Shown in pieces: positions 1 to 64,000 of a stretch of 64,000 nt of DNA. The notes beneath the pieces were generated by a model, which worked only from the letters and a program-made list of their open reading frames with translations, was not told where the DNA came from and searched no databases. Location of the stretch: the NCBI GenBank assembly GCA_965214295.1, contig OZ243944.1:75693-139692 (forward strand), read 5' to 3'. The translations under genes and the position numbers were made by a program. Each line of letters starts with the position of its first letter. Positions within the stretch are counted from its first letter, which is position 1. The DNA comes from Chloroflexota bacterium. GTDB taxonomy: Bacteria > Chloroflexota > UBA11872 > UBA12225 > JAJDUF01.

Positions 1-2
1 AC

Positions 3-155
3 CCGAAACTTGTGTGGTTTGGGGTACTGCCAAGTCGTGAAGCAGCGACTTCTACGGAGGTCGAGCTAAAGAAGCTGGTTGACTCGAACCCGCGGGAAAT
101 CCGCAGAATGGTCATCGGGTTCAAGGACTTGGTGCAAGAGCTGAACTACAGCTAG
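3..155 (+). CDS. 3' end of a probable GIY-YIG nuclease family protein (partial, runs off window)
   Basis: Manual translation PKLVWFGVLPSREAATSTEVELKKLVDSNPREIRR...* resembles the C-terminal helix (LV..E..SR.EA...E..LK) of small GIY-YIG proteins. Confidence 0.5.
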   Translation, partial: PKLVWFGVLPSREAATSTEVELKKLVDSNPREIRRMVIGFKDLVQELNYS

Positions 156-288
156 TATCCCACCGTTACCCGCTCCGTAACCCTGCCTGTTACCCTCATG
201 GGCCTATCCTGCACTGGACAGCGGGATAAATGGCCCGAGCGCGATAATCGGCGGGCCGCCCTGCACGCAAGGGAGGCGAAAACACGCC

Positions 289-1731
289 ATGAATCCACGC
301 CGCACGCAACTGTTCCTAGACGATGAGATCATCGAGCAGACCGTCCGCCTCCAGCGGATTATCCACCAGCCCCGGAAGCACCCCGCTAATCCCCTCTACA
401 CCGTGGGCGCACCCTGGGAAGGCCAAGGGATCGTCTATCTCGCTGGCGTCTACATTGACCCGCAAGACGGCCTCTGGAAAGCCTGGTACGTCACGCTCTA
501 CCCACCGGCCTACCCGGAGATCATCTACGCCATCTGCCTGATTACGTCGCCGGACGGCATCCACTGGACCCGGCCGGAGCTGGACGTGTACCGCGGGCAC
601 AACGGCAAAAAGACCAACATCGTCCTCGATCTGGGCAAGGTCGGCAGTGTCTCGGGGCCGACCATTCTCTACGAGCCGGAACGTGAGCCGACGCCATGGA
701 CGCTCATTCTCAGCGCGTCGGTACACGGAACCGCGGATTACAAGGGCTACATTCTGCGCTCGGCGGACGGCGTGCATTGGGAGTGGGAGCGCCCCATGCC
801 GCACGGCGTCGAGCACGGCATGGGCGACCGCTGCACCGCGCTCAAGGGCACCGATCCGGAGTATCCCTACCTGCTGTTGAGCCGGGGGCTGGCGGACATG
901 CACCAGTGGGGCTTGGTGCGGTCGGTGCATCGGGTGGCGATCAATGCGGAGCGTGCCGCGAGCAGCCCACAGCGCATTCTCACCCCCGACCTCGAAGACG
1001 ACCCGGCGGGGCAGGTGTACCACGCCCACGCCTTCCGGTACGGGGACACCTATGTCGGCCTCTTCCAGTGGTACTGGGAGACCGACGATCCCTACGCCGA
1101 AATGGAGCTAATGACGAGCCGCGACACCATCACGTGGCAGCGGCTGCGTCCCCGCCGAACGTTCCTGCCGCGCGCACCGGGCGGCGCCGCGGCCGGCGCT
1201 TTCGATTGCCAGGCAACGGACACCGCGCTCTCGCCACCGATCCGCACGTCTCATGCCTCCCGCGGCCCCTACCTGATGGGGAGCATGGACACGCTCTGGT
1301 TCTACTATTGGGGTGGGCCGGCCATGCACGGCAAGCGCCACCTGACCTTCGGTCGGGCGCTGGGCCTCGCGCAGTTGCGGGCCGACGGGTTCTGCTCCCT
1401 CCGCGCGCACCGCTTCCCCGGCACGCTGGTCACGAAACCGTTCGTGTGGCCGGGCGGCATCTTGCGGATCAATGCCTCGATAGTAGGCGGTGGGGGCAAC
1501 GGCGGCGTGTGGGTCGAGGTGCTCGACGAGGAGTTGACGCCCATCCCGGGACTGACCCGCGCCGACGCCGACGTCTTCCGCTACCGCGACAGCACCGCGC
1601 ACCCGTACACATGGGAGCAGGATCGCCGGGCTATCGTCAAGATGACCGGGCAACGCATCCGCTTGAAGTTCTACCTGGAGAACGCCGACCTCTACAGCTT
1701 CCATGCGACAGACGGCCGGGAGGGGAGTTGA
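289..1731 (+). CDS. Beta-propeller glycoside-hydrolase-like hypothetical protein (GH32/43-like fold)
   Basis: 480-aa ORF, RBS GGAGG, repeated Asp-box-like S.DG.HW motifs, C-terminal LR.DGF and IRLKFYL...LYSF. Confidence 0.65.
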   Translation: MNPRRTQLFLDDEIIEQTVRLQRIIHQPRKHPANPLYTVGAPWEGQGIVYLAGVYIDPQDGLWKAWYVTLYPPAYPEIIYAICLITSPDGIHWTRPELDVYRGHNGKKTNIVLDLGKVGSVSGPTILYEPEREPTPWTLILSASVHGTADYKGYILRSADGVHWEWERPMPHGVEHGMGDRCTALKGTDPEYPYLLLSRGLADMHQWGLVRSVHRVAINAERAASSPQRILTPDLEDDPAGQVYHAHAFRYGDTYVGLFQWYWETDDPYAEMELMTSRDTITWQRLRPRRTFLPRAPGGAAAGAFDCQATDTALSPPIRTSHASRGPYLMGSMDTLWFYYWGGPAMHGKRHLTFGRALGLAQLRADGFCSLRAHRFPGTLVTKPFVWPGGILRINASIVGGGGNGGVWVEVLDEELTPIPGLTRADADVFRYRDSTAHPYTWEQDRRAIVKMTGQRIRLKFYLENADLYSFHATDGREGS

Positions 1732-1759
1732 AGGGATCGCACTCCGAGGGAGGTGGGGG

Positions 1760-1833
1760 TGCATCCGGAAGGAATCGAACCTTCAACCTTGGGCTTAAGA
1801 GGCCCCTGCTCTGCCTAATTGAGCTACGGATGC
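1760..1833 (-). tRNA. tRNA-Lys(CTT)
   Basis: Minus strand GCATCCG acceptor stem, D arm AGCTCAATTAGGCAGAGC, anticodon loop CT-CTT-AA, T loop GGTTCGATTCC; ends ACCC so CCA not fully encoded. Confidence 0.95.
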
Positions 1834-1888
1834 CTGGCGCGACGCGCTGCTATTCAGATTGTACCAAAACGGGTTCGGGAATGCGTCG

Positions 1889-2701
1889 TCAGCCCTGGTC
1901 AGGAAAGCGATAGCGCAGAAACAGCTCGCTCCCGGCGCGGTACGCCGAGAGCAGCTCTAGCCGGACGAGCGCGAGGGGGGAGAAGCCACCCCTCTCGACA
2001 GCGGTCGTACCGCCGGCGCCACCCTGGATTTTGGGCGCAACGGTGAGGAATAGCTCGTCTACCAGACCCGCCGCGATGAGCCAGGCGTTGGTGCGCGGGC
2101 CACCCAGGCAGACCAGCCGTTGTACGCCCCAATCGTGTCGGAGCGTGGCGAGCACCTCATGGGCGTCCAGCGCAACGCTGCCGGCTGCCCCTAGCCGGAT
2201 CACCTGTACCCGCTCATCAAGCGCGGCAACTTGGCTGCGGCTGGCAGCCCTCGATACGATGGCGGCCAAGTTGGTCCGATCCGTGCGGAAGAAGGGGGCG
2301 TCCAAGGACATTTCGCCCCGCCGGCTCACGACTATCCACAGCGGCCGCGGGCACAAGCCTCGTTCCTGCCGCTCCTGCTGGGTCGCGGGTGTAATCTGGG
2401 GATAGCGCAACCCGTCCGCCCGTACCGTGCCAGCGCCCCCGAGAATCGCATCGGCTTGCAGGTTGATCCGCGCCATGAGCGCGTGGTCAATGTCGCTACC
2501 GATCAGTTTTGTCGTCCCGGCGCCTCCGACGACCACCTTGCCGTCGATAGTGGTGACCATATTCATCGCCACGTAAGGGCGGTCGGCGCTCCTCGCGGCG
2601 GGCCAGCGCAGATCGGCATAGACCGCGCTGAAGGGGACGGGACCAGGTAGAGCAGCAGTCACCCGGTCGAACAGGCGATAGACCTCCGCAGACGTATCCA
2701 T
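1889..2701 (-). CDS. RibD C-terminal domain / dihydrofolate reductase family protein
   Basis: RPYV.NMVTTIDGK, DAILGGAGTVRAD, LGGPRTN..L...LVDELFLTVAPKI.GG; start chosen at MDTSA. Confidence 0.85.
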   Translation of the reverse strand: MDTSAEVYRLFDRVTAALPGPVPFSAVYADLRWPAARSADRPYVAMNMVTTIDGKVVVGGAGTTKLIGSDIDHALMARINLQADAILGGAGTVRADGLRYPQITPATQQERQERGLCPRPLWIVVSRRGEMSLDAPFFRTDRTNLAAIVSRAASRSQVAALDERVQVIRLGAAGSVALDAHEVLATLRHDWGVQRLVCLGGPRTNAWLIAAGLVDELFLTVAPKIQGGAGGTTAVERGGFSPLALVRLELLSAYRAGSELFLRYRFPDQG

Positions 2702-2892
2702 TGTCGTGGGCAATCGGCGACCGCTGAAGACTATTGTAGCCAACACCTACGACGGGGGTCCTCCGGCGACCCGACCGCGCCACCTCAACCGCTCCAGCGG
2801 CGCGCTCGCCGGGAGGCCGTGCAACCTGGCACAATAACCGCGGCAGTAGTGTACTGGGTCGCTCTGCCAGGAAGGGCAGGATCACAAGCATT

Positions 2893-3537
2893 ATGTGGCT
2901 GGTACGGTTTGTCGTCACCGCGTCGCTCACCTACGTCCTCGGCGCCATCCCCACCGGGCTACTTGTCGGTCGTCTCTACGGTGGGATTGACGTGCGTAAC
3001 TACGGCAGTCGCAGCACCGGCGCCACAAACGTGCTCCGCACGCTGGGACCGGGCGCCTCGTTGTGCGTTGCGGCGGCCGACTTTCTGAAGGGTCTCTTGG
3101 CGGTGCTGCTCATCCGCCAGCTCTATCCTCAGCAGCGTTGGATGCACGGGCTGGCAGCCTTCTCTGCGGCCGTCGGCCACAACTGGCCCCTGTTCGCCGG
3201 ATTTCGTGGCGGCAAGGGCGTGCTGACGTCGCTTGGCGGCCTCATACTGCTGCATCCGCCGACGACATGTGCTGTTGTGGGCGTCGGTGTGCTCGTACTC
3301 TGGCGGACACGGTATGCCTCCCTCGCGTCACTCAGCGGCGCGATAGTGGCCGTGGTGTCTCTTGTGGGGGCCGCACTACGCCGGAACGTCCCGACCGCCT
3401 ACGCCGTGTGGGGATTGGCGAGCGCAGCGTTGGTGGTGCTGCGACACCACGAGAATATCTCGCGCCTGCTCGCCGGCACCGAGCGCCGGCTTGGCGAGCG
3501 GGCGGCCAGCCCGTCCGACACACAGGCGCCGCAGTGA
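2893..3537 (+). CDS. plsY: Glycerol-3-phosphate acyltransferase PlsY
   Basis: GAIPTG, DVRNYGS.STGATNV.R, GHNWP.F.GFRGGKGV, RH.ENI.RL..GTE motifs. Confidence 0.95.
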   Translation: MWLVRFVVTASLTYVLGAIPTGLLVGRLYGGIDVRNYGSRSTGATNVLRTLGPGASLCVAAADFLKGLLAVLLIRQLYPQQRWMHGLAAFSAAVGHNWPLFAGFRGGKGVLTSLGGLILLHPPTTCAVVGVGVLVLWRTRYASLASLSGAIVAVVSLVGAALRRNVPTAYAVWGLASAALVVLRHHENISRLLAGTERRLGERAASPSDTQAPQ

Positions 3538-3603
3538 GCAGGGGCGAGACTCGCCGTTCGCGTTGACGCACTCCTCTGTCGTATTGGAGCATTCGCGACG
3601 ACT

Positions 3604-3873
3604 GTGCAGGCGAGACTGCACCACCTTATCGAGCAACTGCCTGAAACCGAGCTTCACGCGGCCTTGCGGTTCCTAGAGTATTTGCGTCAGACCAGCGCCG
3701 ATGCCGATCCTGTCTTGCAAGCGCTGCTCGCGGCACCACCTGACGACGAGGCGTTGAGCCAAGAGGAGATCGCGCAATCGGATGCCGCTTGGGAGTCCTA
3801 TGTGACCGGACGTGATCGTGGCCAGCGGTTAGACACGATGCACCAAGGGCTACTTGGAGAGGAACGTGCCTGA
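3604..3873 (+). CDS. Putative antitoxin
   Basis: Small acidic ORF (LHHLIEQLPE..L..A.RFLEYL, APPDDEAL) overlapping a RelE-like gene. Confidence 0.7.
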   Translation: MQARLHHLIEQLPETELHAALRFLEYLRQTSADADPVLQALLAAPPDDEALSQEEIAQSDAAWESYVTGRDRGQRLDTMHQGLLGEERA

Positions 3874-4126
3874 ATGGCACGTCACTCTGCTGCGTCCGGA
3901 TCGACGCTATCTCGACCGTCTCGCGCGAGACGAGCAGGAACGTATCCTTGACCCACTTGCCCGACTAGAACACGACCCCTTCACAGCGGGGATCAAGTCA
4001 CTTACCGGCCGTGGGGAGTGGAGTCTTCACGTCGGGAGTCGGCGTGTACTCCTGCGACTTGATCGTACCCAGCACCAACTGGTCGTGACGCGCATCGGCC
4101 CACGAGGAGACATCTACAGACACTAA
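3866..4126 (+). CDS. RelE/ParE family toxin
   Basis: IKSLTGRGEWSLHVG.RRVL, VVTRIGPRGDIY; GTG start overlaps antitoxin stop. Confidence 0.8.
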   Translation: MPEWHVTLLRPDRRYLDRLARDEQERILDPLARLEHDPFTAGIKSLTGRGEWSLHVGSRRVLLRLDRTQHQLVVTRIGPRGDIYRH

Positions 4127-4153
4127 GGCGCCCCGGTCACAGGAGCAGCACCG

Positions 4154-5113
4154 TCAGCCGGCGGCTGCGCTGACGGGCGCCGTGCCGTAGACCGGGGTAC
4201 ACCATTCCGCCGAGCGCGTATGGCAGCCGCGCACGAGGTCGTGGAACAGGTGCTCGATCCGGGTCGTGATGGGGCCGATACCGCCAGTACCGATACGGTA
4301 GCCGTCTACCGAGCCAACGGGAGTCACCTCCGCTCCCGTCCCACAGTAGAACACCTCGTCTGCGATATACAGCTCGGTGCGGTCCACCTCGCGCTCGGCC
4401 ACCGGGATGTCCAGCTCTTCCGCGCAGAGGCGCAAGAGCGTGCGGCGGGTAATGCTCTCCAGAATGCCGCTCGTCGTACTCGGCGTAATCGCCACGCCGT
4501 CGCGGACGATGAATAGGCACGACGCCGGCCCCTCGGTGACTTTCCCGTCGGCATTGAGCAGGATCGGCTGGTCGTAGCCGTGCCGGTTGGCCTCGATCAG
4601 CGCGATGCGGCTGTTCTGGTAGTTGGAGATGCACTTGATCCGCGGCGAGAGCGAGTTATCCGAAACGCGCGTCCACGAGCTGACTCCGGCCTTGAGCACG
4701 GTCCCGGTGCCCAAGACGGTATCGAACGGCTTGGTCCAAATCAGTACACTGGTACGACTGTCTTCCAGGGTGCCGAACCAGTCGGCATCGGCATGGTAGG
4801 CCAGCGGACGAACGTAGACATCGCCACGATGATTGTTGGCCTGCAACACGTCCAAGGCCGCCGCCGCCAAGTCCTGGGGGCTGTACGGGACGGACATGCG
4901 CTGCATCTTCATGGAGTCGGCCAGCCGCTCGAAGTGCTCCAAGAACTGCCAGCCGTAGAGCTGCTCGTGGTCGGCATTCCAGTACGCCTTGATCCCCTCG
5001 AACACACCGCCCATCGTGGACCAGCCCAGGAGACTGACATGTACCGTCGCTTGCTCCCAGGGCAGCAACTCACCATCAAGCCAGAGATACGCCGGACGAC
5101 CGGAAGTGCTCAT
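4154..5113 (-). CDS. ilvE: Branched-chain amino acid aminotransferase (class IV PLP)
   Basis: GVFEGIKAY, RIK.ISNY.NS, EGP....FIV, GILESITR, DEVFYCGTGAEVTP. Confidence 0.9.
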   Translation of the reverse strand: MSTSGRPAYLWLDGELLPWEQATVHVSLLGWSTMGGVFEGIKAYWNADHEQLYGWQFLEHFERLADSMKMQRMSVPYSPQDLAAAALDVLQANNHRGDVYVRPLAYHADADWFGTLEDSRTSVLIWTKPFDTVLGTGTVLKAGVSSWTRVSDNSLSPRIKCISNYQNSRIALIEANRHGYDQPILLNADGKVTEGPASCLFIVRDGVAITPSTTSGILESITRRTLLRLCAEELDIPVAEREVDRTELYIADEVFYCGTGAEVTPVGSVDGYRIGTGGIGPITTRIEHLFHDLVRGCHTRSAEWCTPVYGTAPVSAAAG

Positions 5114-5306
5114 TGTGTACCGCTCCTCTGCTGTTTATCGCGCTATGCCTGCCAGACTGTAGCGAGGTCAGCGCAACCGGTCAAGGAGTCACCGCATTTA
5201 CGGCCGTCAAGCGCGGCATCCGGCGGTGCCGCCGCCGGGCGCGGTACACTACCGCCAGCGCGGCGCTAGTGCAGCGATCCCACCTCCACACATGGGAGGT
5301 CGTTCC

Positions 5307-6164
5307 ATGCCCAACGCGATCTACTACAGCGATAACCTGCCGATTCTCGAAGCACTGCCGAGCGAGTCGGTAGACCTGATCTACATTGATCCGCCCTTCA
5401 ACACCGGCACCACACAGATCCGCACCCAACTCAAGACCGTCCGCAGCGAGACCGGCGACCGCACCGGCTTTCAGGGCCGGCGCTACGAGACGACCAGGCG
5501 GGGCACCAAGTCCTTTGCCGATCAGTTCGACGACTACCTCTCCTTCCTCCGGCCGCGCCTGGTCGAAGCCTATCGCGTGCTCACGCCGACCGGCTCGCTC
5601 TACTTCCACATTGACTACCGCGAAGTCCACTACTGCAAGGTGCTGCTCGATGACATTTTCGGGCGCGAGTGCTTCCTGAACGAGATTATCTGGGCCTACG
5701 ACTACGGCGCCCGCACGCGCAAGAAGTGGCCGGCCAAGCACGACAACATCCTGCTCTACGTCAAGGATCCCGGCTGCTACACCTTCAACGTAGAGGACAT
5801 TGACCGCATCCCCTACATGGCACCGGGGCTAGTCGGGCCGGAGAAAGCGGCGAAAGGGAAGCTGCCCACCGATACGTGGTGGCACACGATTGTCAGCCCG
5901 AACGGCAAGGAGAAGACCGGCTACCCGACGCAGAAGCCCCTCGGCATCCTGGAACGGATCATCCGCGCCTCCTCGCACCCCGGCGACGTGGTGCTGGACT
6001 TTTTCGCCGGCAGCGGCACGACCGGCGTCGCCGCAGCCCGGCTCGGCCGCTCATTCATCCTGATCGACAACAACGCGGAGTCCCTGCGCGTCATGCGTGC
6101 CCGACTGGCCGTCTCTCCCGCGACGTTCGTGGAGCGACACAGTCCACACAGCATGACAAGTTAG
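5307..6164 (+). CDS. Orphan site-specific DNA methyltransferase (N6/N4, beta class)
   Basis: DLIYIDPPF before YPTQKP and VLDFFAGSGTT; RBS GGAGG; no adjacent endonuclease. Confidence 0.9.
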   Translation: MPNAIYYSDNLPILEALPSESVDLIYIDPPFNTGTTQIRTQLKTVRSETGDRTGFQGRRYETTRRGTKSFADQFDDYLSFLRPRLVEAYRVLTPTGSLYFHIDYREVHYCKVLLDDIFGRECFLNEIIWAYDYGARTRKKWPAKHDNILLYVKDPGCYTFNVEDIDRIPYMAPGLVGPEKAAKGKLPTDTWWHTIVSPNGKEKTGYPTQKPLGILERIIRASSHPGDVVLDFFAGSGTTGVAAARLGRSFILIDNNAESLRVMRARLAVSPATFVERHSPHSMTS

Positions 6165-6222
6165 CACCACTGCACTGTTTGCTATCATATGTGGTGTAAC
6201 CCCCGGCACGTATACGTGCCGG

Positions 6223-6255
6223 ACGGCCAGTTCTTGGGACTGGCCGTTTCTTTTT
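6223..6255 (+). terminator. Intrinsic terminator-like hairpin
   Basis: ACGGCCAGTTC-TTG-GGACTGGCCGT followed by TTCTTTTT. Confidence 0.6.
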
Positions 6256-6462
6256 GGTCACTCCCGCCACACACCGCAGCGCGAGGAGCCGCTAGACGGC
6301 AGGTGGCCGATGAGCACCATACGATCCCGGATCACTTCAACGGGCCATTCCTGGCACAGGCACAGTTCCCGACACGTGTCCCCGATGGCCAGGGCGGGTT
6401 CATCACCAAGCCCACCGAATGGCCTTAGCTCCACCCGTGTCGCGCAGAGGTAGGAGAGGCTC

Positions 6463-6693
6463 GTGATCTACTTTCTGCTCAGTACCACCTCCGGCACTTT
6501 GCTAGCTGATTTCGATACCGAGGAAACAGCGCTGCAGGTTGTGGCCGCCCAGGTCGCCCGGGATAACCGGGCCTTCGCAGCGAGCTTGGCTCTCGGCGCT
6601 GAAGATGAAGACGGGGAAATCCATGCCCTTGCCCAAGGCGGAGCGCTCATCGCACGTGCTCTCGCGGCCGCAGCGGACCGCGTCGCGGTGTAG
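6463..6693 (+). CDS. Small acidic hypothetical protein (paralog 1)
   Basis: RBS GGAGAGG, GTG start; paralogous to the next ORF (LLADFD.E..ALQ, ALIARALAAAADRVAV). Confidence 0.7.
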   Translation: MIYFLLSTTSGTLLADFDTEETALQVVAAQVARDNRAFAASLALGAEDEDGEIHALAQGGALIARALAAAADRVAV

Positions 6694-6719
6694 CGTGCCA
6701 CGGGAGGTATACTAGGGTT

Positions 6720-6968
6720 ATGATCTATGAGTTGTGGTCCGGAGCGTCGGCCAACCTCCTCGCCGACTTTGATCCCGAAGCGGAGGCCCTGCAGACCATC
6801 GCGGATACGATTGCCGAGCGCGGTCGCGTGGCAGCGGAGGACCTGGGCCTGTTGGCTGTAGACGAAACCAAGTCCGACGATGACGAGTCGGCAGTGATCT
6901 TCCTCGCCGAGGGCGAAGCGCTCATCGCACGTGCTCTCGCGGCCGCAGCGGATCGTGTCGCAGTGTAG
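6720..6968 (+). CDS. Small acidic hypothetical protein (paralog 2)
   Basis: RBS GGAGG; C-terminus identical to 6463-6693. Confidence 0.7.
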   Translation: MIYELWSGASANLLADFDPEAEALQTIADTIAERGRVAAEDLGLLAVDETKSDDDESAVIFLAEGEALIARALAAAADRVAV

Positions 6969-6994
6969 CGTGCCACCGGAATGAGAGCCATGCT

Positions 6995-7027
6995 CCCTCT
7001 CCCCGTGGGAGAGGGTTGGGGTGAGGG
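6995..7027. repeat. CCCTCTCCC..GGGAGAGGG REP-like palindrome (related copies near 27872, 33045, 37229, 50904)
   Basis: Intergenic hairpin recurring across the window. Confidence 0.75.
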
Positions 7028-7046
7028 CAGCCGGGGATTAGGCTGC

Positions 7047-7997
7047 CTAGCCCGCGAGGCGGCGCAGCGCCGCCAGGTTGGGCGCATCCGGCCCCTTCTT
7101 GTCGAAGCCCGGCACTTCCAGGACGAACGGGAGTCCCCGCAACGCCGGGTGGGCGAGCACCGCTGCAAAATCCGTCTCGCCAATCGTGCCGCAGCCGATG
7201 TTTTCGTGGCGGTCGCGGTTCGTGCCGAACGGCACCTTGGAATCGTTGGCATGCACCAAGCGCAGCCGCGACAGTCCCACCGTCTGCTCGCAGACTGCCA
7301 CCGTCTCTTCGAGCGAGGCGGTCTGTCGCACGACGGTACGGCGCGACTTCTTGGGCGGCGCTGCGTCGGTCGCCGCCGGCGCCCCGGCCGACTGGTGGGC
7401 GCGGGGCGTCAAGCTGTAGCCGGCGGCGTGCATGTGGCACGTGTCGAGGCAGATGCCCACCCGGGGATCGTGATCGAGGCGCTCCAGCAGCCCGGCTAGC
7501 TCCTCGAACGTGCGCCCGAGGGTGGTGCCTTGACCGGCGCACGTCTCCAGCAGCAGCTCGACCGCACCGGCATCGTCTGCGGTCGCATCGAGACACTGAC
7601 GCAGCGCCCCGGCCGCGCGATCCAACGCTTCAGGCACCGATTGACCCTTGGCCGCGCCAGGATGAATCACGATTCCCGATACGCCCAAGCGCGCCGCAAT
7701 GCGGAACTCGTCGGTCAGTGCATTAAGACTGTTCCGGTAGATACGCTCATCGAGGGACGCAAAGTTCATCAAGTAGATGCCGTGGATGAAGGCCGGGCCA
7801 AGCTCGCGCTCCGCACACGCGGCGCGAAACTTGCCCACTGCCGCGTCCTTGTGGTTGGGCGTGCGCCAGCCGGAGGGGCTACGGGCAAAGAGCTGAATTG
7901 GTCCGGCGCGCAGGCCGATCCGGTCGGCATGGGCGCTGGCCTTGTTCACGCCACCATTGAGGTGTGCGCCAATCCGGACATGCTCACGTGCTGCCAT
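7047..7997 (-). CDS. nfo: Endonuclease IV
   Basis: IGAH, QLF.RSP..W, HGIYLMN, HPG, LLET.AGQG, CLDTCH, HANDSK, DRHENIG.G.IG. Confidence 0.93.
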   Translation of the reverse strand: MAAREHVRIGAHLNGGVNKASAHADRIGLRAGPIQLFARSPSGWRTPNHKDAAVGKFRAACAERELGPAFIHGIYLMNFASLDERIYRNSLNALTDEFRIAARLGVSGIVIHPGAAKGQSVPEALDRAAGALRQCLDATADDAGAVELLLETCAGQGTTLGRTFEELAGLLERLDHDPRVGICLDTCHMHAAGYSLTPRAHQSAGAPAATDAAPPKKSRRTVVRQTASLEETVAVCEQTVGLSRLRLVHANDSKVPFGTNRDRHENIGCGTIGETDFAAVLAHPALRGLPFVLEVPGFDKKGPDAPNLAALRRLAG

Positions 7998-8118
7998 CTT
8001 TCGTCATCCCCTCAGTGCGGCGCGGCAGCGGCGCGCTCCCCGCCTGGGCAACGGCGCTGCTCAGTTCCCTAACGGGCAATCGGAGCGCCGGTAGCGGGCG
8101 GACAAGCGCAACGTGATG

Positions 8119-8340
8119 CTACCCGCCGGTAAACAGGTCCAGGACGTTGCCGAGCGTCGAGGTGTCGCCCTTATACAGCTCGGTGTAACCGCAGTCCTGG
8201 CACGATACGGTCATGAATTTCTTGTTCTGCACGTCGAATATCTTGGCCAGATTGCCGCCCGTGGCCCGGAATTCGTCCGTTTCGTAGTCGTTACTGCCGC
8301 ACTTGGCACAGACGTAGGCGGTTTGTCCGGGAGTGCTCAT
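8119..8340 (-). CDS. Zinc-ribbon domain protein (DUF2082-like)
   Basis: C.KCG ... KIFDVQNKKF..VSC..CGYTELY; RBS GGAGG. Confidence 0.85.
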   Translation of the reverse strand: MSTPGQTAYVCAKCGSNDYETDEFRATGGNLAKIFDVQNKKFMTVSCQDCGYTELYKGDTSTLGNVLDLFTGG

Positions 8341-8419
8341 GTGGGTTTATCCTCCTATAGGGAGTCTAGCCGCTAGGAGGCTGGGGACCAAAGCTGGCGG
8401 GAAACGTGCCGCCGGGAGG

Positions 8420-8579
8420 AAAGCAGAAAGCCGCCACCCCGCAGGATGGCGGCGCATCTGGACCCCGCCCCGTAGGACGGCAGTGCATTTGGTGGACTTT
8501 TAACCTTGTTAACGGTTGGTAGTGCCGCTGGAGCGACACATCCCTAACTCCCCGCTCTCCCATCGGCACCACTGCTGCC
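8420..8579 (-). ncRNA. tracrRNA
   Basis: Anti-repeat at 8508-8573 complementary to the repeat, upstream promoter, downstream hairpins and terminator (stem 8430-8453 plus U-rich tail); ends approximate. Confidence 0.82.
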
Positions 8580-8585
8580 GGGCAG

Positions 8586-8614
8586 ACTTTAGCACAGGTC
8601 CACCCTAGCGGCAA
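8586..8614 (-). promoter_or_regulatory. tracrRNA promoter
   Basis: -35 TTGCCG, 17 bp, extended -10 TG-C-TAAAGT. Confidence 0.7.
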
Positions 8615-8736
8615 GCACGGTAGTAGCTGGCAAAAACGGCGCCGCGCCCCCTGTTCCGGGTGTGCCGGAGACAATTTCCCGCCCCAGGAGCAACCACAAC
8701 TACCAGAGAGGAACCTGGCTGCTAGTCCTGCCATCT

Positions 8737-8838
8737 AGTGTAGCCGATGGGAGAACGGGGAGCAACCGCAACTTTGCCGCCGCTCGTGAGTGGGCGATTG
8801 AGAGTGTAGCCGATGGGAGAACGGGGAGCAACCGCAAC
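8737..8838 (-). CRISPR. Type II-C mini-array: two identical 36-bp repeats (R1 8737-8772, R2 8803-8838) and one 30-bp spacer
   Basis: Repeat AGTGTAGCCGATGGGAGAACGGGGAGCAACCGCAAC (crRNA sense GTTGCGG...GCTACACT); spacer TTTGCCGCCGCTCGTGAGTGGGCGATTGAG. Confidence 0.92.
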
Positions 8839-8840
8839 CA

Positions 8841-9113
8841 CTAAAACAGCTTGATCCACGCAGCCGCAGCAGCAACGGCCGCGATCACCACACCGGCCAG
8901 GGCTACACTGGCTAGGATCAGTTTCCACGTCAGCGCATTGATTGCGCGTTCCAGGTCCGCCTTGGTCGCCAGATGCGGCAGGTGTGCTTGCACCGCCGCT
9001 AGGCCAACTTCCAACTGCCCCAGACGGCCTTCTACCTTGTCTAGGCGGTCGTCTACTCGCGTGTGCCAGCCCACGTCCGCGGCCGTTTCCGGTTCCGTCT
9101 CGGTAATCATCAC
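8841..9113 (-). CDS. Coiled-coil protein with C-terminal membrane anchor (DUF1640/CCDC90-like)
   Basis: Heptads, LATKADL motif, hydrophobic C-terminus; stop codon 2 nt from R2. Confidence 0.75.
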   Translation of the reverse strand: MMITETEPETAADVGWHTRVDDRLDKVEGRLGQLEVGLAAVQAHLPHLATKADLERAINALTWKLILASVALAGVVIAAVAAAAAWIKLF

Positions 9114-9128
9114 GCTTCCCTCACGCTA

Positions 9129-9437
9129 CTAGCCAGCCAACCAACGCAGGAACGCCGCCAGTGCCGCGCCCCCGGCTACCAAGATCGCCGTCAGTTTCCA
9201 GGTCAACGCATTGATGGCACGTTCCATGTTCGCGTGGAGTTGTGCCACATCGGCTTTCGTGGCGAGGTGCGGCAGCGTCGAGTCGAAACGCGCCTCCATC
9301 CGATCCAGGCGTGTATTCAAGCGCCCCACGTCAGCGGTCAGGGTATCCAGCCGGTCGTCGACTCGAGCGCGCCAGGCCACCGTCGCCGCATCCGGGTCCG
9401 CCCATGCTGGCGTTGATGCCGCCTCGGTAGCCGTCAT
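9129..9437 (-). CDS. Coiled-coil protein with C-terminal membrane anchor (DUF1640/CCDC90-like)
   Basis: RVDDRLD, LPHLATKADV, ERAINALTWKL shared with the neighbouring ORF; RBS GGGAG. Confidence 0.78.
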   Translation of the reverse strand: MTATEAASTPAWADPDAATVAWRARVDDRLDTLTADVGRLNTRLDRMEARFDSTLPHLATKADVAQLHANMERAINALTWKLTAILVAGGAALAAFLRWLAG

Positions 9438-9543
9438 GCTCCCATACCTCTCTCAGCCGCCACCCGTCACGTCAACCAGGTCAGCACGCGGCGCCCGTAC
9501 CATAGCAAATCAACGCCGCCGGAGAGTCCGGTACCGCCCGGAA

Positions 9544-9577
9544 AGTGTAGCCGACGGGAGCGGGGGGCAACCGGCAT
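9544..9577 (-). repeat. Degenerate CRISPR repeat R3
   Basis: AGTGTAGCCGACGGGAG--CGGGGGGCAACCGGCAT aligns to R1. Confidence 0.8.
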
Positions 9578-9584
9578 AGGTCAG

Positions 9585-9613
9585 TTGCCTCCCAACCCTT
9601 TGCATAGTATGAT
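9585..9613 (+). promoter_or_regulatory. cas operon promoter
   Basis: -35 TTGCCT, 17 bp, -10 TATGAT; RBS AAGGAGGG at 9641-9648. Confidence 0.7.
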
Positions 9614-9653
9614 ACTCCCTCACAGGTTATGCAACCACACAAGGAGGGACTGT

Positions 9654-12600
9654 ATGCGCTACCGTCTGGGGCTTGATCTCGGGACGAACTCCATCGGCTG
9701 GGCCGCCGTCACACTTGACGCGGACGACCAGCCCTGCGGGGTGCTGGACATGGGCGTCCGCGTCTTCCCGGACGGACGTGATCCCCAATCGCAAACCTCG
9801 AACGCAGCGACCCGGCGTGTCGCGCGCGGCCAACGCCGGCGCCGCGACCGCTACCTACAGCGACGGACTGACCTGGTGCAGGCACTCATCGCTTGCGGTC
9901 TCATGCCAGCGGATAAAGACGCGCGCAAGCAGCTGGCCAAGCTCGATCCCTACACGCTCCGCGCTACGGCCCTCGACCAGCCGCTTCAGCCCGATGAGCT
10001 AGGACGTGCGATTTTCCATCTCGACCAGCGGCGCGGCTTCAAGTCCAATCGCAAGGCGAGCGGCGATGACGACAGTGCAGCCAAGCAGATCGGTCCGAAG
10101 ATCGAGGGACTTAGTAAGTCCATTGCGGAGAGCGGCGCGCGCACGCTGGGCGAATTCCTGGCGCGGCAATTGAAGCAAGGCCAAACGGCACGTTTCCGGC
10201 CTGGTGTGGAATTCTACCCGGATCGAGTCATGTATGAGGCCGAGTTTGCGGCGATCCGAGAGGTGCAGGAGTCGCACCAGGCATTGTCTCCGGACCAATG
10301 GAACACTTTGCACGACATCATCTTCTTCCAGCGACCACTGCGACCGGTCGAGCCGGGCTGGTGCCGGTTCGAGCACGGTGAGAAGCGCGCCGCCAAAGCC
10401 TTGCCGGTCTTCCAGGAGTTCCGCATGTTGCTGGAGATCAGCAACATGAAACTCCAGGTTGGCAGCGAGGACCGGCGACTGGATGCCGGCGAGCGGGAAC
10501 GCGCCCTGCAACGGCTGCGCGCTGGCCAGGACATCAACCTGAAGAAGCCGGTAAAGGCGCTGGGCCTGCCGTCGGGTGCGACCTTCAACCTGAGCCGTGG
10601 GGGCCGGACCATAGTCAAGGGTGACGAGGCTACTGCCCGCCTCATAGAGAAGAAAGAGAGGGGGAAGAAAAAGCAAGCGCTGTTCGGCAAACGCTGGCTG
10701 ACGCGCTCCCTCGACGAGCGCAATGAGATCGTGCGGTTTCTGATCAAAACGGAGGACCCGGCGGAAGTCCACCGGAAGGCGATGGCGGATTGGGGGCTGA
10801 CCGACGAGCAGGCCAAAGCCGTCTCGGAAGTTGCACTGCCGAGCGGCTACGGCGACCTGAGTGAAAAGGCCATCGGAAAGCTGCTCTCCCACTTGGAGGC
10901 CGGACTGGGTTATTCGGAAGCCGTCATCGCCGCCGGCTATCCCCATCACTCCGACTTCCGCAACACCGAGGCGCACGCCCGGCTGCCCTACTACGGCGCC
11001 GTGCTCGAACGCGACGCGGTCGGCGCGGACCCCACGAAAGACCCGCAGGTAGACGGCGAGGTAGCCCGCTACGGCCGGTTCCCCAACCCCACCGTCCACA
11101 TCGGCCTGAACCAGCTCCGGCGCGTCGTCAACCGGCTCATCGCCGTCTACGGCAAGCCGGAGGAGATCGTCGTCGAGGTCGGCCGCGACTTGAAGGCGAA
11201 CAAGGAGGACCGCGACCGTTACCGGAAGCAGCAAAGGGAAGGCCGGGAGCGCAACGAGCGGTACAAGGAGCAGCTCGAGTCGGCCGGGGGGGACAATACG
11301 CCCGATATGCGCCTCAAGCTTCGCCTGTGGGAGGAGCAGGGCGAGCCACCAGCCCGCCGCTGCCCGTACACCGGCAAGACACTCTCTTTCGAGATGGTGG
11401 TTTCCGAGCGGACCCAGATAGACCATATCCTGCCGTTTTCCCGGACGTTGCACGATTCACGAGCGAATATGGTCGTCTGCGTCGCCGCCGCCAACCAAGT
11501 CAAAGGCAACCGAGCACCCTACGAGGCCTTCGGTCACAGCCCGCCGGGGTATGACTACGAGGCCATTCTGGCTCGCGCCGCCAAGCTGCCGGGCAACAAG
11601 CGCTGGCGCTTCCAGCCGGACGCGATGGAGCAGTTCGAGGACGAACGTGACTTCCTCGACCGCCAGCTGAACGAGACGCGCTACCTCTCCCGGACTGCCC
11701 GCACTTACCTGGCCTACCTCTACGACGAGCAGACCGAGGGCCGAGTGCGGGTGCGTGCCATCCCCGGTCACATGACCGCGCTGTTGCGGCGCGGCTGGGG
11801 TCTGGAAGGGATACTGCGCGATTCCAAGGACGGTGAACCGTCGCGCAAGCAGCGTGACGACCACCGCCACCACGCTATCGACGCCTTCGTCGTCGCGAAC
11901 ACGACGCAAGGATTGCTCCAGCGGTTCGCCCGCGCCGCCGCGTCCCAGTATGACCGCATAAACAGGCTGGATGCGGTAGCAGGTAAGGCGTCCCCATGGG
12001 CAGGGTTTGACCGCCGCCAACTGCAACCATACCTTGATCGCCTAGTCGTCTCTTATAAGAGAGATCGGGGCACGCGCGGCACCGCCGGCCGGACCACCGG
12101 CCAGCTGCACAACGAGACGGCCTACGGGTTTATCGAGGCACCGACCGGCGATGTCCCGTCCGAAGTCGTGACCCGCAGGGAGCTTGCGACTGGAGCTACC
12201 GGATGGCCCAAGACGCGCAAACACCTGGAGTCCGTGCGGGACGACGCATTGCGGGCAGCACTGCTGGCGCTCTGGGATCGGGTCAAGGCGGAAGGCAAGA
12301 AGCCGGCCGAATTCGTTGAGCGAGCGGCCAATGACGGTGTGCTGCTCAATGGCCAGCGCCAGCGCGTGCGGCGGGTGCGCGTGGTCGAAAACCTGCGCGT
12401 CATACCGATCAAGGACCACGCCGGCAAGCCGTACAAGGGCTATATGCCGGACAGCAATGAGTTCGTCCACGTGTGGCGGATGCGCGACAGAAGCTGGAAG
12501 CTGGTCGTCGTGTCCACGTTCGAGGCCAATCAATCCGGCTTCGATATCGAGGATATCGAGCGGTTCCGCCCCACATCTTCCAGAGGTCCCTACCGGGGAA

Positions 12601-12884
12601 AACCTGACCCCGCCGCCAAGTACCTCATGCGGCTGCACAAGGACGACATGGGCGTGTTGGGCAAGGGGCAGGATCGCCGCATCGTGCATGTGCGTCAGAT
12701 ATGGGCTACCACGGTGGTACTGGATGACCACAATGAAGCCGATGTTGATGCCCGCGAACGCCGGGGCGAAATGGATCGTAGCAAGAGCAGCTATTCGGCG
12801 AAGAAACTCCGGGAGCAGGGTTTCCGCAAGGTGCGTGTGGATGAGATCGGGCGCGTGCGGGACCCGAGGCCGCCGGCGCCATGA
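9654..12884 (+). CDS. cas9: Type II-C Cas9 (1076 aa)
   Basis: RuvC-I LGLDLGTNSIGW, Arg-rich bridge helix, RuvC-II IVVEVGR, HNH IDHILPFS...N..KGNR, RuvC-III HHAIDA; catalytic residues appear intact. Confidence 0.97.
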   Translation: MRYRLGLDLGTNSIGWAAVTLDADDQPCGVLDMGVRVFPDGRDPQSQTSNAATRRVARGQRRRRDRYLQRRTDLVQALIACGLMPADKDARKQLAKLDPYTLRATALDQPLQPDELGRAIFHLDQRRGFKSNRKASGDDDSAAKQIGPKIEGLSKSIAESGARTLGEFLARQLKQGQTARFRPGVEFYPDRVMYEAEFAAIREVQESHQALSPDQWNTLHDIIFFQRPLRPVEPGWCRFEHGEKRAAKALPVFQEFRMLLEISNMKLQVGSEDRRLDAGERERALQRLRAGQDINLKKPVKALGLPSGATFNLSRGGRTIVKGDEATARLIEKKERGKKKQALFGKRWLTRSLDERNEIVRFLIKTEDPAEVHRKAMADWGLTDEQAKAVSEVALPSGYGDLSEKAIGKLLSHLEAGLGYSEAVIAAGYPHHSDFRNTEAHARLPYYGAVLERDAVGADPTKDPQVDGEVARYGRFPNPTVHIGLNQLRRVVNRLIAVYGKPEEIVVEVGRDLKANKEDRDRYRKQQREGRERNERYKEQLESAGGDNTPDMRLKLRLWEEQGEPPARRCPYTGKTLSFEMVVSERTQIDHILPFSRTLHDSRANMVVCVAAANQVKGNRAPYEAFGHSPPGYDYEAILARAAKLPGNKRWRFQPDAMEQFEDERDFLDRQLNETRYLSRTARTYLAYLYDEQTEGRVRVRAIPGHMTALLRRGWGLEGILRDSKDGEPSRKQRDDHRHHAIDAFVVANTTQGLLQRFARAAASQYDRINRLDAVAGKASPWAGFDRRQLQPYLDRLVVSYKRDRGTRGTAGRTTGQLHNETAYGFIEAPTGDVPSEVVTRRELATGATGWPKTRKHLESVRDDALRAALLALWDRVKAEGKKPAEFVERAANDGVLLNGQRQRVRRVRVVENLRVIPIKDHAGKPYKGYMPDSNEFVHVWRMRDRSWKLVVVSTFEANQSGFDIEDIERFRPTSSRGPYRGKPDPAAKYLMRLHKDDMGVLGKGQDRRIVHVRQIWATTVVLDDHNEADVDARERRGEMDRSKSSYSAKKLREQGFRKVRVDEIGRVRDPRPPAP

Positions 12885-13792
12885 TCGGCCGCGTCGTCGA
12901 GGTGGTAAGCGAGGGCCGGCACCTGGCGCGCTCCCACGGCTTCATGACCGTCTCGCAGGACGGGAATGAGGCGGGGCGGGTGCCCCTCGACGACATCGGA
13001 GTGCTGCTCTGCAACGCGCGCGGCCTCACCTACTCGAACAGCCTGCTGACGGAGCTGGCCCGGCGGGGCGTGGCCATGGTCTTGTGCGGGCCGCACTACC
13101 GCCCGGTCGCGTGGCTCTGGCCGCTGGAAGGCCACCACGTCCAGGCGCAACGCATGCGCCGCCAGTTGGAGGCGTCCCGGCCGCTCTGCAAACGGCTCTG
13201 GCAGGCCGTAGTGCGCGCCAAAATCGGTCAGCAGCAACGCTTGCTCACGCTGCTCCAGGCACCCGCCGACGATTTCGCAGTGCTGGCGCGGCGCGTCCGC
13301 TCCGGCGACCCGGACAACGTCGAGGCGCAGGCGGCGCGGCGCTACTGGCCGCGACTCTTCGGGAGCGACTTCCGGCGCAGCCGCTTTGGGGACGGGCCGA
13401 ACCCCTTCCTGAACTACGGCTATACGGTGCTGCGGGCCGCGACGGCGCGCGCCGTGGTATCCGCCGGCCTGCACCCATCCGTAGGCATTCACCACCATAA
13501 CCGCAGCAACGCTCTGTGCCTCGTGGACGACCTGATGGAGCCGTTCCGGCCCCTGGTGGACGCGGTCGTCGTCCGGCTGGTGCGCGCGGAGCACGAGGAG
13601 CTGACTCCGGAGACCAAGCAGCCGCTCGTGGAGGTGTTGACCATGGACATGGCAACGGACCGGGGAACGACGCCCCTCGGGACGTGCCTGGAGCGGGTTG
13701 CCCAGTCCCTTGCCCAAGCGTATGAAACCGGGCAGCCGGCCTTGGTTTTCCCCGGAGGGCCGCTGATGGACTCCATCCCGGCGGAGGGCTGA
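12881..13792 (+). CDS. cas1: CRISPR-associated endonuclease Cas1 (type II)
   Basis: VPLDDIG, EAQAARRYW, LNYGY.VLR, GIHH, DDLMEPFRP; overlaps the cas9 stop. Confidence 0.97.
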   Translation: MIGRVVEVVSEGRHLARSHGFMTVSQDGNEAGRVPLDDIGVLLCNARGLTYSNSLLTELARRGVAMVLCGPHYRPVAWLWPLEGHHVQAQRMRRQLEASRPLCKRLWQAVVRAKIGQQQRLLTLLQAPADDFAVLARRVRSGDPDNVEAQAARRYWPRLFGSDFRRSRFGDGPNPFLNYGYTVLRAATARAVVSAGLHPSVGIHHHNRSNALCLVDDLMEPFRPLVDAVVVRLVRAEHEELTPETKQPLVEVLTMDMATDRGTTPLGTCLERVAQSLAQAYETGQPALVFPGGPLMDSIPAEG

Positions 13793-13802
13793 GAGGTGGC
13801 CC

Positions 13803-14129
13803 GTGCTCAGTGGCTATCGGCTCATGTGGATGATGGTGCTCTTCGACCTCCCGGTGGTCACAAAGGCGGAGCGGCGGGCGGCGACGAAGTTTCGGAAGTT
13901 CCTGCTCGAACAGGGATTCGATAGGTGCCAGCTTTCCGTCTATCTGCGCTTCTGCGCCGGCAAAGAGCAGGCGGCAGTCTACACCCGGCGCGTCCAGGGG
14001 GCGTTGCCACGCGCGGGCAACGTGCAGATCATCTACTTCACCGACAAGCAGTACGAAAACATCGTGAGCTTCGACGGCCCGGTCCGGCGACCGGCGAACA
14101 AGAATCCGCAACAGCTCACGCTGTTCTGA
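13803..14129 (+). CDS. cas2: CRISPR-associated endoribonuclease Cas2
   Basis: MWMMVLFDLPV, FRKFLL..GF...QLSVY, TDKQY, QLTLF; no csn2 or cas4 follows. Confidence 0.96.
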   Translation: MLSGYRLMWMMVLFDLPVVTKAERRAATKFRKFLLEQGFDRCQLSVYLRFCAGKEQAAVYTRRVQGALPRAGNVQIIYFTDKQYENIVSFDGPVRRPANKNPQQLTLF

Positions 14130-14213
14130 GCATGGTCACGCCGTTTTTTGCGGCCGGAGCGCCTGTCGAACCGTCCCTGCTACCAGATAGGACCAGGGAC
14201 ACCCGGCAGGCGC

Positions 14214-14248
14214 AGTTTAGCCGCTGGGAGAGCGGGGGGCACCGCAGC
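14214..14248 (-). repeat. Degenerate CRISPR repeat R4
   Basis: AGTTTAGCCGCTGGGAGAGCGGGGGGCACCGCAGC, 85 bp after cas2. Confidence 0.85.
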
Positions 14249-14257
14249 CAGCGGCCG

Positions 14258-14806
14258 TCAGCCCCACAACCGCAGCAACGCCGCGAGGACGGTGAGCCCA
14301 GCCAGCATCACACCAGCAAGGGTCCACGTCATCAGCCGGAGTTGGCGCTCCATATCAGCCCGCAGCCGCTCCCCGTCAGTCCGTAAGTCTGCAATGTCGG
14401 CCTTGGTAGCCAGGTACGGCAGGGTGGCCTCGAACCGCGCTTCCAGGCGCATCAGACCACCTTCCACGTTTCCCAGGCGTCCCTCTACCCCATCCAGGCG
14501 TTCCTCTACCCCGTTCAGGCGCCCCTCTACCCTGTCTAGCCGCCCCTCTACCCCGTTCAGGCGCCCCTCTACCCCGTCTAGGCGCCCCTCTACCCCGTTC
14601 AGGCGTCCCTCTATCCCGTCTAGGCGCCCCTCTACCCCGTTCAGGCGTCCCTCTACTCCGTTCAGGCGTCCCTCTACTCCGTCCAGACGCCCCTCTACCC
14701 GTTCGGATTGGCCTTCCAGTCGCCCGAGTTGGTTGTGAATTCCAGCCAGCGTCGCGGCGTCAGGTATCAGCGTGTCCGGTGCCAGTGCCGCCGTCTCGGT
14801 AGTCAT
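14258..14806 (-). CDS. Long coiled-coil membrane-anchored protein (DUF1640/CCDC90-like) with heptad expansion
   Basis: Start MTTETA matches the paralogs; 11 RL(D/N)GVEG-type heptads, LPYLATKADI, C-terminal TM. Confidence 0.8.
   Translation of the reverse strand: MTTETAALAPDTLIPDAATLAGIHNQLGRLEGQSERVEGRLDGVEGRLNGVEGRLNGVEGRLDGIEGRLNGVEGRLDGVEGRLNGVEGRLDRVEGRLNGVEERLDGVEGRLGNVEGGLMRLEARFEATLPYLATKADIADLRTDGERLRADMERQLRLMTWTLAGVMLAGLTVLAALLRLWG
14459..14689. repeat. 21-bp tandem repeat, about 11 units
   Basis: Units like CAGGCGCCCCTCTACCCCGTT encoding heptads. Confidence 0.9.
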
Positions 14807-14825
14807 TGCTTTCGCTCTCGCTGCC

Positions 14826-14861
14826 AGTTTAGCCGATAGGAGATCGGGGAACAACCGCAAC
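14826..14861 (-). repeat. Degenerate CRISPR repeat R5
   Basis: AGTTTAGCCGATAGGAGATCGGGGAACAACCGCAAC, 32/36 identical to R1. Confidence 0.92.
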
Positions 14862-14930
14862 CCCCGCCATCCCGACATGGAAAGCGCCTGCGCCTACGCC
14901 AACGTACCGATGTCGTTACGGCATCCAAGA

Positions 14931-15458
14931 TCAAGACGATGTTCGGTTTTGGCGCCATAGGAACCTCTTGAATGTCAGATTCCTGTCAGTACGTCCAACG
15001 TACCAGCCAGTGCCGATGCCGGCAGCCACACCGACGACTGTGTTGAAGAGCACACCGGTTATCAAGCTGTACGTGGTCACATAGTGCAAGAAGTAGATTC
15101 CATATCTATGCAGGAATATGTCGGCCACTATCGCAGCAACGCCGGCGAGCGTACCGGCGAACGTGCCGACGGTGGCGGCGCTGATAACACTGACGAGCCT
15201 GCGGGCGCCGGCAATTGGGCCGACGACCGCTCCGACGATTGGCCCGATAGGAACGCCGACGAGCAGGCCCATCATGCTGCCGGCTACCACGGCGAAGCCG
15301 ACGCCCAGCGATTCATCCGAGGGGGTATCAATGGTTAAGACCAGAATAATATGGTATAACACGGAGCCGGTCACTCCGATTATCACGCCAGCGATTGCAC
15401 CGGCGATGAGGCCGGCGGCTGCTCCGACGATTACGTTGCCGATAACTGACCACTTCAT
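14931..15458 (-). CDS. Gly-rich multi-pass membrane hypothetical protein
   Basis: 175 aa, about 4 hydrophobic segments with GxxxG patterns; fills the R5-R6 interval. Confidence 0.65.
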   Translation of the reverse strand: MKWSVIGNVIVGAAAGLIAGAIAGVIIGVTGSVLYHIILVLTIDTPSDESLGVGFAVVAGSMMGLLVGVPIGPIVGAVVGPIAGARRLVSVISAATVGTFAGTLAGVAAIVADIFLHRYGIYFLHYVTTYSLITGVLFNTVVGVAAGIGTGWYVGRTDRNLTFKRFLWRQNRTSS

Positions 15459-15483
15459 GTCATGACGTTACCGCGCCTAGGGC

Positions 15484-15518
15484 AGTATAGCCGCTGGGAT
15501 ATCGAGAGCAACCGCAGC
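15484..15518 (-). repeat. Degenerate CRISPR repeat R6
   Basis: AGTATAGCCGCTGGGATATCGAGAGCAACCGCAGC. Confidence 0.85.
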
Positions 15519-15549
15519 GACATGATCACGCGCGAATCCTCGCTCCTCG

Positions 15550-15837
15550 CTAGACAGTAATCCGCAGTTGCATCCCCAAGGCACGGGTAATTCGCATCAC
15601 TGTGGCAAAGGTGGGGTTGCCGTTTTCGGACAACGCCTTGTAAAGTCCCTCGCGGGTCATCCCGATTTCACGGGCCAGGCGGCTCATGTTTTGAGCGCGC
15701 GCAATATCGTTCAGGGCAGCGCGAATCAGGCTGCCATCTCCTGGGTCTTCCTCTGCACACGCTTCGAGGTACAGGCATACATCCTCTTTGGTGTGCAGGT
15801 GATCGGTGATATCCCAGCGGGTGAATGTTTCGGACAT
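15550..15837 (-). CDS. Addiction module antidote protein (HTH antitoxin)
   Basis: WD..DHL, ALNDIARA.NMS.LA...GMTREGLYKALS..GNPTF. Confidence 0.92.
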   Translation of the reverse strand: MSETFTRWDITDHLHTKEDVCLYLEACAEEDPGDGSLIRAALNDIARAQNMSRLAREIGMTREGLYKALSENGNPTFATVMRITRALGMQLRITV

Positions 15838-15840
15838 ATC

Positions 15841-16134
15841 TTACCTCCAGTCCAGCACCAATCGTTTGGCGCGTGCGATGTCGCGCTGTTGGCTGTCCTT
15901 GTCACCACCGCAAAGCAGGACAACAATGGTTGTGCCCTTGTGCAGGAAATAGAGACGATAACCCGGTCCGTAATGGACGCGCATCTCGGATATGCCATCG
16001 CCTACGAGCTTGGTGTCACCAAGGTTGCCTAGCGAAGCGTTTCTCAAGCGAGCGTTGATTCGGGCGACCGCACGTCGGTCCCGCAAGCTGCGAATCCAGC
16101 GCTTGAAGGTGGCGCTTTCGACTACATCCACCAT
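15841..16134 (-). CDS. Addiction module killer protein (RelE/ParE-fold toxin)
   Basis: F..W...LRD, GNLGD.K.VG.GISEMRVHYGPGYRLYF, LLCGGDK.SQ.RDI. Confidence 0.93.
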   Translation of the reverse strand: MVDVVESATFKRWIRSLRDRRAVARINARLRNASLGNLGDTKLVGDGISEMRVHYGPGYRLYFLHKGTTIVVLLCGGDKDSQQRDIARAKRLVLDWR

Positions 16135-16140
16135 GCCGAT

Positions 16141-16169
16141 ACTGTAAACTATAGTTCACAATTTGTCAA
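16141..16169 (-). promoter_or_regulatory. TA promoter with operator palindrome; leaderless mRNA likely
   Basis: TTGACA-17-TACAGT, ATG 6 nt downstream; palindrome TGTGAACTATAGTTTACA in the spacer. Confidence 0.8.
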
Positions 16170-16213
16170 AGGTATTTCGGGCAGTTGCTCGTTCCTTCAC
16201 ACCTTCCGCGCCG

Positions 16214-16248
16214 AGCTCAACCGCTGGGATATCGAGAGCAACCGCAAC
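16214..16248 (-). repeat. Degenerate CRISPR repeat R7
   Basis: AGCTCAACCGCTGGGATATCGAGAGCAACCGCAAC; core identical to R6. Confidence 0.82.
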
Positions 16249-16273
16249 GACTATGGCTTGTAGCCGGTCCTGG

Positions 16274-16921
16274 TCACTGGTCATGGCTGGTGGCCACGAT
16301 GATCTCGCTCGGCACGCCCCATTGAACCACAACCTCGCGCCTGGCCAAGCGGAATCCGGCCTGCCGCACCAGGCCGGTCAGTTGCAAGGGGCGGCAGCCG
16401 CCACAGCCCTCCGGACTGATGGTGTAGAGCAGCTTCCAGAGCGCGATCAAGGCCCGGCTGGAACGGGTTACTCCTTCGGTGAGCGTGACCAAAACGAGGC
16501 GACCGCCCGGCACGAGCACGCGCCGGAAGTCGTGCAGGAGGGCCGGTAGGTCCGGTGCCGGCAGCAGATCAAGCACGTAGGCGGCGAATAGACAGTCAAA
16601 GCTGGCGCTGGCATAGGGCAACCGACGCGCATCGCCCAGACACACCGGAGTCCCGGTGCGGGTACGGGTGAGGCGGAGCATTACCGGCGAAACGTCGAGG
16701 CCGATGGCAATCCCGTCGGGCGCGACGGCCGCCGCGATGGGGGCGTGCTCTTTGCCGGTACCCACGCCGACGTTCAGCACGCGACAGCCGGGCGTCGGGG
16801 CTAACACGGCCAAGGCGCGAGTTTTGGCACGGCCCTCGAAGCGCCCGGCCCAATCCTGATACGCGCCCAAGCGATCATAGTAGCGCCGGGCCGCCTCACG
16901 CGAGATGGTGTCCTGGATCAT
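16274..16921 (-). CDS. Class I SAM-dependent methyltransferase (UbiE-like)
   Basis: VLNVGVGTG, GLDVSP.ML, GDARRLPY...SFD, RVLVPGGRL. Confidence 0.88.
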   Translation of the reverse strand: MIQDTISREAARRYYDRLGAYQDWAGRFEGRAKTRALAVLAPTPGCRVLNVGVGTGKEHAPIAAAVAPDGIAIGLDVSPVMLRLTRTRTGTPVCLGDARRLPYASASFDCLFAAYVLDLLPAPDLPALLHDFRRVLVPGGRLVLVTLTEGVTRSSRALIALWKLLYTISPEGCGGCRPLQLTGLVRQAGFRLARREVVVQWGVPSEIIVATSHDQ

Positions 16922-16968
16922 CGCTCTCCACTCGGAAGCCGGTCGGCCAGTGTACACGTATACCGCGA

Positions 16969-17457
16969 TCAGCGGAAGCGGCGCTTGAGGATGCGGACCA
17001 CCGCTTTGTGCTCGTTGGCCGGAATGTGCAGCGTGTGCGGTCGGTTACCCTTGCGCGGCGTCAAGACGATCCGGTTGCCACGGGTATCGAAGCGGCGGAA
17101 CTCGCGCCAGAGGCGCGGTGCAGTGTTATTGATCGCCACCCCACGGTCGGTCAGAATATAGCGCATGGGCAAGGCGAGCACGAGGAGCGCACCGGCGAGG
17201 GCGATATACTCGGTACCGGGCAGGTAGTAGCCTTGGCCGAGGACATAGCGCTCGATCTGTCCCAAGGCGACATACGCGGTCAGCAGCAGCAGCAGTCCCC
17301 GCAGCACCAGGAGACGGCGCAACGGGGACAGCCGGGTTTCGTAGAGGATGCTGCCGGACCGACGAGAACCGAAAGGGAACCAGACGCGGAGCAGCATTAA
17401 TGAGAGCAGGAGGCTGACAAAGCTACTACCGAGCAGTTCGAGCCAGTTGTCGGGCAT
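16969..17457 (-). CDS. Membrane hypothetical protein (PH-like C-terminus)
   Basis: 3' part of the long ORF from MPDNWLE; three TM segments then Y.LTDRGV.IN. Confidence 0.7.
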   Translation of the reverse strand: MPDNWLELLGSSFVSLLLSLMLLRVWFPFGSRRSGSILYETRLSPLRRLLVLRGLLLLLTAYVALGQIERYVLGQGYYLPGTEYIALAGALLVLALPMRYILTDRGVAINNTAPRLWREFRRFDTRGNRIVLTPRKGNRPHTLHIPANEHKAVVRILKRRFR

Positions 17458-17646
17458 GCGGGTTGCTCCCGTGGCTGGTGCTCGGATGCTAACACACGAC
17501 GACCGGGGCGACAATGGCCGGCAACCGACGCTCGTCCGCTGCCGGGCACAGGGCGGTGGGGGACGGAGTGCAGCGTAGCCGGTGATATACTCATACGGAG
17601 ACGCCGGGCGTGGAGTGCCGGGGTTGGCAGCGGGGAGGAATCGGGT

Positions 17647-18399
17647 ATGGCTGGTCATTCCAAATGGGCACAGATCAAACGTCAGAAGGCCGGCAACGAC
17701 GCCAAGCGCGGCCAGCTGTTCACCAAACTGGGCCGGGAGATCGAGATCGCCGCGCGCGGGGGTGGTGGTGATCCCGCGACGAACGTCCGGCTGCGTTTTG
17801 CCATCCAGCGTGCCCGGAGCTTCAATATGCCGGCCGATAATATCGAGCGGGCCACCAAGCGCGGTATTGGCGAGACCGACGACGCCGTGCAGTATAACGA
17901 GATCACTTACGAAGGGTATGCCCCTGGGGGCGCGGCCCTCTATATCGAGGTCGTGACCGACAACCGCAACCGGGCAGTGGCCGAAGTGCGGAGTGTGCTG
18001 ACCCGCGCCGGTGGGAGCCTCGGTGAGTCCGGGTGCGTGGCGTGGAATTTCGACCAGCGCGGGGTCCTGATCGGGTCGCTGACCCCGGAGCAGGATGCCG
18101 ACGAGCTGTCGCTGGCGGCAATTGACGCCGGTGCCCTCGACATCATGCAGGACAACGGCACGCTGGAGGTCCACACCGCGCCGACGGACCTGGAGGCCGG
18201 TAAGCAAGCGTTGGAGGCCGAGGGGTTAGCGGTGACCGAGGCCGAGGTGACCTTCATTCCCAAGAGCACGGTCAAGCTGGAGTCGCGGCAGACCGAGCGG
18301 GTAATGCGGCTGATCGAGCAGCTCGAAGAGTTCGATGACGTGCAGCGGATCCACACCAACCTCGACATTGCCGAAGCCCCGGTTACCGCAGCGGCCTAG
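17647..18399 (+). CDS. yebC: YebC/PmpR family protein
   Basis: [29 protein letters not shown]. Confidence 0.96.
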
Positions 18400-18427
18400 C
18401 CTCGGTCGGCACATCCGTTCCGGTAGC

Positions 18428-18979
18428 ATGAATACGATGAACGTGGAGCCTGCGGCCGTTATTCCCCTCGACGGTGCCGATGACGAGCAGACCACCGTCC
18501 TCGGCATAGACCCCGGGACGGCCAACATGGGCTATGGTGTCGTCCGGGGGAACGTCGAGTACGAGCTACTGGATTTCGGCTGCTTGACGACCGCCGCCGA
18601 TCAGCCACCGGAGCGACGCCTCCTCACCTTGTACCGAGGCTTGCTGGCGCTCGTCGAGCGGCACCAACCGCAGGTCGTCGCGGTGGAGCGCCTGTTTTTC
18701 AGTCGCAACGTGAAGACGGCGCTGGCCGTCGGGCAGGCCCGCGGGGTGGTCCTCCTCGCCGCAGCGAGTAGCGATGTGCCGGTTGTGGAGTACACGCCGC
18801 TGGAAGTCAAGCAGGCCGTGACGGGCTTTGGGCGCGCCGATAAGAACCAGGTCCAGCGGATGGTGCAGGCGCTGTTCCGGCTCCCGGCGCCGCCCCGCCC
18901 GGACGACGCGGCCGACGCGCTCGCGGTCGCCGTGTGTCACCTCCACGCGGCACCCGCCCGGCGCTGGGGGCTGCGGTAG
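18428..18979 (+). CDS. ruvC: Holliday junction resolvase RuvC
   Basis: [29 protein letters not shown]. Confidence 0.96.
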
Positions 18980-19554
18980 TGATCGACTTTGTCCACGGCA
19001 CGCTGGAGCGGGTCGGATCGGACTTTGCCGTCCTCCACGTCGGCGGGGTCGGTCTACGGATCTACGTCCCCGCCGGCACCCTCGCGGCGCTGCCGGCACC
19101 CGGCGAAACCGTGCGCCTGCACACACACCTCTATGTGCGAGAGGAGGTGCTGGCCCTGTATGGGTTCGCGGAAAGTGCCGAGCTTTCGCTGTTCGAGCTA
19201 CTGCTGACGGTCAGCGGCATCGGCCCACGCCTCGCCCTGGCCATTCTGTCCACCGCGCCGCCGGAGCGCCTAGCCCAGGAGATCGCCAACGGCGAGGATA
19301 CGCTGCTGCTGCGCGTGCCCGGGGTGGGGCGCCGGACAGCCGCCCGGCTCATCCTCGAGCTGAAGAACAAGGTGGACGCGGTACCATTGCCGGTAGGACC
19401 GGGCGAGGGCGAGCTGCTGGAAGCCTTGGCGGCGCTGGGGTACTCTGCGGTAGAAGCGCAAATGGCGGTGCGGGCGCTTCCGCGAGATGACTCGCTGACG
19501 CAAGAGGATCGGCTGCGCCTGGCCTTGGCAGAGCTAGCGCCACAAAGTGACTGA
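18979..19554 (+). CDS. ruvA: Holliday junction branch migration protein RuvA
   Basis: THLYVRE, LYGF, VSGIGPRLA, VPGVGRRTA.RLILELK. Confidence 0.95.
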   Translation: MIDFVHGTLERVGSDFAVLHVGGVGLRIYVPAGTLAALPAPGETVRLHTHLYVREEVLALYGFAESAELSLFELLLTVSGIGPRLALAILSTAPPERLAQEIANGEDTLLLRVPGVGRRTAARLILELKNKVDAVPLPVGPGEGELLEALAALGYSAVEAQMAVRALPRDDSLTQEDRLRLALAELAPQSD

Positions 19555-19595
19555 ACGGCTACGAGCACCTGCGAGCCGCTGACTGCGGATAAATC

Positions 19596-20639
19596 ATGAG
19601 CGAGCGTCTCACCGGGCCAGACATGCAGGCGGGGGATGCGGCGCTGGACCTCAGCCTGCGCCCGCAGCGGTTGGACGACGACGAGTTCGTCAATCAGGTG
19701 CGGGTGAAGGAGCAGCTACGCATCTCCATCGAGGCGGCGCGCCACCGCGGAGAGCCGCTCGATCACGTCCTGCTGCACGGGGCGGCGGGCCTTGGCAAAA
19801 CCACGCTGGCGAACATCATCGCCAACGAGCTGGGGGTGCGGATCAGAACCACCGCCGGACCGGCCATCGAGCGGCAAGGCGATCTGGCCGCTATCGCGAC
19901 GAACATGCGCCGCGGTGACGTGTTCTTCATTGACGAGATTCACCGTCTCAATCGGATCGTCGAGGAGGTGCTGTACCCGGTCATGGAGGACTTCACGCTC
20001 GACGTGGTGATCGGGAAAGGGCCGGCAGCGAAGACGATGCGGCTGCCACTTCCCCCGTTCACGATCATTGGCGCCACCACCCGCGTGTCGCTGCTGACGG
20101 CGCCGCTACGGGATCGGTTCGGGCTGGTCTTCCGGCTGGACTTCTACGATGAGGAGGCGATGGCGCAGATCGTGACCCGCTCGGCCGGAATCTTGGGCGT
20201 GCCGATAGCAGCCGGTGGCGCGCTGGAGATTGCCCGTCGCTCGCGCCGCACGCCGCGCGTCGCCAACCGGCTGCTCAAGCGGGTGCGCGACTACGCCCAG
20301 GTCCGCGCCGACGGCTCGATCACGGTGGCCGTAGCGCGTGACGCGCTGGCGATGCTCGAAGTTGACGCGCAAGGCCTCGATGAGGTGGATCGTCTCATTC
20401 TCAGGACGATCCTGATGAAGTTCGGTGGCGGCCCGGTGGGGCTGGATACGATTGCGGCAGCAGTCGGCGAGGAGAGCGAAACGATCCAGGATGTCTACGA
20501 GCCGTACTTGATCCAGCTGGGCTACCTCCAACCTACCCGCCAGGGCCGGCTGGCGACGCCGCTGGCGGCCCGGCACCTCGGACTGCCGCATCCCACCGAC
20601 GGCGCCGACGAGTCACCGCGGCAGGGCTGGCTGCTGTAA
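19596..20639 (+). CDS. ruvB: Holliday junction helicase RuvB
   Basis: [38 protein letters not shown]. Confidence 0.97.
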
Positions 20640-20641
20640 CC

Positions 20642-20799
20642 GAGGGCCTTTCCAAAGTCGCCGCCAAACCGGTCATTCTGAGCGGAGCGAAGAATCTCGG
20701 CCACGGGAGAGTGACCCTTCACTCCGCTCAGAGCCTGCACTGAGCCTGTCGAAGTGGTGACACAGTGGTGACACAGTGGTGACACATGGAAAGACCCTG
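20642..20799. mobile_element. MITE copy 1
   Basis: TIR GAGGGCCTTTCCA...TGGAAAGACCCTG; flanks GCTGTAACC/GCTGTAATC; inverted homolog at 33756-33890. Confidence 0.8.
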
Positions 20800-20854
20800 G
20801 CTGTAATCCATGTGACCTCCGGTATCTCCTCCGCAATGCAGTAAGCTGAAAAAG

Positions 20855-22081
20855 ATGGTACGCACGGCCGCCTTCGACTACGCTCTTCCGCCGGCCCTGA
20901 TTGCCCAAGCGCCGGTCACGCCCCGCGACTCGTCCCGGCTGCTGGTAATCCACCGCGAGAGCGCCGCGCGTCGTTTCGAGCACCGCCGCTTCACCGACAT
21001 CGGTGACTATCTCCGAGCCGGCGATCTGCTGGTCGCTAACGACACACGGGTCATCCCCGGCCGCCTCTGGGCGCAGCGGCCCGGCGGCGCCGGTGTCGAG
21101 CTACTCCTGCTGCGACCCGTGCGCGCGGGGTGGTGGGAGGCCCTGGCGCGCCCGGCGCGGCGGTTGCGCGCCGGCACCACCCTCACGCTGATCGAGCCAC
21201 CGGGCCGCGCGGCCGGGGAGCGTCGCCCGGAAGATGGGCTGGGCCGAGCCACCCCCTCTGAGCAGCCGCCCGACTCGCGGATCGAGGTCGGCGCGCGCAC
21301 GGCCACCGGTGGCATGCTGGTGCGTCCGCTGGCGGCGCCGAACGCAGTGCTGGCGCATTACGGGCAGGTTCCGCTCCCGCCTTATATCCAGCGTCCGCTA
21401 ACCGACGCGGCACGGTATCAGACGATCTACGGCCAGCACGAGGGATCGGCCGCGGCGCCGACCGCCGGCTTGCACTTCACGCCGCGGCTACTCGACCGCC
21501 TCCGAGCCAAGCAGGTGGGGTTGGCGTTCGTCACGCTGCACATCGGGCTGGACACGTTCCGTCCGATTCGCACCGAGACGGTAGAAACCCATCGGATGCA
21601 CGCAGAGTACGTCGCGCTCGATGCGGAGACGGCAGCGGCGATCAACGCCGCGCGCGCCGCCGGGCGGCGGGTGATTGCCGTCGGGACAACGGCGGTACGG
21701 ACGCTGGAGGCCGCGGCGCTGGCGGCAGCCGGTGGCCCACCGCTGGCCAGCAGCCCCCAGGAAGCCCGCACGCTGGCCGCCGAGCCGCCGGAGCTTGGGA
21801 CCACCACCTCCGCGGCGCCGGCCCACGCTCCGGGGAGCTTGGAGCGTAGCGCACCCCTCGGCTTGTCGGCGACGAGCGGCTGGACGGCACTCTACATCAC
21901 ACCGGGGCATCAATTCCGGGTCGTAGATGCCCTCATCACCAACTTTCACTTACCCCGCTCGACCCTGCTCGTCTTGGTCGCGGCATTTGTCGACCGCGCA
22001 CTACTTTTCGACGCCTACCAAGAGGCGCTGCGCCTCCGCTACCGCTTTTTCAGCTTCGGCGATGCCATGCTGATCGTGTAG
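20855..22081 (+). CDS. queA: S-adenosylmethionine:tRNA ribosyltransferase-isomerase QueA
   Basis: FDY.LP..LIAQ.P, NDTRVIP.R, PLPPYI, AAPTAGLHF, TNFHLPRSTL, FFSFGDAM. Confidence 0.96.
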   Translation: MVRTAAFDYALPPALIAQAPVTPRDSSRLLVIHRESAARRFEHRRFTDIGDYLRAGDLLVANDTRVIPGRLWAQRPGGAGVELLLLRPVRAGWWEALARPARRLRAGTTLTLIEPPGRAAGERRPEDGLGRATPSEQPPDSRIEVGARTATGGMLVRPLAAPNAVLAHYGQVPLPPYIQRPLTDAARYQTIYGQHEGSAAAPTAGLHFTPRLLDRLRAKQVGLAFVTLHIGLDTFRPIRTETVETHRMHAEYVALDAETAAAINAARAAGRRVIAVGTTAVRTLEAAALAAAGGPPLASSPQEARTLAAEPPELGTTTSAAPAHAPGSLERSAPLGLSATSGWTALYITPGHQFRVVDALITNFHLPRSTLLVLVAAFVDRALLFDAYQEALRLRYRFFSFGDAMLIV

Positions 22082-22137
22082 CCAGCCCACCATCTCCAAT
22101 CAGCCACAGAGAGCACAGCGTAAGTACGTGCCGCGTC

Positions 22138-22235
22138 GTAGGGGCACGATTCATCGCGCCCAGGTGGTTCCCATTCCGGCCTAGGCCGGAATCCAGAAGG
22201 CCGCGGCCTGGACTCCGGCGCAAGCCGCAGTGATG
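22138..22235. repeat. GTAG-type REP / palindrome cluster (similar clusters near 28497-28630, 35928-36015, 54077-54180)
   Basis: GTAGGGGC..GAT..ATC.CGCC and GGATTCCGGC..GCCG.AATGAC units recur between genes. Confidence 0.7.
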
Positions 22236-22310
22236 AGGTGGGGACCTCAGACTCCCCCTCTCCCCTGACCACTAGCCACTGGTCAGAGAGGCCCAGGGGT
22301 GAAGCATGGC

Positions 22311-24365
22311 TTACGGCGCCGTGCGGTAGAGGTAGCGGATATCCCACAGCCCATACAGGGTGGGCGTCGTGTTGCCGAAGATATTGCGGACGGCCGTCAG
22401 CCGCTCGGAGAGGGTGGTGTAGACGACCGGCACATGCTCGGCAGCGATTTCCTGGGCGCGGTGATAGTACGCCACACGCTTGTCCCGATCCGGCTCCTGG
22501 CTGCCCATGACGTACAGATCGTCAATCTCCGCTTCCCATTCCGTCGCCGGCTGCGGCTGGTTCGGGTACCACAGGTGCAGGTCCTCACTGCTGTGCCAGA
22601 AACCGATGCCGCTATAGGGGTCCGTTCCGCCGGTGAAGCCGATGATTACGGTCTCCCAGTCATAGGTGCTGGTCAGCTGGGAGACAAGCTCGCCGAAATC
22701 GATCAGCGTGTAGTCTGCCTCGATGCCGATCTCCTTGAGACCCTGCTGAATGATCCTACCGGCCTGTTCGCGCACGCTGTTGTCCGTATTCGTCACCAGC
22801 GAGAACTCGATCTTGCGACCCGCACCGTCCTCGCGGATTCCATCCCCGTCGGTATCCTTCCAGCCGATACCGTCGAGGATTGCATTGGCCTTGGCGAGGT
22901 CATATTCGTACCTACGGACGTTCGGGTTATGGAAATCACCCGCGGCCGGGCTGATGGAGGCCCATTGCGGGTAGCCAAGTCCGTGCAGGACATCGTTGAT
23001 GATCGCGTCCTTGTCGATACTGTGCGCGACGGCTTGGCGGAGTTGCTTGTTGCGGAACCACTCCAGCTTCTCTGGGGCGAGGTAGAGCGCCCCCGTCTCC
23101 GGGTTCGTGCCGGGGTTCATATTGAAGCCCAGGAACGTCGTCCCGAAAGCGGGGCCGCGCTTGTAGATCGTGAAGTTTCCTTCCGCCTCCAGCGGCTTGA
23201 GGCCGGCATACTCCTCACCCAAGACACCATGCACGTCCACCTCCCTCGCCTGGAACTTGGCAAGCTCAGTCGCCAGGTCCGGGACGAGCAGGAAAGTGAT
23301 CGTATCCAGGTATGGCAAGCGGTTGCCGGCAGCGTCCCTAAGCCAGTAGCTCGGGTTGCGCCGCAGGACTATGCGGTCGCCGGGGTCGTAGCGTTCGATG
23401 GTGAAGGGCCCGGTGCCAATGATCTCGGCCGGGTCCGTGTCAAGGCTCCACGTGGCAGCAAACGTGCCGTCGTCTACGTGCTGCTCCAGGAGGTGCTTGG
23501 GGTAGATCGTGGTGCCCATGGAGCGAAGGAAGGGGGCAAAGGGCACCGGCAGCACGACCCGGACGGTGTAGTCATCGAGCGCCGCGACGGTCATCCGCGC
23601 TTCTTGCCACTGGCCGCTCTCCTCGTCCCGAAACCGGAAGTTGAATGACGAACGACTGCTGGCGGGGATGTCATCGTTGTAGATGATCCGGTTGAAGGTG
23701 AAGTCCACATCCTGGGCGGTGAAAGGTTGCCCGTCGTGCCACTGCACATCCCGACGCAGGTGGAAGGTCCAGGTCAGACCGTCATCCGAACGTTCCCAAG
23801 ACTCGGCTAGTGTCGGCTCGACCCGGTTCGTGAGCCATGAGGTTTCGGTCAAGCCCTCGAAGAGGTACCCCAGGTACGACGACGACCCGGCGTCGTTGGC
23901 CAGGGCCAAGTTGAAGGTCAGCGGCTCGGAGATGGTCGCATAGGTCAGCGTCCCTCCCGACTGCCCAATGGCGTACTCGAACGACTCGGCATTTCTTCTC
24001 AGCCGAGTGACGATGGTGCTCTCCGGCGGGCGTTCCCAATCGAACCGCTCGGTGTTGAGGCGGAATTGCAGACCATACGGCCCGTTGAGCCAGGTGCGAT
24101 AGCCGTCGGTGAAAGCCGTCCGGTTATCGGCCTTGCTCCACGCCAGGAGGCCACCGGTGGTCCGCTGCAGCGCCTCCCCACGCTCCGGGGCGAACCACTC
24201 GTTCTCCAAGCAGGTGCCGGCCTTGTCCGGTCCCTCGGCAGCGTCAATCAGCGTCTTGAGCGTCTTGAACCCCAGGACAAACTCGCATTCGGCTGCCGCT
24301 GCCGTCGGCACCGCGAGCAGAGCGAGCAAGCCGGCAATGAAAAGGGCAACGAACCTGTGTCTCAC
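22311..24365 (-). CDS. ABC transporter substrate-binding protein (family 5, peptide/nickel)
   Basis: Signal peptide, CEFVLGFK N-domain, LAESWE.S.DG.TWTFHLR..V.WHDG.PFTA.DV. Confidence 0.92.
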   Translation of the reverse strand: MRHRFVALFIAGLLALLAVPTAAAAECEFVLGFKTLKTLIDAAEGPDKAGTCLENEWFAPERGEALQRTTGGLLAWSKADNRTAFTDGYRTWLNGPYGLQFRLNTERFDWERPPESTIVTRLRRNAESFEYAIGQSGGTLTYATISEPLTFNLALANDAGSSSYLGYLFEGLTETSWLTNRVEPTLAESWERSDDGLTWTFHLRRDVQWHDGQPFTAQDVDFTFNRIIYNDDIPASSRSSFNFRFRDEESGQWQEARMTVAALDDYTVRVVLPVPFAPFLRSMGTTIYPKHLLEQHVDDGTFAATWSLDTDPAEIIGTGPFTIERYDPGDRIVLRRNPSYWLRDAAGNRLPYLDTITFLLVPDLATELAKFQAREVDVHGVLGEEYAGLKPLEAEGNFTIYKRGPAFGTTFLGFNMNPGTNPETGALYLAPEKLEWFRNKQLRQAVAHSIDKDAIINDVLHGLGYPQWASISPAAGDFHNPNVRRYEYDLAKANAILDGIGWKDTDGDGIREDGAGRKIEFSLVTNTDNSVREQAGRIIQQGLKEIGIEADYTLIDFGELVSQLTSTYDWETVIIGFTGGTDPYSGIGFWHSSEDLHLWYPNQPQPATEWEAEIDDLYVMGSQEPDRDKRVAYYHRAQEIAAEHVPVVYTTLSERLTAVRNIFGNTTPTLYGLWDIRYLYRTAP

Positions 24366-24713
24366 GATAGCTCCTCTTATGACAGCTCCAAGCGTAGCGC
24401 CTACTACCTACCCCATAAATATCGCAGTTTTTCGTCGCTGTCGCTATTGTCGAGCCGGCTCGCCCGCGCCGCACCCCCTGCCACCATCATCAACACACCC
24501 CTCTCTCGCTTGGCGATGGAGCGGGGGCCGGGTGACGGACCAAAGCCGCACCACTCGCGGGCCAAAACTCCGGCCTTGCTGGACAGACAGCGGGGGCCTG
24601 CGACCGCCGGAGTTTTGGCCCGCGACCCCTGGCACCATCCGTGCGGCTTTGGTCCGTCAAGGAGGTGAGGCGCGTACCCACGAGCAGGTTGCAGCCTAAG
24701 CGTCGTATCCTGG

Positions 24714-24742
24714 TTGACGGTCCGTGAATACCGTGCTATAGT
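24714..24742 (+). promoter_or_regulatory. Sigma70-type promoter
   Basis: TTGACG-17-TATAGT with TG extension. Confidence 0.75.
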
Positions 24743-24788
24743 CACTCCGCAAGCACACGCTGGTGCTTTAAAACTGCATACAGTAACA

Positions 24789-24898
24789 CTCTTATCCAGA
24801 GAGGTGGAGGGAACCGGCCCTAAGAAGCCCGGCAACCAGTCCGCTCGGCGCGGACCAGGTGCCAACTCCGGCAGCGGTGTTTCGCTGCAAGATAAGGG
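24789..24898 (+). ncRNA. SAM-I (S-box) riboswitch
   Basis: CTTATCCAGAG-GGTGGAGGGA-GGCCC-GAAGCCCGGCAACC...GGTGCCAACTCC...GATAAG consensus. Confidence 0.94.
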
Positions 24899-24920
24899 AG
24901 GCTGTACCACTGCTACGGTG

Positions 24921-24956
24921 AGGCCCCTCGTCTGGAGACGGGGGGCTTTTGCTTTT
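24921..24956 (+). terminator. Riboswitch expression-platform terminator
   Basis: AGGCCCCTCGTCT-GG-AGACGGGGGGCTTTT. Confidence 0.8.
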
Positions 24957-25111
24957 GTGAAACGCATCCGCACCACTGACCAACGCTGGCCTGACCGGTG
25001 ACAAACGGGCGCTAGGCTGCCGCCACGGCCCTCTACCGCCCCGGTGGACAGAGTGGCGTGTCGCACCGGTGCCAGCACTGCTCAACTCTCGAAGTGAGGA
25101 TCACGATAGCT

Positions 25112-26392
25112 ATGGAAAATGGGCGTCTCGGTGGATTGCAATGTCGGGAATGTGGCAACACGTATCCCATTGAGCCAATCCACGTCTGTGACTTCTGCTT
25201 TGGCCCGCTCGACGTGACCTATGACTACCCGGCCCTCCGGCAAACGCTCTCCCGTGAGGCCATCGAGCGCGGGCCACTCTCGCTCTGGCGCTACTGGCCA
25301 CTCTTGCCGGTCGAGCGTCCCGGCGATGACGACGGCCATCGCGTGGGCTTCACGCCGCTCCAGCGCGCGCGCCAGCTGGGCCAGGCGCTGGGCCTGCGTA
25401 ATCTCTGGATCAAGAACGACAGCGTGAACCCCAGCTATTCCTTCAAGGATCGTGTGGTGGCGGTAGCGATCAGGAAGGCGCGCGAATTCGGCTTCGAGAC
25501 GTTTGCGTGCGCCTCGACCGGTAACCTCGCCGGCGCCGTGGCCGCCGCCGCCGCCCGCGAGGGCATGGCAGCCTACGTGTTCCTGCCCGGCGATACCGAG
25601 GCGAGCAAGCTAGTCCATGCGCGATCCTATGGCGCCCAGCTGATCGCGGTCAACGGCTCCTACGACGACGTCAATCGCCTCTGTAGCGAGCTGGCCGACA
25701 CCTACCCGTGGGCCTTCTGCAACATCAACATGCGACCCTACTACTCCGAAGGGAGTAAATCGCTGGCGTTCGAGGTCGCCGAGCAGCTGGGCTGGACCTT
25801 GCCCGATCACGTAGTCGCGCCGGTCGCCTCCGGCTCGCTCGTGACCAAGCTCTACAAAGGATTCGGTGAGCTACAGAAGGTCGGGCTGGTCGCCGAGGGC
25901 CAGGTCCGCATCTCGGCAGCCCAGGCGGAGGGCTGCGCGCCGGTCTCGGAAGCGTACTTGGCCGGCCGCGAGGCGGTACGGCCCGTGCGGCAGCCGCGCA
26001 CCATTGCCAAGTCGCTGGCTATCGGCAACCCGGCCGACGGCTACTACGTCATCCGTATTGTCAAGGATACGGGCGGGAGCATGACGATCAGCAGCGATGC
26101 GGATATCGCGGCGGCGATCAAGCTGCTGGCGGAGACCGAAGGTATCTTTACGGAAACGGCCGGTGGTGTCACGATCTCCAGCCTGAAGCAGCTCGCGGCC
26201 AGCGGCGTGGTGCAGCCCGACGAGTGTGTGGTGGCCTACATCACGGGCAACGGCCTCAAGACGTTGGAGGCCGTCGAAACTGTGGCGCGACAGCCCGTCT
26301 CCGTGGACTCGACCATCGGGTCGTTCGAGGCCACGCTCGGCCTCACACCGCCGCGCACGCCGGTCGGCGCCGAGCCGGCGCTGGTAGAGTAG
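25112..26392 (+). CDS. thrC: Threonine synthase-like PLP enzyme
   Basis: N-terminal Zn ribbon, NPSYSFKDR, ASTGN, EGSKS; may be a sulfur-inserting paralog. Confidence 0.85.
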   Translation: MENGRLGGLQCRECGNTYPIEPIHVCDFCFGPLDVTYDYPALRQTLSREAIERGPLSLWRYWPLLPVERPGDDDGHRVGFTPLQRARQLGQALGLRNLWIKNDSVNPSYSFKDRVVAVAIRKAREFGFETFACASTGNLAGAVAAAAAREGMAAYVFLPGDTEASKLVHARSYGAQLIAVNGSYDDVNRLCSELADTYPWAFCNINMRPYYSEGSKSLAFEVAEQLGWTLPDHVVAPVASGSLVTKLYKGFGELQKVGLVAEGQVRISAAQAEGCAPVSEAYLAGREAVRPVRQPRTIAKSLAIGNPADGYYVIRIVKDTGGSMTISSDADIAAAIKLLAETEGIFTETAGGVTISSLKQLAASGVVQPDECVVAYITGNGLKTLEAVETVARQPVSVDSTIGSFEATLGLTPPRTPVGAEPALVE

Positions 26393-26437
26393 CGCCGGTC
26401 GAGCGACGACGAGAACCTCGCAACAAAGGAGCGGTTG

Positions 26438-26713
26438 ATGGTAGTGACGGTGCGGATTCCTACTCCCCTGCGGCAGTTAGCGGGTGGCGCCGCCGCGGTG
26501 ACGGCCGAGGGCACGACGGTTGGCGGGGTGCTCGACGATATGGAGCGCCAGCATCCGGGATTCAAGGAGCGCCTTTTTGACGAGCAGGGCACGCTACGCC
26601 GGTTCGTCAACATCTACGTCGGTGGTGAGGACATCCGCTTCCTCGACGACCTCGACACCGCCCTGGAAGCCGGCCAAGAAGTGTCCATCGTCCCCGCCGT
26701 CGCCGGCGGCTGA
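26438..26713 (+). CDS. MoaD/ThiS/CysO family sulfur-carrier protein
   Basis: VRIPTPLR, FVNIYV..EDIRFL..LDT, C-terminal PAVAGG. Confidence 0.92.
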   Translation: MVVTVRIPTPLRQLAGGAAAVTAEGTTVGGVLDDMERQHPGFKERLFDEQGTLRRFVNIYVGGEDIRFLDDLDTALEAGQEVSIVPAVAGG

Positions 26714-27033
26714 CCGGCTTGACGGCCGCACAAGTCGTCCGGGGCGAGCAGCGCAGGACGACGCTTGCCACGCTGCTCGCTGAGTCGGTCGGGCGGCAGG
26801 TACGCCTGTACCCCATCGGCACGGCAAAGGCGTTGGCACTGGTGCTCCAGACAGCGGCCGGTTCCCGTCTATAACCACGGTGTAGACCGGGGATACTCCT
26901 ACGGCGCCGGATTACGGCTTCCGTTCACCTGACTACTAGCCACTAGCCACCGGCTACTGGCCAGCGGTATGATGTGGGTGTCTCGCACGGCACGGCTGGC
27001 GCTGTCGTATTAGGCGGCAAGAGGGGGTAGACG

Positions 27034-27864
27034 ATGTTCACCCGGAGACTCGCGGAGAACCAGCGGCAACAATGGGAGCGCGATGGATACTTCGTGCTGC
27101 CGGACGCGCTGACACCCCACGAGGTGGCCAGTCTCACGCAGGCGTTGGATCAGCTCTATCAGCGGCACGTCGTGGACAACCCGGCGGCCGACGCGGCGAA
27201 AGGGATGGACCGCCGCAACGTGATGGAAGACGACGATGCCTTTGTCGAGCTGATGGACCATCCCGGCATCTTGGGCGTCGTGGTGGACCTGCTCGGTCCC
27301 TACATTCAACTGAGTATGTCCGAGGCGGTCATCCGCCTGCCCGACCCCGCATTCAAGGGCTACATCCATACCGACGGTGGGCAAGCCCTCCAGCACATCC
27401 GGCTCAGTGAGACGAGCTGGCCGCTCCAGCTGAAGATCCAATACTTCCTGACCGACGTGCTGCAGCCGAACAGCGGCAACTTTACGCTGGTGCCGGGGAG
27501 CCACCGGCAGCCGTACCCGGAGGCAGGGCTGCCCGACGGGCCGGAGTCACCCGGCACCGTGCAGCTCTCCGTCAAAGCCGGCGACGCGGCGGTGTTCACC
27601 CATGCCGTCTGGCACGGCCCGGCCCGGAACCTGTCGGGCCAGCCCCGTAAGACGCTGATCTACTGCTACAGCCAGCAGTGCTTCCGCCCTTTCGACTACG
27701 AAAAACCCTCATCGGCGCTAGTGGCGCGTTGCACACCGCGCCAGCGGCGGTTGCTCGGCGACCTCGGCGCGGCCTGGCGTCCGGGCGCCTACTTCTACTC
27801 GCCGCCCGATCAGGTCGAGGTGCTATCGGGTGCCGCGACACCGGCCGAGCGCCCCGCGGGCTGA
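27034..27864 (+). CDS. Phytanoyl-CoA dioxygenase (PhyH) family protein
   Basis: RDGY, HTD, LVPGSH, AGDA.VF...WH. Confidence 0.9.
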   Translation: MFTRRLAENQRQQWERDGYFVLPDALTPHEVASLTQALDQLYQRHVVDNPAADAAKGMDRRNVMEDDDAFVELMDHPGILGVVVDLLGPYIQLSMSEAVIRLPDPAFKGYIHTDGGQALQHIRLSETSWPLQLKIQYFLTDVLQPNSGNFTLVPGSHRQPYPEAGLPDGPESPGTVQLSVKAGDAAVFTHAVWHGPARNLSGQPRKTLIYCYSQQCFRPFDYEKPSSALVARCTPRQRRLLGDLGAAWRPGAYFYSPPDQVEVLSGAATPAERPAG

Positions 27865-27927
27865 ACGGACACCCCTCTTCCCCTGGGAGAGGGCCGGGTG
27901 AGGGCAACCGGAGCGTAGGAGCACAGT

Positions 27928-28392
27928 ATGGATTCTGCCCTGGCAACAATCTACGACTACCTGCAGCTGGAGGCACTGGGGCGGCTGCTCCTCGCCGTGG
28001 CCCTCGCCGGAGTGCTCGGCTCCGAGCGGGAAATCGCCGGGCAGGCCGCCGGGCTGCGTACCCACGTGCTTGTGTCCCTCGGCGCTGCCTGCTTTACGCT
28101 CGTATCGCTCCTCGGTTTCATTGGCTACGGCACGGTCCAGGACCCGGGCCGGGTCGCCGCGCAGGTCGTGACCGGGGTAGGATTTCTCGGTGCGGGAGCC
28201 ATCTGGCGCTCCGGCGTGAGCGTGCGCGGTCTCACGACGGCCGCTAGCATCTGGATGGCCGCGGCCGTGGGGATGCTGGCCGGGAGTGGCCTCTACCTCA
28301 TAGCAACGGGCGCTACCGTGTTGGCTTGGCTGACGCTGTACGCCGTCAAACGGTTGGAGCAACGCCTACGGGCCAAGGATGAGCAGGTATGA
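27928..28392 (+). CDS. MgtC/SapB family membrane protein
   Basis: ERE....AGLRTH, DPGRVAAQVVTGVGFLGAG, GLTTAASIW. Confidence 0.93.
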   Translation: MDSALATIYDYLQLEALGRLLLAVALAGVLGSEREIAGQAAGLRTHVLVSLGAACFTLVSLLGFIGYGTVQDPGRVAAQVVTGVGFLGAGAIWRSGVSVRGLTTAASIWMAAAVGMLAGSGLYLIATGATVLAWLTLYAVKRLEQRLRAKDEQV

Positions 28393-28723
28393 GTCGAGCA
28401 CAACTGCCGACCCGTCTCCCGTCCGTCCCCGGAGGTGGCTTTCCTGACAAGGGTAGGTTTTTCGTGTGGAGCTACGCATCTGTCCCCCGGCCCCCGTCAT
28501 TGCGGCGCAAGCCGCAATCCAGGCTGACCGGAGGGCCACGCATGGTCCTGGATTCCGGCTTCCGCCGCAATGCCTGCACCGGGGAAACCCGGTGACGAGC
28601 GCCTGGGCGTGATGAATCGCGCCCCTACACACAAAACCTACCCCTGTCAGAGGGGCTTTCGGGGATCGTATCGGCCAGCAACGCCCTTCAGTCCACTCCA
28701 TAGGGAAAGGAACGGTAGGCAAG

Positions 28724-29545
28724 ATGTCCATGCGTAGGCTCACCGAGGCAGAGCGGCACCAGTGGGTGCGCGACGGCTACCTGGTCGTGCAAGGGGCGCT
28801 TTCACCGGACGAGGTGGAGCGGTGTATCCAGGCAGTAGACGACCTCTACGCGCGGTACGTGGCGCCCGGCCAGGGCGGCGCCCCCCAGCGGGGAATGAAC
28901 CGCCGGAACATCTACGCGGAGAGCGACGTCTTCATCGAGTTGATAGACCATCCCGGCACCTTTGGACTGGTGCTGGACTTGATGGGTTCGTACATTGGCT
29001 GCAGCGTGGCGCAGGCGACCATGCGGCCGCTCGACCCGAGCTACAAGGGGTACATCCACCCCGACGGCGGCGAGGCCCTGGAACGGATTCGCGTCACGGA
29101 GACGAGCCTGCCGCTGCAAGTCAAGATTCAATACTTCCTAACGGCGCTCCCGGAGCCGAACATGGGCAACTTCATCGTCTTTCCCGGCAGTCACCTCCGG
29201 CCGTGGCCGGCGGAGCGGCTGCCCGCCGGGACGGATACGCCGGGCGGCGTGCCGCTGTGTGTCGAGGCCGGCGATGCCGTGATCTTTCCGCACGCCCTCT
29301 GGCACGGCCCGGGACCGAACCTGTCCGACCGGATTCGGAAGACGCTGATCTACCGCTATAGCCAACTGTTCATGCAACCGTGGGATTTCGACCAGGCTAC
29401 GCCGGAGCTACTGGCCCGCTGTACGCCGCGCCGACGGCGGCTCTTGGGAGACGTGGGCGCGTGGCGCCCCGGGACGTACTACCGAAACCCCAACCCCGCG
29501 GATCAGGCCGCGCTCATGGCGGGCACAGCTGCACTGGCGCCGTAG
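28724..29545 (+). CDS. Phytanoyl-CoA dioxygenase (PhyH) family protein, paralog of 27034-27864
   Basis: HPD, FPGSH, LWHG; shares KGYIH.DGG and LQ.KIQYFLT. Confidence 0.9.
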   Translation: MSMRRLTEAERHQWVRDGYLVVQGALSPDEVERCIQAVDDLYARYVAPGQGGAPQRGMNRRNIYAESDVFIELIDHPGTFGLVLDLMGSYIGCSVAQATMRPLDPSYKGYIHPDGGEALERIRVTETSLPLQVKIQYFLTALPEPNMGNFIVFPGSHLRPWPAERLPAGTDTPGGVPLCVEAGDAVIFPHALWHGPGPNLSDRIRKTLIYRYSQLFMQPWDFDQATPELLARCTPRRRRLLGDVGAWRPGTYYRNPNPADQAALMAGTAALAP

Positions 29546-29645
29546 GGGCGGATGGGGACTCACCCCCCAGCGCCCGGACCGAGGGGCTACGCATGGCCCT
29601 GGATTCCCGCTGGCGCCGCAATGACGGGCGCAGCGTGCTACGCCC

Positions 29646-30872
29646 CTACGCCGCGGCCCGCTGCGTGCGCGTCCACTCGTCGAGGAGGGCGAGGTAGTAG
29701 GCGACGCCAATGGGTAGCGCGGTCTCATCGAGGCGGAAGCGGGCGCTATGGCCGGTGGGACGTTCGTCGAGCGGTATACTCGGCACGCCGACGCCCAGGC
29801 TGGCAAAACAGCCGGGGCGCTGCTCCAGAAAGTACGCAAAGTCCTCGGCCCCCAGCACCGGTTCCGCCTTGACAACCTGTTCTGCCCCGAGCACGCGCGT
29901 CGCCGCCCGCCGGGCCAAGGTAGTCATCTCAGCGTCGTTCACCAACACCGGATAGCCCCAGGCATAGTCGAGGGTGGCCTCAGCGCCGAAACCGCCGGCC
30001 ACGCCCTGCGCCAGCGAATCGATCCGCTGCGGCATGGCGGCGCGCAGCTCAGGGGCAAGGGTGCGGACGGTGCCTGTCATCACCACCTCGTCGGGAATGA
30101 TGTTGTCCTTGGTCCCGCCGTGAATGGTGGCCACGGTGACGACGGCGGCGTTGGTCGGGGGTGCTTGCCGACTGACGACCGTTTGCAGGGCAGTAACCAC
30201 GTGCGCCGCGACGACCACCGGATCAACGGCGCGGTGCGGCCAGGCGGCATGGCCACCGCGACCGTGGATGGTCAGGGTAAAGTCGTCGGCCGCGGCGCTC
30301 CGGGCACCCGCTGCCAGCCCAATCGTACCCGTATCCAATAGTGGCGACTGGTGGAGGCCGAAGATCGCCGCCACCGGTGGGCTGTCGAGCGCGCCGGCCT
30401 CGATCATGCCCAACGCACCGCCCGGTTCCTGCTCCTCGGCCGGCTGAAACAGCAACACGACCGGCCCACCTGAGCTGCGGGGATGGTTGCGCTCGACACA
30501 GCGGAGCGCGGCGGCGGTGGCGAGCAAGATGGCGGTGTGGGCATCGTGGCCACAGGCGTGCATCACTCCCGGGCGCTGCGACCGCCACGGCAAGTCGGTC
30601 GCCTCTTCCAGCGGGAGCGCATCCATATCGGCCCGCAGCGCGACGGCCGGACCAGGACGCTCCGCACCGAGCACCGCGACAACGCCGTGCTCGCCGGGCC
30701 GGCCGACGCCAATCTGCGGCTCCAGATCGAGTGACCGGAGTTGGTCGGCAACGTACCGGGCGGTCTCGACTTCCTGGTAACTCAGCTCCGGGTGCCGATG
30801 TAGCCAACGATAGGCTTTGCTGGCGTAGTCGGTCTGGGCGTCGGCCAGCGCCCGGATCGTATCAACGTCCAT
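29646..30872 (-). CDS. M20 family amidohydrolase
   Basis: LHRHPELS, LRADMDALP, MHACGHD.H, FQPAEE, GGHAA.PH, AEDF. Confidence 0.93.
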   Translation of the reverse strand: MDVDTIRALADAQTDYASKAYRWLHRHPELSYQEVETARYVADQLRSLDLEPQIGVGRPGEHGVVAVLGAERPGPAVALRADMDALPLEEATDLPWRSQRPGVMHACGHDAHTAILLATAAALRCVERNHPRSSGGPVVLLFQPAEEQEPGGALGMIEAGALDSPPVAAIFGLHQSPLLDTGTIGLAAGARSAAADDFTLTIHGRGGHAAWPHRAVDPVVVAAHVVTALQTVVSRQAPPTNAAVVTVATIHGGTKDNIIPDEVVMTGTVRTLAPELRAAMPQRIDSLAQGVAGGFGAEATLDYAWGYPVLVNDAEMTTLARRAATRVLGAEQVVKAEPVLGAEDFAYFLEQRPGCFASLGVGVPSIPLDERPTGHSARFRLDETALPIGVAYYLALLDEWTRTQRAAA

Positions 30873-30900
30873 CGTCTCGCCCCCGCAAGAGATTTACGCC

Positions 30901-33003
30901 TCACCGCCGGCGGCGATTGCGCCGGCGCGGCCCGGTGACTCGTACAGTCTGCGCGGTGGACCGGCCGCGCGGCGCAGGAGCAGCGGCCCCGTTCGGCTCG
31001 GCCGCGGCCGGCGCAGCGATCGGGTCCCTGCCGTCACCCAGCGTTGCTCGCAGCTCGTAGACCTGATCGCGCAGCAGCGCCGCCTGCTCGAAGTCGAGCT
31101 GTCGCGCGGCCTCCTTCATCTGCTTTTCGAGGTCCTTGATGAGGCGGGCAATTTCTTTCTTCGGCAGCTCCTCGTCGGCCTTGTAGGCGGGAACGGATTC
31201 CGCAACCTGCTTCAGCCGCTCAGATACGCCGCGGATCGCCTTCTGGATGCCGACCGGGGTGATGCCGCGCTGTTCGTTGTAGCGGGTCTGGACACGCCGG
31301 CGCCGGGCCGTCTCGTCAATGGCCCGGCGCATCGAGTTGGTGATCCGATCCGCGTACATGATAACCCGGCCCTCGACGTGGCGGGCAGAGCGGCCAATCG
31401 TCTGGATGAGCGAGGTTTCCGAGCGCAGATAGCCCTCTTTATCGGCATCGAGAATAGCCACCAGCGAGACCTCGGGCAGGTCGAGACCTTCCCGCAGCAG
31501 GTTAATCCCGACCACGACATCGTAGACGCCCAAGCGCAGATCGCGGAGAATCTCGACTCGCTCCAGGGTGTCAATCTCCGAGTGGAGATAGTGGACCTTA
31601 ATACCCATCTCCGCCAGATAGTCGGCGAGGTCCTCAGCCATGCGCTTGGTGAGCGTTGTGACCAACGTGCGCTCGCCGCGTTGCACCCGCTCGTTGATCT
31701 GGTAGAGCAGATCGTCAATCTGACCGGTGGTCGGCTTGACCTCGACGATGGGGTCCACCAAGCCGGTCGGCCGGATGAGTTGCTCGACGATCTGGGTGCA
31801 ATGCTCGTATTCGTAGGGGCCGGGCGTAGCGGAGACAAAGATCGCCTGGCGGATATGCTGCTCGAACTCGCTGAACCGGAGCGGTCGGTTATCGAGCGCG
31901 GAAGGAAGGCGGAAGCCGTACTCGACGAGCGTGTCTTTGCGCGACTTATCGCCGAAGTACATGCCCCGCGCTTGTGGGAGCGCGACGTGCGACTCGTCCA
32001 CGAACAGGATGAAATCGTCGGGCAGATAGTCGAGCAGGGTCCACGGCTGCTCGCCGGCGGCACGGTTGCTCAGGTGACGCGAGTAGTTCTCGATGCCTTG
32101 GCAGTGGCCGGTCTCCCGTAGCATCTCCAGGTCGAATAGGGTGCGCTGTTCGAGCCGCTGCGCCTCCAACAGCTGCTCCTGCGCCCGCAGCTCGGCCAGG
32201 CGCTCCTGTAGCTCTTCCTCGATGGTGACGACGGCGCGATCCAGCTTCTCGGCCGGGGTGACGAAGTGCCCGGCCGGGTAGATGTCCACGTGCTCGCGTG
32301 CGGCCAGCACCTCGCCGGTGAGAGGGTCTACCTCGACAATCCGCTCGATTTCATCGCCGAAGAACTCCACCCGCACGGCAAAGTCGTCGTAGGCCGGGAA
32401 GATTTCCAGCACTTCGCCGCGCACGCGGAAGGTGCCCCGTCTGAAGTCCAGATCGTTCCGGTCGTACTGGACATCGGCGAGGTGCCGGAGCACCCGGTCG
32501 CGGCGCACCACCTGACCGCGTTGCAGCTTCACGACCGAGAAGCCGTAGTCCTCCGGGGCGCCAATGCCATAAATGCAAGAAATCGAGGCCACGATTAGCA
32601 CGTCGCGGCGCTCCAACAGCGAGCGTGTCGTCGAGAGCCGCAGCTTCTCGATCTCTTCATTGACCGAGGAATCCTTTTCGATATAGGTATCGCTGCGCGG
32701 GATGTAGGCTTCGGGCTGGTAGTAGTCGTAGTAGCTGACGAAATACTCCACGGCGTTCTGGGGAAAGAACTCCTTGAACTCGGCAAAGAGCTGCGCCGCG
32801 AGCGTCTTGTTGGGCGCCAGCACCAGTGCTGGGCGCTGTACCTCGGCGACAACACTGGCCATCGTAAACGTCTTGCCGGAGCCGGTCACGCCGAGCAGTG
32901 TCTGTAACCGCTGATCGGCATGTAGGCCCTGGCACAGCTTGGCGATGGCCTCCGGCTGATCGCCGGTAGCCTGGAAGTCGGAGACTAACTGAAACGGAGG
33001 CAT
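30901..33003 (-). CDS. uvrB: Excinuclease ABC subunit B
   Basis: [42 protein letters not shown] domain. Confidence 0.98.
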
Positions 33004-33105
33004 CGGAGCATGTCCTTCTGATGAGTCGTCTGCCTCCCCCCGGCCCCTCTCCACAGGTGGAGAGGGGAGTCCGCCGGAGGCGAGCGGGGGTGAGGCGCAA
33101 TCAAC

Positions 33106-33408
33106 TCACGTATGCACGGCCTCGTGGCTCTTGAGGGTTGGCAGGGCGCTAATGCCGTCACCGGCCTTCTGCTCGGCCAGCCGCAAATCGTAGAGCGTTT
33201 GCAAATTCAGCCAGAACTCCGGGCTAGTGCCAAAGAAATGCGCCAACCGCAGGGCCGTGTCGCCGGTGATGGCGCGCTGTCCGTTGAGGATTCCGGTAAT
33301 GCGGTTGGTGGGCACTTGGAGCTGCCATGCCAGCGCAGCGGCGCTCATATCGAGCGCTTGCAATTCTTCGGCCAGATGTTCCCCCGGATGGATCGCCGGT
33401 ATGGTCAT
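33106..33408 (-). CDS. higA: HigA family antitoxin
   Basis: IHPGEHL, RAITGDTALRL..FFGTSPEFWLNLQ..YDL. Confidence 0.93.
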   Translation of the reverse strand: MTIPAIHPGEHLAEELQALDMSAAALAWQLQVPTNRITGILNGQRAITGDTALRLAHFFGTSPEFWLNLQTLYDLRLAEQKAGDGISALPTLKSHEAVHT

Positions 33409-33418
33409 AACGCTGCTC

Positions 33419-33703
33419 CTAATGGTAGTCGACAATCTCTACCTCTGTCGGCCCTGGCTGCTCCCGCGGCCACTCGAAGCAGATTCGCCACTAGGCGTTG
33501 ATGCGGATACTGTATTGGCCCTTGCGGTTCCCCTTCATCGCTTCCAAACGATTGCCTGGCAGTGCGGTCAGGTCTTTGAGCGAGGTGGCCGCCTCCAGCC
33601 GGTCGAGCTTTAGCCGGGCAGCACGTTCGACGCCCGAGAAGGCCCGCACCCGTTTTCCGGCGGCAAAATCTCTGGTTCGCTTGTCGCGATAGCTGACGAT
33701 CAT
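33419..33703 (-). pseudogene. higB: HigB toxin with internal amber stop
   Basis: Reads ...GQYSIRINA-TAG-WRICFEW...VEIVDYH*; TAG at 33491-33493. Confidence 0.88.
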
Positions 33704-33708
33704 TGCCG

Positions 33709-33737
33709 ACAATATCTGAAGTTACGCGTTACGTCAA
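33709..33737 (-). promoter_or_regulatory. higBA promoter/operator
   Basis: TTGACG-17-TATTGT immediately before the ATG. Confidence 0.65.
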
Positions 33738-33755
33738 GGATAACACCTATACTCT

Positions 33756-33890
33756 CAGGGCCTTTCCATTGTCACCACTTCGACAGGCTCAGTGCAGGCT
33801 CTGAACGGAGCGCAGGGTCTCTCCCTCGTGGCCGAGATTCTTCGCTCCGCTCAGAATGACCGGTTTGGCGGTGACTTTGGAAAGGCCCTC
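33756..33890. mobile_element. MITE copy 2 (135 bp)
   Basis: CAGGGCCTTTCCA...TGGAAAGGCCCTC with perfect 9-bp flanking duplication CTATACTCT. Confidence 0.85.
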
Positions 33891-33988
33891 CTATACTCTA
33901 GGTAGCCGGTAGGAGAGCGGCGGCAGTCCCGTACTGCTTGACCGTCTCATCCCCACTCCACCACCGGCAATCCAGGATCAAGCGCCAC

Positions 33989-35035
33989 TCACACCGAACC
34001 ACTACCGGCCGGCACAGCGACGCCAAGCTCGGTGGCCACTTGGCACACTGCCATCCAGGTCTTGGCGGGGATGGGGATGCCGTCGCGGCGGCGCTGCTCG
34101 CGGCTGCGGTGCTCGGTCTCGCCGGAGATCAGCACCTCGTCGAAGCCCTCGGCCGGCGGCGTGGCCTTGATCCGGCCAAAAGCCTGGTCCACTGTCCGCT
34201 CGACCGCCTCGCTCGGCCCGAAGAGGCCAACGTCTACGGCCAAGATGAACACGCCGGTAGCGCCTTCATCGATGGCGTATCGGTCGGCGTGGGTGAGCAG
34301 CCCACCGAACAGACCGACCACGAGCGCCAGGCCGTAGCCCTTGTGCCCGCCGAACGTGCGGAGGCTGCCGCCCTGCCGGAGCACAACCGGGTCGGTGGTC
34401 GGCCGTCCATCGGGACCAAAGGCAGCGCCCTCAGGTAACGACTCACCCTTGGCCAGGGCGACCTCCACCTTACCCCCGGCAATCACCGACGTAGCAAAGT
34501 CGAGCAGGAAGGGCGGGCGTGGGCCGGCCGGGAACCCCCACGCCATCGGGCTGGTGCTCAATGCACCTTGGCGACCACCGTAAGGCGCGACACTGCCCCC
34601 GATGCGGTTGAGGTTACCGGAGGTGACGAGGCTGGCAAGGCCCTGCGCTGCCGCGCGGGTGACATACTCGCCCAGTCGTCCGATGTGGTTGCACTGCACA
34701 ATCCCGACGACCGTCACGCCGACCTCTTTGACCTTGCGAATGGCGACATCCATCGCGTACTTGGCGGCGACCTGCCCAAAGCCCCAGTGGCCGGACACGA
34801 GCGCCGCCGTCGGTCGCTCCTGCACGATGGCCGGGGCAGCCGCCGGGACAATCTGGCCGGCACGGATGCCGGCGATGTAGCCGGGAATGTGCTGTATCCC
34901 GTGCGAGTCGTGACCGGCGAGGTTGGCGTTGACCAGATGCTCGGCAACGGTGGCGGCGTACTCCGACGGGGTCCCAGCCGCCGCGAAGACCTGTTGGGCG
35001 AAGGTGCGAAGAGAGTCGGCGTCAAGCGTAGGCAT
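33989..35035 (-). CDS. Ldh_2 family (malate/L-lactate/ureidoglycolate type) oxidoreductase
   Basis: ANL.GHDSHG, GFGQ, HIGRLG, LDFATS, FGGHKGYGL. Confidence 0.92.
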   Translation of the reverse strand: MPTLDADSLRTFAQQVFAAAGTPSEYAATVAEHLVNANLAGHDSHGIQHIPGYIAGIRAGQIVPAAAPAIVQERPTAALVSGHWGFGQVAAKYAMDVAIRKVKEVGVTVVGIVQCNHIGRLGEYVTRAAAQGLASLVTSGNLNRIGGSVAPYGGRQGALSTSPMAWGFPAGPRPPFLLDFATSVIAGGKVEVALAKGESLPEGAAFGPDGRPTTDPVVLRQGGSLRTFGGHKGYGLALVVGLFGGLLTHADRYAIDEGATGVFILAVDVGLFGPSEAVERTVDQAFGRIKATPPAEGFDEVLISGETEHRSREQRRRDGIPIPAKTWMAVCQVATELGVAVPAGSGSV

Positions 35036-35266
35036 AGTCTCTCCTCCTGGCCCCTCTCTCACCCGCCCCCGTTGCGACAGGGGAGGGAACATGCCATTTC
35101 CCAGCCCAGCAGCAGCTCACGCCACCGTCCCCCTGCCGCAGCGGGGGATCATAGGGGAACCAGCCTTGGTAGTCAGATGGTACCAATGCCGAGACGTGTA
35201 TGATGAGAGGGAGAGGCACTTTGGTAGCGCCGTAGCTGCGGCGTAGGGCCACACAGGAGTAGCCGG

Positions 35267-35560
35267 ATGGTCGCCCGCCCTCGTGACTGGCTCAAGCAGG
35301 CTGAACGCGACCTCGTACATGCCCGGCACTCGCTGGCGGCCGAAACCTACGAGTGGGCCTGTTTCGCCTGTCAGCAAGCAGCGGAAAAGGCGGTGAAGGC
35401 AGTCTATCAGCACATGGACCGACACTACATTCCCGCCCGCTATCCGAACGCGCATCCTCAGGGTGCCCCTTACGAGTTCTACGCGCGGGCCGACGCGGAG
35501 CGAGCAGTCTGTCATGCAGAGCAGATCATCGGGCGCTGTGCGACTCTTCTGGCTGGATAG
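35267..35560 (+). CDS. HEPN domain protein, apparently internally deleted
   Basis: DW..QAERDL, YEWACF..QQAAEKAVKA joined directly to DRHYIP.RYPN. Confidence 0.8.
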   Translation: MVARPRDWLKQAERDLVHARHSLAAETYEWACFACQQAAEKAVKAVYQHMDRHYIPARYPNAHPQGAPYEFYARADAERAVCHAEQIIGRCATLLAG

Positions 35561-35894
35561 GCCACAGGTCCTGGCCCAGCTTACTGCGGCTGTCGAGCGT
35601 ATGGCGTCCGAGCATCCTGAAGTGAGCCAAGTCGTCCTGTTCGGCTCACTGGCCCGTGGCGACGCTCTGCCCGGCAGCGATGCCGACCTGCTGGTGTTGC
35701 TGCAGCAGTGTGACGTGCCATTTCACGCTCGCCTACCGCGCTATTTACCCCGCGACGCCGGCATTGGCGTGGATGTCTTTGCCTACACCCAGTCGGAGTT
35801 CGCGGCGATGGCAGCGTGCTCACCGCGTTGGGCGCAAGCGATCAACGCCGGGAGGGTCTTGTTCCGGCGCCGCGCTGATATCCCAGGAGCATAG
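35514..35894 (+). CDS. Minimal nucleotidyltransferase (MNT)
   Basis: LFGSLARGD....SDADLLV, VDVFAYT; overlaps the HEPN gene. Confidence 0.88.
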   Translation: MQSRSSGAVRLFWLDRPQVLAQLTAAVERMASEHPEVSQVVLFGSLARGDALPGSDADLLVLLQQCDVPFHARLPRYLPRDAGIGVDVFAYTQSEFAAMAACSPRWAQAINAGRVLFRRRADIPGA

Positions 35895-36077
35895 CGCCAG
35901 TTGATACGGATAGGTACGGGCCGCGTCGTAGGGGCATGATAAATCACGCCTAGGATAGTCCTCTGTAGGGGCGCCTCTGGTAGGCGCCCTGGATTCCGGC
36001 GCAAGCCGGAATGACGAGCAGGGGCTATTCACCACTCGCCACTAGACACTGGCCAGAGGCCAGAGAGGAGGCCACCG

Positions 36078-37208
36078 ATGACCGTTTCTCGACCAGCACC
36101 CTACCGCGTCGGGGTTATCGGCTGCGGCCGCAAGGGTACACAGTACGCCAGATCGTATGCGCTGCACCCGGCGACCACGGTCGTCGCGGCGGCCGATCCC
36201 GACCCGGACAACCTCGCCCTATTCTGCAAGCGTTTCCAAGTCTCCGGCTATCGTAGCTACGAGGAGTTGCTGGCAAATGAGCAGCTCGATATTGCCGCGC
36301 CCGTCTTGCCGGTCAGCCAGAACCCGGCCGTCGTGCTCGGCTGCGCGCGTGCCGGGGTGCCGGCCATCTCCTGCGAGAAGCCGATGAGCGCCAGCCTCGC
36401 CGAGGCGGATCAGATAGTCGAGGCGTGTGCTGCGCGCCGTATCAAGCTCGGCGTCGGTGACTTGGATCGCAACCTGCCCCACTACCAACAGGCGGCCCGG
36501 CTGCTGGCGTCGGGAGAGCTAGGCGAGGTGGTGAGTATCAGTATCCTCGACGGCACCGGCCACGAGATGTCGGGGGGCGGCATCCAGCGGTATAGCCTAC
36601 TGCGCCTGTTTGCCGGCGACGCCGACGTGGAGTGGGTTACCGGGTGGGTGGCCGATGACCCATGGAGCGACGACGATCAGGGCGGCGCCGGCTACGTGCG
36701 TTTCGTGAACGGGATCGAGGGCGTTATCCATCGTCAAGCCAGCGTCCGGCAGGGTTACGAGGTACTCTGCACTCGCGGCCTGTTCGTCAGCGATGGTGCC
36801 CATGTGCGCGCCTGGGAGCTTGCGGATGGAGCCGAGCGACCGACGGCGGACGCCCTGCGCCCGGTGGAGGGCGTGTTACCGCAGACTCATCTGTACCGCG
36901 GTCGCGCAACGCACGACGCTGAGGGCTGGCGCATCATGCCGCGCCAGGACGCCACCGTTCAGTCCATGGTTGATGCGCTCGAACAAGACATCGAGCCGCG
37001 CTCCAACGGGGAGAACGGACGGAAAGCGCTGGAGCTGGCCATCGCGCTGCGCGAATCACACCGGCGCGGCCATACGCCGGTGTACCTGCCGCTGGAGGAC
37101 CGCAGTCTGCGGATGATCCCCAAACCGGGGCGCTGGGGAAACAAGAAGACGGTCTACGGCACAGGATGGTACGCCGAGCAAATCGGCAGCGGCACCGTGC
37201 GGCAGTAG
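36078..37208 (+). CDS. Gfo/Idh/MocA family oxidoreductase
   Basis: VGVIGCG, CEKPM. Confidence 0.9.
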   Translation: MTVSRPAPYRVGVIGCGRKGTQYARSYALHPATTVVAAADPDPDNLALFCKRFQVSGYRSYEELLANEQLDIAAPVLPVSQNPAVVLGCARAGVPAISCEKPMSASLAEADQIVEACAARRIKLGVGDLDRNLPHYQQAARLLASGELGEVVSISILDGTGHEMSGGGIQRYSLLRLFAGDADVEWVTGWVADDPWSDDDQGGAGYVRFVNGIEGVIHRQASVRQGYEVLCTRGLFVSDGAHVRAWELADGAERPTADALRPVEGVLPQTHLYRGRATHDAEGWRIMPRQDATVQSMVDALEQDIEPRSNGENGRKALELAIALRESHRRGHTPVYLPLEDRSLRMIPKPGRWGNKKTVYGTGWYAEQIGSGTVRQ

Positions 37209-37271
37209 TCGCGCCGCGCGACAGACGCCCCCTCTCCATGTGTGGAGAGGGGGGATGAGTCTCGTGCCCCC

Positions 37272-38753
37272 TCAGCGCGGCCCCGCCCGTTGCCAAAGAC
37301 CCGCGACCAGCTGCCACTCCTCGCGGTCAAGCGGTCGCAGCGCCAGCCACACGACGACATAGACCGGCAGCGCCGTGGCGGCTACGACGAGGGAGGGACT
37401 ACCGAGCCGGCCGAGGCCCAATGCGACGGCAGCACTGGCCAGTCCACCGATCAGCGGGGCGAGCGCCTCCCGCCAGAAGGGAAGTGTGCCCAGGCTGCGA
37501 CGCACGATCACCGCAAACGGCACGAACAGCACGACCTCGGACGCTACGGTGGTCCAGGCGGCGGCCACCAGCCCATAGCGCGGCACGAGCAGGAGATTGG
37601 CAATCACGTTGAAGGCCGTGGCCAGGAAGAAACCGCCGGTAATCCAGCGTTGCTGACCAAGCGCGATGAGGACATACTGCGTCAGGCCGTTCCAGAAGCT
37701 CCCCGGCACGTACCAGACGAGAATTTGCAGGGCGATGGCCGAGTCGGGGAGAAAGCGCGCGTCCCAGAGCAAGCGCGTGATGTCGTAGGCCAGCACTGTG
37801 ATGCCGAGCGCAATCGGCACCGCGATGCCCAACAGCAGCTTGACAGCCAGCCGATAGACGGTCAGGAAGGTGGCATCCCCAGGGGCAGCTCGCCGCGACA
37901 GGACCGGGAAGAGCGCGAGCACGAACCGCGAGGGCAGGAGACCTACTGCGTCAATAATCCGGAACGCATTGCCATAGTGCCCCACGGCCCGCGGACCACG
38001 GAACGCTCCTAGGACCTGAATGTCGCTACGGAAGAAGATGCTGTTCAGCAGGTTATTGAGCATCAGCGGCCAAGCCTCGCGCAGCTGCGCGTGTAGGTCG
38101 CGGGGGAGCAGCACAATACGAGGCGTGAAGTAGCGCCGCCGGACGAGCCAAAGGAAGATCCCGGCGGTCAAGAGGCTGACAGCGAGCGAAACGCCGCCCA
38201 GGCCAATGATGCCCCAGCCAACCGCCAATACCGCGAAGCCGAGGGCTGCCGTGAGGACTCCACCCACCAACTGGACCACCGCCGGGGTCGTCATGCGCTC
38301 GTGGCCGGCAAAAACGGCACTCAAGGCACCGGCGCTGGCTACCGGGAACAGCCCGGCAGCCAGCAGCACCACAGTAATGAGGATGGCGCGATCACCGTAG
38401 AGCGTGGCGACCAAGGCCGCGGCGGGCGCACAGGCGGCAGCGAGGACCAGGCGCAAACCGACCGTCGCCGCGGTACGCTGGGCTGCCGCCGGGCGGTCGC
38501 GGGCAACATCGCGCGTGAGGAGGGTGCCTAAGCCAAAGTCGGCGAGGATGGAGGCAAAATGCCAGACGTTCTGCGCTACCGTGTACGCCCCGATGCCCGC
38601 CGGGCCGAGCACCCGCGTGGCGTAGATTGCCAGGAGCAAACCCAGCCCACGCTCGACCACGGTCACCGCCAGCGGCGCGGCCGTGTTGCGTGCCACCCGA
38701 CGCGCCAACCCTGCATCGTCCGTGCGCGCCGGGTCGTGGTCCGGATCACTCAC
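37272..38753 (-). CDS. Polysaccharide flippase (Wzx/MOP family)
   Basis: 493 aa polytopic; ARN, R.LG....G.Y, DFGL...LTRDVA. Confidence 0.88.
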   Translation of the reverse strand: MSDPDHDPARTDDAGLARRVARNTAAPLAVTVVERGLGLLLAIYATRVLGPAGIGAYTVAQNVWHFASILADFGLGTLLTRDVARDRPAAAQRTAATVGLRLVLAAACAPAAALVATLYGDRAILITVVLLAAGLFPVASAGALSAVFAGHERMTTPAVVQLVGGVLTAALGFAVLAVGWGIIGLGGVSLAVSLLTAGIFLWLVRRRYFTPRIVLLPRDLHAQLREAWPLMLNNLLNSIFFRSDIQVLGAFRGPRAVGHYGNAFRIIDAVGLLPSRFVLALFPVLSRRAAPGDATFLTVYRLAVKLLLGIAVPIALGITVLAYDITRLLWDARFLPDSAIALQILVWYVPGSFWNGLTQYVLIALGQQRWITGGFFLATAFNVIANLLLVPRYGLVAAAWTTVASEVVLFVPFAVIVRRSLGTLPFWREALAPLIGGLASAAVALGLGRLGSPSLVVAATALPVYVVVWLALRPLDREEWQLVAGLWQRAGPR

Positions 38754-39170
38754 GGTACTTGGCCCGCTCGGTCGGCATCACGTATTCCCATCCGATTGTG
38801 CATGCCGCTGCTTGTGCCGACCCGGCGCGCTAGCCTTGGCGATCATTGGATCGTGCCGATGAAGCGGTCACTGGCTACAGGACGGACTACCATCGGGCAG
38901 CGTAAGCAGTGTACCGCACCAGCCGTCGCTCCCCTGCTCAACGGCCGCTGCCGGATGACTTCCTTGTGCCTATGGACACATATCGAGTAACATAGATGTG
39001 AAGGCGTTACCGTTAGTGCTGCTCCGGCAAGGCTCTCCAGCCGGTGGGTTCATAGACGCGCGCTGGTTCATCCGGTCACTGCAACCATCTCCGAAGATTT
39101 CCCTCTGCGTCATGCGCGTCGAGGCACCACGAACCCCCAGTCCCCCGCCGTTGCGCGGGCAAGGAGCGTC

Positions 39171-40595
39171 ATGTCCCCGACCTTCGCTCAACTAGGCGTC
39201 CCCGAGACCATCTGCAACGCCCTAAAGCATCGAGGCGTCACCAAACCCTTCGAGATCCAGGCGGCTACGGTAGCCGACGCCTTGGCCGGCCGCGATATCT
39301 GCGGCCGCGCCCCTAGCGGATCAGGCAAGACGCTCGCCTTTGGGATCCCGCTCGTCGCCAGGGTCGGCCGTGCCGAGACCAAGCGGCCACGCGCGCTCGT
39401 ACTGGCACCGACACGTGAGCTTGCCGAACAGATCAACACCGTGCTTCGCTCTTTCGCCGGCGCGGTCCGCATCGGAGTCGTCTATGGGGGTCTTGGCTAC
39501 GCCACCCAAATCAAGGCCCTCCGGCGGGGTGTCGACATCCTGGTCGCCTGTCCCGGACGGCTGGAGGATCTCATCGCCCAAGGCGCCGTGAGCCTCTCCG
39601 CAATCGACCGGGTCGTGCTCGATGAGGCCGACCGAATGGCCGACATGGGCTTCATGCCCGCCGTTCGCCGGCTGCTCGACCAGGCGGTACGCAAGCGCCA
39701 GACCATGTTGTTCTCCGCGACCCTCGACGGCGATGTGGCCAAGCTCACCCGCGACTACCAACAGAATCCCGTCCGTCACGAGGTCGGAGCGGAGACTCCG
39801 GATATCACCGCGGCCCATCACGTGTTCTGGAACATAGCCAAGGTCGACCGCCCGGGGATCACCGCAGAGGCCGTAAGTGCAGTGTGGCCGGCCATCGTTT
39901 TCTGTCGGACCCGACACAGGTCCGACCGGCTTGCCAAGCAGCTCGGCAAGGCCGGTATCCAGGCAGCAGCGATCCACGGCGGCCGCAGGCAGAACCAGCG
40001 CACCCGAGCGCTCGCCGACTTCGCCAGTGGTCGGGTGCAAGCCTTAGTCGCGACCGATGTAGCCGCCCGCGGCATCCACGTCGACGGCGTAGCGTCGGTT
40101 GTCCACTATGACTGGCCCGAGGATCACAAGACCTACGTTCACCGCTCCGGGCGCACCGCTCGGGGCGGCCAGGGCGGGGTGGTCGTCTCCCTCGTCCAAC
40201 CTGATCAGGTGCAGGGCCTGCGCCGACTGCAGCGCCAGATCGGCCTCAACGAATCGTTCACGGCTCCCGACGCCAGCGCGTTGCGGGCTCTCTCACGCGC
40301 ACCCTCTCCGACCAATCCTGCCAAAACCGCCGAGGAGCACAAGACCCGATCTCGTGCTCCTCGGCACACACTCCCCGCTTCCCCGAAGACCCACCAAGAT
40401 CACAGCGGCCGCGCCCCATCAGGCCGGCGCAAGGGTCGCCCGAAGGCCAAGAACCGTAAGAAAGCGAGCCAGGCGCATGCCGGTGGCCGATCATGGGGCA
40501 GGAACAAGGCCACCTACCGGTCCTCACGCACGGGCCGTAGTGTGCCGAACCTCAGGGCCAGTCGGACGCATCAGCTATCCCGCGCTGCCGGATAG
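39171..40595 (+). CDS. DEAD-box RNA helicase
   Basis: GSGKT, PTRELA, DEAD, SAT, ARGI, HRSGRTAR, basic tail. Confidence 0.96.
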   Translation: MSPTFAQLGVPETICNALKHRGVTKPFEIQAATVADALAGRDICGRAPSGSGKTLAFGIPLVARVGRAETKRPRALVLAPTRELAEQINTVLRSFAGAVRIGVVYGGLGYATQIKALRRGVDILVACPGRLEDLIAQGAVSLSAIDRVVLDEADRMADMGFMPAVRRLLDQAVRKRQTMLFSATLDGDVAKLTRDYQQNPVRHEVGAETPDITAAHHVFWNIAKVDRPGITAEAVSAVWPAIVFCRTRHRSDRLAKQLGKAGIQAAAIHGGRRQNQRTRALADFASGRVQALVATDVAARGIHVDGVASVVHYDWPEDHKTYVHRSGRTARGGQGGVVVSLVQPDQVQGLRRLQRQIGLNESFTAPDASALRALSRAPSPTNPAKTAEEHKTRSRAPRHTLPASPKTHQDHSGRAPSGRRKGRPKAKNRKKASQAHAGGRSWGRNKATYRSSRTGRSVPNLRASRTHQLSRAAG

Positions 40596-41246
40596 CTCGG
40601 CGGTCGCGAACCGGCAGCGCATGCCGTTCAGCAACTGAGGAGGCCCTGAGGAGGCCAGTGGGTCATAGGTGCTGTTGTCTGAGCCAGGACCGCTTCGGCA
40701 CCCGCAGCGGCAGTGGGGCTTGCTTTGTGGAACGGCTACTGGCAGTGGCCATGACCTGCCGGCAGCAGGGACAGTCCCCACTCGACTGACTGACCGCGGT
40801 ATACATGGCTGCCCAATGCGGGCATACCATTCCTTCCCTCGTCCCGACCAAGGTCTCCGCATAGGGGCCGTTAACGATTCCCGTAGGGTTCATGTAGCCC
40901 TTTGCAGGGGTGCTAGGGAGAGCAACGTGCTCGCCAAGCAGGGCGCTAGGCGCTAGAATGTGCGTTCGAGTAGCGACGGTAGCAGCGAGGACGGCAGGGA
41001 TGCGAAAGCGGAGAACGCCACCGACAGCGCAGTTGCCCCTGTTGCGGCTGCTGACCCCCGCCATTCTGCAGCGGATGCGTGCCCAGCGGTTCCGGGCTAC
41101 GGTCGCAGCCGCGCAAGCCAACCCCGACGATCTCACCCCGGAAATGCGCGAGGTCTTGGCGCGCGAGATCGCGATTCGGGAAGCACGGGCCTACCGTCGC
41201 GGCCGGCGTGTACCCCGCGCGTAGGCTCCGGGGTGCCGAGGAGCGC

Positions 41247-42566
41247 CTAGCGGTAGTGTTGGCCAGCGAAGAGGGTTGTCGGGTCGAGCGGCTCGCGGAT
41301 CAGCGTCACCGTGCCGTTCGTCTCCAGTAAGTATTCGGCTGGCCAGGCATGGCTAAGGAAGGCCAGCGACGACATCGTTAGCCCATAGGCGCCGGCCTTG
41401 TGCAAGGCCAGCAAGTCGCCCGCCTGCAACGGCGGGAGCAGCGCAGCGCGGGCAATCACATCAATCGAGGTGCAGAGCGGTCCGCCGATGGCGTAAGTAC
41501 GGGGTGGGCCGCGGTGGTCCTCAGCAGTCGCAGCAGGGAGCAGCAATGTCACCGGATGATCTTGCCGGACCGCTACTGGGCGCCGGAAGTGATTCGTGCC
41601 CCCGTCCACCAGGGCATAGTCCGTGCCGCGCGAGTGCTTCACGTCGAGCACGCGCACGACGTATGTGCCGGCCTCACCGACCAGATAGCGCCCTAGCTCC
41701 AGCGCGATCTCCTTGTCGTCAAATCCGAACGCTGCGATGAGGTCCTGCAGCCCGGACGTATAGTGGGACAGATCAAGCTCCTGGCCCGGAAAGGCTTGAT
41801 AATCCACGCCCAGACCACCGCCGAGGTCCACGACCGGAAACCGCCGCCGGTAGTCTCGCTCCAACCGCCGCACAAGCTCGAAGACGCGGCGCGTATACTC
41901 CACGAGCAGCGCTGCATCGAGTACCCCGGTGGCAGCGAAGACGTGGACCCCACGCACATCGAGGTGGCGGAGGCTGAGAAGCTGCGGGAACACGGCATCG
42001 AGTTGCTCCTCGTCAACGCCGAACTTCTGGGCGCCGCCGCCAAGCTGCACCGCGGCGTCGGCGTCGTGTATCTCGAAGCGAGCGTTGATACGCAGCAAGA
42101 TCGGCTGGCGTGGGGGCGCAACACGCTGCGTCCCTACAGCAGCGACAATGGAGTCGAGCCGTTGGGCCTCGCGCAGCGACTCGACGTTGATCGTGCGGAG
42201 GCCATATCGGACCGAGGCGGCTAGCTCGTCGTCCGTCTTGGCCGGCCCCGTGAACAGCACCCGCTCGCCGGCGATACCCAGGCGCCCGGCGACGGCCAGC
42301 TCACCGGCCGAGGCGATCTCCATACCCGCACCGAGCGCGGTAAGCTCCTGCACGAGCCGCAGCGACGGATTGGCCTTGATCGCGTAGTAGACCCGCACTT
42401 GTGGCGGGAGCGCCATCGTCAGCTCGCGGTAACGGCGCCGTATGGTGGCGAGGTCGTAGATGTAGAAGGGGGTGCGATCCGCAAGCGCAGCAAGAGTCTC
42501 GCGCGGCACCAAGCGCCCGACAAACAGCTCGCGTGCGCCGTCACCCATGACTTGGTGCATGCTCAT
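41247..42566 (-). CDS. lysA: Diaminopimelate decarboxylase-like PLP enzyme (fold III)
   Basis: YAIKANP, EIAS.GE, KFG, DLGGG, ELGRYL, GPLCT..D, GAYG; near dapC/dapD. Confidence 0.75.
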   Translation of the reverse strand: MSMHQVMGDGARELFVGRLVPRETLAALADRTPFYIYDLATIRRRYRELTMALPPQVRVYYAIKANPSLRLVQELTALGAGMEIASAGELAVAGRLGIAGERVLFTGPAKTDDELAASVRYGLRTINVESLREAQRLDSIVAAVGTQRVAPPRQPILLRINARFEIHDADAAVQLGGGAQKFGVDEEQLDAVFPQLLSLRHLDVRGVHVFAATGVLDAALLVEYTRRVFELVRRLERDYRRRFPVVDLGGGLGVDYQAFPGQELDLSHYTSGLQDLIAAFGFDDKEIALELGRYLVGEAGTYVVRVLDVKHSRGTDYALVDGGTNHFRRPVAVRQDHPVTLLLPAATAEDHRGPPRTYAIGGPLCTSIDVIARAALLPPLQAGDLLALHKAGAYGLTMSSLAFLSHAWPAEYLLETNGTVTLIREPLDPTTLFAGQHYR

Positions 42567-42733
42567 AGCTTATGCCATCCCTCGGAAACGTTGCATGGAG
42601 CAACCGTATATGGCTCCGTATTCGCCTGTCAACCGCTCTTGATGTCACGCCGAGCTGTCGGCCGAGCCAGGGCGGCGCGCTACAGCAAGCAGGTGATTGG
42701 ACACGACGACGATGTTCGGATGGTGGCAACGAC

Positions 42734-42761
42734 TTGACAGCCCCACCTGATGCTGTATAAT
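42734..42761 (+). promoter_or_regulatory. Consensus sigma70 promoter
   Basis: TTGACA-16-TATAAT. Confidence 0.8.
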
Positions 42762-42831
42762 CCATAACAGTCGATAGGGCCGAAGCCGGTTGGTCCGTTG
42801 GGTGCTTGCACCCAGTCGGCTCCTTTTTCCA

Positions 42832-43533
42832 GTGCATATCATCTACCTGGATGAGTCTGGTACTCACGCGGAGGCTCGCTACTTTGTCGTAGCGGGCCTT
42901 GCTGTTTTTGAGCGCGAGACCTACCACCTGGCCCAAAGCGTCGAGCGCCTATTACTTACGAGATTTCCGCAAGCGACCACTCCGCTCCCGCTTCATGCCT
43001 CAACCCTCCGCGCACCACCTAACCGACAGGAACCACCGTTCGACTCCATCACTGAAGCCCAACGACGCCAGCTCATCAGTGAAGTTTACGGAGTGGTCGC
43101 AAACTCAAGAGCCAGAATCTTCGCGGTTGCAATGGAAAAGGCCGGTATTACCGGGCATCCATACGAGCGAGGTGAGCCACAGAGAGGGCTAGTGGTGATA
43201 GCAGAGTCGTCATACCGCGAGAACCTTGAAGTGTTAGCACAGCGGATCTGGACACAAGGACATCGCTGGGGTGAAACCCACAATCTCGCAGATATACCAT
43301 ATTTTGCACCTGCCAAGAGCACCAGATTGCTTCAACTTGCCGATTTCATCTCAAATGCTGTTTTTGGTAGATACGAAAGTGGATACTCTCGTGACTTTGA
43401 TCTCATAGCACCGCGCTTCGATCAAGATGAGGGCCGCATTCACGGCCTCGTTCACATCGCCCGCGATAGGCAGTCCTGCTATTGCCCCGCGTGTGTAGCT
43501 CGTCGTGCGTATTCTCGTTCCGAGATAGATTGA
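42832..43533 (+). CDS. DUF3800 domain protein
   Basis: IYLDESG at N-terminus, LLQLADFI near C-terminus; more AT-rich than flanks. Confidence 0.85.
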   Translation: MHIIYLDESGTHAEARYFVVAGLAVFERETYHLAQSVERLLLTRFPQATTPLPLHASTLRAPPNRQEPPFDSITEAQRRQLISEVYGVVANSRARIFAVAMEKAGITGHPYERGEPQRGLVVIAESSYRENLEVLAQRIWTQGHRWGETHNLADIPYFAPAKSTRLLQLADFISNAVFGRYESGYSRDFDLIAPRFDQDEGRIHGLVHIARDRQSCYCPACVARRAYSRSEID

Positions 43534-43661
43534 GCTACGCTCCTGCTCCCTCCCCGGAGCAGCGCCCCCGCACTACACTCCTCCGGGAGCGACGCAATCG
43601 CCGTGCTCCTGGCATAGTAGACGGTCAGCCCGAATCGTCGGCCGCTTGGATGGACAGTGCG

Positions 43662-44807
43662 ATGAATAGTGCCATCGGGAAGCTCACACCCTATGCCTTC
43701 ACCGCCCTCCGCCAGCGCCAGGAGGCGCTGCAGGCGCAGGGCATCGAGCTGCTGGATTTCGGAGTCGGCGATCCCCAGGACCCCACGCCCGCGTTCATTC
43801 GTCAAGCACTGACCGACGCCCTGCGGCCGGAGTCCCGCTATCCGACTTCCGCCGGTCTACCGGAGCTACGGCAAGCCATCGCCGGCTGGTTCGGTCGTCG
43901 CTTCGGTGTGACACTCGATCCCGACGTACACGTCTTGCCGGCGAACGGCTCCAAGGAGGCTCTGTTCAACCTGGGGTTGGCGTTGCTCGATGACCCACGC
44001 CGCGGTCCGCAGGCCGTCGGCGTGCCGGAGCTGGCGTATCAGGTCTACGCCGACAGCGCCCGGCTGCACCATGCCGAGGTCATTCCCCTGCCCCTCGACG
44101 CCGACTGGCTACCCGACCTCAATGCGCTGACGCCTGACGTGCTCGGCCGCCTGCGCCTCCTCTGGCTGAACTACCCCAATAACCCCACGGGCGCCGTGGC
44201 ACCACCGTCCTATTACCGCGAGGTCCTGGCACTAGCAGAGCGCTGGGGCTTCTACGTCGCCTCCGACGAGGCCTACAGCGAGCTGTGGTACGACAGTCCA
44301 CCGCCGAGCCTGCTGCAAACCGGGTTGGAGCGAGCTATCGTCATCAACACGCTCTCCAAACGCAGCAATATGACCGCCTATCGCAGCGGCGTGATCGCTG
44401 GCGACGCGCAGGTGCTTGCAACCCTACGCAACGTGCGCCCGCGGATGGGGGTAGCGACCCCGGAGTTCATCCAGCACGCGGCGCGTGCTGCCTGGGAGGA
44501 CGAGGCACACGTGACGGCCCAGCGCCGGCGCTACGCCGAGCGGCGGCAGCTGTTCATCGAGGTCCTGGCACGAAAGGGGCTGGTCGTAGACGCGAGCGAG
44601 GCGACGTTCTACTTATGGGTGCGTGTGCCGGAGTGGGTTACGGGGCGCTCGTCGCGGCAGCTCGCCGAGTGGCTGCTGGAGCGCGGGATTGTCGTGCTGC
44701 CCGGCGAGTTCTTGGGCGCGCGCGGCGCTGGGCACGTCCGGCTGGCGTTGGTACCACCCCTCGAAACCTGCCAACGGGCAGGTGAGATTCTCGATAGCGT
44801 GCTCTGA
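43662..44807 (+). CDS. dapC: Succinyl/LL-diaminopimelate aminotransferase-like (class I/II)
   Basis: GVGDP, GSKEA, NYPNNPTG, SDEAYSE, LSKRSNMT.YRSG; upstream of dapD. Confidence 0.82.
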   Translation: MNSAIGKLTPYAFTALRQRQEALQAQGIELLDFGVGDPQDPTPAFIRQALTDALRPESRYPTSAGLPELRQAIAGWFGRRFGVTLDPDVHVLPANGSKEALFNLGLALLDDPRRGPQAVGVPELAYQVYADSARLHHAEVIPLPLDADWLPDLNALTPDVLGRLRLLWLNYPNNPTGAVAPPSYYREVLALAERWGFYVASDEAYSELWYDSPPPSLLQTGLERAIVINTLSKRSNMTAYRSGVIAGDAQVLATLRNVRPRMGVATPEFIQHAARAAWEDEAHVTAQRRRYAERRQLFIEVLARKGLVVDASEATFYLWVRVPEWVTGRSSRQLAEWLLERGIVVLPGEFLGARGAGHVRLALVPPLETCQRAGEILDSVL

Positions 44808-44844
44808 GCGCAGCGGAGGCGTGCATGACAAAAGGAGTGGGTTG

Positions 44845-45672
44845 ATGGAGCGAGAGATGATGCAGGCACTGATCGAGGCCGCGGCCAGCGGCGAGCGCTC
44901 GGCGGATGATGCCACGGTCAGGGCGGCTGTGGACGCGACTATCGCGGCGCTCGACAGTGGCAACCTGCGGGTAGCCGAGCAAAGCGGGCCGGGCGAATGG
45001 CGGGTCAATGCCTGGGCCAAGCAAGCCATCCTGCTCTACTTCGGCTTGCAGGACATGGTGATCCACGAGGTCGGCCCGTTCCAATTCCACGACAAGGTAC
45101 CGCTCAAGCGCAACCTAGACGCCGCCGGCGTGCGCGTCGTCCCGCCCGGCACGGCGCGTTACGGCTCGTTCTTGGAGCCTGGCGTCATTCTCATGCCCGG
45201 TTATGTCAATATCGGCGGCTGGGTTGGCGCCGGGACGATGGTGGATACCTGGGCGACGGTCGGATCGTGCGCCCAAATCGGTCGCAACGTGCATCTCGCG
45301 GGCGGTGTAGGCATCGGCGGCGTGCTGGAGCCACCCGGAGCCACGCCGGTCATAGTCGAGGACAACGCCTTTATCGGGAGCCGGTGCATCATTGTCGAGG
45401 GCGCCATGATCGAAGCAGAGGCCGTCTTGGGCGCCGGCGTGATGATTACGGCGAGCAGCAGGATCGTTGACGTGCGGGAAGGCGCGAACGGCCAAGTGTA
45501 CCGCGGCCGGGTGCCGGCGCGGGCAGTGGTCGTGGATGGCGTGTATCCTCGCCAGTTCCCCGGCGGCGCGGCCTACATCCGCTGTGCCTATATCATCGGC
45601 ACACGCAGCGAGCGGCACGACAAGCACCTCTCCCTCGAACAGGCGCTCCGCGACTACGACGTCACGGTCTAG
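44845..45672 (+). CDS. dapD: Tetrahydrodipicolinate N-succinyltransferase
   Basis: LD.G.LRVAE, W.K.AILLYF, DKVPLK, MVDTWATVGSCAQIG, GIGGVLEP. Confidence 0.95.
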   Translation: MEREMMQALIEAAASGERSADDATVRAAVDATIAALDSGNLRVAEQSGPGEWRVNAWAKQAILLYFGLQDMVIHEVGPFQFHDKVPLKRNLDAAGVRVVPPGTARYGSFLEPGVILMPGYVNIGGWVGAGTMVDTWATVGSCAQIGRNVHLAGGVGIGGVLEPPGATPVIVEDNAFIGSRCIIVEGAMIEAEAVLGAGVMITASSRIVDVREGANGQVYRGRVPARAVVVDGVYPRQFPGGAAYIRCAYIIGTRSERHDKHLSLEQALRDYDVTV

Positions 45673-45720
45673 GGTCAAGCGACAGCGCGCACCGAGCAGA
45701 CCAAGATGAGCACAGCGGCC

Positions 45721-46144
45721 ATGCGCCTAGGCGCATTCCTGCCTCCGGGGGAGACCGGGAACGACCCGGTTGCCATTCTTGCCCGTCCAGTGTCCCATCC
45801 CCATCTGGCTTGGTGGCGGCGCCGACCCGGTCCTGCGGCGGATTGCTCGTCTGGCAGACGGCTGGTTGCCCGAGCTACCGCCCGACGATAACGCCCGACG
45901 GGCGGTAGCTCGTCTCCATACCTATGCGCGTGCTGCGGGGCGCGATCCGGCAGCCATCGGCATCGAGCCGCTGCTCCGGACCGCGAATAAACCGGAGGCG
46001 CAATGGGTAGCGGACGCCACCGCCTGGTGGGAGCTGGGAGCGACGCACCTGGCAGTGGAGACGTGGGGCACCAAGCTGCGCTTCCCGGACCAGCACATCG
46101 CGGCGCCCAGTCATTGCTACGCGGCGCTCCGGAGCGAAAGATAA
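45721..46144 (+). pseudogene. LLM-class (F420-dependent) oxidoreductase remnant
   Basis: N-terminus MRLGAFLP..E.G.DP.AI fused out of frame to C-terminal PVQ.PIPIWLGG....LRRIARLADGW. Confidence 0.75.
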
Positions 46145-46212
46145 GCGGAAGCTCCGTTCCCGCCAGCGGACGTTCGCAGCTCTCCATACCTTAAACTCAC
46201 CGGGCGCTCGGC

Positions 46213-48009
46213 TCACCCTCGGCAGGTGGGATAGTCGGGCTGGGCCGGCGCCGCGCTGGCCGGGTAGGGCGGGCCGACGGTGATCCGCTCGAAGAACGTG
46301 CCATCCACTGCCGTCATATCACACCAGTAGAAGCCCAGCGCTTGGAACGTCGCGACGTTCGGCACGTGCCGCCACTGCCCTAACTCGGTGTCGTAGGCGA
46401 AGATCTCCCCGGCCCCCCCGCCGTCGAAGCGCCGCACCAGCATGTTCGGCGCCGGGTGCTGCTCGTCCAAGGGCACCGTGATGAGCGCCTCCACCGGCGC
46501 CGTGTAGTCGCTGTTCACCGCTTCCCAAGGGGTTCTCCCGACCAGCGCACTGTCGGGAGCCACCCAGCGCCGCACGATCTGTCCATCGGCCTCCCGGCGT
46601 ACTACGGTGTACGTAGCCCCGATGCCCTGGTCGCGCACGATCCCCACGACCACCTGCTCCTGGCCATCCTCCGCGATCCAGCCCACCCCGACCTCAAGCG
46701 AGGCCGCCGGCTGGTCATAACGCTCGACGGACACCCGGTCCCCGGGGCGCTCGATGGCCACCGCGACGGTGTTCTCACCCAGGACCGGCGGGGTAGGCGT
46801 GGGCGTCGGGGTCTTCGTCGGCCTGGGCGTGTTCGCCGGCCTGGACCTGGACGTGGCCGGCGGGCGTGGCGTAGCGGTCGGCACCGGCGTATTGGTGGGC
46901 GTGTCCGTGGGTGTGGGGGTGTTGGTGGGCGTAGCCGTAGCCGTCGGCGTGTTGGTGGGCGTGTTGGTGGGCGTAGCGGTGGCCGTGGCCGTCGCGGTGG
47001 CCGTCGCCGTGGGGGTCGCGGTCGCCGTGGGGGTCGCGGTGGCCGTGGGCGTAGCCGTGGCCGTGGGCGTGGTGGTCGGCGTCGGCGTCGGGGTGGCGCA
47101 CACCGGATCGGGCGGGCCGGCGGAGTTGGTCATGATTAGGACGTTCAGCGCTCCCATTCCCACGGCTTGGTACGCGGCCAACTCGGCCGCGTCAGCCCAT
47201 CGGCCATCACCACTGCCACCGCTTCCGCCCGGTTGGACGTCGAAATACAGCTTCGCGAGCGCGTTCAGGTCGGCTTCCGCGCAGTACGCCGGCGCCACAT
47301 TGCCCAGTCCGTTGCCGGACAAATCCAGCTCTTGCAGGCTGGTCAGCCCCGCGAGCAGTTGGCTGGGCAGACAGTCGAGCTGGTTGTTGCGGAGATGCAG
47401 CACTTCCAGGTTGGTCAGCCCCGCGAACTGGTCGGCGTCCAAGCGGCCCAACTGGGTGTGGTGGAGCCACAGGTGTGTCAGGCTGGTCAGCCCCTCGAAT
47501 AGGGTGCTGGGCAACGTGGTCAACTGGTTGTCGCGCAGCCACAGGCTTTGCAGGTTGGTCAGCCCGGCGAACTGGGCGGCCTCCAAGCTACTCAACTGAT
47601 TGTCGTGGAGATACAGCTCTTGCAGGCCGGTCAGCTCCGCGAACAGGGTGACGGGCAACGTGGTCAGGTCGTTGTTCTGCAGCCCCAGCTGCGTCAGGCC
47701 GGTCAGCCCCGCGAAGTCTCCGGCCTGCAGCGTGGTCAACGATTTGTTACTGAGATCCAGGAACTCGATGCCTGCCAGGTGGGACTCGGTGACGCCGGCG
47801 CAGTCGTTGACCCCTGCCGCGGCGAGGATGGCGGCAACGACCGCCTGGGTGCGCCCGTGCAGCGGGCCGTTGCCGCAGGTGGCCTCCGCCGGCTGGGCCT
47901 TGACCGTGGGGGTGAGCATGACCGCCAGCGCCAGGCCCGCGAGCAGCGCCCCCAGCGACGGCCACCCCACGGCCCGGCGCATCGCCCGACCGGGAGCGGA
48001 AGCGCTCAC
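46213..48009 (-). CDS. Secreted leucine-rich-repeat protein with Pro/Thr linker
   Basis: Signal peptide, about 7 LRRs of 24 aa (FAGLT.L..L.L..NQL), PT/TA repeat stalk, C-terminal domain. Confidence 0.9.
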
Positions 48010-48419
48010 CCCCCCCGAACAAGAGTTCTAGTGGCCCAGCGCACGGACAGCCGCCGTGGTCCGGCCCCGCGTCGGACATCGCTTGGCATGCTTCCCCCTC
48101 ACGTCGGCTCGTTCCCGCGCAAACATAGGCGCGAATAGGCACGAACGGAAGCGGGGAACAAAACAGCGAGGCCAACGCCCTCTCGGTCTGGCCGGGGGCC
48201 ACACCGGTAGCAGGAAAGCGAGGTGGACAGTCGGACCGCCGAGGCGGGTCCCGGTGCGAACCGCGCCGCCCCCTCGGCGCGCCTTGACAAACCGGGCCGA
48301 CGGATGGTAGGAAAAGAGGGTCAGGTCCCCGCTATCTTGGGGTAGAAGGGCGATGACCGTCAGGGTGGAGTTCGGCCCCGGCAAGAGTTGAACTCCGCTC
48401 TGACGTAACCGCGGCTAAG

Positions 48420-48884
48420 TCACAACTGCTTCCAGTGCTCCTTTGCTTGGATGCGCTCGGCATTCATCAATATCTTGCCGGCAGTTTCGAGAAAGATTCG
48501 TTTCTCCTCCTCGCTAATGCCGCTGTAGAGTAGCTCGTCGACCTCCCGGGCAGCTTGGGTGATGTGGGGCATGAGCGCCAGCGCTGCTTCGGTCAGCTTC
48601 AGCTTGACCACGCGCCGGTCGCGCTGCAACCGGGTCCTCCGCAGCAGGCCCATCCGGCTCAGATTGGTCACGTGCCGGCTGATGGTGGCGGTATCTATGG
48701 GGATAAAGTCCGCCAGCCCCGTGACGGTGTTCGCTTGGCCGGTGTAGCACCTGACCAGGATACTCATATGGATCGGGATGATCCTAAATGGTGCTAACCC
48801 CTCCTCCATCGATCGGGCAATGGCGTTGGTAAGATTGATGGACCACATGGACCCCAAGGTGTCTCCCAGCCATTCGTCATCCAT
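48420..48884 (-). CDS. MarR family transcriptional regulator
   Basis: ID.ATISRHV..L...GLL.R.....DRR...LKLT. Confidence 0.88.
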   Translation of the reverse strand: MDDEWLGDTLGSMWSINLTNAIARSMEEGLAPFRIIPIHMSILVRCYTGQANTVTGLADFIPIDTATISRHVTNLSRMGLLRRTRLQRDRRVVKLKLTEAALALMPHITQAAREVDELLYSGISEEEKRIFLETAGKILMNAERIQAKEHWKQL

Positions 48885-49207
48885 ACTCACCAGCACCCCC
48901 AGTGCGAGTACCTGCCGGATGCGTCCCAGTTCAGGGGGAGAGTGTATACTACATCCGCAATCGTTGTCAAGGCAAGGAATTATCTGTGCAGCCGGACAGC
49001 TGGGGAAACGGCGCAACCGGGGACAGCGGTATGACGGGCGGTCCCGCCGCGCCGGGGGCGGTTGACCGAGGGCCTCCTGCGGGAGGCGCACGTCAGCGGC
49101 ACGGCTGGCCGCCTCTCTCGCCAGCGCGCTGGCGGATGCCGAGCAACCCGGTGCCCGACGGGACGGTTCTGCCGCAATCCTGCTGGAGTGAGAAGAGAGG
49201 AAATCAG

Positions 49208-49942
49208 ATGCCCAAATCCATGGTCAAGCGGGCTGTGGCGCTACTGGTCGTAATGCTGTTGGCCAGCGGTTGCGGCTCCGGCAATGGGGATGCCGGAACG
49301 GGGACCGCCCTCCCGGAAATCGGTGCAACGGGAGCCGCCCCCGGCCAAGGCGGAAAGTCGGAGTTCGTGGCGGAGGTGTGGGTCGACAATTGGTTCGCTC
49401 TCTACGTTGACGGGGAGCTGGTGGGCGAGGACTCGACGCCGATCACGACAGAGCGTTCCTTCAACGCCGAGACCATCGCCTTCACCGCCACCTACCCCCT
49501 GACCATCGCCATCGAGGCCAAGGACTTCAAGGAGACCGATTCGGGGATTGAGTACATCGGTGAGCGTAACCAGCAGATGGGCGACGGCGGTCTCATTGCA
49601 CAGATCACCGACGTGGGCACGGGGAAGGTCGTGGCCGTCACCAATAGCGGCTGGAGGTTGAAGGTGATCCACCGCGCGCCCCTGAACCCCGAGTGCGAGA
49701 AGGCCTCGGACCCGGACGCCGCCTGCCGGTTCGAGCGCATGGAGGCCCCGCCAGGCTGGTCCAGCGCCGATTTCGATGATGGCGGCTGGAGCGCCGCCAC
49801 CGAATGGACAGCGGCCGATGTGCGCCCCAAGGACGGCTACAATACGATCCACTGGGACGGATCGGCCCGACTGATTTGGGGCAGCGACCTGGAGGTGGAC
49901 AACACCATTCTCCTGCGCCTGACCATCCCTGCTCCGGCCTGA
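49208..49942 (+). CDS. Putative lipoprotein (beta-sandwich/lectin-like)
   Basis: Lipobox LASGC; WVDNWF.LYVDG, DFDD..W..A. Confidence 0.75.
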   Translation: MPKSMVKRAVALLVVMLLASGCGSGNGDAGTGTALPEIGATGAAPGQGGKSEFVAEVWVDNWFALYVDGELVGEDSTPITTERSFNAETIAFTATYPLTIAIEAKDFKETDSGIEYIGERNQQMGDGGLIAQITDVGTGKVVAVTNSGWRLKVIHRAPLNPECEKASDPDAACRFERMEAPPGWSSADFDDGGWSAATEWTAADVRPKDGYNTIHWDGSARLIWGSDLEVDNTILLRLTIPAPA

Positions 49943-50120
49943 GCCGCCGGCTGCCGCCGGAGGGCCCGCTCCCGGCCTCGCGATAGTCTCCCCGCTTTCG
50001 CAGGGGGACGTGGATTCCCGCGTGCGCGGGATATGGGAGGGACGCGGCCCTCTCTTGCAACTGCTACTATGGAGCACCTTCTGCGGTAGTCGCGCGTCAC
50101 CGGCACTGTGCAGCACGTCT

Positions 50121-50831
50121 ATGCAGCTCTATATCATCCGCCACGCGCAGTCGTTCAATAATGCCCTCACCGATCGGTCGGAGCGGGTATCCGATCCGCC
50201 GCTCACGGCGCTCGGCGAGCAGCAAGCGGCGCGGCTGGCCGCGCATCTCGCCAGCGCGTCAGCAGCAGCCGGTCGGCCAAGTTCAGGCGCATCCTATGTA
50301 GACCGCACCAGCCTCCGCTTCACGCGCCTGTTCACCAGCGCGATGCGCCGTTCGCTGCAAACGGCCGCGCCCATCGGTCAAGCCATCGGCCGGCAACCGG
50401 AAGTCTGGGTAGATATTCACGAGACGGGGGGCGTCTTTCTCGCCTCCCATGAAGGGCGCGGGCTACCGGGCCTGAAGCGGGCCGAGATGGCGGCGCAGTT
50501 CCCGAGTATTCGGCTGTCGCCGGAGGTGGCGGAGGATGGCTGGTGGAATCGCGGACGGGAGACCGAGGAGGAGTGGATGGGGCGGGCGGTGCGTGTCGCA
50601 GCGGAGCTGCGCGAACGCTATGCCGGTACCGACGAGTGCATTGGCTTGGTGACGCATGGCGGGTTCGCTGTCGTCCTGCTCGCTACCTTGTTCCGGCACA
50701 CCATGCCGCCGCCGGTGATCTTCCCCCACCTCAATACGGCTATCACCCGCCTCGACTTCACCGACGACGGGACGATAGTGGTGCAGTATTTCAATCGGGT
50801 GGAGCACCTGCCGTCCGAGCTGTTGACGTGA
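50121..50831 (+). CDS. Histidine phosphatase family protein
   Basis: IIRHAQS, LT.LG.QQA, S.M.R..QTA, VTHGG. Confidence 0.92.
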   Translation: MQLYIIRHAQSFNNALTDRSERVSDPPLTALGEQQAARLAAHLASASAAAGRPSSGASYVDRTSLRFTRLFTSAMRRSLQTAAPIGQAIGRQPEVWVDIHETGGVFLASHEGRGLPGLKRAEMAAQFPSIRLSPEVAEDGWWNRGRETEEEWMGRAVRVAAELRERYAGTDECIGLVTHGGFAVVLLATLFRHTMPPPVIFPHLNTAITRLDFTDDGTIVVQYFNRVEHLPSELLT

Positions 50832-51002
50832 GCGGGTGTATGCTGCGGGCAGGGGATGTGCCGGCGGCAGGACAGTGTGCCGGCAGCAGATGGGGGCCAC
50901 ACCCCCCTCTCCCCGTGGGAGAGGGGCCCGGGGGTGAGGGCTAACTTGCCGCCCGTAACTGGATGCCGGCGTAAGCCGGTATAACGGGAGGGACGCGCCA
51001 AC

Positions 51003-52709
51003 ATGCCAGCCGGCACCGGCACAGTCAAGCGGAACGTCGCGGCGCGGATGCGCGACGGCACCAGCCTCCGCGCCGATATCTACCTGCCGCGGGGCAGCGG
51101 GCCTTTTCCTACCCTGGTCTGTCGCACGCCCTACAGCAAAGCGCGCGACGTTCACGTCGAGATGGCGGCGCAGCTCGCGGAACGGGGGTATCTGGTCGTC
51201 GTCCAGGACGTGCGCGGACGGTATGCCTCCGAGGGCACGTTCCGGCCCGGTTTCTACAGCGCGGAGCACAACGACGCCGCGGACGGCTACGACACGGTGG
51301 AGTGGGCGGCGCAGCTCCCGTGGGCCGATGGCAAGGTGGGCACGTTCGGCAATTCGTATTGCGGCTGGACGCAGTGGGAGCTGGCCCACACGCGGCCACC
51401 GCACCTGGTCGCCATGCTCCCGCAAGGGATCGCTGCCAGTCTGCTCGACCGCGAGCTATCGGGTGTGCTGCGGCTGGGGCGGGTGCTCTGGTGGACGATC
51501 AATACGCTGGCCCCGGACGAGCGGCGCCGCGCCGGCGATGCGTCCGGCCCGCACACGGCGGCCGAGGCCGAGCGGATGTGGGAGGAGCGGGACCGCAGCA
51601 AGTGGCTGTGGTACCTGCCGCTGGCGGACATTCCCGACGCGGTGATGTTCGGCATGGGTGAGCATTGGCGGCGCTGGCTGGCCGATCATACGACCGACTA
51701 TTTCGACTTCCTGGACAAGCACCGGCAGGTGGCAGTACCAGCGCTCAGTACCACGGGCTGGTACGACCAGCAGATCGGCACCATCAAGCACTTCACCGGG
51801 ATGCGCCGGCAGGGGATGACAGCGCGCGCCAGGGAGCAGCAGCATCTCATCATCGGCCCCTGGACGCACACGAGCACGGACTGGCAGCGACGGCTCGGCG
51901 AGGTGGACTTCGGGCCGGCGGCGCAGCGGGACTACTACGAGGTGGCCGATCAGTGGTTCGGCTACTGGCTGCGGGGCGAGCGGAACGAGGTGGAGGACTG
52001 GCCGCCGATCCGTCTGTTCGTGATGGGGGCGAACCGGTGGCGGGACGAGCACGAGTGGCCGCTGGCGCGCACGGTGTTCACCGAGTTTTTCCTGCACAGT
52101 GGCGGCGCCGCGAACACGGCCGCCGGAGACGGGTCGCTCTCGCAGCGACCGCCCCACGACGAGCTGCCGGACGAGTACGTCTACGACCCACGCGACCCGG
52201 TGATGACGCTCTATACGCCAGCGGGTCAGCATGAGCCGCACGACCAGCGACCGTTGGACGGGCGGTGCGACGTGCTCGTGTATCGCACGCCGCCGCTGAC
52301 AGAGGCGCTGGAAGTGACCGGGCCGATTACCATGCGGCTGTGGGCGGCCTCGACGGCGAGGGATACCGACTTTACGGTGAAAGTGGTGGATCGCCGGCCC
52401 GACGGGTTCGCGCAGGAGCTTTGTCACGGGATCGTCCGCGCCCGCTACCGCGATTCGCTGACGCAGCCGACGCTGCTGGAGCCAGGCCGGGCCTACGAAT
52501 ACACCATCGCGGTCAACCCGACCGGCAATCTGTTCCGGCGCGGCCACCGGCTGGAGGTCCACGTTGCGAGTAGCGACTTCCCGAACTTCGACCGCAACCA
52601 CAACACCGGCGGCAACGACTACGCCGAGACGGCGCTCGTCACGGCGCGGCAGACCATCTTTCACGACGCTGCGCGGCCATCGCGCGTGATTTTGCCGGTC
52701 ATTCCGTGA
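51003..52709 (+). CDS. CocE/NonD family hydrolase
   Basis: MRDG..L.ADIY.P, RTPY, QDVRGR..SEG, GNSY, GWYD, GPWTH. Confidence 0.94.
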   Translation: MPAGTGTVKRNVAARMRDGTSLRADIYLPRGSGPFPTLVCRTPYSKARDVHVEMAAQLAERGYLVVVQDVRGRYASEGTFRPGFYSAEHNDAADGYDTVEWAAQLPWADGKVGTFGNSYCGWTQWELAHTRPPHLVAMLPQGIAASLLDRELSGVLRLGRVLWWTINTLAPDERRRAGDASGPHTAAEAERMWEERDRSKWLWYLPLADIPDAVMFGMGEHWRRWLADHTTDYFDFLDKHRQVAVPALSTTGWYDQQIGTIKHFTGMRRQGMTARAREQQHLIIGPWTHTSTDWQRRLGEVDFGPAAQRDYYEVADQWFGYWLRGERNEVEDWPPIRLFVMGANRWRDEHEWPLARTVFTEFFLHSGGAANTAAGDGSLSQRPPHDELPDEYVYDPRDPVMTLYTPAGQHEPHDQRPLDGRCDVLVYRTPPLTEALEVTGPITMRLWAASTARDTDFTVKVVDRRPDGFAQELCHGIVRARYRDSLTQPTLLEPGRAYEYTIAVNPTGNLFRRGHRLEVHVASSDFPNFDRNHNTGGNDYAETALVTARQTIFHDAARPSRVILPVIP

Positions 52710-52938
52710 GCTTAATGGGGTAGTGGAGCACCGCCCCCGCTCCGCAGGGGCAGGGAGGGGCAGTACCACTATTCCCCTGCGGCGAGTGTGGACCATTGCC
52801 CGCCCCCCTATCCTGATCATCCTGCTTCTGACAATCCCCGGCTCCCCTATCCTATGAGGTACAATAGCGAGCGCCGGCCCCGGCCGGTAGGTGGCGAGGA
52901 GCACAGCCGCCCGTCGGCAGCATAAGAAGGAGAGTCGT

Positions 52939-54018
52939 ATGCAGTACGGGTACTTCACGATGCCGTTGCATCCACCCGGCTCGGACTTCACGCAGACGGT
53001 CGAAGCGGACTTGCAGCAGATCGTCACCTTGGACCAGCTGGGATTTCACGAGGCCTGGATTGGTGAGCACTTTACGGCGGTCTGGGAGAATATCCCGGCG
53101 CCGGACCTGTTTATTGCCAATGCGCTCGGTCGCACCAAGCGGATCAAGCTCGGCACGGGCGTTGCCTGTCTCCCGAACCACCATCCGCTGATGCTGGCCC
53201 AACGCATCGCGCAGCTCGACCACATGGCGCAAGGGCGCTTCTACTTCGGGATCGGCTCCGGGGGTTTTCCCGGCGACTTCGAGCTGTTCAAGGTGGATGT
53301 CAAAGAGGGTGAGCACCGCGGCTTGACGACCGACATGATCGAGCTGGTGCTCAGGCTGTGGGATGACCCGTCGCCCGGTGACTACGATCACAAGTTCTGG
53401 CGGTTCACGGTGCCGGAGCGGCGCGAGGAGATCGGGCTGTGGCTGCACATGAAGCCGTACCAGCAGCCGCACCCGCCCATCGCCGTAGCCGGGGTGTCGC
53501 CCAAGTCCGAGACGCTGCACATGGCGAGCGAGCGCGGCTGGATGCCCATGAGCATCAACATCGTGCCATCCCGTATCCTCGCCAGCCATTGGGAGGCGGT
53601 GGCCGAGGGAGCGCAGCGGGTTGGCCGGGTTGCCGACCGGTCAACCTGGCGGGTGGCCCGCGATGTCTACGTGGCCGAGAGCACCGAGCAGGCGAGGCGT
53701 GAGGTGCTCGAAGGGGTGGTCGCGCGCGATTGGAACGGCTATTTCTTCCCGCTGCTGAGGTACTCCAAATTGCTGGAGATACTGAAGGTTGACCCGGAGA
53801 TGCCCGACGACGATCTGAACGTCGAGTACATGCTGGACAACGTCTGGATCGTCGGCGACCCCGATGAGGTCGCGCGCCAAGTGCGCCAGCTCTACCAGGA
53901 CCTCGGCGGGTTCGGCGTGCTGCTACTCATGGGGCACGAATGGTCCCCGCCCGGCCGGTGGGAACGCTCCATGGATCTGTTCGTCAACGAGGTCATGCCT
54001 CAACTACAGGACCTCTGA
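52939..54018 (+). CDS. LLM class flavin-dependent monooxygenase
   Basis: FTMPLHP, EAWIGEHF, IKLGTGV, LDHM..GR, KPYQ.PHPPI. Confidence 0.92.
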   Translation: MQYGYFTMPLHPPGSDFTQTVEADLQQIVTLDQLGFHEAWIGEHFTAVWENIPAPDLFIANALGRTKRIKLGTGVACLPNHHPLMLAQRIAQLDHMAQGRFYFGIGSGGFPGDFELFKVDVKEGEHRGLTTDMIELVLRLWDDPSPGDYDHKFWRFTVPERREEIGLWLHMKPYQQPHPPIAVAGVSPKSETLHMASERGWMPMSINIVPSRILASHWEAVAEGAQRVGRVADRSTWRVARDVYVAESTEQARREVLEGVVARDWNGYFFPLLRYSKLLEILKVDPEMPDDDLNVEYMLDNVWIVGDPDEVARQVRQLYQDLGGFGVLLLMGHEWSPPGRWERSMDLFVNEVMPQLQDL

Positions 54019-54206
54019 GCTACATCAGTGGTGGGGTGCAGGCCCCCCTATGGTCCCCCTGCTCCACAGGGGGACCGGGGCAACCACAAGGGTTGCCCCT
54101 ACAGCGGCTACCCGGCACCACCAACCTTGTAGGGACGGCCCTGGTGGGCGCCCTGGATTCCGGCTTGCGCCGCAATGACGAGTGCCTGGCGCAACGTGCT
54201 GTGCCC

Positions 54207-56222
54207 CTACTTCTCTTGCTGCGGCAGGGGCACGCAACCGCCGTGCCAAGGGAAGGCGTAGGTCGGTTGGTTGACGAAGCGGCGTAGCCCCATATCGAGG
54301 CGGATGGTGGTGGCCGGGGGGAGCCAGACGGAGCAATAGGTGCCGTTCACCGGTACCGTGCGGACCGTGTGAGTACGCTCCTCCCGCAGCCAGGCCCGTG
54401 GATCCTGTGCCTGATGTGCCTGGAGTTCCTCCCGGTAGCGAATCTCCGTGAATTGATGCTCGCCAAAGGCCCCGGCCTGCACAATCACGGTACGGGTGGC
54501 ACTCGTGCCGGTGTTCACCAGTTGGATGCCGACTCGGTCGGGTGAGAGCGTATCCACCAGGGCGCTCACGTCCGGGGGCAGGCCGGGTCGCGCGCGGTGG
54601 GGGTCGAAGTAGCGGACGGTGGCGCGGAGCAGGCCGCCGTTGTAGACGGACTCCGGTGCGCCCAAGGCCACCTGCGTCAGTCCCTTGGTGAGCACGGCGT
54701 GGGGTGGCGAGCGGTTTTCGGCGATGAGCGTCGCCACGTCGCGCTCGTCGCGGCGCATCGCCGTGAGCGTCTCGACGGCAAGCTGGTACTCGGCCCGCAG
54801 GATGTCCTCCGGCCAGCTAGGATTCCGGCCGTCGTAGTATTGGAAGCGTGCAAACTCGGTATTGCCACTGTTCTTCTCGCCCTCGCTCGGCACCTGATTC
54901 CAGTCGCGCTCCCGCTCGCCGGCCCGAACCTGGGCGATGAGTGCATGGTCCTCCGGCGATAGTGAAGCGTGGTACAGATGCGCCAACTCCTGCATCCGCA
55001 GCGGGCGGAAGTCCTCCCAACCGTGCGGCCCGTGCTTGTGGGGCACGAGCAGCTGTCCGTCGTCTCGCGTGCGTGCGTGGCGCAGGAGTAGCCGGAGCTG
55101 CGAGCGCAGTAGCTCCAGGTAGCCGAAGTCGCCGCTGAGTAAGAGCGCGCACTCGGCGGCAACGGTGAGCGAATGGAACATCACGTTGAAGCCGCCGAAG
55201 TGGTACCAGCCGTAGAGACCGCCCCACCATTGACCGCCGCGCTGCTCGCCGATCTTCCCCGTCGGCCCCACGTTGTCTGGCATGATCCCGCCGTTACGGC
55301 GCATGCGGTCGAGCCAGACGTCCACGTACTCCAGCACCCAGCGTTTGTATTTCTCATCGCCGGTGTACAGATAGGCATTGGTCACGAGGGCCGTGGCGCC
55401 GAGCGTGTTGGGAATGTCGCCGTTCAGCACGATGTCGTCGAATAGCTCGATGATCTCGTCGCGTCGCGCCGGAGTTTGCTCCCAGTCCTGCTCCAGGGCC
55501 TCGATGACCGGGTGGAGGGTGGCCCGCACGCCGTAATAGCGGTAGCCGGCGCCCTTGCCGCCCTCCAGCCAGGCGATCACCTCCTCAGCATTGGCGTGCA
55601 AGAAGGGGCCTGTACTGCCGTGGATGGGGGAGCGGATGATCTTGTAGCGCGGATCGTAGTTTGGCGCCGCCGGGTCCTCGCCCATGAACATGGCCGCGAA
55701 GCGCCGCGCGCGGCTCACGTTCTCGGCGCTGGTCGGATCGGCGAGACCAAAGTGGTAGAAGGCCATGTTGCCTTCGCTCTGATGGTGCCAGTCCGAAATC
55801 CAACGCCGGCCGGCGCGGTACGACGGACGCTCGCCGGGCGGCACGGTCAGGCCGTAGTACTCGTTGTGTGTCTGCGGGAGATACCAGAGGTAAAACGGAT
55901 GCCGCCGGCCGCTAGCGCACGCTCGCGTCATCGCGTTCCACGAGCGGAGAGCCAAGTCATGTACGTGCCGGTCGGCGCCCAACGCATAGAAGAGGCTCCA
56001 GTTGTAGACCCGCTCATAGAGATCATCTATATCATCCGCGAAGTAGATGATGCCGCCGGGATCGGCGTACTTGGCCATCATTACCTCGGCCGCCTGCTCC
56101 ATGAGCGCGATGAGCTGGCGCTGCAACAGCGCCCACGCCGGAGGAGCAGCGACCTCGGTGGCCGTCAGCGTCACCATGTCCGGGAGAGAGACGGCGTTCG
56201 GTAGGACGTTGGTCGTTGTCAT
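54207..56222 (-). CDS. Conserved hypothetical protein (about 670 aa)
   Basis: Long ORF, RBS AGGAGAG; DWHH.SEG, PDNVGP.G.IG, QAGAFGEH motifs; function not recognised. Confidence 0.75.
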   Translation of the reverse strand: MTTTNVLPNAVSLPDMVTLTATEVAAPPAWALLQRQLIALMEQAAEVMMAKYADPGGIIYFADDIDDLYERVYNWSLFYALGADRHVHDLALRSWNAMTRACASGRRHPFYLWYLPQTHNEYYGLTVPPGERPSYRAGRRWISDWHHQSEGNMAFYHFGLADPTSAENVSRARRFAAMFMGEDPAAPNYDPRYKIIRSPIHGSTGPFLHANAEEVIAWLEGGKGAGYRYYGVRATLHPVIEALEQDWEQTPARRDEIIELFDDIVLNGDIPNTLGATALVTNAYLYTGDEKYKRWVLEYVDVWLDRMRRNGGIMPDNVGPTGKIGEQRGGQWWGGLYGWYHFGGFNVMFHSLTVAAECALLLSGDFGYLELLRSQLRLLLRHARTRDDGQLLVPHKHGPHGWEDFRPLRMQELAHLYHASLSPEDHALIAQVRAGERERDWNQVPSEGEKNSGNTEFARFQYYDGRNPSWPEDILRAEYQLAVETLTAMRRDERDVATLIAENRSPPHAVLTKGLTQVALGAPESVYNGGLLRATVRYFDPHRARPGLPPDVSALVDTLSPDRVGIQLVNTGTSATRTVIVQAGAFGEHQFTEIRYREELQAHQAQDPRAWLREERTHTVRTVPVNGTYCSVWLPPATTIRLDMGLRRFVNQPTYAFPWHGGCVPLPQQEK

Positions 56223-56245
56223 GTAGCATCTCCTCCTAGCTGGCC

Positions 56246-57076
56246 TCACCATGCCGTCCAACCGCCATCCACGATGAGGTTCTGCCCGGTAACCCAAGCC
56301 GAGGCCTCGGACCCCAGGAAGACCACGGCGCCCTTCAGGTCCGTGTCGTTGCCCATCCGACCGAGCGGCGTGCGGTGGTTGTAGCCGGCGACGAACAGCT
56401 CCTCGTAGTCGGAACGTTCCGTGAACGCCTTATTGTAGAAGCCACCGGGGGCGATGGAGTTCACCCGGATGTTATCGGGCGCGAGGTAGGTCGCCAGCCA
56501 GCGCGTGAACTGGATGATCCCCGCCTTGACCGCTCCGTACTCAGGCGGGTTGTTGATGCCGCTTTGGCCGTAGATGCGGTGGTCAGGCGAGATCACGCCA
56601 TAGAACGAGGCGATATTGACAATAGTGCCGCCATGCTGCTCCTTCATCACCTTACTGACGGACTGGGAGCAGAGGAACGTGCTGTGCAAGGCGCCCCGCG
56701 CGGCGGCCTCCCAATACTCCAGCGTGAGGTCCTCGAAGGTCGCGCCCACGCCGGCCCCGCTGTAGGCGTTGTTCACCAGCACGTCAATGCGCCCGAACTT
56801 GTCCCTGACGGCGTCGATCATGGCCTGGACCTGGTCCGGTTCGGTCACGTCGGCCCGTACAGCGAACGCCTCCGCGTGCGACGCGCTGAGTGCCGCGGCC
56901 TTGCGCTGGCAATTCTCCAGGTTGCGGGACGCGACAACTACGTGCGCGCCGACTTCGGCCAAGGCGTCGCATAGTTGCGAGCCGAGCTTGCCGGCGCCGC
57001 CCGTCACAATGGCGACCCGGCCCTTGAGACTGAACAGCTCCATCACGTTCATCGCTGCCTCCCTATCTAGCATCAT
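56246..57076 (-). CDS. SDR family oxidoreductase
   Basis: TGGAGKLG, NNA, YGAVK, VDGG. Confidence 0.93.
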   Translation of the reverse strand: MMLDREAAMNVMELFSLKGRVAIVTGGAGKLGSQLCDALAEVGAHVVVASRNLENCQRKAAALSASHAEAFAVRADVTEPDQVQAMIDAVRDKFGRIDVLVNNAYSGAGVGATFEDLTLEYWEAAARGALHSTFLCSQSVSKVMKEQHGGTIVNIASFYGVISPDHRIYGQSGINNPPEYGAVKAGIIQFTRWLATYLAPDNIRVNSIAPGGFYNKAFTERSDYEELFVAGYNHRTPLGRMGNDTDLKGAVVFLGSEASAWVTGQNLIVDGGWTAW

Positions 57077-57173
57077 AGCGCCAGTATCGGTTCTCGGCTC
57101 CCCGTCGTTGCTCTGCAAATGGCTTTCAGGCCGCTTGGAGGATGACGGTGAGGGCCACCGCTCGCCCGCCCCC

Positions 57174-57815
57174 TTACGTCACCTTCCACGCTACGCTCAG
57201 GCCCTCGCCGACCGGCAGGATCGTGCCCAGCAGCCGTGGATCGGTGGCGATCAGCCGATTGTAGCGGCGCAGCGCCTGCACCGACTCGGACAACAGAGCC
57301 TCGTCGTACACTGCCACCCGGGGACCGAGCGTCAGCACATTGTCCGCCAGGATCAGTCCGCCCGGCCGCACGAGGCGCAGTGCTTCCGCCAGGTAGTCGG
57401 GATATGGCGGCTTGTCGGCGTCAATGAAGACCATGTCCACACTCTCGGCAGCGCGGGCCGCCAGCGTCTCGCGGGCGTCGCCGACTGTCACCGTCACCCG
57501 CTCGGCCACCCCGGCCTGCCGGAGGTGGGCACGGGCCATCGCTGCGCGTTGCGGATCAAGCTCCAGGGTCTCCAAGTGGCCGTCCGCAGGCAAACCACGG
57601 GCAATCCAGATAGCCGAGTAGCCGGTGCAGGTGCCGATCTCCAGTACTCGCCGTGCGCCGATCATGCGACACAGCAGTTGCAGCACCCGTCCGGATTCCG
57701 GCGCTATCGCCGGCACACCTAGCTCCCGCGCCTTCGCCCCGATAGCGCGCAGCGCGTCGTCTTCCATCACGATCTGCCGGCGTAGGTAGCGAGTAACGTC
57801 TGCATCGAGATACAT
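57174..57815 (-). CDS. O-methyltransferase (COMT/CCoAOMT family)
   Basis: VLEIGT.TGYS, FIDADK..Y, GGLILADN. Confidence 0.93.
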   Translation of the reverse strand: MYLDADVTRYLRRQIVMEDDALRAIGAKARELGVPAIAPESGRVLQLLCRMIGARRVLEIGTCTGYSAIWIARGLPADGHLETLELDPQRAAMARAHLRQAGVAERVTVTVGDARETLAARAAESVDMVFIDADKPPYPDYLAEALRLVRPGGLILADNVLTLGPRVAVYDEALLSESVQALRRYNRLIATDPRLLGTILPVGEGLSVAWKVT

Positions 57816-58119
57816 CATGCTCTCCTCCGCTGGTCCGTTGGTGCCGTACTCCCCCGGTGCTGGCTTGACGTGCCTAGGGGAATAGAGTATTGTTCACTCA
57901 GGATACACACCTGGTACATCGCCTGCGTAGCCGGTGTGACCCCTTGGCTGAGTACGGCCCGTACATTGAAGCAGGCGGCTACGCCGGTTGCAGGAGGTGA
58001 ACAAAGGGCACACGCACACGGCTGCACACTGTTCTAGTTCGCTCGGCCCCCTTCATGGGGGTGGAGTTGGGCAGCTACAAAGAGTCGGTGCAAGCGGAAG
58101 CTTGCGGGAGGAGAATATC

Positions 58120-59628
58120 GTGGCTGAGATCACGCGCAGAAGGTATATCGGTGGCGCTGGCGCCTTGCTCGGTGGCCTGCTGGCCGTCGCCTGCGGCGAG
58201 GTGGAGATTCGCTATGTCCAGGGCCCGGCCGGCCCGGCCGGCCCGGCCGGCGCGCAGGGTGAGCGTGGTTCGACCGGTGCCCAGGGCGTTGAGGGCGCAG
58301 CCGGCGCGGCGGGCAAGACCATTGTCGTGGACAAGCCGGTCACGCAGGTCGTCGAGAAGACGATTGTGGCTGCACCCACCAGGAAGGTGGTCATGTGGAC
58401 CGGGTTCTGGCGCGGTGGCAACATGAGCGACCGTGGCACCGGCTGGACCGACCTGACCAACCAGTGGAATGGCGAGCGCCAGGACATCATCTTCGTGCTG
58501 CAGCCCGTAGCTGGGCAGGGCAACAACACGGACGAGAAGATCATCTCCAACTACGCCGCGGGCACGCCGCCCGATCTGGTGCATACCGCCTATTGGAGCG
58601 GTGGGGTCTACGGTATCCGGGACATGCTCCCGGAGTTGATGGAGACCTACATCCGGCAGGACAAAGAGTACGCCGACTCGATGGACGACTTCTTCCCCCA
58701 CTTGCTGGAGTCGAGCTACTGGGAGGGTAAGCTGTGGAGCCTGCCGCAGGAAACCAACGCCGACCTGCCGTACACCAACCTGGCTTTCGTGCGGGAAGCC
58801 GGCCTGGAGCCGCTGACGCTCGGCTTCACCTGGGACGACTGGGTGGAGTGGATGAAGGTGATGCAGACCAGTCTGGGGGACGGCAAGGAGTCGGGCAAGT
58901 GGGCCATCGGCCACATGCTGAACACGGTGGTGTGGTGGAACCTGGTCTTCCAGGCTGGCGGGAGCATCTTCAACGAGGACCGCACCAAGCTCGTACTTGA
59001 TTCTCCGGCGGCGCTCGAAGCGTTGCAGTTCGTCTCCGACATCCACCACAAGCACCAGGTCGCGGTGCCGCACGGGGACTACTACAAGGAGACCGGCAAG
59101 GAGCGCCCCAGCTTCCGCAAAGGCCAGATCGGCATGTTCTATGAGACGAGCGCGTCGCGCTTGGTCTCCTGGGCACTAGACATCGGCGGCTTGGAAAACA
59201 TGTACGTCACCCCGTCGCCGATCAAGAAGCAGCCGTTCGTGGCGAATTTCGGCCAGAACACCTACCTGTTCAAGACGAACACCGAGCAGCAGGAAGCTGC
59301 TTGGCAGGTGATGCGCTGGCTGACGAGCACGAATGCCGCGGCGCACTACGCGGCGGTGACGATGTTCTTGGCGCCACGGAAGTCGGTGCTCACGCATTCC
59401 GAGTATCAGGCGGTGCGCGATCGGGTGCCGCAGTTCGAGACATTCGTCGAGAGCTTGAACTACGGCTTCCGTCCGTTCCACCCCACGCTCCCGAGCATGT
59501 TCGGCGGCATTGGTGGAATGCTCAGCGAGGCCGGCAAGAACCCGAATGCCAACCTGAAGGACGGTCTTGAGGAGATGGTGCGGGTCGAGAATGCCAAGCT
59601 GGAGAAGTGGACCGCGGACAACTCCTAG
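58120..59628 (+). CDS. Sugar-type ABC solute-binding lipoprotein with Tat signal and collagen-like segment (copy 1)
   Basis: TRRRY..LAVAC, (GPA)n, AAGTPPD, W.GKLWSLP, TWDDW. Confidence 0.88.
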   Translation: MAEITRRRYIGGAGALLGGLLAVACGEVEIRYVQGPAGPAGPAGAQGERGSTGAQGVEGAAGAAGKTIVVDKPVTQVVEKTIVAAPTRKVVMWTGFWRGGNMSDRGTGWTDLTNQWNGERQDIIFVLQPVAGQGNNTDEKIISNYAAGTPPDLVHTAYWSGGVYGIRDMLPELMETYIRQDKEYADSMDDFFPHLLESSYWEGKLWSLPQETNADLPYTNLAFVREAGLEPLTLGFTWDDWVEWMKVMQTSLGDGKESGKWAIGHMLNTVVWWNLVFQAGGSIFNEDRTKLVLDSPAALEALQFVSDIHHKHQVAVPHGDYYKETGKERPSFRKGQIGMFYETSASRLVSWALDIGGLENMYVTPSPIKKQPFVANFGQNTYLFKTNTEQQEAAWQVMRWLTSTNAAAHYAAVTMFLAPRKSVLTHSEYQAVRDRVPQFETFVESLNYGFRPFHPTLPSMFGGIGGMLSEAGKNPNANLKDGLEEMVRVENAKLEKWTADNS

Positions 59629-59694
59629 CCGAAGCCGGAGTAGCCGCCCACGGCGGCTCAGTTGGATCGTCGGGCCGTCCTGCGGCTCGAATGC

Positions 59695-59745
59695 AAAGGT
59701 TGCACAGGAGCCATCGCGTTCCTGTGCAACCTTCTTTTTTTCTTT
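59695..59745 (+). terminator. Intrinsic terminator (duplicated at 61781-61830)
   Basis: AAGGTTGCACAGGA...TCCTGTGCAACCTT followed by a T-run. Confidence 0.85.
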
Positions 59746-59820
59746 CCTCACCGACCGGGAGGATCGTGCCCATGAGCCGGTGATCCGTGGCGACGAGCCG
59801 GTTGTAGCGGCGCAGCCTCA
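59746..59820 (-). pseudogene. O-methyltransferase 3' fragment
   Basis: LRRYNRLVATDHRLMGTILPVGE matches the C-terminus of 57174-57815. Confidence 0.8.
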
Positions 59821-60207
59821 GCCGGCCCGAGGCACTCTTGCAGCAACAGGTCAGTTTCAGGATAGCGAACGGGCACGCCGGCAGCTTGAGTGGTACCCGG
59901 ACGGTTTCGCCGCCGGTCTTGGGGCTTGCCAAGCGCCTCCGGTGCCGGCTTGACCTGTGCGGGCAAATAAAGTATCGTGCGTTCGAGATAGATACCTGCT
60001 TCCCGTGCCTGCCGTAGCGGGTACGGCGTTGTGGCCGGGTGCAGCCAGTGCGTTGAAGCAGGCGGCTACGCCAGTTGCGGGAGGTGATTGGGCAAAGGAC
60101 ACGAGCGCAAGACTGCATGCCGTTCTAGTCTGCTCAAGCCTCCTGAGAGGTCTTGTCGAGCAGGTGCAAAAGCCGATGCAAGCGGTAGCTTGCAGGAGGA
60201 AGGTATC

Positions 60208-61713
60208 GTGGCTGAGATCACGCGCAGAAAGTATGTCGGTGGCGCTGGCGCTTTGCTCGGTGGCCTGTTGGCCGTCGCCTGCGGCGAGGTGGAGATTCGC
60301 TATGTCCAGGGCCCGGCCGGCCCGGCCGGCCCGGCCGGCGCGCAGGGTGAGCGCGGTTCGACCGGTGCCCAGGGCGTTGAGGGCGCAGCCGGCGCGGCGG
60401 GCAAGACCATTGTCGTGGACAAGCCGGTCACGCAGGTCGTCGAGAAGACGATTGTGGCTGCACCCACCAGGAAGGTGGTCATGTGGACCGGGTTCTGGCG
60501 CGGTGGCAACATGAGCGACCGTGGCACCGGCTGGACCGACCTGACCAACCAGTGGAATGGCGAGCGCCAGGACATCATCTTCGTGCTGCAGCCGGTGTCT
60601 GGCCAGGGCGACAACACCAATGCCAAGATCATCTCCAACTACGCTGCAGGGACGGTACCCGATCTGGTACATACCGCTTACTGGAGCGGGGGCGTCTTCG
60701 GCACCCGCGACATGCTCCCTGATCTGCAGGAGACCTACATCCGGCACGACAAAGAGTACGCCGACTCGATGGACGACTTTTTCCCGCATCTGCTGGAGTC
60801 CAGCATGTGGGAGGGTAAGCTGTGGAGTTTGCCCCAGGAAACCAACGCCGACCTGCCCTACACCAACCTGGATGTGGTACGGAAAGCGGGCCTGGAGCCG
60901 CTGAGGCTCGGTTACACCTGGGAGGATCTGACCGAGTACCTCAAGACGATTCAGCAGACCCTTGGCCCAGGTGAGCAGTCGGGCAAATGGGCCATGAGTG
61001 GCATGATGGGTAATGTGAACTTCATCAATCTGCTTAAGCAGGCTGGTGGAGAGTTTTACAACGCAGACCGCACCAAGATCATCTACAACAGTCCAGAAGG
61101 CGTGGAAGCACTGCAGTACGTCGCAGACCTGATCCACAACCACCAGGTGCATGTGCCCCACAGTAGCTACTTCGAGGCCAGCGGCAAGGACCGTCCGAGT
61201 TTTCGCAAAGGTAGCATCGCTATGAACTACGAGACGAGCGCTTCCCGTCTCGTCACCTGGGCGCAAGACATCGGCGGCTTGGACAACATGTACGTCACGC
61301 CGTCGCCCACGCGGAAGCAGCCCTTTGTGGCGACCTTTGGCCAGAACACCTTTATGTTCAAGACGAACACCGAGCAGCAGGAAGCTGCTTGGCAGGTGAT
61401 GCGCTGGCTGACGAGCACCAATGCCGCAGCGCACTACGCGGCGGTGACGATGTTCTTGGCGCCACGGAAGTCGGTGCTCACGCATTCCGAGTATCAGGCG
61501 GTGCGCGATCGGGTGCCGCAGTTCGAGACCTTTATCGAGGGTTTGAGCTATGCCTTCCGGCCGTTCCATCCAATGTTCCCCGACCACTACGGTGGGTTTA
61601 GCAATCTGGCCGCGAAGATCTGGACGACTCCGGGCACCTCGGTCAAAGACGGGCTGGATGAGGCGGTCCGTGTGCTGAACGCCAAGCTGGACCAGTGGAA
61701 CGCGCAGAACTAG
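60208..61713 (+). CDS. Sugar-type ABC solute-binding lipoprotein (copy 2)
   Basis: Paralog of 58120-59628; RBS AGGAGG. Confidence 0.88.
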   Translation: MAEITRRKYVGGAGALLGGLLAVACGEVEIRYVQGPAGPAGPAGAQGERGSTGAQGVEGAAGAAGKTIVVDKPVTQVVEKTIVAAPTRKVVMWTGFWRGGNMSDRGTGWTDLTNQWNGERQDIIFVLQPVSGQGDNTNAKIISNYAAGTVPDLVHTAYWSGGVFGTRDMLPDLQETYIRHDKEYADSMDDFFPHLLESSMWEGKLWSLPQETNADLPYTNLDVVRKAGLEPLRLGYTWEDLTEYLKTIQQTLGPGEQSGKWAMSGMMGNVNFINLLKQAGGEFYNADRTKIIYNSPEGVEALQYVADLIHNHQVHVPHSSYFEASGKDRPSFRKGSIAMNYETSASRLVTWAQDIGGLDNMYVTPSPTRKQPFVATFGQNTFMFKTNTEQQEAAWQVMRWLTSTNAAAHYAAVTMFLAPRKSVLTHSEYQAVRDRVPQFETFIEGLSYAFRPFHPMFPDHYGGFSNLAAKIWTTPGTSVKDGLDEAVRVLNAKLDQWNAQN

Positions 61714-61851
61714 CTGAGGCTAGAGTAGCCTGCCGGGGCGGCTTGGATAGGATCGTCGGGCCGTTCGGCGGTTCGAATACAAAGGTTGCACAGGAGCCAT
61801 CGCGTTCCTGTGCAACCTTCTTTTTTCTTTCCTCACCCCCGGCCCGCTGCC

Positions 61852-63060
61852 CTAGCCTTCCAGCCGGAAGAAGCTGCCGGCGATGTGGCGGGTGCCGCCA
61901 AAGTTGTTCCCGTCGTCCTCCATGAAGTAGTAGGCCGTGAAGATGCGCCCGTCGTCGAGCTGTGTGGCGACTGGATAGCCTAAGTCGCCGCCGCTGCCAT
62001 CGGCCCGCACAATCACTTCGGCCGACCAAGTAGCGCCGTCGTCCCCGCTGACAATCAGTCCGATCCCGGTGGGTGGCTTGCGCCGCGCAAAGATCACTAC
62101 GATCCGCCCATCCCGCAGGCGCATCGGCCACGGCGAGCGATAGTACACGCCGCGACGGGCTACTTGCGGGTGGCGCCGCGCGGCCCACGGCGATTGCCCC
62201 CACGCCACAATCGGCCGAGGGGCGCTCCAGCTTGCGCCGCCGTCATCGGAGTAGGCTAGTTGGATGGCATTGCGAATGCCGCCGATATTGAGCATGTAGC
62301 ACTGCAAGCGCCCGCTTGGCAGCAGCAGCAAACCCGCGTAGGTGGGCCGTCCCACGCCCGTAGGATCGCGCGCCACCTCCGCCACGTACTCCCAAGTGAG
62401 ACCGTGGTCGTCGGAGCCGAAGACGCCCACGCCGCCAGGCATCCCTCCACTGTCCCGAACAGCGGTCATCGTCATCGTCATCACGCCCAGCAGCGTGCCG
62501 TCGGGAAACTGCACCAGCGGGTGGGCATCGCGGTGCAGTCCCCCACCGTGCGGACTCGTCACCCGCGTGGGCACCGCCTCCCAGGTGCGTCCCCGGTCCC
62601 CGGAGCGGAACGCGAAGCACTCCAGCGTAGGCTGACCACCCGGTCCGGGCGGCCCGGTCGCCGGACGTGGGAAATACACGGCGGCAGCGGGGCTGGTGAG
62701 GTCAATGTGCTCCCGGGCGACGCCCGGCTCGTCGGCGCGGGCGACAATCGCCCGTTTCTCCTCCAGCGGCAACGACTCGTCCCAGACCACAACATCGTGC
62801 TCGCGGGGCCAGGTCTCGCCGTGATCGAACGAGCGCTGGAGCAGAATCCGGGCGCGGCTGGCGTAGCCGTTCGTGAAAGAGTGGCTGATGTCGCTGATGG
62901 TCTCGTACTGGGAAGGCGCATGGCTATGTAGGACTGCCAGCTCGCCGTTGCCGTAGTTGAAGATGCCACTTTGCCGGGGATGACCGCAGTAGCGCTCCTC
63001 GCTGTAGCATAGCTTGGTGTGGCGCACGTCCGTCAGCGCCGGGCTAGCGCGTTGCATCAT
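61852..63060 (-). CDS. BNR/Asp-box sialidase-like protein
   Basis: Repeated S.D.G.TW boxes, DLGYP..QL.DG.I.T.YY. Confidence 0.85.
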   Translation of the reverse strand: MMQRASPALTDVRHTKLCYSEERYCGHPRQSGIFNYGNGELAVLHSHAPSQYETISDISHSFTNGYASRARILLQRSFDHGETWPREHDVVVWDESLPLEEKRAIVARADEPGVAREHIDLTSPAAAVYFPRPATGPPGPGGQPTLECFAFRSGDRGRTWEAVPTRVTSPHGGGLHRDAHPLVQFPDGTLLGVMTMTMTAVRDSGGMPGGVGVFGSDDHGLTWEYVAEVARDPTGVGRPTYAGLLLLPSGRLQCYMLNIGGIRNAIQLAYSDDGGASWSAPRPIVAWGQSPWAARRHPQVARRGVYYRSPWPMRLRDGRIVVIFARRKPPTGIGLIVSGDDGATWSAEVIVRADGSGGDLGYPVATQLDDGRIFTAYYFMEDDGNNFGGTRHIAGSFFRLEG

Positions 63061-63473
63061 ATTCCCTCTCCGATCTTGTGCTGTAGTCTCACTCCCGGAC
63101 GAGCACGGCTTGGCTGTCCTCCGCTCAGTGTAGCCGGCGCATGGCTCCGGCGCGGAGGAGGGCACTATCGCCCGGCGCCAGCCCGACCTCCAGGCCGGCC
63201 GTCTATGGTCAAGCACCATCTCCCCTCGATGGCCGGCCAGTGCTCATTGACCGGCAGCCGCACCGCTGCGAGGCCCATACCGGTAGCGAAGGTGAGCAAG
63301 CGCAACCTGCTACGGGGCTGGACTGGCACCAGCGAGACTACTATAATCGCTCCCGGAAAGGTCCGGCTAGTGGTACTAGGTTAGCCGGTGACGCTGCACA
63401 CGCTGCGCCTCCAACGGTGCGTGCGAGAGGCACCCTGATGGCTGAAAGCTGAGAGTTGAGAGAGGAGGACACG

Positions 63474-64000
63474 ATGGCTAACCTGAAGGCGGCGCTGATC
63501 GGCTGCGGGGGCATGGGACGCGGTCACGCCCTGGCCGGGCAGCAGCTTGGAGTCGAGGCGGTAGCATTCTGCGACGTGATCGAGTCGGCCGCCGAGCGGG
63601 CGCGCGAGGAGTTTGGCGGTCGCTACGCCACCACGGACGCCGGCCGGATCATGCGCGATGACAGCATTGACTTGCTCTATATCGCCACCCACCACGACGC
63701 GCATTACCCGCTCGCGCTGGCCGGGGCGCAAGCCGGGAAGCACCTGCTGCTGGAGAAGCCCCTGTGCATCATGCGCCATCAAGCCGTGGAGGTCGCCGAG
63801 GCCGTCGAGCAGGCCGGGGTCAAGGCAGTCGTGGACCATTGGTTCCGTATCCAGCCGACGACCCAGAAAATCCGCGAGCTGATCCCCCATCCCCGCCTCA
63901 GTCACGGCCAGCTGGCCATGCAGAACTACAACACGGGGGAGGTGGGTGCTACGTGGCTATGGGACAAGGACGATGGCGGCGGCCTGCTCGTCAGCACGGC
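63474..64000 (+). CDS. Gfo/Idh/MocA oxidoreductase (partial, runs off window)
   Basis: Manual translation MANLKAALIGCGGMG...GKHLLLEKP; RBS GGAGG. Confidence 0.88.
   Translation, partial: MANLKAALIGCGGMGRGHALAGQQLGVEAVAFCDVIESAAERAREEFGGRYATTDAGRIMRDDSIDLLYIATHHDAHYPLALAGAQAGKHLLLEKPLCIMRHQAVEVAEAVEQAGVKAVVDHWFRIQPTTQKIRELIPHPRLSHGQLAMQNYNTGEVGATWLWDKDDGGGLLVST

Follow-up and report, generated by a model that had tools for sequence, protein, structure and literature searches.

Whole genes between CRISPR repeats: a type II-C locus of a Chloroflexota bacterium and the module mosaic of its genus

CRISPR repeats are usually viewed as punctuation for 30-bp immune memories. Each repeat of a type II-C array has its own promoter and new spacers enter at the last repeat, according to the available part of PMC12080349, where the crRNA strand runs opposite to the cas genes and a leader-like element sits at the transcriptionally last repeat. 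Degenerate repeats outside regular arrays are known from CreTA and other mini-arrays, which, in the accessible portion of Shmakov et al. 2023 (10.1101/2023.03.03.530964), are conserved in related loci beside cargo that includes toxin-antitoxin genes, place two repeats on either side of a spacer-sized segment that partly complements a promoter, act via the effector complex and belong mostly to types I and V-A. The same portion states that standalone repeat-like elements regulate cas and cargo genes, including toxin-antitoxin genes, and that, apart from the tracrRNA, mini-arrays occur in around 6% of type II loci. Solitary repeat units have been described in viruses, and such units on mobile elements (RNA anti-CRISPRs) were proposed to inhibit Cas proteins (PMC8616872 and PMC10651486, as far as the accessible text of these papers goes).

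The locus described here lies in a 64,000-nt stretch (the window) of contig OZ243944.1 (assembly GCA_965214295.1, Chloroflexota bacterium; genome G000), to which all coordinates refer. It shares with type II-C systems the set of tracrRNA, cas9, cas1 and cas2, the 36-bp repeat whose 3' end in the crRNA sense is a -10-like hexamer, the opposite strands of crRNA and cas genes and the position of the leader-like element. It differs in that four of the five inter-repeat intervals measure 576-705 bp and hold genes instead of 30-bp spacers, in having a separate array at each end of the cas genes, upstream of cas9 and downstream of cas2, and in a tracrRNA anti-repeat that is split by a 29-nt hairpin. 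[quoted passage not shown] When the R1-R2 spacer, the only spacer-sized interval, and the 30-nt stretches adjoining the other repeats were compared with the genome, no second match exceeded 21 nt.

As in integrons, co-oriented, tightly packed and mostly small genes, including toxin-antitoxin modules, recur with a short site at one chromosomal locus, and content and order vary between relatives at that fixed place (nine of nine genus genomes). The recurring site, however, is a CRISPR repeat and not an attC hairpin, each site has its own putative promoter where an integron has one Pc promoter at the array head, and no IntI tyrosine recombinase was found among the locus ORFs or ten flanking ORFs. 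Orphan and degenerate arrays also have direct repeats that recombine, removing the interval, and relic repeats that stay in cas-less genomes, yet at this locus the relics are interleaved with genes, at gene starts, and the modules are reordered and not just deleted. Like solitary repeat units, single copies of the host repeat occur outside arrays, one of them on a viral contig (L044); those at the locus, in contrast, are chromosomal, in a housekeeping neighbourhood and co-linear with resident genes, and the slot is syntenic in eight congeners. We found no published description of such a gene-between-CRISPR-repeats locus.

An atypical type II-C locus

Judged from its sequence, the locus is an intact type II-C system with a predicted tracrRNA, cas9, cas1, cas2 and two leader-adjacent arrays. 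The three cas genes, on the plus strand, are all full length; the earlier note on this DNA had said that they look intact. Residues 3-1066 of Cas9 (cas9, 9654-12884) cover positions 1-1069 of the 1070 in model TIGR01865 (E = 5.3e-178), as expected of a type II-C effector with its RuvC and HNH regions, and the gene is directly followed by cas1 (12881-13792; TIGR03639, NMENI type, E = 2.8e-74) and cas2 (13803-14129; Pfam PF09827, E = 8.4e-16), with repeat R4 84 nt further on. These two are the only adaptation genes recognised in the operon, in keeping with type II-C systems, which have neither csn2 nor cas4 there. A promoter-like site for cas9, TTGCCT-17-TATGAT, is located at 9585-9613. The predicted tracrRNA (8420-8570, minus strand) has an anti-repeat (8548-8567 and 8508-8518) that is divided by the hairpin insert, and ends in a terminator hairpin (8430-8453) followed by a T-tract. 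Its duplex with R1/R2 is predicted at -59.1 kcal/mol, as compared with -31.6 +/- 3.7 kcal/mol for 200 shuffles. The prediction had no match in Rfam; stretches homologous to the tracrRNA region are present in congeners G007 and G008, and in seven of seven outgroup loci from metagenome-assembled genomes (MAGs) an inverted repeat-like match lies around 100 nt upstream of cas9.

Both leader-like sequences on the minus strand carry the motif CCTnnCTGGTA (crRNA sense), that of array 1 at 8700-8736, around 35 nt from R1, and that of array 2 within 14180-14249, which includes R4. The motif follows the leader-side repeat in five of five arrays of the four cas-positive genus genomes. Moreover, window positions 13792-14246 align at 88.9% to G007, where a mini-array of four repeats comes directly after.

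The seven repeat copies listed in the earlier note were all recovered, with plus-strand starts at 8737, 8803, 9544, 14214, 14826, 15484 and 16214, and an eighth, degenerate copy (R0, 8363-8398) was added to them. All are on the minus strand in the crRNA sense. Array 1 (8737-8838) consists of R1 (8737-8772), a 30-bp spacer (8773-8802) and R2 (8803-8838); R1 and R2 are identical 36-mers, and the remaining copies are degenerate. R3 (9544-9579) is the degenerate terminal repeat of this array and directly abuts the cas9 promoter. Array 2 comprises the leader-side repeat R4 (14214-14249), R5 (14826-14861; four mismatches to R1), the degenerate R6 (15484-15519) and R7 (16214-16249), the last degenerate repeat, which abuts a methyltransferase gene (16274-16957) in a flank that is syntenic in eight of eight congeners. 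R6 and R7 have derived substitutions in common (97% identity over 31 nt). Since a normal spacer of around 30 bp occurs in only one of the five inter-repeat intervals, the locus is a type II-C member by its cas genes and tracrRNA, with atypical arrays.

The repeat family is confined almost wholly to the locus and not scattered through the genome. A whole-genome search with R1, allowing up to 10 substitutions, gave only four sites, all at the locus, and a profile built from the eight copies gave nine matches (E<0.01) in the 4,229,907-base genome, eight within one 7.9-kb stretch, the locus (R0 with E = 3.2e-4), and one at genome position 2911044. The copies are thus neither chance matches nor members of a dispersed genomic repeat. 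A misassembly, which the earlier note had named as a refutation, is contradicted by contigs from independent short-read runs that bridge the junctions without a single difference: X2 and X3 (study P1, possibly the one from which this genome came) span 8809-14602 and 14626-16400, X5 (study P2) spans 8809-9636, 13808-14332 and 14860-15671, and X6 (study P3) spans 14800-15027 and 15493-15752.

Gene modules and their reshuffling within the genus

That whole genes take the place of spacers was borne out for four of the five intervals, which carry complete genes, all on the minus (crRNA) strand. The interval sizes given before were right for R2-R3 (705 bp) and R5-R6 (622 bp); R4-R5 measures 576 instead of 577 bp and R6-R7 694-695 instead of 695 bp. 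Likewise, the distances between stop codon and downstream repeat come to 2, 8, 69 and 30 nt, where 2, 9, 69 and 31 nt had been noted.

The first repeat-preceded module is a Zn-ribbon gene (8119-8340, minus strand; DUF2082/Zn_ribbon_13, Pfam PF09855, E = 4.8e-31) behind R0, with orthologues that have a matching upstream repeat copy in G001, G004, G005 and G006. Interval R2-R3 holds module A+B (8841-9437), a single operon in which B (9129-9437, 102 aa) is upstream of A (8841-9113, 90 aa). The two are paralogs that combine a coiled coil at the N-terminus with a transmembrane helix at the C-terminus, and for them Pfam returned weak DUF7310 matches alone; G008 has a homolog in the equivalent position between array and cas9. 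Module C in R4-R5 (14258-14806, 182 aa; DUF7310, E = 1.8e-13) belongs to the same family and has eleven 21-nt (heptad) units in tandem as well as a transmembrane helix at the C-terminus. It most likely starts with the ATG at 14806 (MTTET...) and not at the ORF start at 14878, which would read through R5, because the G008 orthologue conserves only MTTET onward. That orthologue, 68% identical, is situated elsewhere, adjoining nfo, and the homology extends into both flanking repeats. The A/B/C family as a whole is a resident multi-copy family found in nine of nine genus genomes.

Module D in R5-R6 (14931-15458, 175 aa) encodes a glycine-rich multi-pass membrane protein without a match in Pfam, PHROG, NCBIfam or PADLOC and with three homologs among 5.8 billion proteins. 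Within the genus it occurs in one of nine genomes (G000) and is specific to that species. Interval R6-R7 contains a toxin-antitoxin module (15550-16169) made up of a HigA-like antitoxin gene (15550-15837; PF21716, E = 1.5e-23), a HigB/Gp49-like toxin gene (15841-16134; PF05973, E = 1.9e-5) and a predicted sigma-70-like promoter of its own (16141-16169; TTGACA-17-TACAGT, score 10/12). Orthologous remnants of this HigBA pair are found in G004, G006 and G008. The module genes have a lower GC3 (0.66-0.75) than the cas and flanking genes (0.79-0.89). Housekeeping genes surround the locus (PlsY-like, aminotransferase, nfo, RuvB, QueA), and a scan of ten flanking ORFs gave no integrase or transposase.

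For comparison, we used nine genus genomes, G000 and one genome for each of eight other species, a sample that shows rearrangements as completed differences between species. The same repeat family forms regular arrays at eight outgroup loci with a related Cas9 (G035 and seven of seven Dehalococcoidia MAG loci, the latter with 12-49 repeat matches each and a period of around 66 bp). Within the genus, G003 has 18 full repeats and one degenerate terminal copy, G008 has four, and the mini-array of G007 has odd spacers of 12, 13 and 27 nt. The slot between nfo and the methyltransferase gene carries repeat copies in all nine genomes, with differing sets and orders of modules, so that none of the eight relatives has the G000 genes in unchanged order but devoid of repeats, an arrangement that would have undone the earlier proposal. 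In the congeners the repeats alternate with same-strand genes for Zn-ribbon protein, HigBA, HicAB, a nucleoside transporter (NupC, not found in G000) and small membrane proteins. Five species without cas9 and the cas operon at the slot have retained the repeats. As cas-positive and cas-negative species are interleaved on the flank tree, there must have been at least three events of cas gain or loss.

The HicAB and Zn-ribbon/R0 modules are swapped in order between G001 and G005, with block ends at repeats, and a single G001 repeat aligns to two G005 repeats. Module C adjoins cas2 in G000 and nfo in G008. Taken together, a genus-wide mosaic of modules is found at one slot, with breakpoints that coincide with repeats; in these nine species CRISPR repeats punctuate whole genes, outlast the loss of cas and mark the breakpoints of module reshuffling.

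Repeats as putative promoters and recombination joints

The explanation that we favor, with a probability of about 0.5, is that the repeats double as promoters for the genes downstream and as joints for general recombination, by which modules, including the cas operon, are shuffled, deleted and duplicated. The repeat of this Cas9 lineage ends, in the crRNA sense, in a -10-like box that in a normal array would start each crRNA. Repeats of Neisseria and Campylobacter are reportedly demonstrated promoters (Dugar et al.). In the interleaved arrangement, the repeats could serve as portable promoters for the genes behind them: the putative -10 box would be 19-25 nt upstream of the Zn-ribbon gene, C and D, and 79-106 nt upstream of HigBA and B+A. 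More explicitly, the -10-like end of R0 (TAGACT) lies 22 nt before the Zn-ribbon start codon with AGGAGG in between, that of R5 (TAAACT) 19 nt before C and that of R6 (TATACT) 25 nt before D, while R3 is 106 nt upstream of the start of B. The corresponding ends read TACAAT or TATAAT in the outgroups and TAnACT in the genus copies. R0 precedes the Zn-ribbon gene in five genomes, with AGGAGG conserved, and copies directly 5' of gene starts are found for C, D, NupC (G001, G002, G004) and a 180-aa gene of G002. Many degenerate copies in cas-less genomes retain the promoter-side half only (profile positions 1-20 to 1-29). The earlier note had brought up neither the own promoter of type II-C repeats nor the genes just downstream nor the cas-less relatives that keep repeats.

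Each of the nine distinct transcription units has the orientation of the crRNA strand, five in G000 and four in other species of the genus (HicAB, a 343-aa membrane protein, NupC and the 180-aa protein); genes farther from the locus lie on both strands. Part of this co-orientation may nevertheless reflect a local strand bias, since nfo and the methyltransferase gene, which flank the slot, share the minus strand. Among the 23 solitary copies in the genus, 15 keep the TA...T of the box, in favor of a promoter role, and eight have lost it, which counts against that role. Neither a -35 box nor a TG extension can be recognised in the repeat, and a consensus scan did not call it a promoter. Given the strong promoter of HigBA itself and the distance between R3 and B, the repeat is not needed by every module. 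Should the promoter role be true, the locus would offer a clear example from nature of CRISPR repeats that have been put to use as portable promoters of protein-coding genes, and a route from a decaying immune locus to a small variable gene island.

With respect to the second role, direct repeats of 36 bp could act as substrates for the general homologous recombination of the host, presumably the engine here in place of an integrase. Modules would be duplicated, deleted or reordered when repeats cross over unequally, or when a module is excised and re-enters at a different repeat, and the cas9-cas1-cas2 block, which is itself located between R3 and R4, would be movable in the same way. The mosaic might outlive the loss of cas because the promoter-bearing repeat halves stay useful. 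The partial and hybrid repeats often seen at junctions, the transfer of C together with parts of its repeats and the rearrangement in cas-less species fit general recombination better than a precise integrase chemistry. Some junctions, such as that in G006 where R0 is followed by a 5'-truncated repeat, are juxtapositions and not clean crossovers within the repeat, which argues the other way. Furthermore, recombination between existing repeats accounts for shuffling and loss and not for first capture, such as the entry of D between R5 and R6. The proposal that repeats serve as module boundaries or recombination sites is thereby retained as far as the repeat-delimited module array is concerned, and the insertion of 0.5-0.7-kb pieces by Cas1-Cas2 is unsupported.

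Competing explanations

An unlikely but the best surviving alternative is neutral decay, in which an old, eroding locus with arrays on either side of cas received its genes by unrelated illegitimate insertions and deletions, and the repeats are now functionless. Erosion is evident from the degenerate repeats, the odd spacers of G007 and the multiple losses of the cas operon. Another type II-C locus (L016) also has arrays on either side of its cas genes, and one (L025) has an ORF-bearing gap of 1.37 kb before its terminal repeat, from which it follows that insertions at an old array end happen elsewhere too. Decay does not readily explain, however, why relics occupy the same positions 5' of the Zn-ribbon gene and NupC in species that lost cas, why these relics have kept their -10 end and the ribosome-binding site although the remaining repeat has drifted, why nine of nine transcription units share the crRNA strand and why interspecies breakpoints coincide with repeats.

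Somewhat less probable still is an origin from mobile elements, whereby a phage or plasmid with a solitary host repeat would enter the array by a single crossover, giving repeat-element-repeat, after which deletions would leave addictive or harmless cargo like toxin-antitoxin pairs and small membrane proteins. The viral contig L044 indeed has a single full-length copy of the repeat family between phage structural genes, the only full-length one among four exact 17-mer matches in the viral collection. HigBA, HicAB, XhlA-like or holin-like small membrane proteins and the orphan D are typical cargo, and the GC3 of the module genes is below that of their neighbours. Yet no phage, plasmid, integrase or transposase remnant was seen among the locus ORFs or the ten flanking ORFs, and to arrive at one tightly fitted gene or operon per interval, the trimming would have to be near-perfect time after time. 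Neither NupC nor the Zn-ribbon gene looks like mobile cargo, and the A/B/C family is resident throughout the genus.

We consider it improbable, at around one chance in ten, that the arrangement serves a Cas9-dependent regulation of the cargo, in which transcripts of A, C and D would run into R2, R4 and R5, pair with the tracrRNA and be cut by RNase III or bound by Cas9, or in which degenerate repeats would yield crRNA-like regulators as in the known mini-arrays. R4, R5 and R3 are predicted to pair with the anti-repeat at -51.6, -47.8 and -45.3 kcal/mol, against around -28 to -35 kcal/mol for shuffles, and the 2-8 nt that separate the stop codon of A or C from the repeat contain no terminator-like site. 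R0, R6 and R7, on the other hand, pair no better than shuffles, the repeat-adjacent 30-nt stretches, with their lack of longer second matches, point to no evident trans target, and the arrangement is kept in five species without Cas9.

Least probable is the capture that the earlier note had in mind, in which Cas1-Cas2, perhaps as two complexes that each take one DNA end in a casposase-like manner, would integrate gene-length DNA at the leader-side repeat and duplicate that repeat, the built-in promoter then expressing the gene. Casposases, relatives of Cas1-Cas2, integrate kilobase elements. Genes are found in spacer positions between full-length repeats, in two arrays with the leader-like motif and with cas1 and cas2 intact, the species-specific D sits exactly between R5 and R6, and the common substitutions of R6 and R7 around HigBA are what a duplicated repeat would show. 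No other recombinase was found nearby among the ten flanking ORFs. The order within array 2 is compatible with leader-side entry, HigBA (also in G004, G006 and G008) being distal, D next and C leader-proximal. Against this, Cas1-Cas2 sizes prespacers at around 30 bp by a molecular ruler, and to our knowledge its in vivo integration of 0.6-kb DNA is not on record. Moreover, R4 and R5 around C differ at around 10 positions, C is shared with G008 at another place together with parts of both flanking repeats, which implies that gene and repeats moved together, many junctions have partial and hybrid repeats, and modules are reordered among cas-less species, although this reordering could predate the loss of cas. 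It is equally improbable that the arrays are a working gene-capture platform analogous to an integron, with integration by Cas1-Cas2, expression from the repeat promoter and 3' ends set by tracrRNA pairing at the downstream repeat.

The locus provides a testable system to see whether adaptation enzymes or simple repeat recombination can move gene-sized DNA, how a cas operon goes while the repeats stay, and what becomes of mRNAs that end in a crRNA repeat where tracrRNA and Cas9 are present. For genome annotation it calls for some caution, as array finders that demand spacer-sized intervals will miss such loci.

Composition of the locus

The locus is of type II-C, as identified by its cas genes and tracrRNA. 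The genes cas9 (9654-12884; TIGR01865, E 5.3e-178), cas1 (TIGR03639, E 2.8e-74) and cas2 (PF09827, E 8.4e-16) are all full length by their family matches, in agreement with the earlier note, which had judged them intact. On the minus strand the repeat begins with GTTGCGG and terminates with CTACACT, which is the usual type II polarity and implies that crRNAs derive from that strand. The predicted tracrRNA (~8570-8420, minus strand) consists of a two-part anti-repeat (8548-8567 and 8508-8518, split by a 29-nt insert) and a terminator hairpin with a T-tract. Its anti-repeat is calculated to form a duplex of -59.1 kcal/mol with the repeat copies R1 and R2, as compared to -31.6 +/- 3.7 for shuffled repeats. 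An Rfam scan of positions 7000-18000 (E<=1) yielded no match, which places the tracrRNA outside the curated families. The insert within the anti-repeat (8508-8567, minus strand) can form a 7-bp hairpin and is shared with one other species of the genus (G007); in another (G008) the anti-repeat is contiguous. A second cas1 gene lies outside the window, at G000:C1:2133329-2133919 of the same genome (98.8 bits summed), indicating another CRISPR-Cas system elsewhere; its repeats are of a different family.

The seven co-oriented repeat copies reported in the earlier note were all recovered, and an eighth, R0, was found at 8363. R1 (8737) and R2 (8803) are identical 36-mers that enclose a 30-bp spacer, and R3 (9544), R4 (14214), R5 (14826), R6 (15484) and R7 (16214) share their orientation and are degenerate; 4 of the 5 inter-repeat intervals miss the spacer-size criterion. 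A leader-like motif is conserved after R1 and R4 (crRNA sense), as it is after the leader-side repeat of all five arrays in the four genus genomes that carry cas genes. According to PMC12080349, each repeat of a type II-C array has its own promoter and new spacers are added at the last repeat. Read in that way, the locus would comprise two arrays competent for acquisition, one upstream of cas9 (R1-R3) and one downstream of cas2 (R4-R7).

The repeat family is specific to this locus. A search of the whole genome (4,229,907 bases) with 10 substitutions allowed returned 4 sites, all within the locus, and a profile made from the eight copies gave 9 matches at E<0.01, 8 of which fall inside a stretch of 7.9 kb. 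This rules out a dispersed genomic repeat and settles the genome-wide check that the earlier note had proposed. The ninth match (G000:C1:2911044-2911071; E 0.0012 genome-wide) is located outside the window and distant from cas genes, ~33 nt upstream of the start of an ORF on the same strand, and has lost the -10 end. A misassembly, about which the earlier note had been concerned, could be ruled out as well, as short-read contigs span the gene-repeat junctions with 0 differences. In this comparison, for which assembled contigs only were used, runs X2 and X3 of study P1, from which the genome itself may derive, span 8809-14602 and 14626-16400, X5 of study P2 covers 8809-9636, 13808-14332 and 14860-15671, and X6 of study P3 covers 14800-15027 and 15493-15752. 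The only contig breaks are at the R1/R2 pair, whose copies are identical, and at a 21-nt tandem repeat within gene C. At 8741-8773 and 14830-14861, some X2/X3 contigs hold an R1-type repeat beside other sequence, and one low-depth contig has two R5-type repeats enclosing a 33-nt spacer, indicating that these samples also contain related arrays in which the spacers are normal.

The presence of genes between the repeats is thus confirmed, and it is unusual. All genes between R2-R3, R4-R5, R5-R6 and R6-R7 are encoded on the minus strand. The interval R2-R3 holds an operon of two paralogues, B (102 aa) and A (90 aa), each combining a coiled coil with a transmembrane helix at the C-terminus; C, of the same family (182 aa from a conserved MTTET start), occupies R4-R5; R5-R6 holds D, a glycine-rich membrane protein of 175 aa without family assignment; and in R6-R7 lies a HigB/HigA-like toxin-antitoxin pair that has a promoter of its own (TTGACA-17-TACAGT). 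A Zn-ribbon (DUF2082) gene, likewise on the minus strand, is preceded by R0 at a distance of 22 nt, with AGGAGG in between. The distances from stop codon to next repeat are 2, 8, 69 and 30 nt, so that two of the values given before (9 and 31) needed correction and the other two stand. PADLOC, PHROGs and NCBIfam assigned no function to A, B, D or the Zn-ribbon protein, and their matches for C, which fall on its coiled-coil repeats, were distrusted. Gene C contains (14432-14742) eleven tandem 21-nt units encoding the heptad VEGRL[D/N]G, at which the short-read assemblies break; the heptad run of the G008 orthologue is shorter and diverged. The A/B/C family is represented by 5-27 matches per genome in all nine genus genomes, and the other copies in the genome studied have no flanking repeats. 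D was found in only one of the nine and has just three homologues among 5.8 billion proteins, with none in the species-representative genome collection.

The corresponding slot in the genus

Synteny of the slot between nfo (endonuclease IV, 7047-7997) and a methyltransferase gene (16274-16957) extends to all eight other species of the genus (G001-G008, one genome each), and in every one of them co-oriented repeat copies alternate with minus-strand genes. In the following, the order runs from nfo to the methyltransferase gene and (R) denotes a degenerate or partial repeat. Three of these species have cas genes. G007 carries the tracrRNA, cas9-cas1-cas2 and four repeats; G003 has an array of 19 repeats (18 full and a degenerate terminal copy), the cas genes and a NupC-type nucleoside transporter gene, nfo in this case not flanking; and G008 shows (R), C, (R), a truncated Zn-ribbon gene, (R), HicB, the tracrRNA and four repeats, followed by an A/B-like gene, (R)(R), the cas genes, (R), HigA, (R), NupC and a further A/B/C-family gene. 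The other five lack cas genes: G002 has (R), a 180-aa gene, R-spacer-R, NupC and R; G001 has HicBA, R, Zn, R, a 343-aa membrane protein, NupC and a half repeat; G005 has Zn, R, (R), HicBA, (R), R, the 343-aa protein and NupC; G004 has Zn, R, a partial HigA, R, NupC and a half repeat; and G006 has Zn, R, (R), HigA, a partial HigB and NupC. NupC is absent from the genome studied here. The four repeats of G007 (L006 12667-12862, downstream of cas2) are separated by 12, 13 and 27 nt, one interval holding a piece of repeat, and look like a collapsed array. Near the nfo boundary of the window, an element of ~45 nt (~6988-7042, between a small ORF and nfo) recurs at dozens of sites in each of five congeners (80-100% identity) and resembles a REP- or MITE-like repeat dispersed in the genus.

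In a tree of the 4.36-kb flank, species with and without cas genes are interleaved, G002 being placed with G007 (support 0.986) and G005 with G003 and G008 (support 0.879), so that no fewer than three gains or losses are required. Repeated loss of the cas block is the simpler reading, because all five cas-less species retain repeat relics. The cas operon itself is bounded by direct repeats, R3 and R4.

Repeats as putative promoters and recombination joints

The best-supported reading of these comparisons is that type II-C repeats may have been reused as promoters and as recombination joints within a decaying but still intact CRISPR locus. The -10 box of each repeat would drive the same-strand gene just downstream, and the repeats would provide the recombination sites at which module content and order change. 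With respect to the former, the repeats of this lineage conserve the -10 box, although they contain no recognisable -35 box, and the distance between the -10-like end and the start codon is 19 nt for C, 25 nt for D, 79 nt for HigB and 106 nt for B. The copies that survive in cas-less genomes often comprise the promoter-side half only; TA...T is kept in 15 of 23 solitary copies, a per-position count that is blurred by indels of 1-2 nt in several of them. In the R0-Zn unit of five species, the -10 end and the ribosome-binding site are conserved and the remaining repeat has drifted. With respect to the latter, module content and order shift at the repeats between G001 and G005, where the HicAB block and the Zn+R0 block occur in exchanged order with their ends at repeats, and where a single G001 repeat corresponds in the alignment to two repeats of G005. 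C adjoins cas2 in the window and nfo in G008, and the nucleotide homology (~80%) extends into parts of both flanking repeats. No integrase or transposase was detected among the ten flanking ORFs scanned, all of which are housekeeping genes.

Neutral decay of the locus would account for the erosion of the repeats, but it leaves their conserved placement, co-orientation and role as breakpoints unexplained and we consider it unlikely. Recombination between existing repeats cannot, for its part, explain the first entry of D between R5 and R6. Alternatively, mobile elements could have inserted via a solitary repeat copy, given that the cargo has a mobile-element flavour and that the repeat family occurs, as one full-length copy, on a viral contig; considering that no mobile-element remnants are present, this is a rather improbable scenario. 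The viral contig (L044, 20.7 kb) has its copy at 9660-9693 (E 9e-7), where it separates a minor-head-like gene from the structural gene that follows, and is a candidate solitary repeat unit. A regulatory link between Cas9/tracrRNA and the cargo genes is conceivable in that the anti-repeat is still calculated to pair with R3, R4 and R5. Such a link cannot be essential, given that the arrangement persists in species devoid of cas genes. For the spacer, and for the pseudo-spacers adjoining the repeats, the own genome gave no second match of >21 nt that could be a target in trans, and the link is quite doubtful. The earlier note was largely right about a pattern of gene modules between repeats; the capture of gene-length DNA by Cas1-Cas2, one of the two mechanisms that it offered, is unsupported and the least credible option. 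In its favour, the genes occupy exact spacer positions beside repeats with a leader, D is confined to one species, and derived substitutions are common to R6 and R7 over 31 nt (97% identity). Against it, Cas1-Cas2 works with a 30-bp ruler, R4 and R5 have diverged, C moved together with its repeats, and partial or hybrid repeats occur at junctions.

Ordinary arrays in relatives and likeness to known systems

Cas9 was found in 5 of 41 related genomes, the one studied included. In one of these, G035 (Cas9 67% identity), a regular array lies downstream of cas2, and seven Dehalococcoidia MAG loci (Cas9 47-67% identity) all have the canonical layout: an inverted repeat-like match ~100 nt upstream of cas9, cas9-cas1-cas2 and then a regular array (12-49 repeat matches each, period ~66 bp). 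Given these regular arrays, the repeats in the window are ordinary CRISPR repeats of the lineage, for which spacers and not genes represent the canonical state. In crRNA sense, the repeat end reads TACAAT or TATAAT in the seven MAG loci and TAAACT in G035, the latter like the copies in the genus.

In outcome the locus resembles an integron, with co-oriented small genes, toxin-antitoxin modules, a recurring site and an order that varies among relatives, but it has neither IntI nor attC, the two defining integron parts. The standalone repeat-like elements with cargo genes described by Shmakov et al. (10.1101/2023.03.03.530964) are related, with the difference that here single repeats alternate with whole genes and persist without the effector. 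A search of main texts in a library with few subscription journals returned no description of genes between CRISPR repeats, nor of CRISPR repeats that drive protein-coding genes; the tables of Shmakov et al. may contain comparable type II loci.

In L025, a distant type II-C locus from a Bdellovibrionales MAG (Cas9 31% identical), 11 regular repeats are followed by a gap and a solitary terminal repeat (15309-16709). The gap measures 1.37 kb and contains small ORFs, one of 121 aa on the crRNA strand, and an ORF for a membrane/coiled-coil protein of 108 aa terminates 18 nt past the solitary repeat, so the phenomenon may be wider. In L016, the type II-C locus of Eilatimonas milleporae (8095-15679), arrays that share one repeat lie on either side of cas9-cas1-cas2, and a cas operon between direct repeats is therefore not unique to the genus.

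Follow-up and report, generated by a model that had tools for sequence, protein, structure and literature searches.

Organisation of the locus and of the genes between its repeats

The window, the 64,000-nt stretch of Chloroflexota DNA that was analysed, contains a type II-C CRISPR locus with the genes cas9, cas1 and cas2, a predicted tracrRNA and a single true spacer. The intervals between repeats that are not spacers are occupied by small genes on the minus strand: three for coiled-coil proteins with a membrane anchor (cc1, cc2 and cc3), an orphan membrane gene, a toxin-antitoxin pair of the RelE/ParE type and a zinc-ribbon gene. Apart from the degenerate repeat copies, the features are as follows.

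8119–8340, minus strand: zinc-ribbon gene (DUF2082; Pfam PF09855, E 5e-31), with a strong AGGAGG ribosome-binding site
8425–8579, minus strand: predicted tracrRNA, from the sequence, a terminator scan, a fold z of -2.5 and the homologous region of the sister species G008
8737–8838, minus strand: intact array of perfect 36-nt repeats (8737–8772 and 8803–8838) and a 30-nt spacer (8773–8802)
8841–9110, minus strand: cc1, coiled coil with a C-terminal membrane anchor
9129–9437, minus strand: cc2, coiled coil with a C-terminal membrane anchor
9585–9613, plus strand: cas9 promoter (promoter scan, at least 9/12)
9654–12884, plus strand: cas9 (Pfam and NCBIfam)
12881–13792, plus strand: cas1 (Pfam)
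13803–14129, plus strand: cas2 (Pfam)
14258–14806, minus strand: cc3, a 182-aa coiled-coil tail-anchored protein, with its ATG at 14806
14931–15458, minus strand: membrane gene, orphan-like, 175 aa, glycine-rich and of lower G+C content (58%)
15550–16169, minus strand: toxin-antitoxin cassette, with the antidote at 15550–15837, the RelE/ParE-family toxin at 15841–16134 and the promoter at 16169–16141

The cas genes fill the region 9654–14129 with nothing between them, and the operon has the II-C composition, without csn2 or cas4. Cas9 matches the NCBIfam model TIGR01865 over residues 3–1066 (E 5e-178) and contains the Pfam domains RuvC_III, HNH_4 and Cas9_a, so that both the RuvC and the HNH nuclease are present. 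The two repeats of the intact array show 0 mismatches, and at least two matches were obtained in 0 of 100 shuffles. These are the only perfect canonical repeats; they enclose the one spacer, and all remaining repeat copies flank genes. The arrays of relatives are ordinary, with 3–89 repeats. An exact match to the spacer was sought in viral contigs and none was found.

The predicted tracrRNA comprises an anti-repeat (8548–8575) and a terminator (8453–8430, minus strand), the parts expected of a II-C tracrRNA. The anti-repeat carries a hairpin insertion of ~29 nt, placed before CAACCGTTAACAAGG, and a candidate promoter, TTGCCG-17-TAAAGT, is located at 8614–8586. A search of 8000–17000 against Rfam, with E up to 1, gave no match, including for the predicted tracrRNA. 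A 122-aa open reading frame that overlaps it (8366–8734) was rejected as a gene, its G+C content being flat across codon positions. The assembled layout shows 0 differences over 8809–14602 and 14626–17000 with respect to the contigs of four runs from one study. Joints lacking a cassette were sought in the contigs of those four runs and none was found; a joint with a side of 21 nt, present in a single run, is regarded as spurious.

Genes cc2 and cc1 form a two-gene cassette (8841–9437), in which the cc1 stop lies 2 nt short of the repeat at 8803–8838. Gene cc3 contains 21-nt tandem repeats (14432–14742). The membrane gene has three homologs with 47–76% identity and a shared N-terminus; no homolog was found in 97 other genomes of the class, a metagenome scan gave no relative, and the ESM Atlas returned unnamed clusters only, with scores up to 0.84. 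The toxin-antitoxin pair is of the type II HI1419/HI1420 kind, a RelE/ParE toxin with a helix-turn-helix antidote. Both proteins score above the cut-offs (antidote TIGR02684, E 1e-30; toxin TIGR02683, E 2e-37) and the pair is also matched by Pfam PF05973 and PF21716. PADLOC revealed no convincing defence family for the coiled-coil, membrane and zinc-ribbon proteins or for genes in other arrays, the best match being LmuB, on a coiled coil, with E 0.001.

Repeat copies and their promoter-like hexamers

In crRNA sense, which is the minus strand, the canonical repeat reads GTTGCGG-TTGCTC-17 nt-TACACT. Six further copies with promoter-like -35 and -10 hexamers, or remnants of them, were considered.

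8363–8398, minus strand: degenerate repeat psi-8363, TTGGTC-17-TAGACT; weak nhmmer match over 8363–8387, E 4.3
9544–9579, minus strand: degenerate repeat R3, TTGCCC-15-TACACT; profile E 2.9e-4
14214–14249, minus strand: degenerate repeat R4, TAAACT kept and the TTG of the -35 lost; profile E 5e-6
14826–14861, minus strand: R5, TTGTTC-17-TAAACT; profile E 7e-9
15484–15519, minus strand: R6, one base shorter, TTGCTC-16-TATACT; profile E 3e-8
16214–16249, minus strand: R7, -10 replaced by TGAGCT; profile E 1e-6

Searching the complete 4.23-Mb genome with a repeat profile identifies the copies, apart from psi-8363, as genuine CRISPR-repeat derivatives (E 5e-9 to 3e-4) and yields a single additional solitary copy elsewhere with E < 0.01. 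Within this genome the -10 is present in every repeat copy except R7; R6 and R7 are sister copies (97% over 31 nt). The distance from the end of R5 to the cc3 ATG is 19 nt, and that from the end of R6 to the ATG of the membrane gene (15458) is 25 nt. Just past the tracrRNA terminator, the psi-8363 copy precedes the zinc-ribbon gene by 22 nt. R3 precedes cc2 by 106 nt and is separated by 5 nt from the -35 belonging to the cas9 promoter of the opposite strand. R4 lies 8 nt past the cc3 stop, where a co-oriented downstream gene is absent. Folded as DNA, five repeat copies give energies of -1.9 to -5.9 kcal/mol (z -1.8 to +0.4 relative to shuffles).

An earlier, sequence-only reading of this DNA had described the canonical repeat, R5 and R6 in the same terms, including the distances to the two start codons. 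It was equally right that R7 has lost its -10 and that the toxin-antitoxin operon following it possesses a promoter of its own, TTGACA-17-TACAGT at 16169–16141. For R3 the shortened spacing of 15 nt was found as described; the proposed motif TGCTATGGT is present between R3 and cc2, at 9499–9507, one base away from the position that had been given.

The same reading regarded the repeat as a complete sigma70 promoter. Hexamers were scored out of 12 against the sigma70 -35 and -10, the threshold of the scanner being 9/12. The canonical repeat, R4, R5 and psi-8363 score 7/12, and R3 and R6 score 8/12. When A2 and T6 are required in the -10, sites with at least 7/12 occur by chance 3.4 times, and sites with at least 8/12 0.59 times, per kb per strand of the window. 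Since the hexamer match is no better than chance, and since only 22 of 55 related loci have a -35 beginning with TTG, the description as a complete promoter was overstated. Among the relevant sites, scores of at least 9/12 are reached by the toxin-antitoxin promoter (10/12) and the cas9 promoter only. The case for the repeats as putative promoters is one of conservation, not of match quality. For the zinc-ribbon, cc2, cc3 and membrane genes, the repeat site is the only or the top candidate with at least 7/12 in the 160 nt upstream.

The toxin-antitoxin promoter ends 6 nt before the ATG, so that its transcript looks leaderless. The leaders of cc3 and especially of the membrane gene are without the strong ribosome-binding sites of the cas9, zinc-ribbon and antidote genes.

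Conservation in related genomes

Of 79 related Cas9 loci that were scanned, 24 were dropped, 19 without a match to the repeat profile and five with fewer than three array matches. In all 55 others the repeat ends in the hexamer TAnnnT, in agreement with the claim that a -10 lies within the repeat, and in 21 of them this hexamer is TATAAT, inside G+C-rich repeats. A TTG is found 17 nt upstream of the -10 in each repeat of this genus. The extended -10, in which a TG stands one base before the hexamer, is absent, the repeats of the clade having GGC directly before the hexamer, whereas a TG extension is present in the II-C repeat promoters of Neisseria.

Comparison of cc3 with its ortholog in the sister species G008 gives a dN/dS of 0.17 (154 codons, dS 0.69), and for the antidote dN/dS is 0.08. 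These values, together with the homologs of the membrane gene, indicate that the cassette genes are constrained and must be expressed. In G008 cc3 is located elsewhere, without a toxin-antitoxin cassette upstream. It is preceded there by TTGGCC-17-TATACT, a site that scores 9/12 and lies 18 nt before the ATG, in a copy to which the repeat profile is blind. The pattern TTG-17-TAnACT and the leader are thus kept despite a decayed repeat body.

Three statistics were derived from few, related sequences in hand-chosen alignments: upstream of cc3, 21 of 27 positions from the -10 to the ATG are identical between this genome and G008, compared with 16 of 33 in the repeat body, which is about neutral for a dS of 0.69 (Fisher p=0.03); in 13 degenerate copies of the genus the key positions (TTG and, within the -10, T1, A2 and T6) have a conservation of 0.885 against an average of 0.784 (permutation p=0.04); and all nine repeat-bounded gene units of the genus are in crRNA-sense orientation (binomial p=0.004). 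The last argument is weakened, because the flanking housekeeping genes (xylose-isomerase-like and methyltransferase) are on the same strand as well.

Cassette content at one locus varies between related genomes. In G002, where no Cas9 was found, repeats and cassettes are retained between the same flanking genes, and a 180-aa gene begins 51 nt past a repeat. Solitary copies precede genes elsewhere; in G001, for instance, one is located 66 nt ahead of the defence gene hamA. It had also been proposed that repeats kept their promoters specifically when these express genes. This is not borne out: R4 keeps TAAACT without a gene behind it, and among 16 degenerate copies the presence of the -10 is uncorrelated with that of a co-oriented downstream gene (2×2 table with rows 9, 1 and 4, 2; p=0.52).

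Possible roles of the repeats

The position of the genes just downstream of repeats that contain a promoter-like box suggests that their expression probably starts from the repeats. The degenerate repeats may represent ready-made promoters which were taken over by captured cassette genes. On the comparative evidence we assign this reading a probability of about 0.5, and regard a role of the repeats as cassette-gene promoters as plausible but unproven. Small genes have colonised the arrays that flank cas9-cas1-cas2 on either side, and lie in the direction of the crRNA, tightly between repeats. RNA polymerase would start ~7 nt past the repeat, which in a normal array would produce crRNA. Here the same start would yield mRNAs with short leaders, for cc3 from R5 (predicted start ~14819) and for the membrane gene from R6 (predicted start ~15477), while a zinc-ribbon mRNA would originate from the copy at 8363 and a cc2-cc1 mRNA perhaps from R3. 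The toxin-antitoxin pair would be served by its own, stronger promoter, the preceding R7 having lost its -10. The promoter role would persist even in copies no longer recognisable as CRISPR repeats and in a genome in which Cas9 was not found. The claim of the sequence-only reading that the repeats drive the cassette genes is thus favoured by their being the sole or top upstream sites and by the conservation at cc3 in G008, and is tempered by the ordinary quality of the match and by the possibility of read-through.

In the case of read-through the repeats would be inert relics, and cc3 and the membrane gene would form the tail of a long mRNA that starts at the toxin-antitoxin promoter or further upstream. 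That promoter is the sole minus-strand site with at least 9/12 before the block, and a terminator scan of the minus strand from 16141 to 14258 found no terminator-like site between the three cassettes, so that a promoter of 10/12 could transcribe the entire block. The cassettes are moreover co-oriented and lie 30–79 nt from the repeats, whose own hexamer scores are unremarkable. Toxin-antitoxin promoters of this type are usually auto-repressed, however, and read-through fails for the zinc-ribbon gene, which lies right behind the tracrRNA terminator with only a repeat-derived site upstream. It fails likewise for cc3 in G008, where the repeat-derived -35, -10 and leader are kept without a toxin-antitoxin cassette upstream. 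Read-through is considered possible, if somewhat doubtful. A passive origin of the arrangement appears distinctly unlikely. Genes would then have been inserted by chance into a dying array and be barely expressed or expressed from promoters of another type, the -10 being inherited sequence without a role. Such decay would agree with a sister genome whose decayed array has gaps of 12, 13 and 24 nt, with the -10 kept in R4 and with the non-significant link between -10 retention and a downstream gene. It is at odds with the purifying selection on cc3 and the antidote gene, and also with the spacing at R5 and R6, since the gaps of 19 and 25 nt before the ATGs of cc3 and the membrane gene are too short to hold a further promoter. 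In G008, furthermore, the promoter half was kept, and improved to 9/12, as the repeat body decayed.

A role of the repeats at the RNA level is judged very improbable. The repeat behind a gene would pair with the tracrRNA and define or protect the 3′ end of the mRNA, or the copies would act as crRNA-like regulators of the cargo, as in CreTA. In four cases the stop codon lies 1–8 nt before the next repeat. The G008 copy behind cc3, at the same distance of 8 nt, keeps the tracrRNA-pairing 5′ half (GTTGCGGT...CCCCG) and has lost the 3′ half, and regulatory mini-arrays beside toxin-antitoxin cargo have been described (PMC10120712). Against this, the arrangement is kept in G002, where no Cas9 was found, and 3′-terminal seeds of at least 11 nt, taken from the 30 nt 5′ of eight repeat copies, never recur within 7–18 kb; a single seed of 10 nt and a pair of internal 12-mers do recur there, all of them outside promoters. 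CreTA-like regulation was rejected, because for the eight copies no guide match to the toxin or cas promoter was found in the 7–18 kb region. As a role in RNA supplies no promoter for cc3 or the membrane gene, it would complement the promoter function of the repeats rather than replace it.

Promoters embedded in repeats are established for the II-C arrays of Neisseria and Campylobacter, as described in two reports (PMC5965381, PMC12080349). The present locus is of the same subtype as those of Neisseria meningitidis and Campylobacter jejuni, with 36-nt repeats that all carry a -10-like box at their 3′ ends and an array that is likewise read opposite to the cas genes. The known systems make crRNAs that start in 30-nt spacers, whereas here the repeats are followed by protein-coding cassettes of 576–705 nt and the products would be mRNAs. 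The -35-like TTG occurs in this Chloroflexota genus only, the TG extension is missing from it, and the promoters here are predictions from sequence. CreTA, scaRNA and cargo-regulating mini-arrays share the presence of degenerate repeats in or around a cas locus beside toxin-antitoxin cargo (PMC10120712). They are crRNA-like guides that partly match promoters, in contrast to the promoter activity for protein genes proposed here at the level of the DNA. Mobile and repeated elements, for example insertion sequences, carry outward-facing promoters that activate neighbouring genes. The repeats resemble these in that a short repeat would supply a promoter to a downstream gene and in that solitary copies precede genes; the element here is a CRISPR repeat, without a transposase.

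The locus also resembles an integron in its series of small co-oriented genes, mostly without promoters, each of them closely flanked by a short repeat, and in cassette content that differs between related genomes. A broader proposal is that the II-C array of this genus is an integron-like platform for capture and expression, in which the repeats would be both entry points and promoters for small promoterless genes, taken up by recombination between repeats or by Cas1-Cas2 integration of gene-sized DNA. Such a platform would turn over between species and outlive the loss of cas genes, while single repeats would seed promoters elsewhere. In this full form the proposal is rather unlikely. Among 27 open reading frames in 0.3–26 kb, Pfam revealed no integrase, recombinase or transposase. 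Unlike attC sites, which are imperfect inverted repeats with a single-stranded fold, the repeats are direct, non-palindromic and unstructured, and a promoter would reside on each repeat instead of once on the platform.

To our knowledge, II-C repeat promoters are known solely for the production of crRNA. In the titles and abstracts of papers listed by full-text literature searches, no report was found of CRISPR-repeat promoters that drive protein genes or of gene cassettes between repeats. If the promoter role is true, CRISPR arrays would supply ready-made promoters and would serve accessory genes as a landing pad. This would constitute a new route of exaptation for a defence locus, and a reason for the persistence of orphan or degenerate repeats after cas loss. 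For annotation it is of concern that such loci are missed by array finders and that gene callers may extend open reading frames through repeats. A 206-aa open reading frame that spans R5 (14258–14878) was rejected in favour of the shorter cc3, whose orthologs and paralogs begin at MTTET.

Organization of the CRISPR-Cas locus

A type II-C CRISPR-Cas locus lies within 8.1–16.3 kb of the window. The canonical repeat, which in crRNA sense lies on the minus strand, is 36 nt long (GTTGCGGTTGCTCCCCGTTCTCCCATCGGCTACACT) and is found in only two perfect copies, at 8737–8772 and 8803–8838, separated by a single 30-nt spacer. The intervals between repeat copies are filled by minus-strand genes rather than by spacers:

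8340–8119, minus strand: zinc-ribbon gene, behind psi-8363
8363–8398: psi-8363, a more decayed repeat copy
~8579–8425, minus strand: predicted tracrRNA (anti-repeat 8548–8575, terminator 8453–8430)
9437–8841, minus strand: cc2 and cc1, coiled-coil membrane-anchor genes, between R3 and the repeat at 8803
9544–9579: R3, degenerate repeat copy
9585–9613, plus strand: cas9 promoter (promoter scanner, at least 9/12)
9654–12884, plus strand: cas9, with RuvC, HNH and Cas9 helical-lobe domains (TIGR01865, E 5e-178)
12881–13792, plus strand: cas1, 3′ of cas9
13803–14129, plus strand: cas2, 3′ of cas1
14214–14249: R4, degenerate repeat copy
14806–14258, minus strand: cc3, coiled-coil membrane-anchor gene, between R5 and R4
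14826–14861: R5, degenerate repeat copy
15458–14931, minus strand: gene for a 175-aa membrane protein, between R6 and R5
15484–15519: R6, degenerate repeat copy
16134–15550, minus strand: RelE/ParE-type toxin gene and antidote gene, between R7 and R6
16214–16249: R7, degenerate repeat copy

A repeat profile run against the whole 4.23-Mb genome recovers the copies at 8737, 8803, 14826, 15484, 16214, 14214 and 9544 with E-values of 5e-9 to 3e-4; outside the window only one solitary copy has an E-value below 0.01. A repeat lies 19 nt upstream of the cc3 start codon, 25 nt upstream of that of the membrane gene and 22 nt upstream of that of the zinc-ribbon gene; the stop codons of cc3 and cc1 are followed by the next repeat after 8 and 2 nt. 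Short-read contigs from four runs of one study match 8809–14602 and 14626–17000 with zero differences, which argues that the layout is not an assembly slip; these runs may themselves be the source of the genome. The cassette architecture is real and unusual. Among the papers listed by full-text searches, no title or abstract describes CRISPR-repeat promoters that express protein genes, or gene cassettes lodged between repeats.

Genes for at least 12 members of one coiled-coil, tail-anchored protein family, cc1–cc3 among them, are scattered across the genome, and those other than cc1–cc3 have no adjoining repeats. A tandem array in cc3 (14432–14742), consisting of ~15 units of 21 nt and detected as some eleven 101-nt windows that overlap at an offset of 21 nt, encodes heptads (RLxGVEG). 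The heptad number varies among cc3, its paralogs and the ortholog in the related genome G008, so that these genes, at least 12 in number, form a variable, contingency-like family.

The predicted tracrRNA contains a ~29-nt hairpin (8520–8548, minus strand; GTGTCGCTCCAGCGGCAC core) that interrupts the anti-repeat between GGGGAG and CAACCG and precedes the conserved CAACCGTTAACAAGG; the tracrRNA region of G008 has the same tail but lacks this hairpin. A weak terminator-like hairpin at 8719–8702 (minus strand), 18 nt past the last intact repeat, would by its position halt repeat-driven transcripts ahead of the tracrRNA gene. At 8741–8773 and 14830–14861, sequencing runs X1–X3 also yield low-depth contigs with the same repeats followed by different spacers, including the R5 form arranged as repeat, 33 nt, repeat, so that co-occurring strains appear to carry ordinary spacers with these repeats. 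Several distant loci (among L070, L078, L082 and L023) have a repeat-like copy in array orientation within ~250 nt upstream of cas9, where R3 likewise lies, beside the −35 element of the cas9 promoter; this copy is possibly a conserved regulatory feature.

Candidate promoter elements in the repeats

The sequence-only reading had described the CRISPR repeat as a complete sigma70 promoter that appears to drive the cassette genes. The motifs and distances on which it relied are all found in the sequence; the TGCTATGGT motif is present too, but at 9499–9507, one base away from where it had been placed. The word complete claims too much. Scored as matches out of 12 to the sigma70 hexamers, the canonical repeat, R4, R5 and psi-8363 reach 7/12, and R3 and R6 (16-nt spacer) 8/12; the window has 3.4 and 0.59 sites of such quality, respectively, per kb per strand. 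None of the five sites of at least 9/12 that the promoter scanner finds in 8–17 kb is a repeat; two of them lie in front of genes here, i.e., the toxin-antitoxin promoter (16169–16141, 10/12) and the cas9 promoter.

Comparison with related systems gives the −10 element more weight. Loci encoding relatives of this Cas9, all from Chloroflexota genomes, were fetched with 10-kb flanks (79 loci); the repeat profile matches in 60 and gives no match in 19, and consensus repeats were derived from the 55 with at least three array hits, leaving out five with one or two. The final hexamer of the otherwise G+C-rich repeat is TAnnnT in 55/55 loci (TATAAT 21, TAAACT 15, TAAAAT 9, TACAAT 6, four further variants 1 each), which makes a −10 element at the repeat end credible despite the weak hexamer match. 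The candidate −35 element, the hexamer at repeat positions 8–13, begins with TTG in only 22/55 loci. The closest known arrangement is the repeat-embedded promoter of II-C systems, the −10 feature of which is shared here. Such promoters also feature a TG extension; none is present ahead of the −10 here, and in this the repeats differ from them. In Neisseria and Campylobacter II-C repeats, promoters that start crRNAs within the spacers lie at the position of this −10, the end of the repeat (PMC5965381, PMC12080349).

Expression of the cassette genes

The cassette genes are under constraint, which argues that they are expressed: dN/dS is 0.17 for cc3 and its G008 ortholog (154 codons, dS 0.69) and 0.08 for the antidote gene, and 5.8 billion proteins include three homologs of the membrane-gene product, 47–76% identical to it and with the same N-terminus. 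Within the 160 nt upstream of cc2, cc3, the zinc-ribbon gene and the membrane gene, the site carried by the repeat either is the sole one to reach at least 7/12 or ranks first; cc3 and the membrane gene start too close to their repeats to leave space for another promoter. Alternatively, three cassettes (toxin-antitoxin, membrane and cc3) could share a single transcript that starts at the toxin-antitoxin promoter, since a terminator scan finds no terminator-like site between them. Such read-through is unlikely for the zinc-ribbon gene, which lies directly behind the tracrRNA terminator. Ribosome-binding sites are weak at cc3 (GAGAG) and the membrane gene compared with those of the cas9, zinc-ribbon and antidote genes.

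The p-values that bear on a promoter role of the repeats are hints only, as the samples are small and the copies are related by descent. The cc3 ortholog of G008 occupies a different location, beside the xylose-isomerase-like gene. Between the two genomes, 21/27 positions from the −10 through to the ATG are identical, as against 16/33 in the repeat body ahead of cc3, the latter about the dS expectation for neutral sites (Fisher p=0.03). The G008 site retains the TTG and reads TTGGCC-17-TATACT (9/12), 18 nt before the ATG, in a copy that the repeat profile fails to recognise; behind cc3, again 8 nt away, the next copy retains its 5′ half but not its 3′ half. Among 13 degenerate copies from four genomes, the TTG together with T1, A2 and T6 of the −10 is more conserved than the column average (0.885 versus 0.784, permutation p=0.04), but all 12 hexamer positions jointly are not (p=0.63). 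The repeat-bounded gene units of the genus are in crRNA sense in 9/9 cases (binomial p=0.004); the neighbouring housekeeping genes lie on the same strand as the cassettes. The proposal that repeat promoters were kept selectively where they express genes is not borne out: R4 retains TAAACT although no co-oriented gene follows, an intact −10 shows no association with a co-oriented gene within ~110 nt (16 degenerate copies; rows 9, 1 and 4, 2; p=0.52), and R7 is one case only. A promoter role of the repeats for the cassette genes is nevertheless plausible, with one good comparative case, that of cc3.

Related loci and the origin of the cassettes

The interval between the methyltransferase and xylose-isomerase-like genes differs in content in each genome of the genus that was compared; the genome under study has the order listed in the first section, and the others read:

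G007 (L012 13167–13362): cas2, four repeats with 12-, 13- and 24-nt gaps, then directly the methyltransferase
G003: ordinary array of 19 repeats upstream of cas9; nucleoside permease separating cas2 from the methyltransferase
G008, downstream of cas2: decayed repeat, antidote gene, 124-aa membrane gene, decayed repeat, permease, cc paralog
G008, upstream of cas9: decayed repeat, cc gene, four-repeat array, tracrRNA, HicB gene, zinc-ribbon fragment, cc3
G002 (L123 4272–6387): methyltransferase, decayed repeat, permease, repeat-spacer-repeat, 180-aa gene, next repeat copy, xylose-isomerase-like gene

The G007 array, with three extra C in one repeat, is decayed and has no usable spacers. In G008 the antidote gene is 94% identical to its counterpart in the genome under study and the toxin gene is reduced to its last codons, while the cc gene upstream of cas9 starts 21 nt past the decayed repeat and stops 8 nt before the four-repeat array. 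No Cas9 is found in G002, and the cas operon and tracrRNA are missing from its interval, where repeats, two gene cassettes and a single spacer remain; this looks like the product of a deletion between repeats flanking the cas operon. The 180-aa gene of G002 begins 51 nt past a repeat, and a single nucleotide separates its stop from the next copy. Gene-sized gaps within arrays are rare outside the genus (4/55 loci: L023, which is G008, L025, L054 and L060). L025 has three ORFs across two gaps, all in crRNA sense, one beginning 38 nt past a repeat; in L054 two ORFs follow the crRNA sense and a restriction-specificity fragment runs opposite, this fragment being the only gap ORF of these two loci with a Pfam or PADLOC name.

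The row of cassettes resembles an integron in its working but lacks both defining integron features: no integrase or transposase occurs among 27 ORFs scanned (0.3–26 kb), and the repeats do not show attC-like folding. R6 and R7 have in common a one-base deletion and further changes absent from every other copy, and are 97% identical over 31 nt, differing mainly in the last nine bases; the shared changes mark them as sister copies flanking the toxin-antitoxin cassette. The low G+C content of the membrane and toxin-antitoxin genes (56–58%, versus 65% for the window) suggests a foreign origin. Candidate entry routes are recombination between repeats and the insertion of long DNA by Cas1-Cas2. The arrangement does not look like a CreTA-like guide circuit, as a search between 7 and 18 kb of the window gave no guide-target match.

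Solitary copies occur elsewhere. An R6/R7-type element (GATATCCC variant, −10 lost) at G000:C1:2911044–2911071 (L021) of the genome under study is flanked by a conserved TGGTAAGCT box on one side and by the beginning of a small conserved gene on the other, and the same element is at the same place in G005 (L018), where no Cas9 is found. G001, likewise with no Cas9 found, has a solitary R5-like repeat with intact TAAACT (L124 3595–3630), located 15 nt past the gene for a type I restriction R subunit; the defence gene hamA (Hachiman) follows it after 66 nt. In G007 a solitary copy ending in TAAACG (L125 3442–3476) lies antisense within the 762-aa open frame of a double ABC ATPase, where it falls in the linker that joins the ATPase halves and is read through in frame.

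Elsewhere in the window, a 412-aa minus-strand ORF (16969–18207) with no Pfam match overlaps the well-supported YebC/TACO1 gene (17647–18399, plus strand) and is, given this overlap, probably over-extended at its 5′ end. Downstream of a DNA methylase gene are two 79-nt direct repeats (6627–6705 and 6902–6980) that share 90% identity and are spaced 275 nt apart.
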